Shown piece after piece: positions 1 through 64,000 of a stretch of DNA of 64,000 bases. The translations under genes were made by a program, and so were the position numbers. How positions within the stretch are numbered: the first letter of the stretch is position 1; every line of letters starts with the position of its first letter. The DNA comes from an uncultured candidatus Porisulfidus sp. (GTDB lineage: Bacteria; Pseudomonadota; Gammaproteobacteria; Poriferisulfidales; Poriferisulfidaceae), in assembly GCA_965204575.1 (NCBI GenBank), contig OZ241993.1:768001-832000 (forward strand). Reading direction: 5' to 3'. A model generated the notes under the pieces. It saw nothing but the letters and a program-made list of their open reading frames with translations, ran no database searches and was not told the DNA's origin.

Positions 1-325
1 CGCGTTTTTCGGGGTTCAGGATCTTGGCGGTCTCGCCCATGAAGCGGACGCCGGCCACGACCAGGGTCCGGGCGGGCTGGGTCGTGCCGAAGCGGGCCAT
101 TTCCAGCGAATCGGCCACCAGCCCGCCGCTGATGTCCGCCAGTTCCTGCAGGTCCGGGTGGGTGTAGTAGTGGGCGACCAGGATCGCGTCTTCGCGCGCC
201 AGAAGTTCGCGCGCCTGCTCCATTAATTGTGACCGTTCCGCACGCGTGTATCCGCCCAGCCCTTCCTCGATGACACGAGTCTCAGGGTAGTCGAAAGCAA
301 CCGCCGGTGCGGAAATTCCTGTCAT
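1..325 (-). CDS. nadA: Quinolinate synthase A, 5' part (runs off window start)
   Basis: Manual translation from ATG 325: ...[33 protein letters not shown]...[20 protein letters not shown], the NadA N-terminal motifs. Not in ORF track because it is truncated by the window. Confidence 0.92.
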
Positions 326-389
326 AAAAACAATTCGTCATTGACCCTTTCACTATTATAGGACTCACTCCAGTGCGTCTGGCCATTTG

Positions 390-408
390 GTATAACCTAA
401 GTTATACT
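390..408 (+). promoter_or_regulatory. Operator palindrome overlapping the -10 of the mazEF-like operon
   Basis: GTATAAC-CTAA-GTTATAC perfect 7-4-7 inverted repeat (390-407), overlapping TATACT (403-408). Typical of TA autorepression. Confidence 0.7.
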
Positions 409-415
409 AATGATC

Positions 416-661
416 GTGAAAACCGCCATTTCCATTCGTGACGATATTTTCGAGGCTGCAGAACGCACAGCTGCGACCTTGGGTCTTTCCCGAAGTGAAC
501 TCTATGCACGAGCTGTCGCCGAATTCGTTGAGCAATGCTCTGGAGACCGAGTGACGGAGCGCCTCAACGAGGTGTACGGTGACGACGGGTCATCCTCGGA
601 TCTTGACGAGGTACTCGCGGCTTTGCAGTTTCATTCTCTGTCTGCTGAAGAAAAGTGGTGA
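416..661 (+). CDS. Ribbon-helix-helix antitoxin (MazE/ChpI-like)
   Basis: MKTAISIRDDIFEAAERTAATLGLSRSELYARAV is an RHH pattern. Overlaps the toxin start. GTG 416 preferred over ATG 410. Confidence 0.8.
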   Translation: MKTAISIRDDIFEAAERTAATLGLSRSELYARAVAEFVEQCSGDRVTERLNEVYGDDGSSSDLDEVLAALQFHSLSAEEKW

Positions 662-1002
662 AACGGGGCGAGATCTGGTGGGCGGGGTTGCCCGCGCCCC
701 GGGGGTCCGAGCCGGGCTATCGTCGTCCGGTCCTGATTATCCAGTCCGATGACTTCAATCGTAGCGGAATTCGGACAACTCTCGCCCTGGCCATCACATC
801 AAATCTGGAATTGGCAAATGCGCCGGGCAATGTCGCGCTCGGGAGACGCGGAACCGGTTTGAACCGTTCTTCGGTCATCAACGTGTCGCAAATTGTGACT
901 CTGGACAAGCGTTCCCTTACCGACCGAGTAGGAAAAGTTTCCGGTTCCATACTGACCCAGGTCGAGGAGAGTTTGCGGCTGGTTCTCGGATTCCGGCGGT
1001 AG
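655..1002 (+). CDS. mazF: PemK/MazF family endoribonuclease toxin
   Basis: RGEIWWAGLP..GSEPGYRRPVLIIQSDDFN..SVINVSQIVTLDK, the PemK/MazF motifs. Confidence 0.92.
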   Translation: MVKRGEIWWAGLPAPRGSEPGYRRPVLIIQSDDFNRSGIRTTLALAITSNLELANAPGNVALGRRGTGLNRSSVINVSQIVTLDKRSLTDRVGKVSGSILTQVEESLRLVLGFRR

Positions 1003-1031
1003 TCTGGGGCGGGAAAGTGGCCCACCGATGC

Positions 1032-1060
1032 CTTGAAAAAGGCCCCTAGTGCTCCAATTT
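1032..1060 (+). promoter_or_regulatory. Putative sigma-32 promoter of htpG
   Basis: CTTGAAA-N13/14-(C)TCCAATTT resembles the RpoH consensus CTTGAAA..CCCCATnT and lies upstream of a heat-shock gene. Confidence 0.6.
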
Positions 1061-1091
1061 AAGCCCTGTCGAAGCATTCAGGCTAAATTTC

Positions 1092-2969
1092 GTGCCCGAA
1101 CCGAAAAAACAGCACCACGCCTTCGAGGCGGAAGTCGACCAGCTATTGCACTTGGTCGCCCATTCCCTGTACTCGCACAAGGAAATCTTCCTGCGCGAAC
1201 TGATCTCCAATGCGGCGGACGCACTGGACCGGCTCCGGTTCGAAGCACTGTCGGACGACAGCCTGTACGAAGGGGACAGCGATCTGGGCATCCGCATCGA
1301 GGTCGACGAGAAAGCCCGCACGCTGACCGTTTCCGACAACGGGATCGGCATGAGCCGCGCGGAGGTGACCAGCAACATCGGCACCATCGCCCGATCCGGC
1401 ACGCGCGCGTTCCTGAAGTCGCTCGGCGAAGAGAAGCAGGGCGAGGTCAGCCAGATCGGCCAGTTCGGGGTCGGTTTCTACTCGGCATTCATCGTGGCCG
1501 ACCGGGTAACCTTGGTCACCCGTCGCGCTGGCGGCAAGCAGGGCACGTGCTGGGAATCCGACGGGCGCGGCGGTTACGACCTGTCCCGGGTAAATTCGGC
1601 TTCACGCGGCACCTCGGTCACCCTGCACCTGAAGGAGGACGAGTCGGAGTTCCTGGAAGACTACCGCCTGCGCGAGATCGTCAAGCGCTATTCGGATCAC
1701 ACGCCGTTCCCGATCCGCCTGCAGTCGCGCGATGACAAGGGGCAGGTCACGGACGACTGGGACACGGTCAACCAGGCAAAGGCGCTCTGGACCCGCCCGA
1801 AGAAGGAACTGGGTGACGAAGACTACCAAGAGTTCTACCCGCATGTCGCGCATGACCCGAACCCGCCGCTGGCCTGGACCCATCATCGGGTGGAAGGACG
1901 CAATGAGTACAGCCTGCTGCTGTACCTGCCGAGCAAGGCTCCGTTTGACTTGGCAGACCCGAATCCTCAGCACGGTGTCAAGCTGTATGTACAGCGGGTG
2001 TTCATCTTGGACGAGCCGGACAAGCTCATGCCGCGCTACCTGCGTTTCGTGCGCGGCATTGTCGACTCGAACGACCTGCCACTGAATATTTCCCGGGAGT
2101 TGCTGCAGAACAATCGCACCTTGGACACCATCCGCAGTGCTTGCGTGCGAAGGGTGTTGGACCTGCTGGAGGATTTGAGCGCCAACCAGGAAAGGACCTA
2201 CGAGGAATTCTGGACAGAATTCGGGCATGTGCTGAAAGAAGGCACGATTGAAGACATCGGCAATCAGGCACGAATTCTCAAATTGCTGCGTTTCCACTCG
2301 ACGCAAAACGACGAAGACGCGTCGAAAGTTACTCTGGACGACTACATCGGGCGCATGCAGGAGGGACAGGAGAAAATCTATTTCCTCACAATCGACAGTC
2401 TGGCTGCTGCCCGGCATAGCCCGCACCTAGAAGTCTTCAGGCAACGGGGAATCGAAGTGCTGCTGATGACGGACCCGGTCGACGAATGGGTGATGGATTG
2501 GGTTCGGGAATATGAGGGCAAATCGTTCCAGTCGGTTGCCAAGGGTGAACTGGACCTGCCAGGGACCGACGCGAAAGAGGAACCCAAAGAAGACACTGAC
2601 GAGGATCCGTTGTGTACGCGGATTCAAAAGGCTCTGGGCGACGAGGTGGAGGCAGTGCGTCGTTCTACACGCCTGACCGATTCGCCGTCTTGCCTGGTTC
2701 GGGGCGAGCACGACTTCTCGCCGGCGATGTGGGAACTGATGCGTCGACAGGGGCAGCCCCTGCCAAAACCAAAACTGATCCTAGAGGTCAACCCGGACCA
2801 CGCGCTGCTGCAGCGGATGCAAGCCGATGAAGCGCGCTTCTCGGAATGGGCGCGCTGGCTTTTGGATCAGGCGATTCTGGCGGACGGTGGCGCGCTTGAG
2901 GACCCCGGCAGCTTTGTCGGCCGGATGAACGCGCTGCTGACTTCTTCGCCAGATTCGGAGTCGGGTTAA
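1092..2969 (+). CDS. htpG: Chaperone HtpG (Hsp90)
   Basis: YSHKEIFLRELISNAADA, DNGIGM, IGQFGVGFYSAF, DLPLNISRE; 625 aa. Confidence 0.98.
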   Translation: MPEPKKQHHAFEAEVDQLLHLVAHSLYSHKEIFLRELISNAADALDRLRFEALSDDSLYEGDSDLGIRIEVDEKARTLTVSDNGIGMSRAEVTSNIGTIARSGTRAFLKSLGEEKQGEVSQIGQFGVGFYSAFIVADRVTLVTRRAGGKQGTCWESDGRGGYDLSRVNSASRGTSVTLHLKEDESEFLEDYRLREIVKRYSDHTPFPIRLQSRDDKGQVTDDWDTVNQAKALWTRPKKELGDEDYQEFYPHVAHDPNPPLAWTHHRVEGRNEYSLLLYLPSKAPFDLADPNPQHGVKLYVQRVFILDEPDKLMPRYLRFVRGIVDSNDLPLNISRELLQNNRTLDTIRSACVRRVLDLLEDLSANQERTYEEFWTEFGHVLKEGTIEDIGNQARILKLLRFHSTQNDEDASKVTLDDYIGRMQEGQEKIYFLTIDSLAAARHSPHLEVFRQRGIEVLLMTDPVDEWVMDWVREYEGKSFQSVAKGELDLPGTDAKEEPKEDTDEDPLCTRIQKALGDEVEAVRRSTRLTDSPSCLVRGEHDFSPAMWELMRRQGQPLPKPKLILEVNPDHALLQRMQADEARFSEWARWLLDQAILADGGALEDPGSFVGRMNALLTSSPDSESG

Positions 2970-3073
2970 ACGAAGCAAGTTTCCTTTATTTAATGGTTCC
3001 CCTCGCAGAGCCGCGCAACGCTAACTTGATATGATGTACTTCCAAATCCACCTGTCTGATTCTGAAAGATTGC

Positions 3074-3283
3074 ATGATGGCGAAGAATGTTAAAACCCCC
3101 AAGAGCGGGAAAATGGAATCCCACAAGACTATTAAAACTGGTCGGAGGGCTGGCGGCGTTTCCCGAGTACCAGCCACCTCTACAGGCGGTGGTAGGTGCA
3201 TTGTGACTCCGACTTCCGAACGCATCATCAAGGAAACTTCGGAAAAACGCCGGAAAGCCATGAGGGTGTTGGCAAATCGGTAG
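3074..3283 (+). CDS. Small basic protein, probable antitoxin of the downstream Doc/Fic
   Basis: 69 aa, ends RRKAMRVLANR (helix like Phd-type antitoxin C-termini). Its stop overlaps the start region of the Fic frame. Confidence 0.5.
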   Translation: MMAKNVKTPKSGKMESHKTIKTGRRAGGVSRVPATSTGGGRCIVTPTSERIIKETSEKRRKAMRVLANR

Positions 3284-3662
3284 GCGCCACTACCGTGTCA
3301 CTTGGGCAGATGCAGTCCGGGGCCATGAGGAAGCGCTCCAAGATGGCGGGACCCCAGGAATCGTAAGCGAGCATGCAATTCGGTCGGCAATTGCCCGTCC
3401 GTACCATGGTTACTACCGCCTCATTCATCAGAAGGCAGCTGCACTAGTTCACGGGGTGGTCTCCAATCACGGTTTTTCGGATGGTAACAAGCGTACAGCT
3501 CTTTATCTTGTTGAATTGTTGATTCAGAGAAGTGGCTATGAGTTTGTTGCAGATGACGAGGTGGTCGTTGAAACCATTACAAGCGTCGCACGTGGGGAAA
3601 TTGGTCACGAAAAACTTGCGAAATGGTTTCGTGAATGCATAGTCCGACCTAGTGCGCCATAG
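3276..3662 (+). CDS. Doc/Fic family toxin; start codon uncertain (ATC 3276 or GTG 3456)
   Basis: HGFSDGNKRTA Fic/Doc motif. Frame is open from 3264 and has a Doc-like N-terminus upstream of the first canonical start. Confidence 0.75.
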   Translation: MGRRHYRVTWADAVRGHEEALQDGGTPGIVSEHAIRSAIARPYHGYYRLIHQKAAALVHGVVSNHGFSDGNKRTALYLVELLIQRSGYEFVADDEVVVETITSVARGEIGHEKLAKWFRECIVRPSAP

Positions 3663-3753
3663 TTATGCGGATGCCGCAAGCACATTGCTGATCTATGGTA
3701 TGGTGTGGAGACGATCTTTGGGCATTGACAGGGGATATTGCAGGAGGAACAAA

Positions 3754-4272
3754 ATGAAAAAACAGGATTACCTTTTAGCGGGTTTGGTTGTGGCCAGCCT
3801 GTCTCTTGTTCTGGCACATGAAGCCACTGTCGCGGACGAAGATCCGGAAGTGACGCGAACCCGCCAGCATGTCGAGATGCTGGATACGCTCTACAAGACC
3901 GCCATCGTCCTGATCACGGACAAATATGTGACGGACCCTTCCAAGTTTTCAGGTGCAAGTGCGGCGAAGATGATCTTCGATGCCATGAAAGAGAGCGGCT
4001 ATCACGAAGTGCGCTTGGTCGGGCTGACTGACGTGATGGTCAACCCGGGCATTAATGCACCGCAGGATGCTTTCGAGGAAGCGGCCAAGGAGAAGATTCT
4101 CGCTGGCGAGGCGACTCACGAAGAGGTGGTCACCATCGATGGCAAACGCTACCTGCGCAAGGCGACGGCCGTTCCTGTCGTTCTGGAAAGATGTGTAATG
4201 TGCCATGGCAATTTCGCGGGGAACGATGGTGCCATCGGATCACTGATGTATACCGTGCCGCTGGTCCAGTAA
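3754..4272 (+). CDS. Exported c-type heme protein, DUF3365/Tll0287-like
   Basis: RBS AGGAGG before ATG 3754, signal peptide, NAPQDAFE motif, single C-terminal CVMCH, GSLMYTVP end. Confidence 0.8.
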   Translation: MKKQDYLLAGLVVASLSLVLAHEATVADEDPEVTRTRQHVEMLDTLYKTAIVLITDKYVTDPSKFSGASAAKMIFDAMKESGYHEVRLVGLTDVMVNPGINAPQDAFEEAAKEKILAGEATHEEVVTIDGKRYLRKATAVPVVLERCVMCHGNFAGNDGAIGSLMYTVPLVQ

Positions 4273-4305
4273 AGCGAACAGGCCAGTCATAACTGGCAAA
4301 ACCAG

Positions 4306-4331
4306 AAAAGGGGGCTTAGGCCCCCTTTTTT
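4306..4331. terminator. Bidirectional intrinsic terminator
   Basis: AAAA-GGGGGC-TTAG-GCCCCC-TTTTTT between convergent genes. Confidence 0.85.
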
Positions 4332-4365
4332 GTGTGCGAAAACCCCGCCGAATCGGAATTGCGGA

Positions 4366-5445
4366 TCAGTTTTTCTTTTCGTCTAGGCTCGCGAGAAGTT
4401 GCTCTGCCCTCTGAATCACTTCTTCCACGGTAATCAGCCCCATCACGTCCGGATCATGGATCTTGAAACCCCAGCGCAGGTCCGAAGCCTTTTTCCCAAC
4501 CCGGTAAACCGCCGCGTCATCGTAGCGGTCCACGCACCAATCGAGACTACGGTAAGGGCCGGTACGGTGCCGGTTGGAGTTGGCGTACAGGCCAAGAGCC
4601 GGGATACCGGCAATCGTCGCCATGTGAATCGGGCCGGAATCCGGGCTGATCATGAATCGTGCTCGGCGCAAAATCGCCATCAGTTGCTGCAGATTGGTGC
4701 GGCCCGCCATATTGATCGGCGGATGTCGCATTCGGGCACAGAGCTCGTTCGTGAATTTCACCTGCCAAAGTTCCCGGGAACACGTGAACACAACCCGCAT
4801 GCCATGTGCCTCGGCCAGATGGTCTCCAACCCGGACATAACGAGCGATGCGCCAATTGCGTTCCGGGTGTCCGGCGCAGGAACTGATGGCCACAATCGGC
4901 GGGCCGTCCGGCAGTTGTTCTTCCGCCCAGGCGCGTGCCATGGGATCTTCCGGGATATCCCAGCGATACTGAAACCGATCGGGCTCAATGCCGCTGGTCT
5001 TTAGGAACCCCAGGAACCCGTCGACGACATGCGGCCGGGTGTCAGGGGCGATCCGACAATTGGTGAACAGCCCGTGACCGTCCCGGGACCGGGCGCGGTC
5101 GAAACCGAGTCGCACCGGAGCGCGGACACACAGGCTGGCCAAGCCCGCGCGCAGTGCGACCTGCATCAGGAACAGGCCGTCGAATTGACGGTTTTCCAGT
5201 GTCCGGGCCAGATCCCGGTAGGCGCGCAGTCCGCGGTTCTTCCGAAAAACAATGAATTCAATCTCTTCAAATCGTTCTACCAGCGCCGCTTCGGTCTCGC
5301 CGATGACCCAGGTCAACCGTGTGTCCGGCCAGCAGTGGCGCAAGGTGTGTACCACCGGCAGCATGTGCGAGATGTCGGCAATGCCCGACACGCATAACAG
5401 GCACAGTGTTTTCGGGGGATAGGATGGGCGAGAGGATTCGGTCAT
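4366..5445 (-). CDS. Glycosyltransferase family 9 (LPS heptosyltransferase-like)
   Basis: LTWVIG, ISPDSGPIHMATIAGIPALGLY, RTGPY; paralog of 8366..9406. Confidence 0.9.
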   Translation of the reverse strand: MTESSRPSYPPKTLCLLCVSGIADISHMLPVVHTLRHCWPDTRLTWVIGETEAALVERFEEIEFIVFRKNRGLRAYRDLARTLENRQFDGLFLMQVALRAGLASLCVRAPVRLGFDRARSRDGHGLFTNCRIAPDTRPHVVDGFLGFLKTSGIEPDRFQYRWDIPEDPMARAWAEEQLPDGPPIVAISSCAGHPERNWRIARYVRVGDHLAEAHGMRVVFTCSRELWQVKFTNELCARMRHPPINMAGRTNLQQLMAILRRARFMISPDSGPIHMATIAGIPALGLYANSNRHRTGPYRSLDWCVDRYDDAAVYRVGKKASDLRWGFKIHDPDVMGLITVEEVIQRAEQLLASLDEKKN

Positions 5446-5490
5446 GCGGCCATGGGCGGGGCAGGACGGTGGGGGCTCGCAACTAGATCC

Positions 5491-7857
5491 TTATCTGGGG
5501 GGATTCGACTTTCGCGAAGGCTCGTCGACCCGGCTGGATTCCAAGCGGTTATCCGGGGGGTCGCTGCGTCTCTCTGGATCCGCCTGGGTCTGGACGTAGT
5601 GGGCACTGTGCTTAACGAACACTCCATGAGCCGTGTGATGCGCGATCAGGATGCCTCGCCATCCGGCCAGAAAGCCTTTCTGCAGCACGAAACTCTTGAA
5701 GAAAGTGGCCCACGCCCGCAACAGCGCCACGCCCGGATGGAACGCTTTCTTGCCGGAGAAGATGGTCGCATAGGATACCCCGTAGGCGGTCGAATCGATC
5801 CCCCAGGCCACCCGGTCGCGGCTCTCCTTCTCGTGCCAGAGCTTGCCCGCAAGCAAGACCGGCCTTGTCCCGTCTTTCAGTACGACCTGTTCATGAACGA
5901 GTTTGGAATCAAATTGCCCCGTTTCCCGATGGTACAGTCGAATCTTTGGTTTTCGCCCCACCCCTCCAACGGTGACGGGCTGCCCCAAGACAACCCGAGG
6001 CCGCCGCATCCTGTAGGCCTGGTCAGGGTCGCCGAAATTGATCTTCTGGATGGATTGCTTCAGCTCGTCGTCAAGCCACTCGTCCGTGTCGATGGCCAGA
6101 ACCCAAGGATGCTGAGCGTATTCGGCGGCCATATTGCGCGTCGGTCCGAATCCTGTGAACTCTCCCTCGACCACCCGGACATTTTCGAAATCGGCGCAAA
6201 GTTCGGCCGTGTTGTCCGTGCAGTTGTTCAGGTACACAATGATCTCGTCGAAGACCGCGAGCGATTTCAAGCATCGACGGATCGTTTCGGCGGAATTGGC
6301 CGAAATAATGACCACGCTGACGGGTAAATGGGCGACTGCCTGCTCCTTGGGCCTAGGGGTTGGGGTCGGCTCTTTAGCTTCTGAATCCCTTTCAGGAACT
6401 TTGGGTGCCTCCGAGCCAGCGCGTCCGTAGATGTCCTCGAAGCGTACGATGTCATCCTCGCCTAGATAATCGCCCGATTGCACCTCGATCAGGTCCAGCA
6501 CCTCCTCTGTGGGGTTTTCAAGCCGATGCTGGGTACCCTGGGGGATATAGGCGGACTGGTTCTTCGATAGCAGAAAGGTTTCCTCTCCTCGCGTCACCTT
6601 GGCAGTGCCACGCACCACGACCCAGTGCTCTGCACGGTGCCGGTGCATCTGAAGCGACAGTCGCCCGCCTGGGCGGAGACTAAGACGCTTAACCTGAAAG
6701 CCCTCGCCGTCATCCACCCGTTCATAATGTCCCCATGGGCGGTATACCTTTCTGTGGTGGCGGTACTCCTCCCGGTCTGCCCGCTTGAGTTGCTCCACTA
6801 TCTTTCGTGTGTTTTGGGTGGCGTTCCTATTCGCGACAAGGAGCGCGTCCGGGGTGTCAATGATGACAAGGCCCGTCACACCCAGTGTTGCGATGATCCG
6901 ACTTTCCGCACGGATGTAGGTGTCGCGAGTGTCCTCCAGGACCGCGTCACCTTGGATGATATTTCCTGCCTCATCCCTCTGAGCAGGTGCGAACAAATCC
7001 ATCAGCGCCGCCCATGAACCGATGTCGGACCAACCCGCAGCAAATGGCACCACGACCGCGTCCGAAGTATGTTCCATTACGGCATAGTCCACCGAGAGAC
7101 TGGGTGCCTTGGCGAAGCATTCCGCGTCCAGGCGCAGGAAACCAAGATCCTGCTTCGCATTCTTATAGGCTTTTTGTGTGGCTTCCCGGACCGGGGTCGC
7201 ATAGCGCTCAAGTTCCTCAAGGTAACAACGTGCGCCGAATACGAACATGCCACTGTTCCAGTAGCAGTCCCCGTCCTCGATCAGTGTGGCAGCCTTCTCG
7301 CGATCTGGTTTTTCCACGAACGCTTCCACGATCCGGGCACTTTTGCTGACACCGGTTACTGGCCCGGCCTTGATGTATCCGTAGCCGGTTTCGGCGTAGT
7401 CTGGAGTGGCACCGAACGCGACCAGCCTTCCTACAGCAGCCTCCTGTAGAGCTTCCTGGATTACGCCAGCAAATTTCTCGTTGTCGCGGATCACATGATC
7501 CGTTGGCATGACCAGAAGGATAGGTTCGTCATCTTCACCGCATAGGCTCAAGGCTTCCAGTGCCGCCGTGGCAATGGCGGGCGCCGTGTTTCGCGCCATG
7601 GGTTCCAGCAGGATGGCATCGGGTGTCACCCCGATGGCCTGAAGCTGTTCTGCCACCATGAACCGGTGTTCTTCGTTACAGACTACGATCGGCGAGCGAA
7701 GATCCTCAAAGGTCGTCAGCCTGAGGACAGTGGCTTGAAGCAGAGTGTGTTCGTCTACCAGGGCAATGAGCTGCTTCGGATAGGCTTCCCGGGACAGTGG
7801 CCAGAGCCTACTGCCAGTACCGCCGGAGAGAACTACAGGGAATACGGGGTGGCGCAC
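5491..7857 (-). CDS. manC: Mannose-1-P guanylyltransferase/PMI fused to a C-terminal GT2 glycosyltransferase
   Basis: GGTGSRLWPLSREAYPKQ, GWSDIGSW, cupin SLQMHRHRAEHWVVV, EDDIVRFEDIYGR, then a Pro/Glu linker and a GT2 domain (WVLAIDTDE, LVHEQV, GFLAGWRG). Confidence 0.88.
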   Translation of the reverse strand: MRHPVFPVVLSGGTGSRLWPLSREAYPKQLIALVDEHTLLQATVLRLTTFEDLRSPIVVCNEEHRFMVAEQLQAIGVTPDAILLEPMARNTAPAIATAALEALSLCGEDDEPILLVMPTDHVIRDNEKFAGVIQEALQEAAVGRLVAFGATPDYAETGYGYIKAGPVTGVSKSARIVEAFVEKPDREKAATLIEDGDCYWNSGMFVFGARCYLEELERYATPVREATQKAYKNAKQDLGFLRLDAECFAKAPSLSVDYAVMEHTSDAVVVPFAAGWSDIGSWAALMDLFAPAQRDEAGNIIQGDAVLEDTRDTYIRAESRIIATLGVTGLVIIDTPDALLVANRNATQNTRKIVEQLKRADREEYRHHRKVYRPWGHYERVDDGEGFQVKRLSLRPGGRLSLQMHRHRAEHWVVVRGTAKVTRGEETFLLSKNQSAYIPQGTQHRLENPTEEVLDLIEVQSGDYLGEDDIVRFEDIYGRAGSEAPKVPERDSEAKEPTPTPRPKEQAVAHLPVSVVIISANSAETIRRCLKSLAVFDEIIVYLNNCTDNTAELCADFENVRVVEGEFTGFGPTRNMAAEYAQHPWVLAIDTDEWLDDELKQSIQKINFGDPDQAYRMRRPRVVLGQPVTVGGVGRKPKIRLYHRETGQFDSKLVHEQVVLKDGTRPVLLAGKLWHEKESRDRVAWGIDSTAYGVSYATIFSGKKAFHPGVALLRAWATFFKSFVLQKGFLAGWRGILIAHHTAHGVFVKHSAHYVQTQADPERRSDPPDNRLESSRVDEPSRKSNPPR

Positions 7858-7927
7858 TGCGTGACAAGTCTGCTTGTATCAAGGGAGTGCCAAGGAACTA
7901 CACACTAGACGATCCCATCTAGCATTC

Positions 7928-8081
7928 GCACACGGTTGACAGATGCAAGCACGATGTTACCATGATCTTGGCCCTAGGAATTGGGGTGACGGGACGGGGA
8001 GAGGACAACGAAGCGGGGGTGTTTCGGCATCTAGTGGATACCGTCTAAGATCCGTCAACAGCGCACGGTTGACAGATGCAA
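7928..8081 (+). repeat. Two copies of a 21-bp direct repeat containing TTGACA
   Basis: GC(A/G)CACGGTTGACAGATGCAA at 7928-7948 and 8061-8081. Confidence 0.8.
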
Positions 8082-8365
8082 CGCCGCCGTGTGCGGCATT
8101 TCCAAAGGCCCCCCGGCACTGTCTATGTGGGGGCCTTACTTTTTGGAGTCGTCTTGTATGTAAATCCCTTGCGCTAACATGGACGCCTTTCATAGGGATT
8201 TGCCGTTAATGAAGAATCGAGAATCACAGTGGGTCCTGGACATTGACCGCGGTGTGGTGGCGAGTATTTGCGCAATCCCGATTAAACGGCGATTCTGAAC
8301 CGACGGGACCTACCGATGCCGCCGATGCGGTTGTTGCGTCTTCAACTTCCCTGATCATTAACGCT

Positions 8366-9406
8366 ATGGATAATCCGCCGAAATCCATCTGTCTTTTGCG
8401 CCTGTCCGCGATAGGGGATGTCGCACATATGGTTCCGGTCGTGCGCACGATCCAAAAGTATTGGCCCGAGACCGCACTGACTTGGATCATAGGGAAAAAC
8501 GAGGCCCGTCTTGTCTCCGACATGCCGGATATTGAATTTATCGAATTCGACAAAGCCAACTTTCTGAAAAGCTTGTGCTCGGTTGGCCGAAAGGTCCAGC
8601 ACCGGAGGTTCGATGTTCTGCTGTGCCCCCAAGTCTCATTGAGGGCGAATGTCATAAGCGCGTTGGTTCGTGCGGACCTGAAACTCGGCTACGACAAGAC
8701 CCGCGCCAAGGACCTGCACTCCTTGTTTTTCCGCCAGCATGTCGCATCGGCGCCGCGGCAACATGTGCTGGACAGTTTTTTCAGTTTTGCCGAGCACCTC
8801 GGCTTGCGCGAGCGCGACTTGCGTTGGGATTACCTCATCCCGGACGAAGCCCGCGAATTCGCTCGACAATGCTTGGCGGATGATCGCTTCAACGTGCTCA
8901 TCAGCCCGTGCTCCAGCCATCCATTGCGAAACTGGAGCGCGCCCCGCTACGCTGCCGTCGCTGACCACGCGGCCCGCGCACTGGATGCTCGGGTCATCCT
9001 TTGTGGGGGGCCGTCAGAACAGGAACATCAGATGGGCCGAGAGATCGAGAGACATATGCAATCGGAAGCCCTGAACCTGATCGGCAAGGACACCCTTAAG
9101 AAATTCCTGGCCCTGCTTGAGGGCGCGGATGTCCTCATCTCGCCGGACTCGGGTCCCGCGCACATGGCCGCCGGAGTAGGCACACCCGTCATCGGCCTGT
9201 ACGCGGCGAGCAACCCGCATCGCAGTGGGCCCTACCTCAGTCAGCAATGGTGCGTGAACAAGTATGGAATGGCTGCGCAAGCGTTCAGGAACAAGTCCGA
9301 GGATGAATTAAAATGGGGAACGAAACTGGAATATGAGGGCGTCATGGACTTGATCGAAGTAGATGAAGTCACCTCTCGTCTGGACGCGCTTGCCGGAAAT
9401 CGATAA
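8366..9406 (+). CDS. Glycosyltransferase family 9 (LPS heptosyltransferase-like)
   Basis: ICLLRLSAIGDVAH, ISPDSGPAHMA, SGPY. Start moved to ATG 8366 by comparison with the paralog. Confidence 0.92.
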   Translation: MDNPPKSICLLRLSAIGDVAHMVPVVRTIQKYWPETALTWIIGKNEARLVSDMPDIEFIEFDKANFLKSLCSVGRKVQHRRFDVLLCPQVSLRANVISALVRADLKLGYDKTRAKDLHSLFFRQHVASAPRQHVLDSFFSFAEHLGLRERDLRWDYLIPDEAREFARQCLADDRFNVLISPCSSHPLRNWSAPRYAAVADHAARALDARVILCGGPSEQEHQMGREIERHMQSEALNLIGKDTLKKFLALLEGADVLISPDSGPAHMAAGVGTPVIGLYAASNPHRSGPYLSQQWCVNKYGMAAQAFRNKSEDELKWGTKLEYEGVMDLIEVDEVTSRLDALAGNR

Positions 9407-9427
9407 CCGACTGCTAGGATTCGGACT

Positions 9428-9817
9428 ATGGAACACATCAGTGTGCCCGTATCGCCTGGGGAATTGCTGGACAAGATCACCATCTTGGAAATCAAGGCGG
9501 AGCGGATAACAGACGAAGCGAAACTGCGGAACGTCAAAGTAGAATTGGCTCTGCTGATCCAGACTTGGGGGCAGTCTTCCGTCGACCACGATGCAGTCTC
9601 GCCGCTCAGGCAGACGCTTAAAGAGATCAACCAAGCCTTGTGGGACATTGAGGACCGGATTCGGGTCAAGGAAGCGAAGAAGGAGTTCGATCAGGAATTC
9701 GTTGATTTGGCGCGTTCTGTCTATGTTCAGAACGACCAGCGTGCTGCCGCCAAGAAGCAAATCAACACGATGCTTAATTCAAGTATCGTGGAAGAGAAAT
9801 CTTATGCGAAATACTGA
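9428..9817 (+). CDS. DUF6165-like conserved protein
   Basis: VPVSPGELLDKITILEIK, LWDIEDRIR, LARSVYVQNDQR, EEKSY; family seen near polysaccharide genes. Confidence 0.8.
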   Translation: MEHISVPVSPGELLDKITILEIKAERITDEAKLRNVKVELALLIQTWGQSSVDHDAVSPLRQTLKEINQALWDIEDRIRVKEAKKEFDQEFVDLARSVYVQNDQRAAAKKQINTMLNSSIVEEKSYAKY

Positions 9818-9858
9818 CTGGTTACGTACTCTCATCAACCTAATCAAGGATTCCAATC

Positions 9859-9903
9859 TTGCAAATTTCCCATTAGAACTTATAATGTTACCTATTGGGT
9901 AAC
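9859..9903 (+). promoter_or_regulatory. sigma-70 promoter and operator of higBA
   Basis: TTGCAA-N16-TATAAT (9881-9886) followed directly by the palindrome GTTACC-TATTG-GGTAAC (9887-9903). Confidence 0.7.
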
Positions 9904-9920
9904 GAAAATGAGAAGATATC

Positions 9921-10256
9921 TTGGATATCACATTTCGAAGCCGCAGGCTCAAGAAGGTTTTCGATTTGGAATCCGAACTCCAAAGAGCCTACGGGAAGCC
10001 GTTGGCAAGAAAAATCATGATGCGCCTTGCGGTTTTGAGGGCCGCGCCGAATCTCAGTTCAGTGCCGGTCAAGCCACCGGACAGGAGACATCTCCTCAAA
10101 GGTGACCGAAGTGGCCAATTTGCAGTGGATTTAGATCAATCATGCCGCCTTGTTTTCAAGCCCGACCATGACCAAATAATACTGGCCGAAGATGGAGGAA
10201 TTGATGCAACACAAGTAACCGCGATAAAGATTCTCGAAGTTATTGATTATCATTGA
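9921..10256 (+). CDS. higB: HigB (RelE/ParE superfamily) toxin
   Basis: ITFRSRRLKK..YG..ARKI..RL..HLLKGDRSGQFAVDL..RLVF..EVIDYH; toxin-first gene order. Confidence 0.85.
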   Translation: MDITFRSRRLKKVFDLESELQRAYGKPLARKIMMRLAVLRAAPNLSSVPVKPPDRRHLLKGDRSGQFAVDLDQSCRLVFKPDHDQIILAEDGGIDATQVTAIKILEVIDYH

Positions 10257-10270
10257 TGGAGGCAACAATT

Positions 10271-11362
10271 ATGGGAACCACGCCTAATCTATACAATCCA
10301 GACTACTCGGTTCCGCCGGGATGGGTTTTGGAGGAACATATAGAAGTACTAGGCATCTCGCATGCTGAATTCGCGCGCCGGTGTGGGCGTTCGCCAAAAC
10401 TGATCAGCGAAATCATCACGGGCAAGGCCCCGCTTGAACCAAAGACGGCACTTGAGTTCGAAAAAGTCCTCGGTTTGGACGCTAGGATTTGGCTGGGAAT
10501 CGAATCCAATTACCAGCTTCATCGGGCGCGTGAGGCTGAAAATGAAATTGCCTCGAAACGTGACAGGTGGGCAGAAAGTTTTCCAGTCCGCGAACTGGTA
10601 AAACGAGGATATATACAAAAGCCAGGATCAACCGCAGATGCCGTGTCCGAGTTATTGGCATTCTTTGGTGTTGGCTCGATTGACGCATGGACCACACGTT
10701 ATGCGGCCGTCAATGTTGCCTATAGGCACTCTCAGAGTTTCTCAAGTGATGAAAAAGCACTAGCCACGTGGCTTCGTCTAGGTGAGCTTGAGGCCGAAAG
10801 CCAAAATTGTGAGAAATACAGCCAGGCCCGGTTTAAGGATGCAACGCGACAGATTCGAAGTTTAACGTGCGAGCCTGTAGGGCAAGCCACCCTGCGTGCG
10901 ACTGAGTTATGTAATCAGGCGGGCGTTGCACTTGCACTGGTACGTCCTTTGCCCGGGACCGCGTTGAGTGGGGCAGCTAGATGGCTTTCTCCAAAGAAGG
11001 CATTAATTCAGTTGAGCGCACGCCACAAGTCCGACGATCACCTTTGGTTCAGTTTCTACCATGAAGCCGCACATATCCTGCTTCACAGTAAGAAAGACAT
11101 TTTTGTTGATGCTGTGAGGAACGGAGATACAGGTGCTGAGAAAGAGGCAGACGAATGGGCATCGAAAACTCTCGTACCCAAAACCGAATGGGAACGATTT
11201 ATCGCAACATCTCCACGTAGTAGGAGCGCAGTTGAGGTATTTGCTGATGAGCAGGGAGTGGCCCCCGGCATAATCGTGGGGATGCTTCAACACCAAGGGA
11301 TATTGCCTTGGACACACCTGAACGGTCTTAAAGTAAAGCTAGAATGGCGGAACTCGGAATAA
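10271..11362 (+). CDS. higA: HigA antitoxin (Xre HTH) fused to an ImmA/IrrE-type metallopeptidase
   Basis: PPGWVLEE..ISHAEFARRCGRSPKLISEII HTH; WFSFYHEAAH (HExxH) and EKEADEWA; RBS GGAGG before ATG 10271. Confidence 0.88.
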   Translation: MGTTPNLYNPDYSVPPGWVLEEHIEVLGISHAEFARRCGRSPKLISEIITGKAPLEPKTALEFEKVLGLDARIWLGIESNYQLHRAREAENEIASKRDRWAESFPVRELVKRGYIQKPGSTADAVSELLAFFGVGSIDAWTTRYAAVNVAYRHSQSFSSDEKALATWLRLGELEAESQNCEKYSQARFKDATRQIRSLTCEPVGQATLRATELCNQAGVALALVRPLPGTALSGAARWLSPKKALIQLSARHKSDDHLWFSFYHEAAHILLHSKKDIFVDAVRNGDTGAEKEADEWASKTLVPKTEWERFIATSPRSRSAVEVFADEQGVAPGIIVGMLQHQGILPWTHLNGLKVKLEWRNSE

Positions 11363-11377
11363 CTCCGTAATGGCGGG

Positions 11378-11478
11378 GGTGTGTACCACGGTAGCATGTG
11401 AGAAACATCGCCGATCGCCGACAACCGCAGCAGGCAGAGGGTCTTCGGGGGGTATGATGGGCGCGCGGATTCGCTCAT
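11378..11478 (-). pseudogene. Orphan 5' fragment (~33 codons) of a GT9 gene
   Basis: MSESARPSYPPKTLCLLRLSAIGDVSHMLP aligns with the N-terminus of 4366..5445. A 1-nt deletion follows, then similarity ends at 11378. Confidence 0.85.
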
Positions 11479-12208
11479 GCAACAAGGTATGCCAGACGAA
11501 GGGCAGGGTCATATCGTATACGACCCCGAGTGGCTTTCGGAAATAACGCCGGAATTTTTCGACCCGCACTACCTGAGCGTACAGGGAATGCTGTCCAGTT
11601 TCGGCAGCGGGCGGGGGACGGTCTGGTTATTTCGGCATGAAGGAAAAGAATTTGCGTTGCGGCACTACCATCGGGGGGGCAAGGTGGCCCGGTTCCTCGG
11701 AGACCGCTACCTGTGGGTGGGTTTGAATCGGTCGCGCCCGGCACGGGAGGTCAGAATCTTGAGCCAGTTGGCAGGGCAGGGGCTGCCCGTACCCAGTCCA
11801 GTGGCCTGGAGGGTGATTCGCAGCGGCCTGATGTATCGCGCGGACCTGATCGTGACCCGGATTTCCCGCGCCCGCCCCCTCACCCAGATCTTGCGCGAGC
11901 GAGTCTTGGAAGTGGCCGAGTGGGAAGGTCTTGGGGCGTTGTTGCGCCGATTCCACGACTTTCAGGTCTGGCACGCCGACCTCAACCTGAGCAATATTCT
12001 GCTGCGTGCTCCGGATGATTTCTTCCTGATCGACTTCGACCGGTGCCGAATTCGTTCCGGAGGGCTCTGGAAGCGGCGAAACCTCAAGCGTCTCCACCGA
12101 TCCTGTCTCAAGGAACAGGCGAAGAACCCGGAGTTTCACTTCAGGGAGCAGGACTTCGAAGCCCTGTTGCGGGGGTATGCCCGCGGGGCGTCCGCGACCG
12201 GCTCGTGA
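11477..12208 (+). CDS. kdkA: 3-deoxy-D-manno-octulosonic acid (Kdo) kinase
   Basis: GSGRGTVW, LRHYHRGG, YRADL, HADLNLSNILL, LIDFDRC, NLKRLHRS. Confidence 0.93.
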   Translation: MQQGMPDEGQGHIVYDPEWLSEITPEFFDPHYLSVQGMLSSFGSGRGTVWLFRHEGKEFALRHYHRGGKVARFLGDRYLWVGLNRSRPAREVRILSQLAGQGLPVPSPVAWRVIRSGLMYRADLIVTRISRARPLTQILRERVLEVAEWEGLGALLRRFHDFQVWHADLNLSNILLRAPDDFFLIDFDRCRIRSGGLWKRRNLKRLHRSCLKEQAKNPEFHFREQDFEALLRGYARGASATGS

Positions 12209-13281
12209 TGCGACGGCGCGAATTTTTAGGCGTAGGCGGGGTTGCCGCGGCGACCGGATTGGGACGGGTCCGGCGGTCGGACGCCGAAGAACCGCTGCGC
12301 TGGAAGATGGTGACCGCCTGGCCGAAGAACTTTCCCGGCATGGGAACCAGTGCGGAATTTCTGGCGCAGTCCATCGGCGAGATGTCTGGAGGCCGCCTGC
12401 AGGTGCAGGTCTATGGTGCCGGCGAACTGGTGCCTGCGTTCGAGGTGTTCGATGCGGTCAGCCAAGGTGCGGTGCAGATGGGCCATGGCGTTTCCTATTA
12501 CTGGAAGGGGAAAAATCCGGCCTTCCACTACTTCTCCGCCTTGCCGTTCGGCATGACGGGCAACGAAATGAACAGTTGGCTGTACAAGGGGGGCGGCATG
12601 GAGTTGTGGGAGGAAGCCTACGCCCCGTTCGATGTCCTGCCGCTGGCCGCCGGCAACTCCATGGTGCAGATGGGGGGCTGGTTCAAGCGGGAAATCCATC
12701 AAATCGAGGACTTGAAAGGTCTGCGGATGCGCATTCCGGGGCTGGGAGGCGAAGTGCTGCGCCGGGTCGGAGTCACGCCCGTGGTGCTCAGCGGCAAGGA
12801 GCTGCTGGTGGCGTTGCAGACCGGGGCGATCGATGCGACCGAATGGATTGGCCCGTGGAACGACTTGGCGTTCGGCTTGCATCGCGCGGCGAAGTACTAC
12901 TACTACCCCGGTTGGCATGATCCCGGTACGGCGCTGGAGTTTTTGATCAACCGCCCGACGTTTGAAGCGCTTCCGGATGATCTGCAGGCTATCGTGCGGT
13001 ATGCCGCCACGGTGGCCAATGAGGATGTTGTGGCGGACTACCTCGCGCATAATAACGATGCACTGAAGATATTGGTCGAGAAATACCAGGTGGAGCTCCG
13101 GCAATTCCCGCCGGAGGTACTGCGCGTCCTGCGCCGACATGCCGAGGCGGTCATCGAGGAGGTGGCCGGGGGCGACCCCTTCGTCCGGCGGGTGAACGAC
13201 AGCTACCAGGCGTTCTATGCCCGGGTGCGGGACTGGACCGCCATCTCCGAGAAGGCGTACCTAGACACGAGATCGGGGTGA
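12208..13281 (+). CDS. TRAP transporter solute-binding protein (DctP/TakP-like), Tat-exported
   Basis: MRRREFLG twin-arginine signal, WKMVTAWPKNFPG, LKGLRMRIPGLGGEV, YYYPGWHDPG. No dctQM in the window. Confidence 0.92.
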   Translation: MRRREFLGVGGVAAATGLGRVRRSDAEEPLRWKMVTAWPKNFPGMGTSAEFLAQSIGEMSGGRLQVQVYGAGELVPAFEVFDAVSQGAVQMGHGVSYYWKGKNPAFHYFSALPFGMTGNEMNSWLYKGGGMELWEEAYAPFDVLPLAAGNSMVQMGGWFKREIHQIEDLKGLRMRIPGLGGEVLRRVGVTPVVLSGKELLVALQTGAIDATEWIGPWNDLAFGLHRAAKYYYYPGWHDPGTALEFLINRPTFEALPDDLQAIVRYAATVANEDVVADYLAHNNDALKILVEKYQVELRQFPPEVLRVLRRHAEAVIEEVAGGDPFVRRVNDSYQAFYARVRDWTAISEKAYLDTRSG

Positions 13282-13344
13282 TTCTTCCGTTATGCTTGGC
13301 GGGTTGTTCCGGAAAGGCAAGAAGGGGTGGGGCGAGGTCGTCCC

Positions 13345-16300
13345 TTAGGGCTGGGCGACATCGATCACGTGAATGGACACTTTGTCCGCTTCCTCGGGCG
13401 TCAGGGAGTCTTCCAGTTGGTGCTGGAGTTCATCAGGGCTGGTGGGGTGAGTCTTGGTTTCGGGGTTGCGGGTAGAGAATTTTTCGCCGAACCAGAACAC
13501 TAGGTAGATCCCGCGGCCCTCTGCGCCGGGAGCCCGGTTGTATCTGATGAGTTGTTCTCTGATTCCCTCCCACAAATCCTTGGAATGGCTTTTCTTGACC
13601 TCAATGGGGAGGTTGAGGTTTTTGTAGGATACCTGTATGTCGGCTCTCGTATTGTCCGCATGAGAGGCTTCCCGGTCCGCCTTGATGTCAAGAGGCATGA
13701 TTTTCTCCTGCAAGTCAGAAAGGAACGCGTTCCTGCATTCATCTTCCACCTTCGGGCTCCACTCAGGCGACTGATTCCAGTATTGGTGCCAGTCGTTGGT
13801 ACTGCCATCCCGTATTTTTTTGCCCATCTCACCGAAGTCTTCCAGAAGCAGCACGACCAGATCATCTACATTAGCTGGCCTCTTTTTATCCAAGGTTTGG
13901 AGAAGTTTGTTTATGTCGCAATGCGTGAATTCGGACTGGCGGCGGAGAGCGCGTTGTTCATCGACCGCGTCCTGGAGATGGATTCGCCACTTGGACAGGG
14001 CTTCGTCGGCGACTAGACGGCTGAGCGTTTCTGTTGCTATTGGCGAGGAATCGCCTGCCAAATGACCGATCAATTCGCGAATCAGGCCCGAAGCGGCCAT
14101 AGGAGGGGAATTCCAAGCTACATCCTCGTCAAGGGAAATGTGCCGAAAAGAAGAGCCAAGCAATTGAACGAGAGGTACTAGACATTTTCCCTTCAACAAG
14201 TCATCCCATTCCGGCGAGTTGCTGCTCTGACAGACAAATTCTGCGAAATATCTCATCCGTCGATCGTCTTTATGAAGATATGATTCCAATTGGTGGCGGT
14301 GAGTTTTTGGAGAGATGATAAATCTAGCAGCCAACCAGTAAACATGTTGGCCGATGTTCATGCTTTTCGTCTTTCGTGCCGCCAATTTCTCATTCAGAAG
14401 TTTCCGCAGGTTCGCGTGCTTGCAATGCAGCAGGGCTGCCGCGAGCAGATGTCCTAGCTCGTGAAGCTGCCGCGTGGTACAGCGGACCGGAAAGGATTTG
14501 AGCAGAGGCAGGGCTGCTAGGCTAGCGACTTTCACATGGGTGTCGGAGAAAGCGAGTTCGTATGAGTCGGCTAGGAATTCTTCTCCTTTCCGCATTTGGA
14601 AACGGATACGCCTGATGAGGATTTCAGCGACGAGATCAGGTCGCTCGGCAAGCAGGGATTTGTACCATGCCGGGCTGACTTCTCCGGGAAGATCATAATC
14701 GGCGAAGTAATGAAAAGCCAACGCACGCCGAGTTTGCTGATCTGCCGAGGGAGGGATCCCAGTTTCTTCCAATCCAGCCAGACAGGGATAAGTTAGTAAG
14801 TGGGGTCGGCCTTGTTTTGCGTGGCGGATAATCTCACTCACGCTCGGAGCGTCTTCATGCGAAATGGAATTTTTAAAAGATTCGAGTATCAATTGGACTA
14901 GATGAGAGTCGTTGTCCAGCAGGTCGCAGATTCGCTCCAGCGGCTGATCGCCCTCGACATCGTAGAAGCCGCCAAAATAGGCCCACGCAAGGTTGCTAAG
15001 AAGTCCCAACGGTCCGCGATTCTCGCGCAGTTCAGCCTCATGAGCCTTGACTTTTGCTATCCAGTTTTGGCTTAGTTGCTCCCGCTCTTGAAGATCCATA
15101 GCTATTCGCCGCTGCCGCGCTTCGATGTCCTTGAAGTGCTCATCGGGCAACCGGCAAACCAACATATCCTCAAGTGCCTTTTCCAATTCCGGATGTCTGA
15201 CGACCCGCATCTGGATGTCGTCCAGAGAAAGGTCGATCATAGTGTTTCCATCAAACAGAGCCCTGACAACTTGTCGGAGATAGAATTCTGCGGTTTTCGG
15301 ATTTTTGGACTGAATGGCTAGGTTGAGACACCAAGGCCAGAAGTCAAGAGCAGGCTCAAGTCCGAATAGCCAGTCTCCTGTTTCGTGTGAGAGCAATTTG
15401 AAGTTGTCGGTATCATTCCACTCCTCCACTCCGTCTTTAAAGATTTTCCGTTGTTTGTCCGGCTGAAGTTTGAACCAGCCATGAACGGACGATACAGTCT
15501 GTCCGAAAGAACTGCGCACCGTGTGCTGAATTTCAGAGCACCAGGCGGTTTCCAGCCAGTGGCGAAGATCAAGGAGGCTGATTGCTCTATCGGGCGTAGG
15601 GGAAAAAATCCCTTGGAGGATGGCAAGAAAAGTCCGAAATGTCCTGAAGCTCGCTTTCGAAAGATTGGGTTTTCTAGCGTCATTGACCCGGATGACCAAC
15701 TTGTTGAGGATATCGGTCAGTTGATCCGAGCGCAATTGTTTGACAAAGCGGTTGGCCCAGGAGGTATGGAAAGTCGCGGTGGAAGGTTGTCCTGAATCCA
15801 TCAGGCAGTCCAGTGCCTCATCGGCGGGGATATGTTGGGGGAACAGTTCGGTTAATACGGTATCCAGTAGCCTGCCGTGGAAATCCTGAACTGTTCCCTC
15901 CTGAATCTCAAGAAGCAATTTTTTCAGGAGATTACCTGCTTTCGTAGTCCCGGCGCAACTTTGTATGAGTACGTTGAGGGCCATTTCCTTGTTGATTGGC
16001 CAAGACTTCTCGTCCCGGATGATCTTCAGCAGAGAGTCTGAGACTTCCGGTAAGTCCGACCCATAGTGAAGAGCCTTAAGCACGAGGTAGCGAAAAGACT
16101 GTTCGTTATAGCTTGGCGCTGGCTGTCTCAATGCTTCTTTGAGATATTCATGCAGGTCGGGGCCGGCTAGGTCGCGCAATGGGGTGTTTCGTTGCGCGAT
16201 GTCGATGTATCGAGGATTGTCGTTTGTTTTTTCCTCCAGTTTGTCGAACAGCAGGAGTTTATCTTCAGCATTAAAAGATTCAACATCGCCATAAAGAGCA

Positions 16301-17415
16301 ATCTCTAGGGGGATGTTCTCGATCAGTTTTTTCCGTCCTGAGTGACTGTACGTTGCGAACCAGGCGGCAACATTCTGAAGTTTTGGCACTACAGCTTTAT
16401 CCGCACCGGACATTAGAGAAAAAATCCGATTGGCAGAAAATCCTTGTTTCACTTGCTTGGCAAGGTAGCGGCCGCCCAAGAACTCTGCGGTGCATTGATG
16501 TTCAGGGGCAATTCGCTCTTGCCCTGGGACCCGAGTGAAGGCCCGGGTTCGCACGACCTGTTCGCCGTCGGCCCTTGAAACGACTTTCTCCAACGCAGGA
16601 TAATCTTTATTGGGTTTGCCCAAGGGCAGTGTGTAGCCTGCGCTACCGCTCAGTAACTGAACAGCACACATGCGGCCAGCGGTATCCAGCAGCATGTCCA
16701 TGCCAGCTCGATTGGTTCCAGCAATAATGTGCTCCTCGTTTGTTTCGGACAACAAGGTTTCGCACGCCTTCTCGTATACTTCCCTGTGATTGGTTGGCCA
16801 GCTGCCATGCTCGTCGACCGACTCCGCCAACAACAATAGGGCTTTGGGGTTCTTCAGGAACCCGCCAAGGTCATGAGCACGTGCCTGAGAGATGAATTCT
16901 TCAGGATTTCCATTTTTGGGTTTGCCATGCCGGCGGAGGACTTCCGGGATGCTGGCATCAGTCAACGGGTCGAGCTCCAGCAATGAAATTTCAATGCCGA
17001 GTTGTTCCAGTTTTCGCCTGTCGTTGGCCCCCAACCAATCAATCGTACGACAGGACAGGCGGAATTTGGGGAGTGCAAGTTTCTGAAGTTTTCCGCGGAT
17101 TCGGTCAATGGGCTTGCGCCCATCTTTCGCTCCAGCCCGCATTTCATCCAGGCCGTCGATGAACAGAAGTTTGTCACGCCATCGGGAATTCTTCATCCTT
17201 ATGAAGTCCCGTGCCGAGATGTACTCGCCGTTCTCGTGGAAATCCGCTTCCTGCCGAAAAGTGGTGGTTTTCCCGGCTCCGGGCGAGCCAAGCAGGACAT
17301 AGGCGGGACAGTCCCGATATTCGGCCAGTCGCTTGGAGGCAGTTTCCGGGCTGCCCTCCGAGTCCTCTTCAATGATGGAGACGGTGCGGGGGACAGGTTT
17401 AATCATTTTCGTCAA
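13345..17415 (-). CDS. NACHT/STAND NTPase with a long helical region and C-terminal PD-(D/E)xK nuclease-like domain
   Basis: Walker A LLGSPGAGKT, Walker B LFIDGLDE, FRLSCR sensor, NPKAL; C-terminal RADIQV..IEVKK..QL.RY..GIYLVFWFG; 1356 aa. Confidence 0.82.
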   Translation of the reverse strand: MTKMIKPVPRTVSIIEEDSEGSPETASKRLAEYRDCPAYVLLGSPGAGKTTTFRQEADFHENGEYISARDFIRMKNSRWRDKLLFIDGLDEMRAGAKDGRKPIDRIRGKLQKLALPKFRLSCRTIDWLGANDRRKLEQLGIEISLLELDPLTDASIPEVLRRHGKPKNGNPEEFISQARAHDLGGFLKNPKALLLLAESVDEHGSWPTNHREVYEKACETLLSETNEEHIIAGTNRAGMDMLLDTAGRMCAVQLLSGSAGYTLPLGKPNKDYPALEKVVSRADGEQVVRTRAFTRVPGQERIAPEHQCTAEFLGGRYLAKQVKQGFSANRIFSLMSGADKAVVPKLQNVAAWFATYSHSGRKKLIENIPLEIALYGDVESFNAEDKLLLFDKLEEKTNDNPRYIDIAQRNTPLRDLAGPDLHEYLKEALRQPAPSYNEQSFRYLVLKALHYGSDLPEVSDSLLKIIRDEKSWPINKEMALNVLIQSCAGTTKAGNLLKKLLLEIQEGTVQDFHGRLLDTVLTELFPQHIPADEALDCLMDSGQPSTATFHTSWANRFVKQLRSDQLTDILNKLVIRVNDARKPNLSKASFRTFRTFLAILQGIFSPTPDRAISLLDLRHWLETAWCSEIQHTVRSSFGQTVSSVHGWFKLQPDKQRKIFKDGVEEWNDTDNFKLLSHETGDWLFGLEPALDFWPWCLNLAIQSKNPKTAEFYLRQVVRALFDGNTMIDLSLDDIQMRVVRHPELEKALEDMLVCRLPDEHFKDIEARQRRIAMDLQEREQLSQNWIAKVKAHEAELRENRGPLGLLSNLAWAYFGGFYDVEGDQPLERICDLLDNDSHLVQLILESFKNSISHEDAPSVSEIIRHAKQGRPHLLTYPCLAGLEETGIPPSADQQTRRALAFHYFADYDLPGEVSPAWYKSLLAERPDLVAEILIRRIRFQMRKGEEFLADSYELAFSDTHVKVASLAALPLLKSFPVRCTTRQLHELGHLLAAALLHCKHANLRKLLNEKLAARKTKSMNIGQHVYWLAARFIISPKTHRHQLESYLHKDDRRMRYFAEFVCQSSNSPEWDDLLKGKCLVPLVQLLGSSFRHISLDEDVAWNSPPMAASGLIRELIGHLAGDSSPIATETLSRLVADEALSKWRIHLQDAVDEQRALRRQSEFTHCDINKLLQTLDKKRPANVDDLVVLLLEDFGEMGKKIRDGSTNDWHQYWNQSPEWSPKVEDECRNAFLSDLQEKIMPLDIKADREASHADNTRADIQVSYKNLNLPIEVKKSHSKDLWEGIREQLIRYNRAPGAEGRGIYLVFWFGEKFSTRNPETKTHPTSPDELQHQLEDSLTPEEADKVSIHVIDVAQP

Positions 17416-18622
17416 ACCAGTGGCGGGCCGGGACGGACAGAAATTCCTCGAACGAAACTCCTCCCGTGCCGACTACCATCGTATCCGCGGACGGAAACCG
17501 TTTCTTGAACATGGCCAAGCCGGAGACGCTTCTTTTTCGCCCTCCGCTTTTCACCTCTATGGCCAAGAGCCTATTGCCGTGTTGGAGGATGAAATCCACT
17601 TCATGAGGAGATTCCCGCCAGTAGTGAACCTTGATGTCGGGGGAGCCGGAGTTGCACAGGTGCGCACCGACGACACTTTCTACCAGGTGCCCCCAAAAAC
17701 TCCGGTCTGCTTTTGCTTCTTCAAAGGTGTACCCGCAATTCGCGGTCATGAGCGCGGTATCCAGAACTAGGAGTTTTGGGCTGGACCTTCTGACCCGTAT
17801 GACGTTTCCTGCATATTGTTGGAGTCCTGTCAGCAGGCCGGTACGTCCCAAGAGTTCCAGATAGTCCGCCAATGTCGTGACATTCCCCTTGTCGTCAAGC
17901 TGACCAAGCAGGTTCCTGTACGACACGATCTGCGCGCTGAACTCCGACCCGATTTCGAACAGTTGTTTGAGCAATGCCGGTTTGTGGATTGCCATGCGTT
18001 CGACAATGTCCCTCTCGATGTTCGTTTCGATGATTGCGCTCCGGACATATTGCTGCCATCGTTCCGGCCGATAGATCAGGGGGGCTGCACCAGGGTAACC
18101 TCCAAAGTAGAGATACTGGTCCAGGCTGAAGCCGAACGCCTCGACCATTTCCGGGTACGACCACTGGGTCAGGCGGATGGTCTCGAAGCGTCCCGTCATG
18201 CTTTCGCTGAGCCCCTTCTGCATCATCAATGGCGATGAGCCAAGGATGACGACACGGAGATTGCGTTCGTGGAAGCGGTCGGCATCCCACAGGGCCTTGA
18301 CCGCACTGGACCATTCCTGGATTCGCTGGATCTCGTCCAGTACCAAGACATGCCCGAGCTCCGAGTTCTCGGCTTTTTTCCGGGCTTGCTGCCAGATTTT
18401 TTCCAGCCATAAGGCGTCCTTGGCAATGTGGGCTGGCACGGGGTCGTCGCCGCGCACATAAGTGGAGCGGACATCCGTTCGTTCCAAGGCCTGTTGGACC
18501 AGCGTGGTTTTTCCGGTCTGGCGTGGTCCTGTCACCACGATCATATGCCGCGGTGGTTTTTCTGGACGCTCCTCAATCCTCTCCAAAAGGATTGACAATT
18601 GGCTGCGCTGAAACTGGCTCAT
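17399..18622 (-). CDS. AAA+ ATPase (AAA_14) with C-terminal DUF4143
   Basis: GPRQTGKTT, LVLDEIQ, LGSS, ESMTGR, YFGGYP, ESVV, EVDFI..AIEVKS. Confidence 0.9.
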   Translation of the reverse strand: MSQFQRSQLSILLERIEERPEKPPRHMIVVTGPRQTGKTTLVQQALERTDVRSTYVRGDDPVPAHIAKDALWLEKIWQQARKKAENSELGHVLVLDEIQRIQEWSSAVKALWDADRFHERNLRVVILGSSPLMMQKGLSESMTGRFETIRLTQWSYPEMVEAFGFSLDQYLYFGGYPGAAPLIYRPERWQQYVRSAIIETNIERDIVERMAIHKPALLKQLFEIGSEFSAQIVSYRNLLGQLDDKGNVTTLADYLELLGRTGLLTGLQQYAGNVIRVRRSSPKLLVLDTALMTANCGYTFEEAKADRSFWGHLVESVVGAHLCNSGSPDIKVHYWRESPHEVDFILQHGNRLLAIEVKSGGRKRSVSGLAMFKKRFPSADTMVVGTGGVSFEEFLSVPARHWFDEND

Positions 18623-18690
18623 GCATATATAGTACCTATCCTAATAATTTTGTCAAATATAGTACTAATTTTTAGTCTTTATATATAGTA
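18623..18690 (-). promoter_or_regulatory. sigma-70 promoter (probably leaderless) with three ATATAGTA repeats
   Basis: Minus strand TTGACA(18656-18651)-N16-TACTAT(18634-18629)-N6-ATG; ATATAGTA at 18627, 18657, 18683. Confidence 0.7.
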
Positions 18691-18729
18691 AGATATTGAT
18701 GGATAACAATTTATATATTATCTAATTCC

Positions 18730-19980
18730 TTATGTTATCACGGAATATCGGCGCAGGGTCTCCACGTAGAGCTTGATTAATTGATTCCTGTCGCGGACGT
18801 GAACCTGCGCCTGTACACCGATGCGTTCCGCCTTGTCCGGGTGCTCCAGCCATTGTGAAAAAACCTGTCCAAGTTCGTCGACATCCTGCACCTGTCGCAG
18901 CCCGTCACAGTCCAGAAGGGCCTGAACCTCTGCCTCGAAATGATCGGTGTGAGGCCCGACCACACAGGCTTTGCCGAGCATTGCGGGTTCCATCACGTTG
19001 TGTCCCCCGCGCGGGACTAAGGACCCTCCCACAAACACGAAGGCGGCATGCCGCATCCACCACAGCGCTTCGCCCAGGGTGTCCGCCAGATAGGCCTGAT
19101 CGTCCGGGCGGGGTTGGCGGTCGCGGGAGTGCAGGCCGGCTCGCAGGCCGAGCGTTTCCAAGTGCTTCAGGATTTCCGGAGCGCGATCCGGATAGCGTGG
19201 CATCAACACCAGTAATTTGCCCCGGGGATCGAGCGTCTTCCATAATTTTGCGATCAACTTCTCCTCGTCTTTGTGCGTGGATACGGCCAGGATGTAAGGG
19301 CGTTGAATCGGGGCGCCGTCGGGGATGTCGTCGATGGCGGCTGCGTACTTGATATTGCCCAAGTTCTCGATCCGGTCGGGGGGTGCTCCCAGTGCGGCGA
19401 AGCGTTCGGCATCTTTTTCGCTTCGTGTCAGGATGCAGTGCAGTTGCTGTGCCGCTTGGCGCAATGCGGGGCGCAACGGGAAGGGGGGATTCTGCGTCCG
19501 CTGCGAGAGACGGGCGTTCACCAACGCCATGGGAATGTCCAACCGACGGGCCGCGTGAAAGAAATTCGGCCATAACTCGGTCTCGACGATCAGGATGGTT
19601 TTAGGATTCAGCCGTTTTAACCAGCGGCGAACCACCGAGACATGGTCTAAAGGGAAATAGATACAGGGGATTTCCGGCAGCAACGTGCGTGCCATACGCC
19701 GCCCAGTCGGAGTTCCGACACTGATGAAAAGATTGTGCTCGTTTTCAAGCAGTTCCCGTGCCAGTGGCAGGACTGCGCGGACTTCGCCAACCGAACAGCA
19801 GTGCAGACAGATTCGGTCTTTCAGGTCTGTCGGCAATCCGCTGGCATAACGCTGGCGCAGGTAACGCCTGCCGCCGTCGCGCAGAGAGCGCGATGCAGTG
19901 TACAGAAACGCGGGAATAGCGGCCGTGAATGCAAGCGCGCGATAGGTTAGGGGGGCGCGGCTTTCCAGTTCCGGTTTCAA
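18730..19980 (-). CDS. waaA: Kdo transferase
   Basis: LHCCSVGEV, YFPLD, IVETELWPN, NARLS, GNIKY, FVGGSLVPRGGHNVMEPA. Confidence 0.95.
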   Translation of the reverse strand: MKPELESRAPLTYRALAFTAAIPAFLYTASRSLRDGGRRYLRQRYASGLPTDLKDRICLHCCSVGEVRAVLPLARELLENEHNLFISVGTPTGRRMARTLLPEIPCIYFPLDHVSVVRRWLKRLNPKTILIVETELWPNFFHAARRLDIPMALVNARLSQRTQNPPFPLRPALRQAAQQLHCILTRSEKDAERFAALGAPPDRIENLGNIKYAAAIDDIPDGAPIQRPYILAVSTHKDEEKLIAKLWKTLDPRGKLLVLMPRYPDRAPEILKHLETLGLRAGLHSRDRQPRPDDQAYLADTLGEALWWMRHAAFVFVGGSLVPRGGHNVMEPAMLGKACVVGPHTDHFEAEVQALLDCDGLRQVQDVDELGQVFSQWLEHPDKAERIGVQAQVHVRDRNQLIKLYVETLRRYSVIT

Positions 19981-19985
19981 AATAT

Positions 19986-21311
19986 TCAGTCAAGCAGGCT
20001 GTTCGCCCACTCGATATCTTCCAAACTGAGCTGGCCTGTGGCTTGGCGCAGGCGCAAGGTGTCAACAATGTAATCGTAGCGGGCCTGTGAATAGTCGCGT
20101 TCGGCGGCATAAAGCCGACTGGTCGCCTGAACTACGTCGACCGTGTCGCGAGTGCCGGCCTCAAGGCCCGCCTGATGGGCTTCGAGGTCCACCCGGGCGG
20201 ACTCCAAGGCCCGTTCGAAGGCGCGAACCCGCGAAGTTCCGGCCGTGACATCGCGGTAGGCGGAGCGGACATCCTGTTCGACTTTACGTTGCGTGGCCAA
20301 TAGCTCTGCTTGGGCGGCTTCCCGCTCGAATATGGCCTGACGGGTGCGGTAATACGTTTCGCCTCCGGCCAGCAGCGGAACCTTCAACTGGATCGAAACG
20401 CGGTCCGCGTGCGTCTTGCTTCCGGCCGGGCTGAACACGCCGCCGGTATCCTCGCTATCACTCAGGCTGGCGTGCAGGTCCAGGGTCGGCCAGTGCTTGG
20501 CCTGTTCGAACCGTACGGTGTGGCGGGCCACATCCAGCGTGCGCTTCTGGATCAGATAGTCCAGGTTGTGTTCCAGTGCCGCCTCGGTCCATTCTTGGAT
20601 ATTGGCCGGGTTCGGCGGGACTGGCCGGAGTCGGTCCGACAGGGAAGATAGACTCTGGTGCGGATGGCCGGTGATCACGGCCAGAGCTTCCAACTGGTTT
20701 TCCAGGAGGTTTTGAGCCTCGATCTCCCTTGCCACCGCCAGATCGTAGGAGGCCTGGGTCTCCTTGACTTCGACGATGGCGGTCAGCCCGACTTGGAAAC
20801 GCGCCTCGGCCTGTTCCAGTTGCAGGGCAATGGCGTCTTTCTCCTTGCGCGAAAACAGGGTGCCGTCTTGGGCGGCCAGGACGTCGAAATAGGCTTCGGC
20901 CGTTCGTACGACCAACTTCTGGCGAGCCGCGTCGCGTTGTGCCAGCGCCCGGGCGGTACTGGCGCCGGCGCGGTCCAGTTCAACGTACAGGTCGTGGTGG
21001 TACAGGGTCTGCGTGAGGGTCAGCCGGTCGTTCCGGGTGGTGAATCGGGCACGGCCGCTTCTGCCGAAACTCTCTCCGGCGACTGACTGGCGGGTTTCGG
21101 AAAGGTCATATTCGAACGCGATGTGCGGCAACCAGTTCGACCGGGCGATAGCGTCCCCTTGGGCGGTAGCCTGATAGCGGGCCTCGGCCACCTGCAACTC
21201 GGCGTCGTTCTGCTGGGCCAGCAGGTAGATGTCGAGCAGGCTGTCGCCGGCGTGCGCGATGCCGGCCAGGCTGCACGCGAGCAGGGTTGTGAGGTGCTTC
21301 AACCAAGTCAT
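19986..21311 (-). CDS. tolC: TolC family outer membrane channel
   Basis: Signal peptide, SLLDIYLLAQQND, AEAYFDVLAAQ, GTRDTVDV, ARYDY..LRLRQATGQL; conserved pcm-rhodanese-tolC-waaA order. Confidence 0.93.
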   Translation of the reverse strand: MTWLKHLTTLLACSLAGIAHAGDSLLDIYLLAQQNDAELQVAEARYQATAQGDAIARSNWLPHIAFEYDLSETRQSVAGESFGRSGRARFTTRNDRLTLTQTLYHHDLYVELDRAGASTARALAQRDAARQKLVVRTAEAYFDVLAAQDGTLFSRKEKDAIALQLEQAEARFQVGLTAIVEVKETQASYDLAVAREIEAQNLLENQLEALAVITGHPHQSLSSLSDRLRPVPPNPANIQEWTEAALEHNLDYLIQKRTLDVARHTVRFEQAKHWPTLDLHASLSDSEDTGGVFSPAGSKTHADRVSIQLKVPLLAGGETYYRTRQAIFEREAAQAELLATQRKVEQDVRSAYRDVTAGTSRVRAFERALESARVDLEAHQAGLEAGTRDTVDVVQATSRLYAAERDYSQARYDYIVDTLRLRQATGQLSLEDIEWANSLLD

Positions 21312-21342
21312 AGCCAGTTCAAGGTGTCTGCCATATGTTGCA

Positions 21343-21666
21343 CTAGTATGTGGGGACGTCGGGGTCGATCTGTCGTGCCCAGGCGTCGATGCCCCCATCC
21401 AGGTTCAGGACATTTGAGAACTGCATGTGCTGTTCGAGGAACAGGCAAACCGAGCGGCTGCGAATGCCGTGGTGGCAGAGCACCACGGTTTCCCGGTCTG
21501 GGTCCAGTTCCTGCAGCCGGGCGGTCAACTCTTTCATGGGAATGCAATGACTGTGCGGCAGGCAGGCGCGTTCGATCTCCCAGGGTTCGCGGACATCCAG
21601 GAGCAATGGAAGCGGGGCGTCCGAGTCCAGACGTTGCTTGAGTTCGGTCGGAGAAATGTTCCGCAT
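21343..21666 (-). CDS. Single-domain rhodanese/sulfurtransferase
   Basis: LLDVREPWE, CHHGIRS active loop, NLDGGIDAW, DPDVPTY. Confidence 0.92.
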   Translation of the reverse strand: MRNISPTELKQRLDSDAPLPLLLDVREPWEIERACLPHSHCIPMKELTARLQELDPDRETVVLCHHGIRSRSVCLFLEQHMQFSNVLNLDGGIDAWARQIDPDVPTY

Positions 21667-21668
21667 GG

Positions 21669-22307
21669 TTAGGCGGAGGCAGTGGCAGGGACGATGGGAT
21701 CCAATTCCAGTTCGAACAGCCTGTTGCAGGAAGTTTTATCGGATCCGTACTGGCGAATCAGGCAGGCCTCCATCACTGGGGGGTGGCCGACCACGACGAA
21801 CAGGCGGCCGGAAGATTTCAGCCACTGCTCGAAATGGGGGTCGTAGTCTGGCATCGAAGCGGTGATCACAACCGCATCGTAGCGGATGTGCGTCTGAAAG
21901 GACCAGGCGTTTATGGCACGGACGGAAACATCGGGGTCGATCCGGGCAGCCAATACGTCTTCTGCGGCTGCCGCGAGTTCCGGATGAATTTCAAGGCTGT
22001 CGACCCGGACATGGAGGTGCCGCATGCAGGCAGTCAGGAAACCCGAGCCGGTGCCGACCTCCAGCACGCGTTCCCCTGGTCGCAGGTCGAGAGACTGCAA
22101 CAGAAGCCCCTGGTTACGAGGGGACATCATGTGCTGTCCGCAGGGCAGGGGGATGACCGTATCCGCGAAAGCCTGCCGGGCATAGTCGGGAGGGACGAAA
22201 TTTTCCCGGTTAACCTCTAAAAAGGTATTCAACACGCGTGTATCGAGGACGGAGCTTCCGCGCAATTGCTGCTCCACCATGTTGCGGCGGGCTGTTTCGA
22301 TTTCCAT
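21669..22307 (-). CDS. pcm: Protein-L-isoaspartate O-methyltransferase family
   Basis: ARRNMVEQQLR, RENFVP, VLEVGTGSGF SAM motif, GRLFVVVG. Confidence 0.88.
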   Translation of the reverse strand: MEIETARRNMVEQQLRGSSVLDTRVLNTFLEVNRENFVPPDYARQAFADTVIPLPCGQHMMSPRNQGLLLQSLDLRPGERVLEVGTGSGFLTACMRHLHVRVDSLEIHPELAAAAEDVLAARIDPDVSVRAINAWSFQTHIRYDAVVITASMPDYDPHFEQWLKSSGRLFVVVGHPPVMEACLIRQYGSDKTSCNRLFELELDPIVPATASA

Positions 22308-22395
22308 GTGATGGGCGGGAAGGCTTGCGCACGCTTGCAACGTGCCATTTTACAAGGTCGCGGCACTGTCCGCTTGTTGCTTTTTTCGCGTAAAA

Positions 22396-24336
<1,941 letters not shown>

Positions 24337-24370
24337 CTAAAGTTCGCCGCTCAAGTTTGAGGCTTTCCCC

Positions 24371-24607
24371 ATGTCACGGATCTGCCAGGTCACCGGCAAG
24401 CGCCCGATGTCGGGCAACAACGTTTCGCACGCGCACAACAAGACGCGGCGACGTTTCCTGCCGAACCTCCACACCCAGCGCTTCTGGGTGGAAAGCGAGA
24501 ACCGCTGGGTCAAGTTGCGGGTCTCCCGGAAGGGGATGCGGATCATTGACAAGAAAGGCATTGAAGTGGTTCTGAGCGAAATTCGCGGCCGCGGCGAGCG
24601 GGTCTGA
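24371..24607 (+). CDS. rpmB: 50S ribosomal protein L28
   Basis: [33 protein letters not shown]. Confidence 0.98.
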
Positions 24608-24612
24608 CGATC

Positions 24613-24780
24613 ATGGCCAAGGCAGTCCGTGAGAAGGTCAAGCTGGTTTCAAGCGCCGGCACGGGTCACTACTACACGACGACCAGGAACAAACGTACCG
24701 CGACCGGCAAGTTGGAAATCAAGAAGTACGATCCGGTCGTGCGCAAGCACGTCCTCTACAAGGAATCGAAGATCAAGTAA
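24613..24780 (+). CDS. rpmG: 50S ribosomal protein L33
   Basis: Manual translation [55 protein letters not shown] (55 aa, below the ORF-track cutoff). Confidence 0.97.
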
Positions 24781-24822
24781 GGGCCGGGCGACCCCGCCCG
24801 ACTTTCCCGTCAAAAGCGTGAA

Positions 24823-25137
24823 CTACTCCGGGCAGGCGCACTCGCACTCGCCGCGGCTGTTCCAGCAACACGCACCTTTAATTTCCTTGGTCTCATCCTT
24901 CCAGATACCACAATTTCCTCCGGTGGTCCTTTGACCCATCGGATCCTTGATGCGGAAGCCGTACCGGCCTCCTGCAACGATGGTGACGTACTTGGGAGTG
25001 GGCTCCTCGCCTGCCGCGGCTTCGGTTTGCGCATCCTCGTCGCCGAACCAGGAGGCGGCATTGCCCATGGTTTCACAGCCTGCCAGGGTGAGGGGGAAGA
25101 AGAGAGCCAAAATCCAGAAGTGTTTTTTCATAGACAT
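24823..25137 (-). CDS. Small lipoprotein with Cys-rich C-terminus
   Basis: MKKHFW..hydrophobic..LAGC lipobox; ends NCG..ACCWNSRGECECACPE. Confidence 0.7.
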   Translation of the reverse strand: MSMKKHFWILALFFPLTLAGCETMGNAASWFGDEDAQTEAAAGEEPTPKYVTIVAGGRYGFRIKDPMGQRTTGGNCGIWKDETKEIKGACCWNSRGECECACPE

Positions 25138-25170
25138 AGGAAACCGAAACATTAAATTTGAATGGGTAAA

Positions 25171-26367
25171 TCAGGCCGGGCGCAGCGAATAGCGGGATAA
25201 CCGCCGCGCAAACTGCTGAAGCCCGGCGATGCCGGTTTGTTCAGCTTCCGAGCACCACTCGTTCAGCCGGGTCCGCATGATCCGGTAGCCCTCGTTGCGG
25301 GCGCGGATGATTTCCTGCAGCCGCTGTTGGTAGCGGACGACTTCTTGCACCCGGGGGCATTGCGACAAGATCTGCTGAAACTGGTCGTGATCGAATGGCG
25401 TCAGCCGGTGCTCCAAGGTCGGCAGCATCTTGATCAGCCGTTTGAGTCGGCGGCGGTAGTGCCCGGTTGCGTTGCGCATCTCGGCGCGCAACGTGGGAAG
25501 CAGCACTTTCCGGGCGTATTGGCCCATGACGGTGATCCGGCTGCTGATCAGGGCCTGCATCGTTTCTTGGTCGATCTGGGTTTTCGCATGGCGCAGCTTC
25601 AAGCGGGGTGCCTGATGCAGCACCTTGGCCATCCGCAGCATGCGCAGCAGGCGGATGTACATCCAGCCGATGTCGAACTCCCACCAGCGCATCGAAAACC
25701 GGGCCGAGGACGGATACGCGTGATGATTGTTGTGCATTTCCTCGCCGCCGATCAGGATGCCGATGTTGACGATGTTGGTGGAGAGGTCGTCCGTGGCGAA
25801 GGATCGATAGCCGAACCAGTGGCCGATGCCGTTGATCACGCCTGCGGCGAAAAACGGGATCCACATCATCTGGATCGCCCATATGGCAATCCCCGGCAGC
25901 CCGAACAGGATCAGTTGCACGAGCAGCAGCAGAATGATGCCGATGTTTCGACGGGGGGAATACAGGCGCCGTTCCAGGAAATCGTCTGGCGTGCCGCTGC
26001 CGTAACGGCGCAGGGTGTCTTCCCGTGCGGCTTCCTTCTGGTACAGGTTGACGCCGTCCCACAGTACGGCGCGAATCCCGGAGACGGCCGGGCTGTGCGG
26101 GTCGTCGCAGGTCTCGCAGGTCGCATGGTGCTTGCGGTGCACCGCCACCCACTCCCGGGTCTCCATGCCGGTGGTCAGCCAGAGCCAGAACCGGAAGAAG
26201 TGTTGAACCAGCGGATTCAGGCGTAATCCCCGGTGAGCCTGCTCGCGGTGCAGGAAAAGTGTCACCGCCACGATGGTGATATGGGTCAGCCCCAAAACCA
26301 GGAGGAAATAGCCCCACACCGGCAGCAAGAACAGGCCGTGCCAGAAGGCGATCAGTTCGCTTGTCAA
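25171..26367 (-). CDS. desA: Delta-9 fatty acid desaturase (DesA type)
   Basis: His boxes HREQAH, HRKHH, HNNHH; WWEFDIGW. Start uncertain (TTG 26367 chosen). Confidence 0.92.
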   Translation of the reverse strand: MTSELIAFWHGLFLLPVWGYFLLVLGLTHITIVAVTLFLHREQAHRGLRLNPLVQHFFRFWLWLTTGMETREWVAVHRKHHATCETCDDPHSPAVSGIRAVLWDGVNLYQKEAAREDTLRRYGSGTPDDFLERRLYSPRRNIGIILLLLVQLILFGLPGIAIWAIQMMWIPFFAAGVINGIGHWFGYRSFATDDLSTNIVNIGILIGGEEMHNNHHAYPSSARFSMRWWEFDIGWMYIRLLRMLRMAKVLHQAPRLKLRHAKTQIDQETMQALISSRITVMGQYARKVLLPTLRAEMRNATGHYRRRLKRLIKMLPTLEHRLTPFDHDQFQQILSQCPRVQEVVRYQQRLQEIIRARNEGYRIMRTRLNEWCSEAEQTGIAGLQQFARRLSRYSLRPA

Positions 26368-26389
26368 GGCAATGTGTGGGTCAGGAGAA

Positions 26390-28348
26390 TCAGGGTTCGC
26401 GTTGCAGCCGGATATTACCATACGCGTCCACTTCGGCGCGCCAGTCGGGGGAGACCCGGATCGTGGCGGTATCCTCCAGGATGATGGCCGGTCCCTTCAT
26501 TGTCTGCCCGATCGCCAGTTCGGCGCGCGAATAGACGGGAACCGGATCGTCAAGGCCGTACACCGCCACGCGATCGAAGGGGTCTGCCGGTTCCTGCACC
26601 GTCCAGGGAGGCAGGGTTGGCGGGGGAGCCGGATCCCTCAGGTTGAGCCGGAGGTTGACCAGCTCGACCGGCATGTCAAGCGTGTAGCCATAGCATTCCC
26701 GGTGATGCGCATGAAAATCCGCCTCCGTCCGGGCGATCGAGACCCAGGGCAGGCGCAGGACTTCGGATTGCCCCTTGTAACGCAGGTCCAGGTCTCGCGT
26801 TTGCCGCCAGGCCCGCGAAACCTCACCCCCGGTCTCTTCGTGTATTTGCTCGGCGAGCGTGTCGAAGCGCTGCTCGATTTCAGCCTCGTCCATGTCCTGC
26901 AAGCGGCCCGGGACGGTCTGGGAGAGTTCCCGACCTTGCGGCGCCAGCAGCAGGCCTAAGGCAGAGAAGATCCCGGCGTGCACTGGAATCATCGCCTGCG
27001 TCATCGACAGCGCGTCCGCCAGTTCGCACAAGTGCAAGCCGCCGGCTCCCCCGAATGCCATCAGCACGAAATCCTTCGGGTTATGTCCTTGGCGTACCGA
27101 GACGACGCGAAGCGCCTGCGCCATGTTTTCATTCACCAGGTGGACGATGCCTTGCGCGGTCTCGTTCGAATCCAGTTCCAATTCCTGTGCCAGTCGACCG
27201 ACCGCCAACTTTGCGGCTTCAACATCCAGGGGAAGGTCTCCCGCCAGACGGGTTTGCGCCGGCAGCCATCCCAGCACGACATTCGCATCGGTCACAGTCG
27301 GTTCCGTGCCCCCTCGCGCGTAGCAAGCAGGGCCAGGCCGGCTCCCGGCGGAACGCGGACCCACCCGGAGCAGATGGCCGCTGTCGCGATACGCCAACGA
27401 TCCTCCGCCCGCGCCAATGGTATGCATATCCGCCATCGGTACCGAGACCGGCCAGCCGCCGATCTTCCCCTTGGAAGTCATCTTGATGTCGCCGTCGATC
27501 AGTGCCACATCAGTGGAGGTCCCGCCCATGTCCAGGCTCAGGATTCGCCCGCATCCGGCCTGGCGGCCGATTTGAAGGGCCGCAGCCAGTCCGCCCGCCG
27601 GACCAGACAGCAAAAGCCGCACCGCATGGCGGGCGGCCAACTGACCCGGCAAGGTGGCCCCGTGGCTTTGCATGGTATCCAGCCGAGCTTTCGGCAGGGA
27701 CTGATGCAGTTCATCGATATATCGACCGACCCGCGGGCCGACGTAACTGTTCAGCCAGGTTGCCATGCCGCGCTCGTATTCGCGGATTTCCGGCAGGACT
27801 TCGGAAGACCGGGAGACAAACAGGCCTTTCGGCAGGGCCTCCTCGATCCGCCGCTCGTGGCGGTCGTCCAGGAACGAGAACAGGAAATTGATGGCCACCG
27901 CCTCGGGTTTCAGGGCTTCGATCTTGCGGCACAGTTCATCCAGGTCCGCCTCGGTCAGCGACTCCAGTTCCTCCCCGTCGAATGCCAGGCGCCCACCGGT
28001 TTCGAGACAAAGGTCCGCCGGAACGGGCGGCTCTTCGAGAGGGGGCGTCAGGTTATACAGTTCGGAGCGGGCTTGGCGTCCCAGGCTCAAGATGTCGGCG
28101 AATCCGCGGTTGGTGATGTAGACGCAACGGGCGCCCTTGCGCTCCAACACGGCATTGGTGGCGACGGTCGTTCCGTGAACCAGGTGAAAAGCCTGCTGCA
28201 GGTCGATGCCCAGCTCCCGAAGGCCGTGCAGGATCGCCCGCGCCGGGTAATCCGGATCGGATGGCACCTTGTGGACTCGCCACGTTTCGCCGTCCAGCAC
28301 GGTGAAGTCCGTGAATGTGCCGCCGGTATCAATGCCGATGGGCATCAT
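26390..28348 (-). CDS. Hydantoinase A/5-oxoprolinase family protein
   Basis: GIDTGGTFTD, HGTTVATNA, LLSGPAGG, DMGGTSTD, GAGGGS, FGGAGGLH. Confidence 0.95.
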   Translation of the reverse strand: MMPIGIDTGGTFTDFTVLDGETWRVHKVPSDPDYPARAILHGLRELGIDLQQAFHLVHGTTVATNAVLERKGARCVYITNRGFADILSLGRQARSELYNLTPPLEEPPVPADLCLETGGRLAFDGEELESLTEADLDELCRKIEALKPEAVAINFLFSFLDDRHERRIEEALPKGLFVSRSSEVLPEIREYERGMATWLNSYVGPRVGRYIDELHQSLPKARLDTMQSHGATLPGQLAARHAVRLLLSGPAGGLAAALQIGRQAGCGRILSLDMGGTSTDVALIDGDIKMTSKGKIGGWPVSVPMADMHTIGAGGGSLAYRDSGHLLRVGPRSAGSRPGPACYARGGTEPTVTDANVVLGWLPAQTRLAGDLPLDVEAAKLAVGRLAQELELDSNETAQGIVHLVNENMAQALRVVSVRQGHNPKDFVLMAFGGAGGLHLCELADALSMTQAMIPVHAGIFSALGLLLAPQGRELSQTVPGRLQDMDEAEIEQRFDTLAEQIHEETGGEVSRAWRQTRDLDLRYKGQSEVLRLPWVSIARTEADFHAHHRECYGYTLDMPVELVNLRLNLRDPAPPPTLPPWTVQEPADPFDRVAVYGLDDPVPVYSRAELAIGQTMKGPAIILEDTATIRVSPDWRAEVDAYGNIRLQREP

Positions 28349-28418
28349 CTGCTTGCATTCGACCCGATGTTAAAATGTAGATTCTTCTGAGAGGCCGTTG
28401 GTTCCGGCGTTTTTGTTC

Positions 28419-29405
28419 ATGTCTTCGAGGTTGCCAAGCTTCCAAATCGAGTATTTTTCGGATCCGGTTTTTCCTCAACACTCCGAACAAACCATTGTGC
28501 GTATCTTATACGGTGCGCGCACGGAGGCGGGTGAATCCGGGCTGGAATTGGGGTTGCCGCCGCTGGGCGTTCCGGCCCTGTGCGAGCATTGGACCAGCGA
28601 CTGTATCGAGCGGCGTGGAGAAAGCCGGGGATTCCGGTTTGTCTGCTTTGGCTCGCGGATGTTCGCGTACGCGGTGTTCAAGGAGGATTCCCTGGACCTT
28701 GAAGCTCTCACGCAACAGGTTTATCGCGACCTGCTTCGGCTTGCACGGGAACAGGGATATCCCTGGATATTGCGCGTATGGAACTATTTTCCGGATATTG
28801 TGGGGTCGGCCGGAGACCTCAACCGCTACCAGTCATTCTGCGAAGGCCGTCGCCGGGCTCTGATGGAAGATGGGCGGGGGGCCGACCAGTCGCTGCCCGC
28901 GGTGACCACCTCGGGCAGCTTTGCGCCGGGATTCGCCGTGTATTTTCTGGCTGGGAAGGAAGCCGGCCAGTCGCTGGAAAACCCCCGACAAACGGCCCCT
29001 TCGGACTATCCCGAGCACTTGGGGCCTCACGGTCCTTCATTTTGCCGCGGCGTCTCGCATGCGGCTGACGGGCAAGCCGCCCTGTACCTGTCCGGGACCG
29101 CCAGCATCACGGGACACGAAACGCAACATCGCGGGGATGCGGCGGCGCAGGCCCGGGAAGTTCTGCACAATCATGCAGCCGTGATCGAACAGGCCCGCAT
29201 CGAGGGCGCATCGCGCCCCGAGCGGCTTCACGACCTCCCGTTCGAGAAGGTCTATCTGGCGAATCCGGAGAATCTGCCGCAAGTACAGGATGAAGTGAGG
29301 GCCATCATCGGTCCGGACACACCGTGTTATTTCCTGCATAGTTGCTTGTGCCGGAACGATCTTCTCTTGGAGATGGAAAGCACTATCTTCGATGAGTCTG
29401 CTTAA
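28419..29405 (+). CDS. Chorismatase FkbO/Hyg5/XanB2-like protein
   Basis: LRVWNYFPDI, RYQSFCEGR, LENPRQ..YP..GP.GPSFCR, LSGTASITGHET.H.GD, LCRNDLLLEME. Confidence 0.85.
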   Translation: MSSRLPSFQIEYFSDPVFPQHSEQTIVRILYGARTEAGESGLELGLPPLGVPALCEHWTSDCIERRGESRGFRFVCFGSRMFAYAVFKEDSLDLEALTQQVYRDLLRLAREQGYPWILRVWNYFPDIVGSAGDLNRYQSFCEGRRRALMEDGRGADQSLPAVTTSGSFAPGFAVYFLAGKEAGQSLENPRQTAPSDYPEHLGPHGPSFCRGVSHAADGQAALYLSGTASITGHETQHRGDAAAQAREVLHNHAAVIEQARIEGASRPERLHDLPFEKVYLANPENLPQVQDEVRAIIGPDTPCYFLHSCLCRNDLLLEMESTIFDESA

Positions 29406-30204
29406 CCTTCCTCACGCGGTTCCCCGAGTCATCCTGTTCGACTGGCACGCCACGCTGGTGGACACGCACGACGCGATGTACCACGCGATCGATGAAATCC
29501 TGCCCAGGCTGAGGGACTTGGGGTTGTACGAGCGAATGATTTCGGTCAAGCAAAGCCGGACTCTCGAGGATGCCAAGCTGGTCCAGTATGTGCGCCAGCA
29601 CGGGCAGCTGCACCCCAAGGTCCGAAAAGCCCGGAAAGTCTCGAGGACCGACATCTTCGAAGTCCTGTTCGGACACGACCAGGAAGCCAAGGACATGGCG
29701 CACCGCGCGTTTGATGCCGCCTACCGGACCCATTGCGGGGAGGTGACGCCGCTGGAGCCGGACGTTTTGAAGACGATGGAGCACCTGCGGGAAATGGAGA
29801 TTCGCCTGGGCCTCCTGAGCAACCGCAACCGGGAGTTCGTGGAGCAGGAAATCGAAGCACTTGGAGAAGACGGCTGGCGGGAGAGTTTCGACACGATGGT
29901 CTGCGGCGATGACGTGCCGAGGCGCAAGCCGCATCCGGACCAGGTCCAGGCCGCGCTCAGCCGTCTCGGTGAACGCGCCGGCCTTCATTGCTGGTACGTC
30001 GGGGACAGCACGACCGACGTGGCGGCCGCCTGCAAGGCAAAAATCGCGGCGGTGTTCTACAACGGGGCAAACTGGAAACAGGACTGGATCGATCGGATTT
30101 TCCCCGGCACCGTAAGCTATCCACACCGCCCGCACGCGGTGGTGGCCAACCTGCACGAACTGCTGCACCAGGTGCGGATACTGAAGTACGCAGTCTCCGA
30201 ATAG
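29392..30204 (+). CDS. HAD superfamily hydrolase
   Basis: ILFDWHATLVDT, LLSNR, KPHPD, YVGDSTTD; overlaps the upstream gene. Confidence 0.9.
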   Translation: MSLLNLPHAVPRVILFDWHATLVDTHDAMYHAIDEILPRLRDLGLYERMISVKQSRTLEDAKLVQYVRQHGQLHPKVRKARKVSRTDIFEVLFGHDQEAKDMAHRAFDAAYRTHCGEVTPLEPDVLKTMEHLREMEIRLGLLSNRNREFVEQEIEALGEDGWRESFDTMVCGDDVPRRKPHPDQVQAALSRLGERAGLHCWYVGDSTTDVAAACKAKIAAVFYNGANWKQDWIDRIFPGTVSYPHRPHAVVANLHELLHQVRILKYAVSE

Positions 30205-30214
30205 TGTGGCGCGC

Positions 30215-30559
30215 CTAGGATTCCGGGATTTCCAGCCGGGTCTGCCATTCCACGTGCAACGCGTTTTCTTTCAGGTTCGGCCCCTTGGGGCCGCCATGCG
30301 AGACGCTGTGGCTTTGCGGGCCGTACACGTAGTCCAGATAGGCGAATACCGCATCTGCCAGGCCCACGCAGGGTAGGGTGAAGTCGGACGTCACCTGCGG
30401 CTGGTCCTCGCCGTCGACCTGGATGACGTGCGCCATGTGGTGGGCGTGCAGCTTGCCCTGGTACTCGACGTCGAACAGTACCTTCGACACCAGGGTCTGG
30501 CCTTCTTGACGGACCTCGTCCGGGAACAGGCCGTGGAACGTGAACAGAGCGGAAGACAT
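30215..30559 (-). CDS. Hypothetical protein
   Basis: 114-aa ORF with host-like codon usage, fills the gap; family not recognised. Confidence 0.6.
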   Translation of the reverse strand: MSSALFTFHGLFPDEVRQEGQTLVSKVLFDVEYQGKLHAHHMAHVIQVDGEDQPQVTSDFTLPCVGLADAVFAYLDYVYGPQSHSVSHGGPKGPNLKENALHVEWQTRLEIPES

Positions 30560-30583
30560 GGTGAGGAAGAGTAATATAGCTAT

Positions 30584-30805
30584 ATGGTATACCGACTTGA
30601 GACGGCCGTCGCCGTATTCGAACTGCGCCAGGAACCGCTTGGCATGTGGGACCTGTGGGTGGACGACACCCCGACCCTGACGTTCCTCTCTCCGGAGGAA
30701 GCGGCCCAGGCGGTGGCCGACAAGGAGTCCGGCTATTCCGTCTGGGACAACGACGAAAGCGAGGCTCCGGCGGACCTTTCCGACTGGGAGCAGGTCGAAG
30801 AATAA
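30584..30805 (+). CDS. Hypothetical acidic protein
   Basis: 73 aa, Trp-rich and acidic (SPEEAAQAVADKESGYSVWD..PADLSDW); followed by a hairpin. Confidence 0.65.
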   Translation: MVYRLETAVAVFELRQEPLGMWDLWVDDTPTLTFLSPEEAAQAVADKESGYSVWDNDESEAPADLSDWEQVEE

Positions 30806-30837
30806 CGGGAAGCTTGGTTCGGCGCCTCTACATATAA

Positions 30838-30863
30838 GGACAGGCGCCCGAAGGCGCCTGTCC
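30838..30863. terminator. Hairpin between convergent genes
   Basis: GGACAGGCGCC-CGAA-GGCGCCTGTCC, perfect 11-bp stem. Confidence 0.7.
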
Positions 30864-30884
30864 GATCATTGCCGAAAGCCGGGA

Positions 30885-32562
<1,678 letters not shown>

Positions 32563-32614
32563 CTATCATAGCGTATAGGGTCAGTCCCATTCACCAGGCT
32601 TCCGGTGGGAAATG

Positions 32615-32640
32615 AAAAGGGGCGCCGTGGGCGCCCCTTT
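32615..32640 (-). terminator. Intrinsic terminator after the second amt
   Basis: AAAGGGGCGCC-GTG-GGCGCCCCTTT. Confidence 0.8.
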
Positions 32641-32660
32641 CCAAGTAACCCGGGTTCGGG

Positions 32661-34377
<1,717 letters not shown>

Positions 34378-34582
34378 CTAGCAATGCCCAACGGGCATTG
34401 TTGGATCAGGGAGGCACGCGGAGAAGCAGGACGCGAAAGCATCGTCGTCAAAACACCCGACGGACGCAAATCCAGAATCTCGCAGCGAAGAAGCGATGTC
34501 ATGAATCAATCGATTCGGCCGATGGCCGGTGTTGCCCTCTGAAAATCCTCACCCGGGTTCGATGATCCGGCGAGGCCCCCTG

Positions 34583-35647
34583 TCAGTTGCTGTACTCGTG
34601 ACGCAAATGAGCGACCCGTGTCAGCAATTCGTAGGCTATTGTACCGCCTTTTGCCGCGACCTCGCAAACCGAGACCTGCGGGCCCCACAATTCCACCCAG
34701 TCCCCGGTGGCGGCCTCGCCGTCCGTGAGGTCGATCGCGATGAGGTCCATCGACACCCGGCCCAGGGTCGGAAAACGCCGGGTTCCGATGGCGACCTCCG
34801 TCTGTCCGTTCGAGGCGTGCGGATAACCGTCGGCGTAGCCGGCCTCGACCAGCCCGACCCGCATATCCGAGGCGCAGGTATAGGTCGCTCCGTAGCCGAG
34901 CCGCTCGCCGGCCCGGCAGTCGCGGATCGTCAGCAAGGGGGCTTCCAGGGTCATCACCGGCCGCAGATCGACCGGGGGGCAGTGACCCGGGGTGACGCCG
35001 TACAGCATCAATCCCGGCCGTGTCCAGTCCAGATGGCTTTCGGGGTAACGCAGCACGGCGGCGGAATTGGCGGCCGACCTCTCGCCGGTGCCAGGGATTT
35101 GCGCGAACCGTTCGAGTTGTACGCGGGTGGTGTCGTCGTCGGGATCGCCGGCGCAGGCCAGGTGCGTCATCAGCCCGACCGGGCCCGGATGCCACGGCAG
35201 CGCCTGCAGCCGCGCCAGGCAGGATTCCGCCTGTTCCTGGTTGACGCCAAGCCGGCTCATGCCGGTGTTGACCTTCAGCCAGAGCTGGGGACCCATGCCG
35301 GAGACCTTGGCCTGTTCCAGCAGGGCGAGTTGTTCATTGTCATGGACGACCAGGCACAGGTTTTGCTCGATTGCCGACTCCAGTTCCCCCGGCTCGCGGG
35401 CTCCATGCATCACGATGATCGGGTCCTGGATGCCGCCGTCGCGCAGTTCGAGGGCTTCGTCCAGAGCCGCGACCGCGAAAGCATCCGCCTCCCCTCGAAG
35501 CGCCTGGGCGCAGGCGGGGACCCCGTGCCCATAGGCGTCGGCCTTGATGACGGCCATCAACGAACTGTGGGGGGCCTGCGCTCGCGCCTGCCTGCAGTTG
35601 TGAACCAGATTGGAGAGGGAGACTCGGACCCGGGCGGGCCGGTTCAT
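34583..35647 (-). CDS. alr: Alanine racemase
   Basis: AVIKADAYGHG PLP lysine motif, NTGMSRLG, RPGLMLYG, GYADGY, GRVSMD. Confidence 0.97.
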   Translation of the reverse strand: MNRPARVRVSLSNLVHNCRQARAQAPHSSLMAVIKADAYGHGVPACAQALRGEADAFAVAALDEALELRDGGIQDPIIVMHGAREPGELESAIEQNLCLVVHDNEQLALLEQAKVSGMGPQLWLKVNTGMSRLGVNQEQAESCLARLQALPWHPGPVGLMTHLACAGDPDDDTTRVQLERFAQIPGTGERSAANSAAVLRYPESHLDWTRPGLMLYGVTPGHCPPVDLRPVMTLEAPLLTIRDCRAGERLGYGATYTCASDMRVGLVEAGYADGYPHASNGQTEVAIGTRRFPTLGRVSMDLIAIDLTDGEAATGDWVELWGPQVSVCEVAAKGGTIAYELLTRVAHLRHEYSN

Positions 35648-37074
35648 GAGGAATAGCCGTAGTCTTGCGGGGTTTCGCCTTGGTAGTCGTCCGGGCTGCG
35701 TTGCTCGAACTGGAAGTGACTCTTGGTGAAGTTCAGGCTCATGGAAAAACAGCGGCCGTTTCGGTTTTTTGCCACTTTTAGTTCAGCGTTGGCGATCGCG
35801 GGATTCGGCATATTCTCTTCATCGGTGGCGTTGTACAGGAACATCACGATGTCGGCATCCTGCTCAATGGCGCCGGAGTCGCGCAGTTCCTGCAATTTGG
35901 GCGCGTCGCCCGCTTCGCGCTTGGAGCCTTGGCGGTTGAGCTGCGACAGGCACAGCACCGGCGTTTGCAATTCGTTGGCGAGCGCCTTCAGTTCCCGGGT
36001 GATGACGGCCAGTTCGGCATTGCGGTTGCTTTCATGGCGGCTGTCGCCGGGGATCAGCTGCAGGTAGTCGATGACGATCAGGTCGAGCCTGTTGTTGTGG
36101 CCTGCGCGCAGGCGCCGCGCCATGCGGCGGATCAGCACCGGGGTCGGGGCAGACACTTCGTACACGTACAGATTCGGCTTGGTCAGCAGGCCGAGCGCCG
36201 ATTCGATGTTTCTCCAGTTGGCATCGTCCAGCCGTCCGCTGCGCAGCTTGGTCTGATCGACTTGGGCCACCATGGCCAGCATGCGGTCGGCGAGCTGCCG
36301 GGCCGACATTTCCATGCTGAAGACTGCGACCACGTCCTTTTCATGGCCCGGGATGCCGCCGCCGGCGACGTTGAACGCGATGTTCATGGCCAAACTGGTT
36401 TTGCCCATTCCGGGGCTGGCGGCCAGGATGACCAGTTCACCGGGTTGCAGGCCGGATGTTTCCCGGTCGAAATCGCTGAACCCGGTCGGCGTGCCGGTCA
36501 GCAGTTGCTTGCCGGGATTCTTGCGCACCCATTCCTGACGGGATTCGATTTCGCCGACGGACTTGGTGGACGCTTCTCCGATGCGCACGAAATCGTTGCT
36601 GCCGCGCTTCTCGGCATCGGAGACTTCCAAGATCAGGCGTTCCGCCTCGCTCACAATCGCATCGGAGTCCCGCCCCTGAGGGTCGTTGATTAGCGCGATG
36701 ATGTCGCTGCAGGCCCGGCGCAGCTGGCGTTGCGCCGAGCAGTTCAGGACGATGCGGACGTAATACTCGATGCGCTCGGACGTGAAGTTCTCGTCGGCGA
36801 TGTAGCGGGCGTAATCCAGGATTTCCGGGTGTTCGTGGTAGTCCGCATGGCGCCGCAACTGATCCGAGGCGGTGACCAGATCGACCGGCTTGCCATCATG
36901 CTCCAAGGCGTGGATCGCCTCGAAGATCATGCGGTGGCTGGCTTCGCTGAAATCGCTGACCTGCAGGGTCCGGATCTTGTCCCAGGCGCTTTCGTCGTTG
37001 ATCAGCGCGCCAAGCACCGCACGCTCGGCATCAAGAGGTTCGACAGCGGAAAGAGTCAGGGTTTCGTCAGCCAT
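35644..37074 (-). CDS. dnaB: Replicative DNA helicase
   Basis: AERAVLG, AASPGMGKT, FSMEM, IDYLQL, LSQLNR, LRDSGAIEQDAD, KNRNG. Confidence 0.97.
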   Translation of the reverse strand: MADETLTLSAVEPLDAERAVLGALINDESAWDKIRTLQVSDFSEASHRMIFEAIHALEHDGKPVDLVTASDQLRRHADYHEHPEILDYARYIADENFTSERIEYYVRIVLNCSAQRQLRRACSDIIALINDPQGRDSDAIVSEAERLILEVSDAEKRGSNDFVRIGEASTKSVGEIESRQEWVRKNPGKQLLTGTPTGFSDFDRETSGLQPGELVILAASPGMGKTSLAMNIAFNVAGGGIPGHEKDVVAVFSMEMSARQLADRMLAMVAQVDQTKLRSGRLDDANWRNIESALGLLTKPNLYVYEVSAPTPVLIRRMARRLRAGHNNRLDLIVIDYLQLIPGDSRHESNRNAELAVITRELKALANELQTPVLCLSQLNRQGSKREAGDAPKLQELRDSGAIEQDADIVMFLYNATDEENMPNPAIANAELKVAKNRNGRCFSMSLNFTKSHFQFEQRSPDDYQGETPQDYGYSS

Positions 37075-37266
37075 CCTGTGTCGGATTCCAAGGGTCTAGC
37101 GGTTCTGGAGACAGGCGCGAGCCTGTTGTGGTTCGTCGCTCTATACTGTCGGGGAAGCCCGCCGTCCTGTCAATAGGAAAACTGGTATAGAAACCTGCCT
37201 ATAACCTGGGGAGAACTTCAGGTCGTCCCGTTCAAAACTTGTGGGCAGGTTTCGGGGGAGGCGGTT

Positions 37267-37827
37267 TCAGGAAGCCGGTTCCTCCGTCGCCGGGGCTTCT
37301 TCTGGTGCGGCCTGCACTTCGTCCGCATCCGAGGCGGCTTTCGTTTCTTCTTCTTCCAGTTCGACCGGAGTTTCGATCTCGCCGCTGGATTCCACGGTGA
37401 CCAGTACAGTGGCCTCGACGTCCGAATGCAGGTGCACCGTGACCGGGTGTTCGCCCAGGCTGCGCAACGGCCCGTCAGGCAGCCGTATCTCGTGGCGTTC
37501 CAGTTCGCCTCCGGCCTCGGTGATGGCCCGTGCGATCTCCCCGGCGCCGACCGAACCGAACAGCTTGCCCTCCTGATGGGTTTCCGCCATGATGGTGACC
37601 TTGAAGCCGTCCAGTTTCGCCTTGCGCTGCTCCGCCCCGGACAGAGCCTCCAGCGCCTTGCGTTCCAGTTCTTCACGATGCGCCTGGACTTCCGCCAGGT
37701 TGGCTTCGGTCGCATACTTGGCCTTGCCGGCCGGGATCAGGTAGTTGCGCGCATAGCCGGGCCGCACGCGGACGACATCGCCCAGCGTTCCAAGCCGTTC
37801 AATTTTTTCGAGCAGAATGACTTCCAT
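37267..37827 (-). CDS. rplI: 50S ribosomal protein L9 with acidic tail
   Basis: MEVILLE..LG..GDVVRVRPGYARNYLIP, GKLFGSV. Confidence 0.97.
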   Translation of the reverse strand: MEVILLEKIERLGTLGDVVRVRPGYARNYLIPAGKAKYATEANLAEVQAHREELERKALEALSGAEQRKAKLDGFKVTIMAETHQEGKLFGSVGAGEIARAITEAGGELERHEIRLPDGPLRSLGEHPVTVHLHSDVEATVLVTVESSGEIETPVELEEEETKAASDADEVQAAPEEAPATEEPAS

Positions 37828-37842
37828 GTTGTTTCTCCGGTT

Positions 37843-38754
37843 TCAGGAAATGCCGTTATCGTTTCCTGCCGCCCGTCGCCTCCATCCTATCAGGTCTTCG
37901 GCCGCCCCGAGCGTTGCGGTGACCAGTAGAACTTCCGGCAGGCTGAGCAGCAGGAGGTAAAAAGGAATCAGTACGGCCAGCGGATAGCGTATCCGGTCGC
38001 TCAGGCGGTGCATGGTGGCGATGCCCGGGAACAGGAACGCCGTGATCAGCGTCAGCGACAGGCCCAGCATGAACGGGCTCGGGAACCACCAGGCCATGAT
38101 GACCGTCGCCAGGAAAATGATGTCCGCGACGCGGCCGTAGCGTGTCGCCCGGAATTCAAGCCCGAAAAAGGGTATTTCCGCCAGTGTGCTCTGCCACTTC
38201 CTGGCAAGCAGGAGCAGCAGGGTGGACAGGAGCGCCAGGCTGGCCATGACCACTTCGGCGCCGATCTGGCTCAGCCATTCCGCAGACACCCCCCCGAACG
38301 GCTCGGCACGTTCCGCCTCGAGGGCCGCCTGGCGGAAGGTTTCCAGTGCCGCGATCCAGGCCGCGTCAAGATCCACCGCCAGCAATCCCAGCAGTTGAGC
38401 GCCGGTCCAGGCACCGACGAAGCCGCACAGGATGGCCAGTGACAGGGAATCGCTCAGGCGCAGGATTGTGGCCAGCAGGGCCGGGGTCCCGAGGAAAATC
38501 AGCGGGGACAGAAATGCCATGGCGTGGGCTGCGATCAGGTAGGAAATCGCGGCGCAGGCGATGCCGGACAAGATCAGGATCAGGGCGGCTTCCCGCGGAG
38601 GCCGCACCAGCATCAGGAAAGCGGCGACGATGCCGGCGAACAGGGTGCCGAACAGCAGCAGCGGCACATGCATGGCCAGCAACTGCAACAGGGTCAGGCC
38701 GCCGATGATCGGGATCGGCGGGCCCTGCAGGATCCGCCCGAGCGCAACGAGCAT
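37843..38754 (-). CDS. Multi-pass membrane protein (DUF2232/YybS-like)
   Basis: Hydrophobic helices, LARKWQS motif; position between rpsR and rplI is typical for this family. Confidence 0.75.
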   Translation of the reverse strand: MLVALGRILQGPPIPIIGGLTLLQLLAMHVPLLLFGTLFAGIVAAFLMLVRPPREAALILILSGIACAAISYLIAAHAMAFLSPLIFLGTPALLATILRLSDSLSLAILCGFVGAWTGAQLLGLLAVDLDAAWIAALETFRQAALEAERAEPFGGVSAEWLSQIGAEVVMASLALLSTLLLLLARKWQSTLAEIPFFGLEFRATRYGRVADIIFLATVIMAWWFPSPFMLGLSLTLITAFLFPGIATMHRLSDRIRYPLAVLIPFYLLLLSLPEVLLVTATLGAAEDLIGWRRRAAGNDNGIS

Positions 38755-38978
38755 CAGTGGTTGTCGCAGTAGGGCAGCAGGCTCAGGTAACGGGCGCGTT
38801 TGATGGCGGTGGCGAGCCGGCGCTGAAACCGCGCCGGGGTGCCGCTGACCCGGGCCGGCATGATCTTGCCGGTCTCGGTGATGTAATCGCGCAGCAGATC
38901 CAGGTCCTTGTAGTCGATTTCAGACGGGTTGCTGTTCGAAAAACGGCGCGCACTCTCGCGTTTGGGGTTGCTGGCCAT
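38754..38978 (-). CDS. rpsR: 30S ribosomal protein S18
   Basis: [42 protein letters not shown]. Confidence 0.97.
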
Positions 38979-38980
38979 GG

Positions 38981-39559
38981 CTACTCCTCGGTTTTGGAGG
39001 GTTCGGCGGCGGGTTCTTCAACCGCGTCCGGTGTTTCTTCCGCCTCGGTGCCGGCGTCGGAATCTGCTTCGGCCTCGGCCTGCGGGCGTTCATCGCCCTC
39101 CGACACGGTTTCTTCAGCCTCGGCGGCTGGCGGGGAGGCTTCCGTTCCTGTCCCGTTTTTGTCTTCAGGCTTGTCTTCGGCAGCCTTTTCGGAAGCTTTC
39201 GGGCTGTCGCCCCATTCGTTCTCTTCCTCGTCTTCCTCTTCAGCCGACTTTGCCAGCGGCGAAGGCTCGGTGACGGCCTCGTCCTGGCGGACGATCAGGT
39301 TGCGCAGCACGGCATCGTTGAACCGGAATGCATGCTGGATTTCTCCCAGCGCTTGCGAATCGCATTCCACGTTCATCAGCACGTAGTGGGCCTTGTGCAA
39401 CTTGTCGATGGAGTAGGCCAGCTGACGGCGCCCCCAGTCTTCGAGGCGATGTACTGCGCCGCCGTGGTCGGTCACCATTTTCGAGTACCGCTCGATCATT
39501 TGCGGTACCTGGTCGCTCTGGTCCGGATAGACCAGAAACACGATTTCGTAATGTCGCAT
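38981..39559 (-). CDS. rpsF: 30S ribosomal protein S6 with long acidic tail
   Basis: [35 protein letters not shown]. Confidence 0.97.
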
Positions 39560-39562
39560 GTG

Positions 39563-39612
39563 CGCTCCTTTCGGGTTGCCAGCCCCCCGTCACTGCGGTG
39601 GGGCAAGGAGGA
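39563..39612 (-). ncRNA. rpsF leader (S6:S18-binding cis-regulatory RNA)
   Basis: Minus strand CUCCUU-GCCCC..GGGGC-UGGCAA-CCCG-AAAGGAG: outer stem sequesters the RBS, with a CCC/CCG internal loop as in the known S6:S18 motif. Confidence 0.7.
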
Positions 39613-39675
39613 GGAGATTTCAGGCGCGCATTCTAGCAGAACCGCGCCTATGCCGGTTGTCGTACGAGGCAATGC

Positions 39676-39933
39676 TCATGCGGCATCATGTTTCCCGATC
39701 CATTCACGAAGAGCGAGGTCGATCCGCGTTTGCCACCCCCGGCCCCCGGCCTTGAAGTGATCGATTACGTCTGGCGACAGACGAATGGTGGTGGATACCT
39801 TCGGTTTTTCAAGAGGGGGCCGACCCCGGCGAACAGGCACCTTGGCAAATTTTTCCGGCCAATCGCCCTGAGAAAGATCCGGGGCGTCATCCGGGTCAAA
39901 ATCTTGGACTGTAGAGTGCTTTTTCCCGCTCAT
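39676..39933 (-). CDS. brnA: BrnA antitoxin
   Basis: DPDDAPDL, RGRPP..KVSTTIRLSPDVIDHFKAGGRGWQTRIDLALR. Confidence 0.92.
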   Translation of the reverse strand: MSGKKHSTVQDFDPDDAPDLSQGDWPEKFAKVPVRRGRPPLEKPKVSTTIRLSPDVIDHFKAGGRGWQTRIDLALREWIGKHDAA

Positions 39934-40165
39934 TTGCCTTCCTCATGCTGATGATGCGATATACATCATTTCTTGGCGTCCAGACCAGAATCACCATTCT
40001 TTCGTCAAGAAATCCAATAGTGATGAAACGGTCTTCGCCATAGTTTCTCCGGTCATCTTCATCAGTCAGAGTGGTACCTTCGAATACCTCTCCGGCCCGA
40101 GCCATGTCCAGCCCTCTCGCTTCAAGAGTGGCTGCACGTTTTTCCTCGTCGAACTCAATCGACAT
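39896..40165 (-). CDS. brnT: BrnT ribonuclease toxin
   Basis: EFDEEKR..RGLD, DDRRNYGEDRFITIG, RIISMRKANERE. Confidence 0.92.
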   Translation of the reverse strand: MSIEFDEEKRAATLEARGLDMARAGEVFEGTTLTDEDDRRNYGEDRFITIGFLDERMVILVWTPRNDVYRIISMRKANEREKALYSPRF

Positions 40166-40211
40166 TTATTTTATGTTACCACAATAAATAAGCTTGGCCG
40201 ATCTCATTTCT

Positions 40212-40889
40212 TCACTTCGGTGCCGCCGCAACGGGCGCGATGCTCTTATGGGGCAGGAACAGGCCGCAGCCCAGCAACCGTTCGGGGCCAAGACCTTGGC
40301 GCTGGAGATCCACGGATTGCTCGGGCTCAAGCCCGTCCAGCATCAGGCTACGGCAGTGCAGGGCTCCCCCGCCCCCGGCGACGAGATGGGTGCGGCCCGC
40401 CATCATGCGCGGGGCTTCAATGCCGATTTCCTTCAGTTGCTCGGCGCACAGGCCCAGGAATTCCTCCTCGTCCTCGTTTTCGATCGCGACGTAGCGGGCA
40501 AAAACCGTGCTTTGAGCCTGCAGCGGATGCAGGCGGTTGTCCTCGATGACCATCGGATCCGGGCCGATCTGCAAGGTGACTCCGGACAACTCTCGCGCCT
40601 CCTCAAGCCGGTGGTAGGGCAGCCGCAGGGCCAGCCGGGTGCGTTTCGACAATGGCAGGTAGGTCGTCGGATCTTCCGGCCGGATCCAGCCGTTTCCGGA
40701 TTCGGCTCCATGGATCGTGTGAACGCCAGCAAGTGGTTCGTCCGCAAGCCAGGGCCAGACCGCGAGAAGCGCCGAGCGCAGGTCGCGGGCATGGTCGACC
40801 GGCAAGGCCTTGCAGCGGATTCGGTAGCGGACATCCACCACGTCCGGCGCGACGGCGGGAGGAGGCGTATCCGATTCCTGCCAGTGCAC
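40212..40889 (-). CDS. Cas6-fold (RAMP) protein, Cas6/Cmx6 (I-MYXAN)-like, stand-alone
   Basis: N-terminal LPVDHA..L, LSKRTRLALRLP, C-terminal Gly-rich loop LQRQGLGPERLLGCGLFLPHK; no array or other cas genes nearby. Confidence 0.8.
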   Translation of the reverse strand: MHWQESDTPPPAVAPDVVDVRYRIRCKALPVDHARDLRSALLAVWPWLADEPLAGVHTIHGAESGNGWIRPEDPTTYLPLSKRTRLALRLPYHRLEEARELSGVTLQIGPDPMVIEDNRLHPLQAQSTVFARYVAIENEDEEEFLGLCAEQLKEIGIEAPRMMAGRTHLVAGGGGALHCRSLMLDGLEPEQSVDLQRQGLGPERLLGCGLFLPHKSIAPVAAAPK

Positions 40890-40891
40890 GG

Positions 40892-41083
40892 TCAGGGACG
40901 GCGGGCCGTGAAGAAGCTTTCCAACTGCTCCTCCCAGTCTTCCGGGGTGTCGGAAAACGGAGGCCGGACGTCCAGGCTGAGGAACCGTTCTCCCGCGTCG
41001 ATGCGTGCCGCAATCAGGTCTTTGAGGCCCTCGAAGGAATCCAGGTCATAGTGGGCGATCAGGAGTTCGCTCAGGGTCAGCAT
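40892..41083 (-). CDS. 63-aa protein coupled to the TauD-like and Cas6-like genes
   Basis: MLTLSELL..HYDLDSFEGL..GERFLSLDVRPPFSDTPEDWEEQLESFF; overlaps the upstream stop and ends 2 nt before the downstream start. Confidence 0.75.
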   Translation of the reverse strand: MLTLSELLIAHYDLDSFEGLKDLIAARIDAGERFLSLDVRPPFSDTPEDWEEQLESFFTARRP

Positions 41084-41955
41084 GGGCGGCGGGCGCGATC
41101 CGTGTAGCGGGTCCGGTACAGCAGGCGGGGGTGATCGGCAGAGTCGGTGTAGGCACTCCGGCAGTGCAATACATTATGCGCGATCAACCCGCATCCCGCC
41201 TCCAGGCGCAGGGGGTGTTTCGCCTGCGGCAGGGTTTCCAGTAGCTCTTGGATCCGGGTTCGGGCCGCCTCGGTTTCGGTGTGCCAGCGGATGTGGATGG
41301 CGCGTTCGGTATAGCGCATGTACAGGTGTTCGCCGTCGACCGAAAAGACCGGCCCGCTGAATTCGGCCCGGCGCTCCCGGCCGTCTTCGGCGTGGGCGGG
41401 GACCGTGAAGGCCTCGGGGTGAGCCAACGCCCGGATCAGGTCCGGGTCTTCGTCGCGCAGGGCGATGTACAGCAGGCGCGGGTCAAGCAGTCGGTTGACG
41501 CCGCCTTCGAGCGCCGGCTGGATGCAGTGCAGGATGAAACTGCGGATTTTCTGTGTCTCCGGCTGGTAATACCCGTCGGTGTGCCAGCGCAGCCGGTGGC
41601 GGGTGTACGGGATGAATCGCCCGGCCGTGTCTTCCCGTGCCGTCAACCGTGCCACTCCGTCCGGTTCGGCGCACTGGTGGTGGTCGAGATGCTCGAGTCC
41701 CAGTTGCTTGCCGAAGGCCAGCAGGTCGCGGGGTTCGGGGATCCGGTCCGTGACGTAGCAGGCGGCCCCGCCAGCATGTAGGCGCGAGATCAAGGCGCTG
41801 ATTTCCTGCGCATCCAACTTGGCAGGATTTTGGATTTCGACCGGTGTGAAATCCACCTCGCTTTCGTCGAGGACCTGTTTCCGCCACACACGGTAAGCCT
41901 CTGTGCGGGCGAGATCCCACCAGTCGGGGGGAGGATGGGAGGGAACGTCAGTCAA
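41077..41955 (-). CDS. TauD/TfdA-family Fe(II)/2-oxoglutarate dioxygenase-like protein
   Basis: WHTDGYY (HxD), LHC, GGVNRLLD, distal NVLHCRS, RLLYRTRY; TTG 41955 overlaps the aminotransferase stop. Confidence 0.85.
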   Translation of the reverse strand: MTDVPSHPPPDWWDLARTEAYRVWRKQVLDESEVDFTPVEIQNPAKLDAQEISALISRLHAGGAACYVTDRIPEPRDLLAFGKQLGLEHLDHHQCAEPDGVARLTAREDTAGRFIPYTRHRLRWHTDGYYQPETQKIRSFILHCIQPALEGGVNRLLDPRLLYIALRDEDPDLIRALAHPEAFTVPAHAEDGRERRAEFSGPVFSVDGEHLYMRYTERAIHIRWHTETEAARTRIQELLETLPQAKHPLRLEAGCGLIAHNVLHCRSAYTDSADHPRLLYRTRYTDRARRPC

Positions 41956-43129
41956 GAAGATCGCGCAGGCGCGAGATGCCTTCCTCGAGAGTCGGCATGT
42001 CGGTGGCGAACGAGACCCGGATGTGGTCGGCCGAGCCGAACGGGAGCCCGGGCACGACGGCAAGGCGCAACTGGTCGAGCAGCAGGGTGGCGAACTCGAT
42101 GTCGGAGGGGCATTCCAGCCGGCGCATGGCTTCGCCGACGTCCGGCAGGCAGTAGAACGCGCCGTCGGGCTTCAGGCAGGTGATTCCGGGCAGTTCGTTG
42201 AGCGCCGTCACGATGTAGTTGCGGCGCTGCTCGAAGGCGGCCACCATGTCGGGCACCGAGGACTGGTCTTCCAGCAACGCGGCACAGGCGGCGGCCTGGG
42301 CGATCGAGGAGGGGTTGGAAGTGCTCTGCGACTGGACGGTCAGCATGGCGTCGATGATGTCCTTGGGCCCGGCCGCATAGCCGATCCGCCAGCCGGTCAT
42401 GGCATAGGCCTTGGAGACGCCGTTGATGAGGAGGACGCGGTCGCTCAGGTCGGGCGCGACCTGGATCAGGTTGCAGAACGGCACGCCGTCGAACCGGATC
42501 AGTTCGTAGATGTCGTCGGACGCGACTCGGACGTGAGGGTGTGCGCGCAGCACCCGGGCAAAGCCCTCGAGATCCTCCCGGTGCAGCATGGCACCGCAGG
42601 GGTTGGACGGGCTGTTGAGGATCAGCAGTTTCGTGCGCGGGCTGATTGCCTGGTCCAGTTGTTCGGCAGTGGGGCGGAAATTCTGCTTCAGGGTGGTCGG
42701 CAGGAACACCGGCTCGCCGCCCGCGAGCCGCACCATGTCGGGATAAGAGGCCCAGTAGGGGACCGGAATGATGACCTCGTCGCCGGGGTCGATCACGGCC
42801 TGCAGGCAGTTGTACAGGACCTGCTTCGCGCCGGCGCTCACCAGGATCTGGTCGGCCTCGAAGTGCAGCTTGTTGTCGCGGTGGAACTTGTGCGCGATGG
42901 CGGCGCGCAGGGCCGGCGTGCCGCCGACCGAGGTGTAGCGGGTCTGGCCGTCGCGGATGGCCTGGACCGCCGCATCGCAGATGTTTTCCGGGGTGTCGAA
43001 GTCCGGTTCTCCGGCACTCCAATCAATGATTTCCTGGCCCGCCGCGCGTAGGCGGCGCGCAGTCGCGGAGACGGCCAGCGTTGCGGAAGGCTCGCAACGT
43101 CCGACCCGTTTCGAAAGGGCGCGTTCCAT
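41948..43129 (-). CDS. Class I/II PLP aminotransferase (aspartate aminotransferase-like)
   Basis: GEPDFDTP, NSPSNPCG, DDIYE, NGVSKAYAMTGWRIGY; divergent from uvrB. Confidence 0.95.
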   Translation of the reverse strand: MERALSKRVGRCEPSATLAVSATARRLRAAGQEIIDWSAGEPDFDTPENICDAAVQAIRDGQTRYTSVGGTPALRAAIAHKFHRDNKLHFEADQILVSAGAKQVLYNCLQAVIDPGDEVIIPVPYWASYPDMVRLAGGEPVFLPTTLKQNFRPTAEQLDQAISPRTKLLILNSPSNPCGAMLHREDLEGFARVLRAHPHVRVASDDIYELIRFDGVPFCNLIQVAPDLSDRVLLINGVSKAYAMTGWRIGYAAGPKDIIDAMLTVQSQSTSNPSSIAQAAACAALLEDQSSVPDMVAAFEQRRNYIVTALNELPGITCLKPDGAFYCLPDVGEAMRRLECPSDIEFATLLLDQLRLAVVPGLPFGSADHIRVSFATDMPTLEEGISRLRDLLD

Positions 43130-43196
43130 GGGAAAGTCCGGTGGCGCGTAGTTTACCGCACCTCGACTCGCTATACTGGATAAATTTCCCTGAAAA

Positions 43197-45227
<2,031 letters not shown>

Positions 45228-45345
45228 CGGAGCTGGTGGGTAGCATGTGCGTACAATTGCGGGCTTGACCATGGATTAATCGTTTGTTGTTTTAGCCAAA
45301 GAGATTCCACCACGTGTAGCAAGTTCCATGTAGAAAGGCGGTGAC

Positions 45346-45813
45346 TCATACTTCAACTCCTTTACCTTGTTGTATGGCACTCCGGAACTGCATCGGATCA
45401 TCGATAATAGGGGTTGTCAGTGATCCAATTCCCGTCCCTCGACATGACACTTTCCCATAGCCCAGTATCCGGCCCGTTACACCTTGCTTCAAGTTTACGC
45501 CCTCAATTCGAGTTAATGCGATCTCATTGGTAGTTCTCGCAATTAAGCCTGTCTTATAAACCACTCGACTACTCGTAATCACGATTTCGGTAGTGCGCTT
45601 CGTAATCCACATTAGAATTCCTGCAAAGGTTAGTAGAGAGCCAAATCCCCACAACACAAGCATTTGTGAGGAATCTATCAGTATTGTGAGAAACAAAGGA
45701 ATTCCAACAAATAAACACATCACAATGTTCAGGGTGTAGGTCCAGTGAAACTTAGCTTCATACGCAATTGTTTCATTTTTTGCAAGAGTGGATTCCACAT
45801 ATTTTCTAGGCAT
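45346..45813 (-). CDS. Membrane protein with bacterial PH (bPH_2-like) domain
   Basis: YVESTL..NE, two TM helices, TEIVITSSRVVYKTGLIAR..IEGV..QG..GRILGYG; low GC. Confidence 0.8.
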   Translation of the reverse strand: MPRKYVESTLAKNETIAYEAKFHWTYTLNIVMCLFVGIPLFLTILIDSSQMLVLWGFGSLLTFAGILMWITKRTTEIVITSSRVVYKTGLIARTTNEIALTRIEGVNLKQGVTGRILGYGKVSCRGTGIGSLTTPIIDDPMQFRSAIQQGKGVEV

Positions 45814-45930
45814 CTTCTCAGTCCCGAATGTAACTGCCCAAAATGCTCGGGCATCAGTATGCTAGGGCTATGTAACTAGACGCCACTTTATTACATTTTT
45901 ACTTTTGATTCATACTGCAAACTTTTGATG

Positions 45931-46743
45931 CTAGTATGGATCAGTTCCACCATAAGGCAGCATACTAACAAGTTCTTGTGGAGCTTCAACCATATAGCGT
46001 AGCAATAACATAACAAAAAGAGACCATGGCTCCGTAGCTTCATAACAGCATAGCCTACTACCGGGAGTAGGGAGGAGATCAATTGATTGATTTGATGGTA
46101 TGCCACCCACAATTTCGCCGGAAACATTGAGCAACATGTTTTGGTTACTTGTCGCTTTGAGGGCGGCTACAGTGTCAATCCTCTCATGGATCGCTAGATT
46201 TTTGGTTGACACAATGCGCTCATATACGGGTATTAGACGTTCTATTTTTATACTTTCAGCAGCGATGCAGAAGAATATGGACTGCCAATTATTGTGGCTA
46301 CTCCCAAACAAAGTATGAGTTGTATTTATAGGGCTAGGCTGTAATACATAAGCTTTTCGATGTAGTTTTTTGTAACTCAAACATTTGTCAAAACTATTCT
46401 TAAATTCAAATGCATTGAGGCTGGCTTTAATTTCTCCACAGGCATATGTTGCCTCTACAGGAAACATTTGAGCACCGGTGCCCGTAAAAATGCGGGGAGT
46501 ATTCAGCCTGTTGTACAGGATGATATCCATCTGTCTTGACACACCACCAATCGAATCTACAACAAACCCATTTGACACACCCACTTGTTCTGGCAATACC
46601 TCTTCCAATTGAGATCGAAATTGTTGCTCGATTAATGCTCCTGTCTCGCCTGAGTGGGGTATGGAACTCCGAATTTGATCAATAGCAGCGGTTAACTTGT
46701 TTTGAGTGGTGGATAACACGTTGCGGTATAGCGATATGGTCAT
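45931..46743 (-). CDS. DUF6602/NucC-like restriction-fold nuclease
   Basis: HSGETG..E..F..L..LP..V..GFVVDS.G..SRQMDIILY..P..FPVEATYACGEIK; low GC. Confidence 0.72.
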   Translation of the reverse strand: MTISLYRNVLSTTQNKLTAAIDQIRSSIPHSGETGALIEQQFRSQLEEVLPEQVGVSNGFVVDSIGGVSRQMDIILYNRLNTPRIFTGTGAQMFPVEATYACGEIKASLNAFEFKNSFDKCLSYKKLHRKAYVLQPSPINTTHTLFGSSHNNWQSIFFCIAAESIKIERLIPVYERIVSTKNLAIHERIDTVAALKATSNQNMLLNVSGEIVGGIPSNQSIDLLPTPGSRLCCYEATEPWSLFVMLLLRYMVEAPQELVSMLPYGGTDPY

Positions 46744-46815
46744 TTGTAAAAACCCCGACAATCAAAAATGAAGCCTAATTTTTGAAATTAATATATCTTC
46801 GTGGGAAACAAATTT

Positions 46816-47811
46816 TTAGCCATGATTGATGCGAACGAGAGTGCGGCCACGAGCGCGGCCTTCAATGTAAAGCGGGAACCGGCCAGGCAAATCCTCCAAA
46901 TCAATCGTGTCTTCTACCAGCGGTTCCAGGTCTTCCGGCTGAAGGATCCCGAATAACTGGTTCCAGGCGCGATGACGCCGTTCCATCGGGCAGTTGGCCG
47001 AGGTCACGCCCAGGATGCTGACTCCGCGAAGGATGAACGGGATGACGGAGCCCCGGAACTCGTTGCCGGTGGCGCGCCCGATACTAACCACGCTGCCCCA
47101 GGGCTGGGTCATGCGCACCAGCAAAGGCAGGGCGTTACCGCCCAGGTTGTCGATGGCGCCGGCAAATTTGGCCTTCGCCAAGCCATCCGGGTCCGCGGAC
47201 AGGTCGAGAGGTTCCCGGATCTCGCTCGCACCAAGCGCGCGCAAGGCATCATGTGCCTCCGACTTGCCGGTCATGGCAATCGTCGAATAGCCCAGACGGC
47301 TGAGCAGCAGGACGGCCAGGCTGCCGACACCGCCGCTCGCACCGGTCACCAGGACGGGTCCTGTTCCCGGCATGACGTGGTTTTCCTGCAGGCGTTCGAT
47401 GGCCAGCATCGCGGTGAATCCGGCAGTGCCCAGGATGGCCGCCGAGCGCGGGGTGAAGGGGGAAGGGATATCAATGAGAGAATCTCCAGGCACGCGCAGT
47501 CGCTCGGCAAATCCGCCGTCCCGGGTTTCGGACAGCCCGCAACCGGTTATCAGGACCGGTTGTCCGGTCACGAATTTCTCATTCTCGCTGGAGACCACGG
47601 TGCCGGCTGCGTCGATTCCACCGATCAGGGTCGGCACGCGCAGGATCGGGGCCGTGCCGGTCGCGGCCATCGCGTCCTTGTAGTTGATCGCGGAGAACTC
47701 CGGCGCGATCACCACGTCACCGGGGCTCAGTTCCTCCACCGAAACTTGCACGAGTTCGCAGTGGAGCTCTTTTTCGGCCCAGAGGCGCAATGCGCGGTAG
47801 GAATCGCTCAT
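46816..47811 (-). CDS. YhdH/AcuI family (acryloyl-CoA reductase-like) MDR oxidoreductase
   Basis: INYKDA, GIDAAG, LGTAGFTA, VTGASGGVGS, PFILRGVSILG. Confidence 0.92.
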   Translation of the reverse strand: MSDSYRALRLWAEKELHCELVQVSVEELSPGDVVIAPEFSAINYKDAMAATGTAPILRVPTLIGGIDAAGTVVSSENEKFVTGQPVLITGCGLSETRDGGFAERLRVPGDSLIDIPSPFTPRSAAILGTAGFTAMLAIERLQENHVMPGTGPVLVTGASGGVGSLAVLLLSRLGYSTIAMTGKSEAHDALRALGASEIREPLDLSADPDGLAKAKFAGAIDNLGGNALPLLVRMTQPWGSVVSIGRATGNEFRGSVIPFILRGVSILGVTSANCPMERRHRAWNQLFGILQPEDLEPLVEDTIDLEDLPGRFPLYIEGRARGRTLVRINHG

Positions 47812-48956
47812 GCGCTCAGACCCCGGTACAGTTCGCAGGCACGTGCGTAGGCGGCGTCCGGGTCGGAGTTCAGGACACAGAGGTGCCCCATCTTGCGCCC
47901 GGGGCGTGCCTCCTCCTTGCCGTACAGGTGCAACCGCACGGTTGGGTCGCTTTCAAGCGGCGTCCAGTCGGGTTCGCCGCCGTTCCAAAGGTCTCCCAGC
48001 AGGTTGATCATCACGGCGGGCGTGTGTTGCGTGGGAGCGGCGAGCGGAAGTCCGCACAAAATCCGCGCCTGCTGCTCGAACTGCGAAGCGACGCAGGCAT
48101 CCAGCGTGTAGTGGCCGCTGTTGTGGGGGCGGGGTGCCATCTCGTTGAAGAAGACACCATCGGACGTCACGAAGTATTCGACCGCAAGCACGCCGTGGTA
48201 GTCAAGCGCGTCGGCAATCTTGCGCGCGCTGTCCTGGACCTGTTTCTGGACGATCCCGGAGACATCGGCCGGGGCGCGGGAGCAGTGCAGGATCCCGTTG
48301 CGATGCTCGTTTTCCGCGACCGGATAGGCGACGCTGTATTCGCAATCCCGAGCCACGATGACGGAGACTTCCTGCTGCAGGTCGAGCTGGCGTTCCAGCA
48401 CGCAGGAAACGCTGCCGAACCGGGCGAATGCCGCTTCCGCTTCCTCGGGGGCCCCAACGACTGCCTGGCCCTTGCCGTCGTAGCCCAGGCGGTCGGTCTT
48501 CAAGATGCAGGGAACCCCGACCTGTTCCAGTGCGGCCGGGATCTGCGCTGCGTCCGAAATGGGCTGGTAGGGCACCGGAGGCGTGGCGGGCGTGTGCTCC
48601 GAAGCGAAACGCTTTTCGGCCAGCCGGCTTTGTGCGACGGAGAGGGGCTGGGCATCGGGCCGGACCGTGATCCGGTTGCGCAGGTATTCCACCGCCTGGG
48701 CGGGAACGGCCTCGAATTCGTAACTGGCGGCTTCGCACATCTCGCCGAGCCGGTCCAGCGCATCCGTTTGGTCGTATCCGGCGATCAAGTGTTCATCGGC
48801 AAGAAGCCCGGCCGGGCAGGGATCTTTCGGCTCCAATACGACGACGCGGTAGCCCAGGCGTTGCGCGGCCTCGGTGAACATGCGACCCAACTGGCCGCCG
48901 CCGAGCATGCCGAGATGGGCGCCGGGCGCGAGAGGTTCAGTCGAGTTTCTGCTCAA
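47808..48956 (-). CDS. purK: N5-CAIR synthase
   Basis: [41 protein letters not shown]. Start uncertain (TTG 48956). Confidence 0.95.
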
Positions 48957-49434
48957 GGACGGAGCGGGTCTGGGCGTCCCGAAAGGCATCCAGCCGTTCC
49001 GCCAGATCCGGGTCTCCGCCGGCCAGCATTGCCGCCGCGAACAGCGCGGCATTTGCGGCCCCGGGTGCGCCGACGGCGAAAGTGGCAACGGGAATGCCTT
49101 TCGGCATCTGTGCGATCGACAGCAGGGAATCCCAGCCTTGCAGCGCGGTGGCGTTGATGGGAACGCCGAGCACCGGCAACGGGGTCATAGCCGCCAGCAT
49201 GCCGGGCAGGTGCGCGGCTCCGCCGGCACCGGCGATGATGCAGCGAATCCCGCGATCGCGGGCGCCACGGGCGAATTCCGCCATCAGGTCGGGCGTGCGG
49301 TGCGCGGAGACCACCTGCGCGAAGTAAGGAACCTCCAGCGCGTCCAGGTGTTCGGCCGCAGCCTTCATGGTTTCCCAATCGCTGCGGCTTCCCATCACGA
49401 TGGCGACGGGCGGGGCCGGGTCGGGGTTGGTCAT
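48937..49434 (-). CDS. purE: N5-CAIR mutase
   Basis: [37 protein letters not shown]. Confidence 0.97.
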
Positions 49435-49487
49435 GACGCTTCGGTAACGTTGGCGAAGCAACGAATTATACTCCCCGGTGGTTCATA

Positions 49488-50414
49488 ATGGGCGTTTCCA
49501 CTAGGGTCCCGACGACCGTGTCTCCTGTATTTCGCACTGATCTCGCCCATTTGAAACGCATTGCCGAGGGCAAAGTGCGCGATCTGTACGAAATCGATTC
49601 GCAGCACATGCTGATGGTAGCCACCGACCGGTTGTCGGCCTTTGACGTGGTGCTGCCGACCCCGATCCCGGGAAAAGGGCGAATCCTGACCGCCGTCTCC
49701 GGATTCTGGTTCGACCGCCTGGAGCCGGTCGTGCCGAACCACTGTTGCCCGCTGGGACTGGAGGATTTGCCGCTGGAGCCCGAAGAGCGAACCCTGCTGG
49801 CAGGCCGAAGCCTGCGGGTGCGGAAGCTTGAGCCGCTGCCGGTCGAGGCCGTGGTCCGCGGCTACCTGATCGGGTCGGGCTGGAAGGATTACCAGCGCGA
49901 AGGCCGGGTCTGCGGAATCGACCTGCCGCCCGGTCTGGCTCTGGCCGAGCGCCTGCCGGAACCGTTGTTCACGCCTGCGACCAAGGCCCAGCGGGGAGAG
50001 CACGACGAGAACATCAGTTTCGAAAGAGTGACAGACCTGATCGGAAGGGAACGCGCGGAAGAAGTGCGGGACGTGAGCCTGCGGCTGTACGCCGAGGCGA
50101 GCGCCCATGCCCGCGAATGCGGTGTCATAATCGCGGACACCAAGTTCGAATTTGGCTTGGACGAGGCGGGGACGCTGGTGCTGATCGACGAAGTGCTGAC
50201 GCCGGATTCCTCCCGCTTCTGGGATGCGGACGACTGGCGTGCGGGCGAGAACCCGTACAGTTTCGACAAGCAGTTCGTGCGCGATTGGCTGGAAACCCTG
50301 GAATGGGACAAGCGGCCCCCCGGCCCGGAAATCCCGATTGAAATCGTGGCACGGACCACGGAACGTTACCGACAGATCGGCCGCCGCCTGTGCGGCGGGT
50401 CGATCCCCGACTGA
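49488..50414 (+). CDS. purC: SAICAR synthase
   Basis: GKVRDLY, TDRLSAFD, ADTKFEFG, DEVLTPDSSRFW, DKQFVRDWL; start may be GTG 49518. Confidence 0.97.
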   Translation: MGVSTRVPTTVSPVFRTDLAHLKRIAEGKVRDLYEIDSQHMLMVATDRLSAFDVVLPTPIPGKGRILTAVSGFWFDRLEPVVPNHCCPLGLEDLPLEPEERTLLAGRSLRVRKLEPLPVEAVVRGYLIGSGWKDYQREGRVCGIDLPPGLALAERLPEPLFTPATKAQRGEHDENISFERVTDLIGRERAEEVRDVSLRLYAEASAHARECGVIIADTKFEFGLDEAGTLVLIDEVLTPDSSRFWDADDWRAGENPYSFDKQFVRDWLETLEWDKRPPGPEIPIEIVARTTERYRQIGRRLCGGSIPD

Positions 50415-50426
50415 AGGAGAGGACTT

Positions 50427-50792
50427 ATGGAAAGAATAGAAGAACCCGGGAAGGCCCCGGAAGTCCGCATTGCGGAATTGGAGAAACTGACCGGCCGCCT
50501 GCGCATTGGCCTGATCCTGATCGGGTCACTGATCCTGTACCAGGGCACTTGGGAAATCGGATTGCTGGGCCCGGTTCGGGTGTACGCGTCGGAGGTTTAC
50601 GCCAGCCAGTTCATCCTGGAAGACGAAGATCAGAAGGTCTACGGTCGCTGGGAGGTGACGGAGGAAGAGGGCCCGGCGCAATTCGTGGTGTTCGGCGATA
50701 GCCGGGACTATATTCGGATCAGCGCGGAAGGCCTGGAGCAGCGAGAGGACCGGGTGGTGCCGGAGTCGGGCATGATTCCACTGGAAAAATAG
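50427..50792 (+). CDS. Hypothetical single-pass membrane protein
   Basis: RBS GGAGAGG, one TM helix, C-terminal beta-rich region. Confidence 0.65.
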   Translation: MERIEEPGKAPEVRIAELEKLTGRLRIGLILIGSLILYQGTWEIGLLGPVRVYASEVYASQFILEDEDQKVYGRWEVTEEEGPAQFVVFGDSRDYIRISAEGLEQREDRVVPESGMIPLEK

Positions 50793-50832
50793 CCAATCGT
50801 GATAAAATGAACTTTCACCCGTGAGACTCACG

Positions 50833-51276
50833 ATGAAGAGCAAGACACTGACCCGCAGCACGGTCAGCGCCAAACCCGGTGCTGGCAGCTGGTACGTGGT
50901 GGATGCCGCCGACCAGGTCCTGGGGCGCTTGGCGACCCAGGTGGCGCACTGCCTGCGCGGCAAGCACCGCCCCGACTGGACGCCGCATGTGGATGCGGGC
51001 GACCACGTCATCGTGCTCAACGCCTCTTCGGTGCGGGTGACCGGCAACAAGCGGGCCGGCAAGATCTACCACCGCCACACCGGTTATATCGGAAACCTGC
51101 GCAGCGAGTCCTTCGAAGACCTCCAGGAACGTGCCCCCCAGAAAATTATTGAGTTGGCGGTTCGCGGGATGCTTCCCAAGAGCCGGCTGGGCAGCCGCAT
51201 GCTGCGCCGGCTGCATGTCTATTCCGGGGACGAGCATCAGCACGCCGCCCAGCAGCCTGCGGCATTGGAGATCTGA
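50833..51276 (+). CDS. rplM: 50S ribosomal protein L13
   Basis: [34 protein letters not shown]. Confidence 0.97.
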
Positions 51277-51278
51277 GC

Positions 51279-51671
51279 ATGGCCGCGTCAGTTTTCCTGG
51301 GCACCGGGCGCCGCAAAGACTCGACGGCCCGCGTGCGGCTGAGCGAGGGCTCCGGGAAAATGCGGGTCAACAACCGCGATCTTAAAGATTATTTCGTCCG
51401 CGAGACCGCCCGCATCCAGGTCTGCCAGCCGCTGGCCGTGTGCGACATGCTGGGCAAGTTTGATCTGGATGCCAAGGTATCCGGCGGCGGCACCAGCGGC
51501 CAGGCCGGGGCCATCAGGCTCGGCATCGCCCGGGCGCTGCTTTCCTACAACGAAGAGAACCGTGCACAACTGCGACAAGGCGGGTTCCTGACCCGTGATT
51601 CAAGAATAGTCGAAAGAAAGAAAGTTGGGTTAAGAAAAGCCCGCAAGGACATTCAGTACTCCAAACGCTGA
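51279..51671 (+). CDS. rpsI: 30S ribosomal protein S9
   Basis: [42 protein letters not shown]. Confidence 0.98.
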
Positions 51672-51680
51672 GTTGAGTCA

Positions 51681-51715
51681 CTGAAACCTTCCGGGTACTT
51701 CTGGAAGGCTTTCAG
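51681..51715 (+). terminator. Hairpin after rpsI
   Basis: CTGAAA-CCTTCCGG..CTGGAAGG-C-TTTCAG imperfect stem followed by a T-rich tract. Confidence 0.55.
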
Positions 51716-51828
51716 AATTTTCCAAAACCTAATCTGTCTGGCCGGAACCTGACGCCGGGGTCTTGCGCCTTGGCTGCCAAGTGTCTCGGCGAGGCACCAA
51801 TTTCAACTTCAACCAAATAGGGGAAAAC

Positions 51829-52929
51829 ATGAAAAACTGGAAATTGATTGCTGCCTTTGCGGCAGCTCTAACAGGGACAGCCATGCCGGCTCATGCCGAG
51901 ATCGATCTCTCGGCGAACTTCGGCATCATGTCCGATTACATCTATCGCGGCTTCCATCAGAGCGATGGCGTGGCCAACGGCGGGATTGACCTGGCAACAG
52001 GCCCGTTCTACCTGGGCACCTGGATCGCCGACCTTGATTCCGGCAACGGGATCGAGATCGACGTCTACGGGGGCTTGGCTTTCGAGTTCGATAATGGCTT
52101 CTCGGCGTATGTCGGGTATACCGCCTACCGCTACACGGAGGACGACGACGGGGTCTACACTCCGGCCGACCCTGGTAAACCAGCCGTGTATAGCAGCGCC
52201 TACGAGAAAAGTGTAACGACGGACAAGACGGGCTACAGACTCGGCACAAATGGGAGCAGCACTGTGAAAATCACAGGTGGCGTGTACGAGTATGTCCCAG
52301 ATGATCAGAACGACACTCCTCCGACGGTAAATCTCAATGCCGACAACGATGGGACCTACGTCTGGACGGACGCTGAATATGATGCTCTTGATGCTGCAAC
52401 ACAGGCGAAATACACAAGGGTGACTGAGACTGAAACCGTCAGCAACCGGTACACGCCGACGGAATACGCGGCATTGGAGGATGCGGAGCAGATGGCTTAT
52501 ACGAAGGTTGCCGACTCCGAGGAGGTTGCCGTCAAAGCCGTCGAACCGACCGCAGCCAGTTGCGACAATACCGGGTTCGACAAGGACTACGACGAGATCA
52601 ATGTCGGCGTGGGTTATGCCAAGGGTGATTTCTCGGCCAGCCTGGACTACTCAATCGGTGAGCATGAGAATTTCTGCGGGGCCGAAGACAATGACTACGA
52701 TATCGCCACGCTGACCTTGGACTACAAGGGCGCCTACGTGACGTTCGGCACCTACGGCCTCAGCGAGGACGACGTGGACAAGGGCGAGCCGGAAGGTGAT
52801 TACGTCGAGCTGGGCTATGCCACGACGATCAATGAGATTGATTTCGCGGTTTACCTGGTCGACTCAAACGAAGATATCGATGACGAGACCCGTCTCGGGA
52901 TGAGTGTGAGTTACGGATTCGGGCTGTAA
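51829..52929 (+). CDS. TorF/Gcw_chp-like outer-membrane beta-barrel with a large loop insertion
   Basis: Signal peptide (..PAHA), SANFGIMSDYIYRG..QS, GFYLGTW-like strand, EIDVYGG, DYDE, C-terminal VSYGFGL. Confidence 0.82.
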   Translation: MKNWKLIAAFAAALTGTAMPAHAEIDLSANFGIMSDYIYRGFHQSDGVANGGIDLATGPFYLGTWIADLDSGNGIEIDVYGGLAFEFDNGFSAYVGYTAYRYTEDDDGVYTPADPGKPAVYSSAYEKSVTTDKTGYRLGTNGSSTVKITGGVYEYVPDDQNDTPPTVNLNADNDGTYVWTDAEYDALDAATQAKYTRVTETETVSNRYTPTEYAALEDAEQMAYTKVADSEEVAVKAVEPTAASCDNTGFDKDYDEINVGVGYAKGDFSASLDYSIGEHENFCGAEDNDYDIATLTLDYKGAYVTFGTYGLSEDDVDKGEPEGDYVELGYATTINEIDFAVYLVDSNEDIDDETRLGMSVSYGFGL

Positions 52930-52969
52930 ACGGTTATTGGTAGTACGCTCGAAGCAATCCGGCACCAGG

Positions 52970-52998
52970 AGGGCCTGTCCGCGAAGCGGGCAGGCCTT
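52970..52998. terminator. Hairpin between the porin gene and tRNA-Ser
   Basis: AGGGCCTGTCCGC-GAA-GCGGGCAGGCCTT. Confidence 0.65.
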
Positions 52999-53042
52999 GC
53001 CTTTTAAGGGATGCCAGCAAGTGAGATTCTCTTTGGTACGTG

Positions 53043-53132
53043 TGGCGGAGAGTGAGGGATTCGAACCCTCGGTACGACAAGTCGCACAACGGTTTTCGAG
53101 ACCGCCCCGTTCGACCACTCCGGCAACTCTCC
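53043..53132 (-). tRNA. tRNA-Ser(CGA)
   Basis: GGAGAGT acceptor, anticodon loop CT-CGA-AA, long variable arm, GGTTCGAATCC, encoded CCA; 90 nt. Confidence 0.97.
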
Positions 53133-53347
53133 GCTGCGTAGCGTACCATCCGCCGGGATGCCGCCCTAGTTGGCGGGCTGTGCGGGGGTCAACGAAACGA
53201 CCCGGTTGGTTTGGTTGTAGCTGACAGTTTACGGGCGAGTGGTGGGCACCATTCTTTCAGGAATCTTCATGTAGAATACCAATACTACAAGCCCAAGGCG
53301 CGGAATGCGCTCATCGTGTCACCGTCATACCTGACTCCGAAGAAAAT

Positions 53348-55135
53348 ATGCCTGCTTTTATCCGCTATCCGTTATTTGGCTGCGTCATTTTTGCCCTATC
53401 CGCCTGCGGCAGTTCCGGCAGTTCCAGATTGCTGGAGCCAGCAGCAGCCCCTGCCACGGGAGGATCTGTGCCCGAAGTCCAAAAGGAATACTCCAGTGTG
53501 GATTACCTGCTGGAGGACATTCAGGAAATTCAGGATGCCATAGGCAAGTTTGCCGGCAACCTGCTGCAGGTCTATAGAGACGCAGACGGGAACAAGTATC
53601 TCCTGACGGACGCGAACGTCACCTCCATGAATGTGGATGGCGTGACGAAGCCGACGGGTGTGGAAACGATTCCCGATTTTGCTAATTTATTTGCCGTTTA
53701 CAAGGATGAGAATGAAAACGAGTACCTTCTCACGCCTGCCAACGTGGCCGACATGGATTTGATGGGCGTGGATCTGCCGACGGGTGTTGACACGGCCCCG
53801 GATTTTGCCGACCTGACGAAGGTTCGCGATGGAGACGGTACGGGAGCTACGAGGTTGTCCAAAACACCGACTCAACTTGACAAATTGAGAGACAACATTG
53901 TGCTCATCAGCACCCGGTACCTAAGCACGGGCGCCGTGTTGGCCCAGACTGTCGATGAGAATGTCGAGGACGAACGTCCCGACGCTACGATGCCTGAATC
54001 CACTCCCGTCGCCACTTGCGGGGATGCGAGCGCGACCGGTCCTGCAAAGTGTACGTTTGGCCCGGACTCGCTACGAGAGGATGGAATAATTTTCCATTTG
54101 GGTCGGACAGGGTCTTCGGATAAGAATCGTGTAGGTTTTCGCAGTTTTAAGGCGGACCGCGAACCCGTCATGTCTTACCGCGATGCCGAGATGTCGCAGG
54201 TCAGGCAATTGGAAACCGGAGAGTCTGTCCTCCCGCAGGTGTATAAAGACGAAGACGGGAACAAGTATCTCCTGACGAGCGCCAATGTCACCGGCAAGAA
54301 TCTTGATGATGTGGAGTTGCCGGGCGATGTTACAGAAAGACCGGAATTTGCCGACTTGTTCGCCGTCTACAAGGATGAGGATGATAACGAGTACCTCCTT
54401 ACGCCTGCTAACGTGGCCGGCATGAATCTCGATGACGTGAAGTTGCCGGATGATGTTACAGAAAGACCGGCTTTTGCCGACCTGACGATAGTTCGTGAGG
54501 GAGAAAGCGACGGTTATCAGTACGTTGGCTATGACGGCATGCTGCAATACAGCATGTTCTTTGTCGGAGTGTACCGGTTTTTCGACGAGGATGACGATCT
54601 CGAGCACCTGCGTTTCGAAAATGCCTCGCTGGGCCGGATCTATGACGAGGATTCCATTGAATCCGGTATCCAGTCTCCCAGTGTCGCGTTGACCGGGAAA
54701 GGCGTCATGGTCGGTGTGGAAAGACGAATAACCACCCTAGATAGCCACCTCGTCCAAGGTGACGTGAACATCATGTACGATCCTTCTGTTGAGGCTGATG
54801 CTGATGCTACCCCACCTGTTGAGGCAGCGCCCGCGATGATCGATATCGAAATCGCCAACATTCAGAGGTTGGCTGATGATGGCGAGGCGTGGTACGCAGG
54901 AAATGCTTATGCAGCGGCACTGACCTGGACAAATCTGGAGGTTACGGGTTCCAAATTCTCCGGAGGCGATCTCAATCCACTTACCGCAACCCCAGGGAAA
55001 CTGGAAGGCTCTTTCTACGGCACGAAGGACCGCCCCGAGGTGGGTGGAGTCTTCCACCATGTGGGTGGCTCGCACGAAATCATCGGTTCGTTCGGTTCTA
55101 GGCTTGCGGAGCCGGAGGATGATGATGAGGAATGA
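53348..55135 (+). CDS. Surface lipoprotein with TbpB-like C-terminal barrel and four 42-aa repeats
   Basis: LSAC lipobox then GSSGSS; C-terminal LEGSFYG....EVGGVF......IIGSFG as in TbpB/Slam-substrate barrels; very acidic. Confidence 0.78.
   Translation: MPAFIRYPLFGCVIFALSACGSSGSSRLLEPAAAPATGGSVPEVQKEYSSVDYLLEDIQEIQDAIGKFAGNLLQVYRDADGNKYLLTDANVTSMNVDGVTKPTGVETIPDFANLFAVYKDENENEYLLTPANVADMDLMGVDLPTGVDTAPDFADLTKVRDGDGTGATRLSKTPTQLDKLRDNIVLISTRYLSTGAVLAQTVDENVEDERPDATMPESTPVATCGDASATGPAKCTFGPDSLREDGIIFHLGRTGSSDKNRVGFRSFKADREPVMSYRDAEMSQVRQLETGESVLPQVYKDEDGNKYLLTSANVTGKNLDDVELPGDVTERPEFADLFAVYKDEDDNEYLLTPANVAGMNLDDVKLPDDVTERPAFADLTIVREGESDGYQYVGYDGMLQYSMFFVGVYRFFDEDDDLEHLRFENASLGRIYDEDSIESGIQSPSVALTGKGVMVGVERRITTLDSHLVQGDVNIMYDPSVEADADATPPVEAAPAMIDIEIANIQRLADDGEAWYAGNAYAAALTWTNLEVTGSKFSGGDLNPLTATPGKLEGSFYGTKDRPEVGGVFHHVGGSHEIIGSFGSRLAEPEDDDEE
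53570..53821 (+). repeat. Tandem pair of 126-bp coding repeats (block 1)
   Basis: Units start at 53570 and 53696: VY(R/K)D...N.YLLT.ANV..M...GV..PTGV.T.PDFA.L. Confidence 0.9.
54239..54490 (+). repeat. Tandem pair of 126-bp coding repeats (block 2)
   Basis: Units start at 54239 and 54365: VYKDED.N.YLLT.ANV.G.NLDDV.LP.DVTERP.FADL. Confidence 0.9.
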
Positions 55136-55304
55136 TGGGTCAGTGATTCAGCGGTCGGGGCGTGAAGCAGCAGTAAAGTGGACCATCTGGCATCAATGCC
55201 GATAATCCCGGACAAGCCCGACGGAGGGCTCGTTATCCGTAGCCTTTCCTGAGTGCGAAGCAGTCCGTGACCTTGATGCAGGTCGGAATCCAAGAACCGG
55301 GAAT

Positions 55305-55378
55305 TGGCTGGGGGAGAGGGATTCGAACCCCCGCTGGCGGAGTCAGAGTCCGCAGTCCTACCACTAGACGATCCCCCA
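55305..55378 (-). tRNA. tRNA-Gln(CTG)
   Basis: TGGGGGA acceptor, GCGGA-CT-CTG-AC-TCCGC anticodon arm, GGTTCGAATCC, CCA; 74 nt. Confidence 0.96.
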
Positions 55379-55424
55379 GCGGTGCGGTTAAAATTATACG
55401 CTCACCAAGCAGGAGCAATTCCCC

Positions 55425-55664
55425 ATGGCAGACGAGCCGGAAAACCAAGAAACCGAAGAAGAAGACGATCCCAACACCCTGCGCCTGGAGGCTCGGGAGT
55501 ACGATACGATCGGACTGATCCACTGCGGCGTGACCCGTGAAGGCCTGGTGGCGATCGGCGGGCAACAGTTCAACGTTGAGGATGGCGAGGAACAGACTGC
55601 CGAGCACGTCGGAATTACGGTGCGACGCGAAGGCGAACAGTACACTTTCTCAAAATCAGCCTAG
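55425..55664 (+). CDS. Hypothetical acidic protein
   Basis: RBS AGGAG, 79 aa with host codon usage (YDTIGLIHCGVT..G.V..GG); function unknown. Confidence 0.7.
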   Translation: MADEPENQETEEEDDPNTLRLEAREYDTIGLIHCGVTREGLVAIGGQQFNVEDGEEQTAEHVGITVRREGEQYTFSKSA

Positions 55665-55707
55665 GCAATGTGAAACGGGGCACCGTCCCGGTGCTCCGCC
55701 GAAACAA

Positions 55708-56607
55708 TCAGGATGCGGAGTCGGCAGAGATTAACGTGCCGATGCCCTCGCGCGTGAAGACTTCCAGCACGACGGCATGCGGGGTTCGGCCGTCGATGAT
55801 GTGCGCGGTGTGGACGCCGGCCTTCAACGCATCCAGCACGCAACGGGTCTTGGGCACCATGCCGTCGCGGATCGTGCCATCCTCGATCAGGGATTCGATG
55901 GCTTCTGAATCCAGGTTGGTCAGGAGTTCCCCCTTGGCATCCAGTACTCCGGTCTGGTTGGTCAGGATCATCAGTTTTTCGGCTTTGAGCGCGACGGCCA
56001 TGTGGCTGGCGACGGTGTCCGCGTTGATGTTGTAACTCTCGCCGTCGGCCCCGACTCCGACCGGAGCGATCACCGGAATCTTCCCGCTGTCCTCCAGTTC
56101 CTGGATCGGTCCGGGATCGATGCTCGCCACCGTTCCGGTATGGCCGAGATCAATGATTTCAGGCGCATTCATGTCCGGAGAGAACTGCTTCAACTTGAGC
56201 CGCTTGGCATGAATGAAGCCGCCCCGCTTGCCGGTGACACCGGCAGCACGCCCCCCGTGCTGGTTAATCAGGTCGACGATTTCCGTGTTGATGACGTCGC
56301 CGAGCACCTTCTCCACCACGTCCATGGTTTGCCGGTCGGTGACCCGCACGCCGTCGACAAACCGGCTCTCTATGCCGAGCTCTTCCAGGTGCTGCCCGAT
56401 CTGCGGGCCTCCGCCATGTACGACGACGGGCTTGATGCCCACATGCTGCATCAACACCAGGTCGCGTGCGAAACTGCTTTTCAGCGTTTCATCGACCATC
56501 GCGTTGCCGCCGTACTTGATGACGACGGACCGCCCGGCAAAGGCCTGGATGTAGGGCAGGGCCTCGACGAGGACGTGAACGGTCTGCTGGGCGGATTGCC
56601 GGTCCAT
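55708..56607 (-). CDS. argB: Acetylglutamate kinase
   Basis: [40 protein letters not shown]. Confidence 0.97.
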
Positions 56608-56626
56608 GTTGTTTTGCCCGGACGGG

Positions 56627-57475
56627 CTATTGGAAATACCTCAACAGTCTCAGCTTCAGACCGGTTTCCCGGGCATCCGCCTCCTGAGAAATTTCGATGT
56701 GGGGTGCTTGGCTGCCATCGAGCGCGCTGAAGACTTCTTTGTCATACTCGCTGTGGTACGCCTCGACCTGCAGACCCATTTGTTCGGCAACCGACGTGTG
56801 TACGCCTGCCCCGAAAGTCCAGGCAGTATAGTCCCGGTCGATTTTGTCGGCTCCCCTTGCATAGGATTCATCTTCCATTCCGTTCAGGCATCCACCGTCT
56901 GCGGAACACCCTTCGTAGGTAAGGGTCAATTCACCCTTGACCCGATGAACGGCCGCCAGAACGTAGAGCCCGGAATCCTCCCCGAGCGCGGCGGTGAGAA
57001 AGTCGGGCTGTCCGCCCAGCCTGAAGCTCAGGCCGTGACTGCGATCTTTTTCGAAAGTCCAGAAATCCGGCCAACCCTCTCCGGATTGGGGCCAACCCGG
57101 GTCGTCTGCCCCTCCTGCCGCCCTGGCGGAAGCATCCTTGATCCAAGGCAACCGGCCCCGCGCCTTCCCGCTGTGATAAGCCAAGCCGACTTCACCGCTC
57201 CAGTACAGGCCCCCGTAGTGGAGGGGGTACTGGTACCCGGCCACGATCCCGAAACCGCTTCCTGTTTCGGTGTCGGAATCCCGGTTGGGGAAGATTCGGC
57301 CCATGGAAGGGGTCCCGTTGCTCGGGTGGGTGTTGTCCGTCGTCTTTGAAAAGGCGGCATCCAGGTTTTCCGCCGCAGCGGAAAGGCCCACATAGAACCC
57401 CTCGTCCATGGCCGAGGAGAGTCCGGGCGCAAGGGTCGACGCGGCGGCGAAGATCAAGGCTTTGGCTCTGTACAT
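56627..57475 (-). CDS. Outer-membrane beta-barrel protein (OmpA-like membrane domain)
   Basis: Signal peptide, GFYVG first strand, alternating strands ([15 protein letters not shown]), C-terminal LRYF. Confidence 0.7.
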
Positions 57476-57556
57476 TTTTCAATCCGGTTCGGCCCGAAGA
57501 CTCCCGTACGCGGATGGCCCGAAGATCGTGTCAGAAAAGGTGGATCGACTGCGAAG

Positions 57557-57633
57557 TGGTCGGAGTGAGAGGATTTGAACCTCCGGCCCCTGCCTCCCGA
57601 AGGCAGTGCTCTACCAGGCTGAGCTACACTCCG
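57557..57633 (-). tRNA. tRNA-Pro(CGG)
   Basis: CGGAGTG acceptor, CTGCC-TT-CGG-GA-GGCAG anticodon arm, GGTTCAAATCC, CCA; 77 nt. Confidence 0.97.
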
Positions 57634-57713
57634 AAACCTCAGGTCGGCGCATTTTACACCCGCCCGCAGACAAAAGCGTGCGCAACGCTTCGACTCCCGG
57701 TTGCTTCAAGGAC

Positions 57714-57746
57714 AAAAAAGCCCGCCGGCAGAACCTGCCGGCGGGC
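57714..57746 (-). terminator. Intrinsic terminator of hsp20
   Basis: 12-bp stem GCCCGCCGGCAG/CTGCCGGCGGGC plus T6 on the minus strand. Confidence 0.88.
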
Positions 57747-57765
57747 CGGTTTGAAACCCGTTGGA

Positions 57766-58203
57766 TCAGTTGGCCTGAACCGTGATGCGCCGGGGCTGGG
57801 GAGCGGCGTGCTTGCCGATTCGGACATGCAGCACTCCGTCCTTGCCGTGCGCCTCGATGGCGTCCGGGTCGACGTCGGCCGGCAGCTGGAAACTGCGTCG
57901 GAACGCGCCATAGACGCGTTCGGTCCGACGATAGCGCTTCTCGTCGCCTTCACCGGTATCGGTTTCAGCCAGGCGTTCGCCCTTGATGTGCAGAACGTCG
58001 CCGTCCAGGCTGATCTCCACGTCTTCCGGCTTGACGCCGGGCAGGTCGGCCGTCACCAGGTAGTGTTCGCCACGGTCCTCGAAATCAACCGCAGGAACCC
58101 AGCTCGACTGGATCTGGCCTCCAGCGCCGTGCGTCAGGCCATCGAACAGTTGGTTCCAACGGCCCAGCGTCTCGAACGGGTCGAAATAAATGCTCGGATG
58201 CAT
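57766..58203 (-). CDS. Small heat-shock protein (Hsp20/alpha-crystallin)
   Basis: WVPAVD, ADLPGV, ERVYGAFRRSFQLP, DGVL; strong RBS AGGAGG. Confidence 0.96.
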   Translation of the reverse strand: MHPSIYFDPFETLGRWNQLFDGLTHGAGGQIQSSWVPAVDFEDRGEHYLVTADLPGVKPEDVEISLDGDVLHIKGERLAETDTGEGDEKRYRRTERVYGAFRRSFQLPADVDPDAIEAHGKDGVLHVRIGKHAAPQPRRITVQAN

Positions 58204-58240
58204 GATTTACCTCCTGTTTGCCATCCTTACCCACCTCATT

Positions 58241-58269
58241 TAATAAGGTGGGGCACGGAGGATTTCAAG
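58241..58269 (-). promoter_or_regulatory. Putative sigma-32 promoter of hsp20
   Basis: Minus strand CTTGAAA-N14-CCTTATTA; same -35 as upstream of htpG. Confidence 0.55.
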
Positions 58270-58762
58270 AGGCAGGGGTCGTCGGCTCGAAGCGTCCCTG
58301 CTCCCGGTTTTTCCGGACCTGGTCGTGCGGGAACAGTTGCCCGCCCATGGCGATGTAGGCACCGGGGTCTGCGGTCAGTGCGGCGGCAATGGCGAAGCCG
58401 AGGTTGAACGGGGCGTCGGTCTGGCGGAACCGGGCCGGGTTCATGGCCCCGGTCAGCACGATGGTCTTGTCCGGGATGTCGGCTAGCACCGCGGCGGATT
58501 CCGCCATGGTGTCGGTGCCATGGATCACCACGAGTCGCGAGGCTCTGCAACTGGCCGCAGCCGTGCGCAGGGTCTGGCGGTCGTCGTCGGTCATGTCCAG
58601 GCTGTCCTTGCGCATCACCTCGATCAACTCCCAGCCGTCCTGCATGCCGGCTTCGGCCAGGATATCCGGTGCGCAGGGCGCTCCGATGCTGTAGTCACTC
58701 AGGGCGTCGTAGTAGACCTTATCGAAGGTTCCTCCGCAGGTCAGGATGGCGAGTGGAATCAT
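58265..58762 (-). CDS. Short-chain asparaginase-domain protein
   Basis: TCGGTFDK, KDSLDM, IHGTDTM, VLTGAM.P, DAPFNLG. Confidence 0.9.
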   Translation of the reverse strand: MIPLAILTCGGTFDKVYYDALSDYSIGAPCAPDILAEAGMQDGWELIEVMRKDSLDMTDDDRQTLRTAAASCRASRLVVIHGTDTMAESAAVLADIPDKTIVLTGAMNPARFRQTDAPFNLGFAIAAALTADPGAYIAMGGQLFPHDQVRKNREQGRFEPTTPAS

Positions 58763-58831
58763 TTTCGTGCCATACGGAAACGGCGCCACTTTAACATGTC
58801 CCCGGAAGAGACCATCGGGAAAAGGTTGCGT

Positions 58832-60118
58832 TCACTGATTCGGCTCCGACCATAAGCTGCTGACAGGCAGGGCAAACAGGTTCTCCCCGAATGCAAGTTT
58901 TTGTTCTCCGAGGTAGAAGAGGATGCAGGTGACCGGCCGAGTCTTGCCGGGACCCTCGGTCGAGAACCAAGCCATGTGGCCGAAGTCTTGCCAACTCACC
59001 GAGGAGGCCGCTTTGACCTCAAAGGCGACCAGGCGGTTCCCGCTCTCGGCGAGGACATCGATTTCGCGGCCTCGCTGGTCGCGCCAGTGATAAAAATTGA
59101 AGCCATGCTCCTGATAGGGTTCGGATCGGAGAAGTTCGGCGAATACGAAACTCTCCAGCAGTCCGCCCAACGCTGTCGGGTTGGCATCGGCGTCGAAGGT
59201 TTCCGGGGTCAGGCTGCGTAAGGCTGCCGCCATTCCAGTGTCCACGAAATGGTTTTTGGCGCTGCGGATTTCGCGGGAATGCTCGCCCGACGCCCAGGCA
59301 CCAAGCTTCACGATGATAGAAAGCCGGAGCAGGACATCCAGATACTGTTCAATCGTCAGGCGCTGTACGCCGATCAGTTTGCAGAGTTGTGCGACATTAA
59401 GTATTTCGCCGGTGCGTACAGCCAGTTGCGCAATCAGTTTTCGCAATGCGTCAGTTTTCCGGACGCGAAGCAGGTCCGCGACATCACGGTCGACGATGGT
59501 GTCGACATGATCCCGGTAGGCGGCCTGTCTCGGTTTGAGGGGAATGCTCCTGGTTTCTGGAAAGCCGCCTCTGAGTATGAGGTCGATGTAATCGGCACGC
59601 GGGGTGGATTCCGGTTCCGGCAGGTCCGGCAGGTCTGGGTTCTTCGAGATGGCCCAGTCGAGAATGCAGGAAGGCGGGCGTGATTTGATTTCCGCGACCG
59701 TCAGGGGCCAAAGCTTCAGCATCCGCATGCGGCCGGCAAGCGAGTCTGCCACCTTCATGGTAGCGAATACATTGGAAGATCCGGTCAGGACGAATTGGCC
59801 TGCCTGCCGGCGCGCATCAACCATCATCTTGATCGCAAGCGCCATGTTGCCCGATCGTTGTGCCTCATCAATGACCAAGGGCCGATCCTCAAGCCGGTCA
59901 GTCAATGTGCCGATTTGACCAACCGGATCCCTTGCCATGGCATCGAGAACCGCCGGATCATCCAGCGTGATGAACCTGCCCGTCTGCAGGATGTCCCGGA
60001 CCAACGTGGTCTTCCCGACCCGTCTCGGACCGGTGACGTTCACCACGGAGGAATAAGCCAGAGCCGACCGAAGTTCGGCAATCATGTGGCGGGGCAGGAG
60101 ATGATTTTGGTCAGTCAC
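58832..60118 (-). CDS. AAA+ ATPase (AAA_14) with C-terminal DUF4143, second copy
   Basis: GPRRVGKTT, VIDEAQ, LTGSS, DSLAGR, GGFPE, DTG, EIDV..FEVK. Start uncertain (GTG 60118). Confidence 0.9.
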   Translation of the reverse strand: MTDQNHLLPRHMIAELRSALAYSSVVNVTGPRRVGKTTLVRDILQTGRFITLDDPAVLDAMARDPVGQIGTLTDRLEDRPLVIDEAQRSGNMALAIKMMVDARRQAGQFVLTGSSNVFATMKVADSLAGRMRMLKLWPLTVAEIKSRPPSCILDWAISKNPDLPDLPEPESTPRADYIDLILRGGFPETRSIPLKPRQAAYRDHVDTIVDRDVADLLRVRKTDALRKLIAQLAVRTGEILNVAQLCKLIGVQRLTIEQYLDVLLRLSIIVKLGAWASGEHSREIRSAKNHFVDTGMAAALRSLTPETFDADANPTALGGLLESFVFAELLRSEPYQEHGFNFYHWRDQRGREIDVLAESGNRLVAFEVKAASSVSWQDFGHMAWFSTEGPGKTRPVTCILFYLGEQKLAFGENLFALPVSSLWSEPNQ

Positions 60119-60328
60119 TCGGAACCCGATTCCGGTGGACGAACGCCTGTCTGGCGGCAATGGGGAAAATTATACTATAAATGTGGTGAAAGTGATAGTA
60201 TAAAGTCAGGTAAAATTATAGTTAGTGCATGGTTAAAGTGATCGTTTATAGAAAGGGCTGGCATTTCCTTCCCCCACGCGACCGAAAACGGATTCTCCAG
60301 AGACATCGCTTTGGCAGTGGTCCAAAGC

Positions 60329-61696
60329 TCAATCCGCCCTGCGGTCCTGCCGGGTTTTCCAGGCATTGAATTGCGGCAGGCGCAAGTGATACCGGGCCAG
60401 CACACCTTCGTGCAGACGGCGCAGTTCCTCGATCACCAGTGCGGCTAGGTCTTCGTGTTCGGATGGTTTCATTCCGGTCGGAATGGCTTTTTCTACAGCG
60501 GTAACCGTTTCGGTCTCCGGGCTGAGAACCACTTCCCGGACAATTCGCTTGACGGCTTTTCCGTGTCGGAGACGGAAGGGGTCCGGTTCCGCCAGGTCCT
60601 GCCGGAGAGCCCGGTACTCTCGCACGGACCGTTCGTAAGCCCAGAGATAGAGATCCCTCAATAGTTCCACCCGTGTCATTTCGTACACGCCCAAGGTGGC
60701 TTGACTGTATGCGGAATCGGGAACGTCGAGAAACGTCAGCGGGCACAGGTTCGCACGGACCAGCGGAAGGTTTGCGGCGAGGCGCGAAGTGCGCTTGTTC
60801 ACGTCGGAGAACGGCTGGAGGTAGGGCAGGTGCACCATCATGAAGAATGACTGCTCGAACGGGTCCGAGATCTGCCGCGCCTTGGCCAGCAGGGAGTCCA
60901 GGATTTCGCTGAGGTGCATCTCGCCGGACACCGGTCGATAGACACTCTTGCCGATTTCGACCTGGTGTCGCCGGATTCTCCCTTCGTCGTCGGGATTCGG
61001 AAGCAGGTTTTCCGACAAGGCGCCGTGCAGGTTGAACAAGGTGTAGCGATTGAAATCCATGGCCCCGGTGTTCTCCACGAGCAGTTCGATGGCCGCCTTG
61101 TGGTTCAGGATCATCTGGGTCTCGGTCGCGGCCTTCCCTTCGGCCGCCTTGCCGTGCTGGATGAGATTGAGCGTGTCCAGTCGGCTGTACGTGTTTCCTT
61201 CCAAATGGCTGGATGCCCACGACAGGTCGATCAGGAAGCGGTTCAAAACACTCCTGCCGTGGGTGCCGGCCGGCCGGGATGCCTGTCCGGTATCGCCCAT
61301 TCTCCGCAGTTGCTGCCGAATCGGGGCAGGAAGATAGTGACTTGTGTTTGGTTCGTAGACATCAAGAAAATCTCGCTGATACCCGACGGGAGACCGGGCT
61401 TCGAGCGGCTGGCTGATGTAGTGGGCGATGTCCTGACTGTCCGGGGACAGGGGGATGTGCTTCGGCTGGTCGTCAAATCCCCCCTGTGCCGTGCCCGGAC
61501 TCTGCGCCGGAAGGGCCAGATATTTCCGTGAGCGGCCCTCGCCTTGCGCAAGGGCCTTGCCCTCGGCGACCAGCCGGCTCAGATGGCGCTGGGCGGTTCT
61601 CCTCGTCGCTTCGGGAGACACGGCCAGCAGGTCGGAAACCGACATCGGCTCCGACGATTTGAGTAGGATCTCGTGAATCCGGGACAGACTGTCCAT
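60329..61696 (-). CDS. Fic-domain protein with N-terminal HTH
   Basis: RRTAQRHLSRL wHTH, SSHLEGN, variant Fic motif QPFSDVNKRTSR; start ATG 61696. Confidence 0.88.
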   Translation of the reverse strand: MDSLSRIHEILLKSSEPMSVSDLLAVSPEATRRTAQRHLSRLVAEGKALAQGEGRSRKYLALPAQSPGTAQGGFDDQPKHIPLSPDSQDIAHYISQPLEARSPVGYQRDFLDVYEPNTSHYLPAPIRQQLRRMGDTGQASRPAGTHGRSVLNRFLIDLSWASSHLEGNTYSRLDTLNLIQHGKAAEGKAATETQMILNHKAAIELLVENTGAMDFNRYTLFNLHGALSENLLPNPDDEGRIRRHQVEIGKSVYRPVSGEMHLSEILDSLLAKARQISDPFEQSFFMMVHLPYLQPFSDVNKRTSRLAANLPLVRANLCPLTFLDVPDSAYSQATLGVYEMTRVELLRDLYLWAYERSVREYRALRQDLAEPDPFRLRHGKAVKRIVREVVLSPETETVTAVEKAIPTGMKPSEHEDLAALVIEELRRLHEGVLARYHLRLPQFNAWKTRQDRRAD

Positions 61697-61846
61697 AAAA
61701 ACCTTCCGCCTGAATGGCGCGATTATAACAGAAAATGGCACAATAATGCAAGAGGGCTGGCGCAAATATGGCGCATTTACTTTTATTCGCGCCATATTCC
61801 AGGTGGTATTGGACGGGATTCGGGGCAGGAGAAAACCGCCCCGGTT

Positions 61847-62692
61847 CTATTCGATGTTTTGTATCTGCTCGCGCATCTGTTCCACCAGCACCTTGATGGC
61901 CAGCGCTGCATTGGTGGTTTCGACATCCGGCGCCTTGGAGGCCAGCGTGTTCGCTTCGCGCGTGAATTCCTGCATCAGGAAGTCCAACTTTCGTCCTTGC
62001 GCCCCGCCCGCTTTCAGGGCAGCCCGGGTTTCTTCAAGATGGCTGTCGAGCCGGGCCAGCTCCTCGTCCACATCGGCACGCATCACCTGGACCGCGATTT
62101 CCTCTTCCACCCGCTGGGCGTCGACCGCGGCCTGCAATTCCTTCAGGCGTGCCTGCCAGCGTTCGCGCAGGGCCTGCTGTATGGCAGGACGTTTGGACTT
62201 CAGCGCCACGACCTGCCGCTCGACTTCCTGCAGCTGCTCGCGCAGGACGCCCGCCAAGCGTTCGCCTTCGCTTTCCCGCTGCCGGATGAACGCGTCCAGG
62301 GCTTCGTCAAATGCCTGCTGGACCGTAGGCGCCAGTGCGGTGTCGGGAGCAGAAGCGGCGCTCCAGACCGCGGGCAGGTTCAGTACGTGGGCCGGGTCGG
62401 AGTGGGGGAACAGGCGTCGGCAGGTGCTGACCAGGCGGCGCAGTTGCGCCTGATCGAGGTACCCGTCGGCGGGTTCACCTGCCGCTCGTCGGAAACTGGC
62501 CGTGACATCAACCTTGCCGCGGGAACAGGCCTTGCGCAACTGCTCGCGCCAGAGAGGCTCCAGCCCGGCACACTCCCGGGCAAGATGGAACCCCGGTTGC
62601 AGGTAGCGGTGATTGACGGATCGGATTTCGACCACCATCTGCCCGCGCCCGACTTTCGTCTCGGCGCGGGCAAACGCGGTCATGCTGCGCAT
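61847..62692 (-). CDS. yicC: YicC/YloC family endoribonuclease
   Basis: MRSMTAFAR, RSVNHRYL, RGKVD, GRKLDFLMQEFTREANTLASK, EQMREQIQNIE. Confidence 0.95.
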   Translation of the reverse strand: MRSMTAFARAETKVGRGQMVVEIRSVNHRYLQPGFHLARECAGLEPLWREQLRKACSRGKVDVTASFRRAAGEPADGYLDQAQLRRLVSTCRRLFPHSDPAHVLNLPAVWSAASAPDTALAPTVQQAFDEALDAFIRQRESEGERLAGVLREQLQEVERQVVALKSKRPAIQQALRERWQARLKELQAAVDAQRVEEEIAVQVMRADVDEELARLDSHLEETRAALKAGGAQGRKLDFLMQEFTREANTLASKAPDVETTNAALAIKVLVEQMREQIQNIE

Positions 62693-62727
62693 CGTGCCGA
62701 AAACCGGCTGCGTCAGTGCAAAACAGC

Positions 62728-64000
62728 TTACAGGCTGTAGTACATATCGAACTCGACCGGATGCGTGGCCGCCCGGAGACGGGTCACTTCCTCGCGCTTG
62801 AGTTCGATGTAGCCATCAATGGCGTCGTCATTGAAGACGTCGCCAACCTTGAGGAAGTCGCGGTTGGCGTCCAGCTCATCCAGCGCCTGGTCCAGCGAAT
62901 GGCACACGTGCGGGATGGCGGCTTCCTCTTCCGGCGGCAGGTCGTACAGGTCCTTGTCCATCGGCTCGCCCGGATCGATCTTGTTCCGGATCCCGTCAAG
63001 ACCGGCCATCAGCATGGAGGCATAGGTTAGATACGGGTTGCCGCAGGAATCGCCGAAGCGGACTTCAAGGCGACGCTGCTGCGGGTGCGAGACGAACGGG
63101 ATGCGGACCGCCGCCGAGCGGTTGCGTGCGGAGTAGGCCAGCAGCACCGGCGCCTCAAAACCCGGCACCAGCCGCTTGTAGCTGTTGGTGGTGGAGTTGG
63201 CGAACGCATTCAGCACCCGTGCATGCTTCAGGATGCCCCCGATGTAGTGCAGGGCCATGTCCGACAGCCCCCCGACGCCGTCGCCGGCGAACAGGTTCTT
63301 GCCGTCCTTGCTCAGCGACTGGTGCACGTGCATGCCGTTGCCGTTGTCGCCGACCAGGGGTTTTGGCATGAAGGTCGCGGTCTTGCCGAAGTTGTGCGCG
63401 ACGTTCATGACCACATACTTGAGGATCTGGTTCATGTCTGCGCGACGCACCAGGGAGTCGAAGCGGGTACCGATCTCGCACTGCCCGGCGGTGGCGACCT
63501 CGTGGTGGTGAACCTCGACCGGAACGCCCATGTCTTCCAGCGTCTCGCACATGACGGAGCGGATGTCCTGCAGGCTGTCGACCGGCGGCACCGGGAAGTA
63601 CCCGCCCTTGGGTCCCGGGCGGTGGCCGATGTTCGAGTCCTCGAAATCCTCGCGGTCCGAATTCCAGCAGCCTTCGTCCGAATCCACCTCGTACATGCAA
63701 CGGTGCATTTCATCCGCCCAGCGCGCGCTGTCGAAGATGAAGAATTCAGGCTCCGGGCCGAAATACGCGGTATCGGCAAGGCCCGTGGACTTGAGGTATT
63801 CCTCGGCCTTCTTGGCGATGCCGCGGGTGTCGCGTGCGTAGGGGCGCATGGTGGTCGGCTCGATCACGTCGCAACGCAACAGCAGGGTCGTTTCGGTGTA
63901 GAACGGATCCATGACCGCGGTGCTCGGGTCCGGCATGAGGATCATGTCGGATTCGTTGATGCCTTTCCAACCTGCGATCGAGGATCCGTCGAACATCTTT
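62728..64000 (-). CDS. glnA: Glutamine synthetase type I, 3' part (5' end outside window)
   Basis: [45 protein letters not shown], adenylylation site DLYDLPPEE. Confidence 0.98.

Follow-up and report, generated by a model that had tools for sequence, protein, structure and literature searches.

An EruA-like NACHT receptor gene overlapping a PDC-S01 ATPase-nuclease gene: a putative two-gene anti-phage cassette

Among bacterial STAND NTPases that recognise conserved phage proteins, Avs1-4, reportedly described by Gao and colleagues in 2022, carry their effector at the N-terminus. The receptors Erebus, Hypnos and bNACHT64 are said to have been treated by van den Berg and colleagues in 2024 and by Kibby and colleagues in 2023, and we take the NCBIfam family antiphage_EruA (NF058535) to be Erebus under another name. 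Lee et al. (2026, PMC13581612) group Erebus, Hypnos and bNACHT64 as Avs10, a reported sensor of the phage major capsid protein, and this Nature paper reports both phage protection and activation by the major capsid protein for Avs10 representatives. Erebus/Avs10 receptors are described as self-contained sensor-effectors. PDC-S01, in turn, is a PADLOC-DB candidate with AAA_14 and DUF4143/COG1373 domains, defined as a single-gene system and placed fourth in frequency among the defences of all prokaryotes, in a source that presents most PDCs as still awaiting validation and that also summarises “guilt by embedding”, i.e., defence genes embedded in type I restriction-modification (RM) or Hma operons (PMC12988326).

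In the window (the whole 64,000-nt stretch of DNA analysed), a gene of each kind is found on the minus strand: gene A (17399..18622, 407 aa, ATG start), coding for an AAA+ ATPase (AAA_14) with a DUF4143 PD-(D/E)xK-type domain (PDC-S01, sub-model PDLC04791), and gene B (13345..17415, 1356 aa, TTG start), coding for an EruA-like (Erebus/Avs10) STAND NTPase with a NACHT domain, a variable middle region (the candidate sensor) and a C-terminal nuclease. The 17-nt overlap (to 17415) given by the first-pass annotation is correct for the TTG start, and becomes 8 nt (17399..17406, minus strand, ATGATTAA) from an ATG at 17406, three codons after the TTG, which lies within the last codons of gene A and is conserved in four of four orthologues (L001-L004). 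The flanking genes code for WaaA (Glycos_transf_N, 1e-49) and DctP (3.5e-54). These had been named as core genes interrupted by the unit; they do flank it, but it lies between them and inside neither, since waaA and dctP are ~24-36 nt apart, with nothing between, in five genomes of the same genus. The waaA|dctP site is polymorphic: out of 16 genomes in the genus, 5 carry the pair there and 5 have a clean empty site. GC content is 0.48-0.58 over 13500-19000 against 0.60-0.63 in the flanks. Where present, the orthologues of the pair show moderate conservation and keep their synteny. Taken for this genome by itself, the result amounts mainly to annotation, that of a presumed accessory defence cassette occupying a variable gap among the LPS-core genes. 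The host genome is small and defence-rich.

Gene B matches the EruA model essentially from end to end (1.8e-241, 804.9 bits, aa 27-1353 against positions 15-1317 of 1318). Because this score is below the equivalog cut-off of 1000 bits, we file gene B as EruA-like, i.e., as a member of the homologous family by sequence and not as an EruA equivalog; its clade-mates score 1026 (L062), 997 (L020), 942 (L063) and, for the second copy in the same genome, 878 bits. The nearest ESM Atlas clusters are likewise labelled “NACHT domain-containing protein” (1322-1423 aa, score 0.99), and the Pfam NACHT match is weak (E 0.04). Walker A (aa 43-50, GSPGAGKT) and Walker B (aa 83-91, LLFIDGLDE) are encoded at 17143..17289 (minus strand), and an alignment of 18 family members shows no change at G46, G48, K49, D87, D90, E91, R123 or H306. 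Going by NACHT proteins in general, we take R123 to be the sensor-1 arginine and H306 the winged-helix histidine; with these two residues and both Walker motifs (Walker B as hhhhDGhDE), gene B has the features of an Avs10-like NACHT-type STAND. Walker A starts as early as aa 43, so that gene B lacks an effector domain at its N-terminus, in line with the first-pass annotation, which had seen almost none. Further downstream, the middle region (~aa 400-1130, 14026..16218, minus strand) is where the two paralogues of the genome differ most, with identities in 50-aa windows of 0.10-0.34 over aa 401-850, 0.36-0.50 in the NACHT domain and 0.42-0.50 in the nuclease. By analogy with the Avs10 family description (PMC13581612), it would act as the ligand sensor.

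The C-terminal PD-(D/E)xK motif of gene B (13552..13671, minus strand) consists of E1249, D1259 (RADI), E1272-V-K1274 (IEVK) and Q1288, and all five residues are invariant in 18/18 sequences. As these include members over the EruA cut-off, the nuclease is probably the effector of the family as a whole. The last 230 aa are modelled by AF2 at pLDDT 85.5, and a wide VIA-align search with them returned top rows made up almost entirely of PD-(D/E)xK nucleases (Z 5.5-8.1), among them BstYI (Z 8.1, rmsd 3.8, 140 aligned), Can2 (8.0), PaqCI (7.8) and BglII (7.5); the best Foldseek matches were SfsA (1.8e-3), Can1, Hjc and EcoT38I. Gene B thus resembles Erebus/EruA/Avs10 in its end-to-end homology, its length (~1320-1430 aa in the family), its order of N-terminal NACHT, long sensor and C-terminal nuclease, the latter as in Avs10, and its identical E..D..ExK..Q nuclease signature. 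It differs in its score of 805 bits and in belonging to a clade separate from the four over-cut-off members sampled. The proposal of an antiviral receptor of STAND/NACHT type that ends in a nuclease is therefore well matched by the EruA assignment and the PD-(D/E)xK neighbours, as far as homology can tell, whereas its “reversed layout” is simply the normal order of the EruA family. Gene B shares the general principle of Avs1-4, in which a STAND NTPase combines a nuclease effector with a repeat or helical sensor for a conserved phage protein, but is unlike them in the C-terminal place of that effector. A relationship to Avs2, also suggested, was rejected: no PADLOC Avs model matched gene B at E<=0.1, and an N-terminal effector is lacking. 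The sole PADLOC match at that threshold was LmuA (0.0021), on the nuclease tail.

Gene A has Pfam matches to AAA_14 (2e-26, 93 bits, cut-off 27) and DUF4143 (1.5e-27, 96.7 bits, cut-off 28.1) and a full-length match to PADLOC PDLC04791 (2e-160, aa 4-403 against positions 2-394 of 395), which together place it in PDC-S01, whose build of ATPase plus PD-(D/E)xK domain it shares. Its Walker A (aa 32-40, GPRQTGKTT) is encoded at 18503..18529 (minus strand), with K38, T39 and T40 invariant in 14 and 16 aligned homologues, and D96 and E97 are invariant in the family alignments as well. DUF4143 is counted among the PD-(D/E)XK families (PMC3424549), and the corresponding motif at 17549..17680 (minus strand), i.e., E315, D343 (EVDF) and E356-V-K358 (IEVK), is invariant in alignments A3 and A5, so that both P-loops and both nuclease motifs read from the letters at first pass are present and invariant. 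The AF2 model (pLDDT 72.4) shows an AAA+ domain and, at the C-terminus, an alpha-beta-beta-beta-alpha-beta core, in which the nuclease residues lie on helix 307-325 and on the strands spanning 340-348 and 351-358; Foldseek matches were the AAA+ proteins RFC, Cdc48 and ORC (4e-8 to 1e-6). Where gene A departs from PDC-S01 as catalogued is in its setting: a single gene there, it is here translationally coupled to a receptor.

The 107-nt spacer upstream of gene A (18623-18729) is AT-rich and contains a sigma-70-like site at 18629..18656 (minus strand), with a -35 TTGACA (18656-18651), a 16-nt spacer and a -10 TACTAT (18634-18629), which matches the consensus at 10 of 12 positions in a consensus scan. 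The TTGACA and the AAATTAGTA just upstream of it are invariant in 5/5 orthologous loci, and directly upstream of gene B a comparable site was not found; a shared AT-rich promoter, as had been proposed, is borne out. The ATG of gene A starts 6 nt beyond the -10, and because of this short distance the two-gene mRNA is probably leaderless or nearly so.

We then turn to the distribution of the pair. A partner gene accompanies the receptor in 13 of the 14 assessable members of one EruA clade vs. 0/14 outside it, which makes the AAA+/DUF4143 gene a conserved neighbour rather than a chance one, as the first-pass annotation had supposed. In a receptor tree rooted on HyoA-like proteins, the partner-bearing receptors found up to then formed one clade (SH-aLRT 100, 12 rows, 1 state change), and two viral-contig pairs found later fell, as predicted, in the same clade (SH-aLRT 99, 15 rows). 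The paired gene A proteins also group in a separate clade (SH-aLRT 81), divided into the same three sub-lineages as the receptors, and these sequence comparisons show a clade-specific co-inheritance of the two genes. The pairing is retained across receptor divergence to ~26-36% identity and in at least five unrelated genomic contexts (with neighbours including waaA/dctP; MutY-like and MetRS/MmeI-type RM; PPIase/L25-Pth; Fic/Na-H exchanger; HicB-like), the genes always abutting or overlapping, and a second pair in the same 1.8-Mb genome, which shares 33% and 53% identity with the first, overlaps by 19 nt. Overlapped by gene A, gene B is not a stand-alone single-gene system, as Erebus/EruA/Avs10 may be; the four over-cut-off EruA members sampled and the plasmid-borne relatives examined had no such partner beside them. 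Of the “undescribed defence system” first suspected, the receptor, matching EruA at full length, and gene A, belonging to the catalogued PDC-S01, are both described, and what possibly is not is their fixed pairing in one EruA clade. This clade bears on whether bacterial NLR-like receptors can draw on helpers, and gives a concrete handle on the role of PDC-S01.

On balance, we lean slightly towards a co-transcribed, translationally coupled anti-phage cassette in which an Erebus-type receptor is joined by gene A as a helper or second effector. The middle region of gene B would recognise and bind a conserved protein of the phage (the HK97-fold major capsid protein being the likeliest candidate), oligomerisation of the NACHT domain with ATP would switch on the C-terminal nuclease, and the ensuing DNA degradation would abort the infection. 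Gene A may have been captured once in this EruA branch, then inherited and moved with the receptor as a unit, providing the promoter and translation start region and working with the receptor as more than a mere neighbour. Anti-phage function, abortive outcome and cooperation of the two proteins are what we infer from this comparison; the capsid trigger is drawn solely from family analogy, as it is reported for other Avs10 members, and no part of the protein diverges more than the sensor region.

An appreciable, if less probable, alternative is that two independent single-gene defence systems share one operon, with an “embedding” PDC-S01 gene and a solitary-type EruA joined by linkage or joint transfer. 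PDC-S01 is after all defined as a single-gene candidate (PMC12988326), of the 52 metagenome loci that have a PDLC04791-type gene and at least 1 kb downstream of it, 46 show no receptor and no overlapping hsdR there and only three the receptor, and a third such copy in the same genome is solitary. EruA-type receptors also occur singly on plasmids and in two other clades; since the over-cut-off and plasmid-borne members lack a partner, this receptor type works alone elsewhere. The receptor L174, which sits in prophage-like surroundings and falls within the paired clade or beside it, has no partner either. Moreover, at three metagenome loci a PDLC04791-type gene overlaps the hsdR start of a type I RM operon with the same geometry as seen with the receptor, much as for embedded defence genes, and together with the mostly solitary occurrence of the partner this means that overlap alone is no proof of a shared mechanism. 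However, the receptor pairing is constant across an entire clade, with both genes moving together, instead of being scattered, has a single origin, and is followed by both gene trees in their sub-lineages, whereas independent genes would be expected to separate more often over such depth. That the pair is instead a non-defence unit, such as a DNA repair or processing module or an addiction cassette that resembles immune genes, seems very improbable. Its location among LPS-core genes and its conserved synteny there would suit a housekeeping or selfish module, but the full-length homology is to an NCBI-named antiphage family, phage-triggered according to the Nature paper (PMC13581612), the waaA|dctP site varies within one genus, GC is lower than in the flanks, and other copies adjoin RM genes or lie on prophage or viral contigs.

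A last alternative, which we consider improbable, has gene A act chiefly by binding DNA at a palindrome upstream of its own gene, where it would regulate the operon as a repressor or licensing factor dependent on ATP, and makes the receptor the sole killer. In its favour, this palindrome, TGAGTA-N4-TACTCA, occurs in the 150 nt preceding 75 of 78 PDLC04791-type genes (78 matches in upstream windows totalling 12,971 nt vs. 7 in 477,196 nt elsewhere), has two or three copies ~22 nt apart at some loci, and abuts the putative -10 in the second pair of the same genome and in the L062 and L063 pairs. The only two perfect sites in the genome precede its other two PDLC04791-type genes, and an element that travels with a gene across very different hosts would most simply be bound by the product of that gene. 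Yet the middle of gene A, where a DNA-binding domain would be expected, is poorly folded in the AF2 model (pLDDT below 50 over aa 198-287), and its invariant nuclease residues would be superfluous in a pure regulator. The window lineage, unlike these 75 relatives, has no palindrome beyond chance (the best match has 4-5 mismatches and is equalled by 45-97% of shuffles) and has lost it, but gene A remains intact. To return to the cassette we favour, a more specific version of it is tentative and rather unlikely as it stands: a palindrome-binding PDC-S01 ATPase-nuclease would be a true helper that sets operon expression and is recruited or unleashed by the activated receptor, the two forming a bacterial sensor/helper pair. 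If so, PDC-S01 would represent a general “executor/regulator” module captured by Erebus-like STANDs and type I R subunits alike. The conserved palindrome upstream of PDC-S01 genes is a candidate regulatory site, and one that is directly testable.

The two reading frames that the first-pass annotation had described were confirmed, on the minus strand at 13345-18622, namely gene A (17399-18622, 407 aa, ATG start) and gene B (13345-17415, 1356 aa counted from a TTG), and the reported 17-nt overlap is correct when gene B is started from this TTG. An alternative ATG (17406), three codons inside gene B, is conserved in four orthologues, and its use as the start would reduce the overlap to 8 nt (ATGATTAA). 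Upstream of gene A lies an AT-rich spacer of 107 nt, in which a promoter sequence (TTGACA-16-TACTAT, 18656-18629, minus strand) can be read, the -35 hexamer and the preceding AAATTAGTA being invariant in five orthologous loci. Since the ATG of gene A is found only 6 nt past the -10, sequence inspection suggests that the mRNA is likely leaderless or near-leaderless. The GC content is 0.48-0.58 over the two-gene unit vs. 0.60-0.63 in its flanks, which hold WaaA and TolC upstream and, convergent with the unit, DctP followed by Kdo kinase and heptosyltransferase downstream. No integrase or tRNA was seen in the border stretches read.

Across 16 genomes of the genus, the pair was located between waaA and dctP in five, the site was empty in five (three of these with a WaaA 92% identical to that of the window), and six displayed a waaA|kdkA junction, which also occurs in order-level relatives and is presumably the ancestral state. 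The two-gene unit is accessory in the genus. The convergent waaA|kdkA junction (loci L148-L160) gained dctP itself (12043-13281, plus strand) in some members of the genus and behaves like a hotspot, with at least three different inserts taken up. A second lower-GC insert (9921-11362, plus strand) separates the heptosyltransferase gene from that of the Kdo kinase; it holds an ORF of 111 aa that matches no family and a gene for a 369-aa protein with HTH and Peptidase_M78 domains (ImmA/IrrE-like; PADLOC PD-Lambda-2_B, 1.4e-37), and relatives retain mere fragments of it.

The receptor encoded by gene B belongs, as a divergent member, to a family already described: it aligns end to end with the NCBIfam antiphage_EruA model (aa 27-1353 on positions 15-1317 of 1318, e-value 1.8e-241), with a score of 804.9 bits that falls under the 1000-bit equivalog cut-off, and matches HyoA at 1e-39. 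No Pfam match was significant (NACHT 0.04), and a PDB sequence search with the N-terminus returned nothing at E ≤ 1. From their names, we take EruA and HyoA to denote the Erebus and Hypnos systems, and Lee et al. (2026; PMC13581612) place “Erebus/Hypnos/bNACHT64” together as Avs10, reported to be activated by the phage major capsid protein. Literature queries retrieved no defence paper for “EruA” or “HyoA”, Lee et al. only for “bNACHT64”, and nothing further for “Erebus” with “NACHT”. The kinship to Avs2 tentatively put forward in the first-pass annotation is not supported, as no PADLOC Avs model matches gene B. The reversed layout noted there is real as an order of domains but not new, as the identical layout is found throughout the EruA family, including members above the cut-off.

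Within an alignment of 18 family members, G46, G48, K49, D87, D90, E91, R123 and H306 are invariant, as are E1249, D1259, E1272-x-K1274 and Q1288 in the C-terminal tail. The model of this tail (pLDDT 85.5) had no Foldseek match at E ≤ 0.001 (the best being SfsA at 1.8e-3), and a VIA wide search was thus applied. The structural neighbours recovered, at Z-scores of 5.5-8.1 that are middling taken alone, were nearly all PD-(D/E)xK nucleases, led by BstYI (8.1), Can2 (8.0), PaqCI (7.8) and BglII (7.5), and also including McrC, NucC, HamA and SduA; the weak Foldseek matches were of this kind too.

Gene A, the partner, combines AAA_14 (2e-26) and DUF4143 (1.5e-27) Pfam domains and falls into a candidate family that is already catalogued, with a full-length match to PADLOC PDC-S01 sub-model PDLC04791 (2e-160). 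PMC12988326 presents PDC-S01 as a common single-gene defence candidate in which an ATPase is fused to a PD-(D/E)xK domain, most PDCs still awaiting validation, and PMC3424549 counts DUF4143 among the PD-(D/E)XK families. Alignments revealed invariant Walker A (K38, T39, T40) and Walker B (D96, E97) residues together with E315, D343 and E356-x-K358. The AF2 model (pLDDT 72.4, with aa 198-287 in the middle poorly predicted) includes an AAA+ domain and a C-terminal alpha-beta-beta-beta-alpha-beta core bearing these last four residues. Generic AAA+ proteins were the only matches from Foldseek and from a PDB sequence search (E ≥ 0.03 for the latter), and a literature search on DUF4143 and COG1373 found neither a function nor a STAND partner.

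The same pair occupies the same site in four close relatives, which form one lineage with the window and hence bring no independent support. The genome holding the window (G000, 1.82 Mb in one contig) carries a second pair elsewhere (G000:C1:1316057-1321308, or L015 7974-13309, minus strand), with a receptor 33% and a partner 53% identical to those of the window and a 19-nt overlap, flanked by a MutY-like gene with MetRS on one side and an MmeI-type RM gene on the other. When an even sample of the phylum (401 genomes) was searched with the EruA model at E ≤ 1e-20, 31 genomes matched, four of them above the cut-off. A gene A-like gene was found directly upstream only in G049, G085, G243, G121 (located from the partner's side) and at both G000 loci; none preceded the four over-cut-off EruA genes or the genes of a second clade, which is likewise partnerless. 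Metagenome contigs searched with the partner yielded 80 loci, and an EruA-like receptor abutted or overlapped it in 3 of the 52 having at least 1 kb downstream. The partner was present in 2 of 10 viral-contig loci with EruA-like genes. For plasmid-borne receptor relatives (25-32% identity), three annotated regions were devoid of a gene A-like neighbour.

In a HyoA-rooted receptor tree, every partner-bearing receptor then known grouped into a single clade (SH-aLRT 100), with one state change, and two viral pairs added later were placed inside it as predicted (SH-aLRT 99, 15 rows). Overall, the partner is present in 13 of the 15 rows of this clade, not assessable in one and absent in one (L174, next to a phage baseplate gene and a TPR gene), and was seen in 0 of 14 assessable rows outside it. 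Partners that occur in pairs likewise group in a clade (SH-aLRT 81), whose sub-lineages match those of the receptor, and the other neighbours of the pair differ in every lineage.

Against the view that this fixed pairing reflects a shared mechanism, genes of the partner type mostly occur on their own, including a third PDLC04791-type copy in G000, and in type I RM operons at three metagenome loci a DUF4143 gene overlaps the start of hsdR (the restriction R subunit) in like manner, by 4-29 nt (L071 2368-5412, L083 6188-9340, L077 2400-3710), a position embedded within the operon. Co-folding of the gene A protein with the last 587 residues of the receptor (aa 770-1356) gave a score of 0.00, informative neither way, and clade-wise conservation provided no sharp signal for a partner-specific region of the receptor.

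Of 78 metagenomic PDLC04791-type genes, 75 have a palindrome, TGAGTA-N4-TACTCA, in the 150 nt upstream (78 hits in upstream windows totalling 12,971 nt vs. 7 in 477,196 nt elsewhere), abutting a putative -10 and present at some loci in two or three copies ~22 nt apart. The palindrome-bearing loci fall in L062-L141, plus L053, L054, L173 and L180. It also precedes the paired genes of the other lineages, and the only perfect sites in G000 (C1:1321329-1321344 and 563383-563398) are those upstream of its other two PDLC04791-type genes. The window lineage has lost it, with nothing beyond chance at 18623-18729 and a strong TTGACA promoter in its place. The palindrome is probably an operator overlapping the promoter of this PDC-S01 gene family, and would probably be bound by the gene's own product. 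Neither the palindrome nor the fixed pairing in one clade was found in print, in searches made without the key Avs10 source papers and large supplements; the smaller supplementary files of PMC13581612 contain no Avs10, DUF4143, Erebus or AAA_14, and its largest ones may list gene neighbourhoods.

Altogether, G000 contains 10 DUF4143 genes. The third PDLC04791-type gene (G000:C1:563422-564603, or L061 5405-6616, plus strand), 51% identical to gene A and without a receptor, lies ahead of two ORFs (146 and 295 aa) that lack any Pfam match, and nearby ORFs of 435, 1014 and 536 aa on the opposite strand resemble type I RM subunits in size. Within the window, another PDC-S01 gene (sub-model PDLC04790, 1.5e-131) adjoins an ORF weakly matching SoFic (1.6e-13) at 58832-61795 (minus strand).
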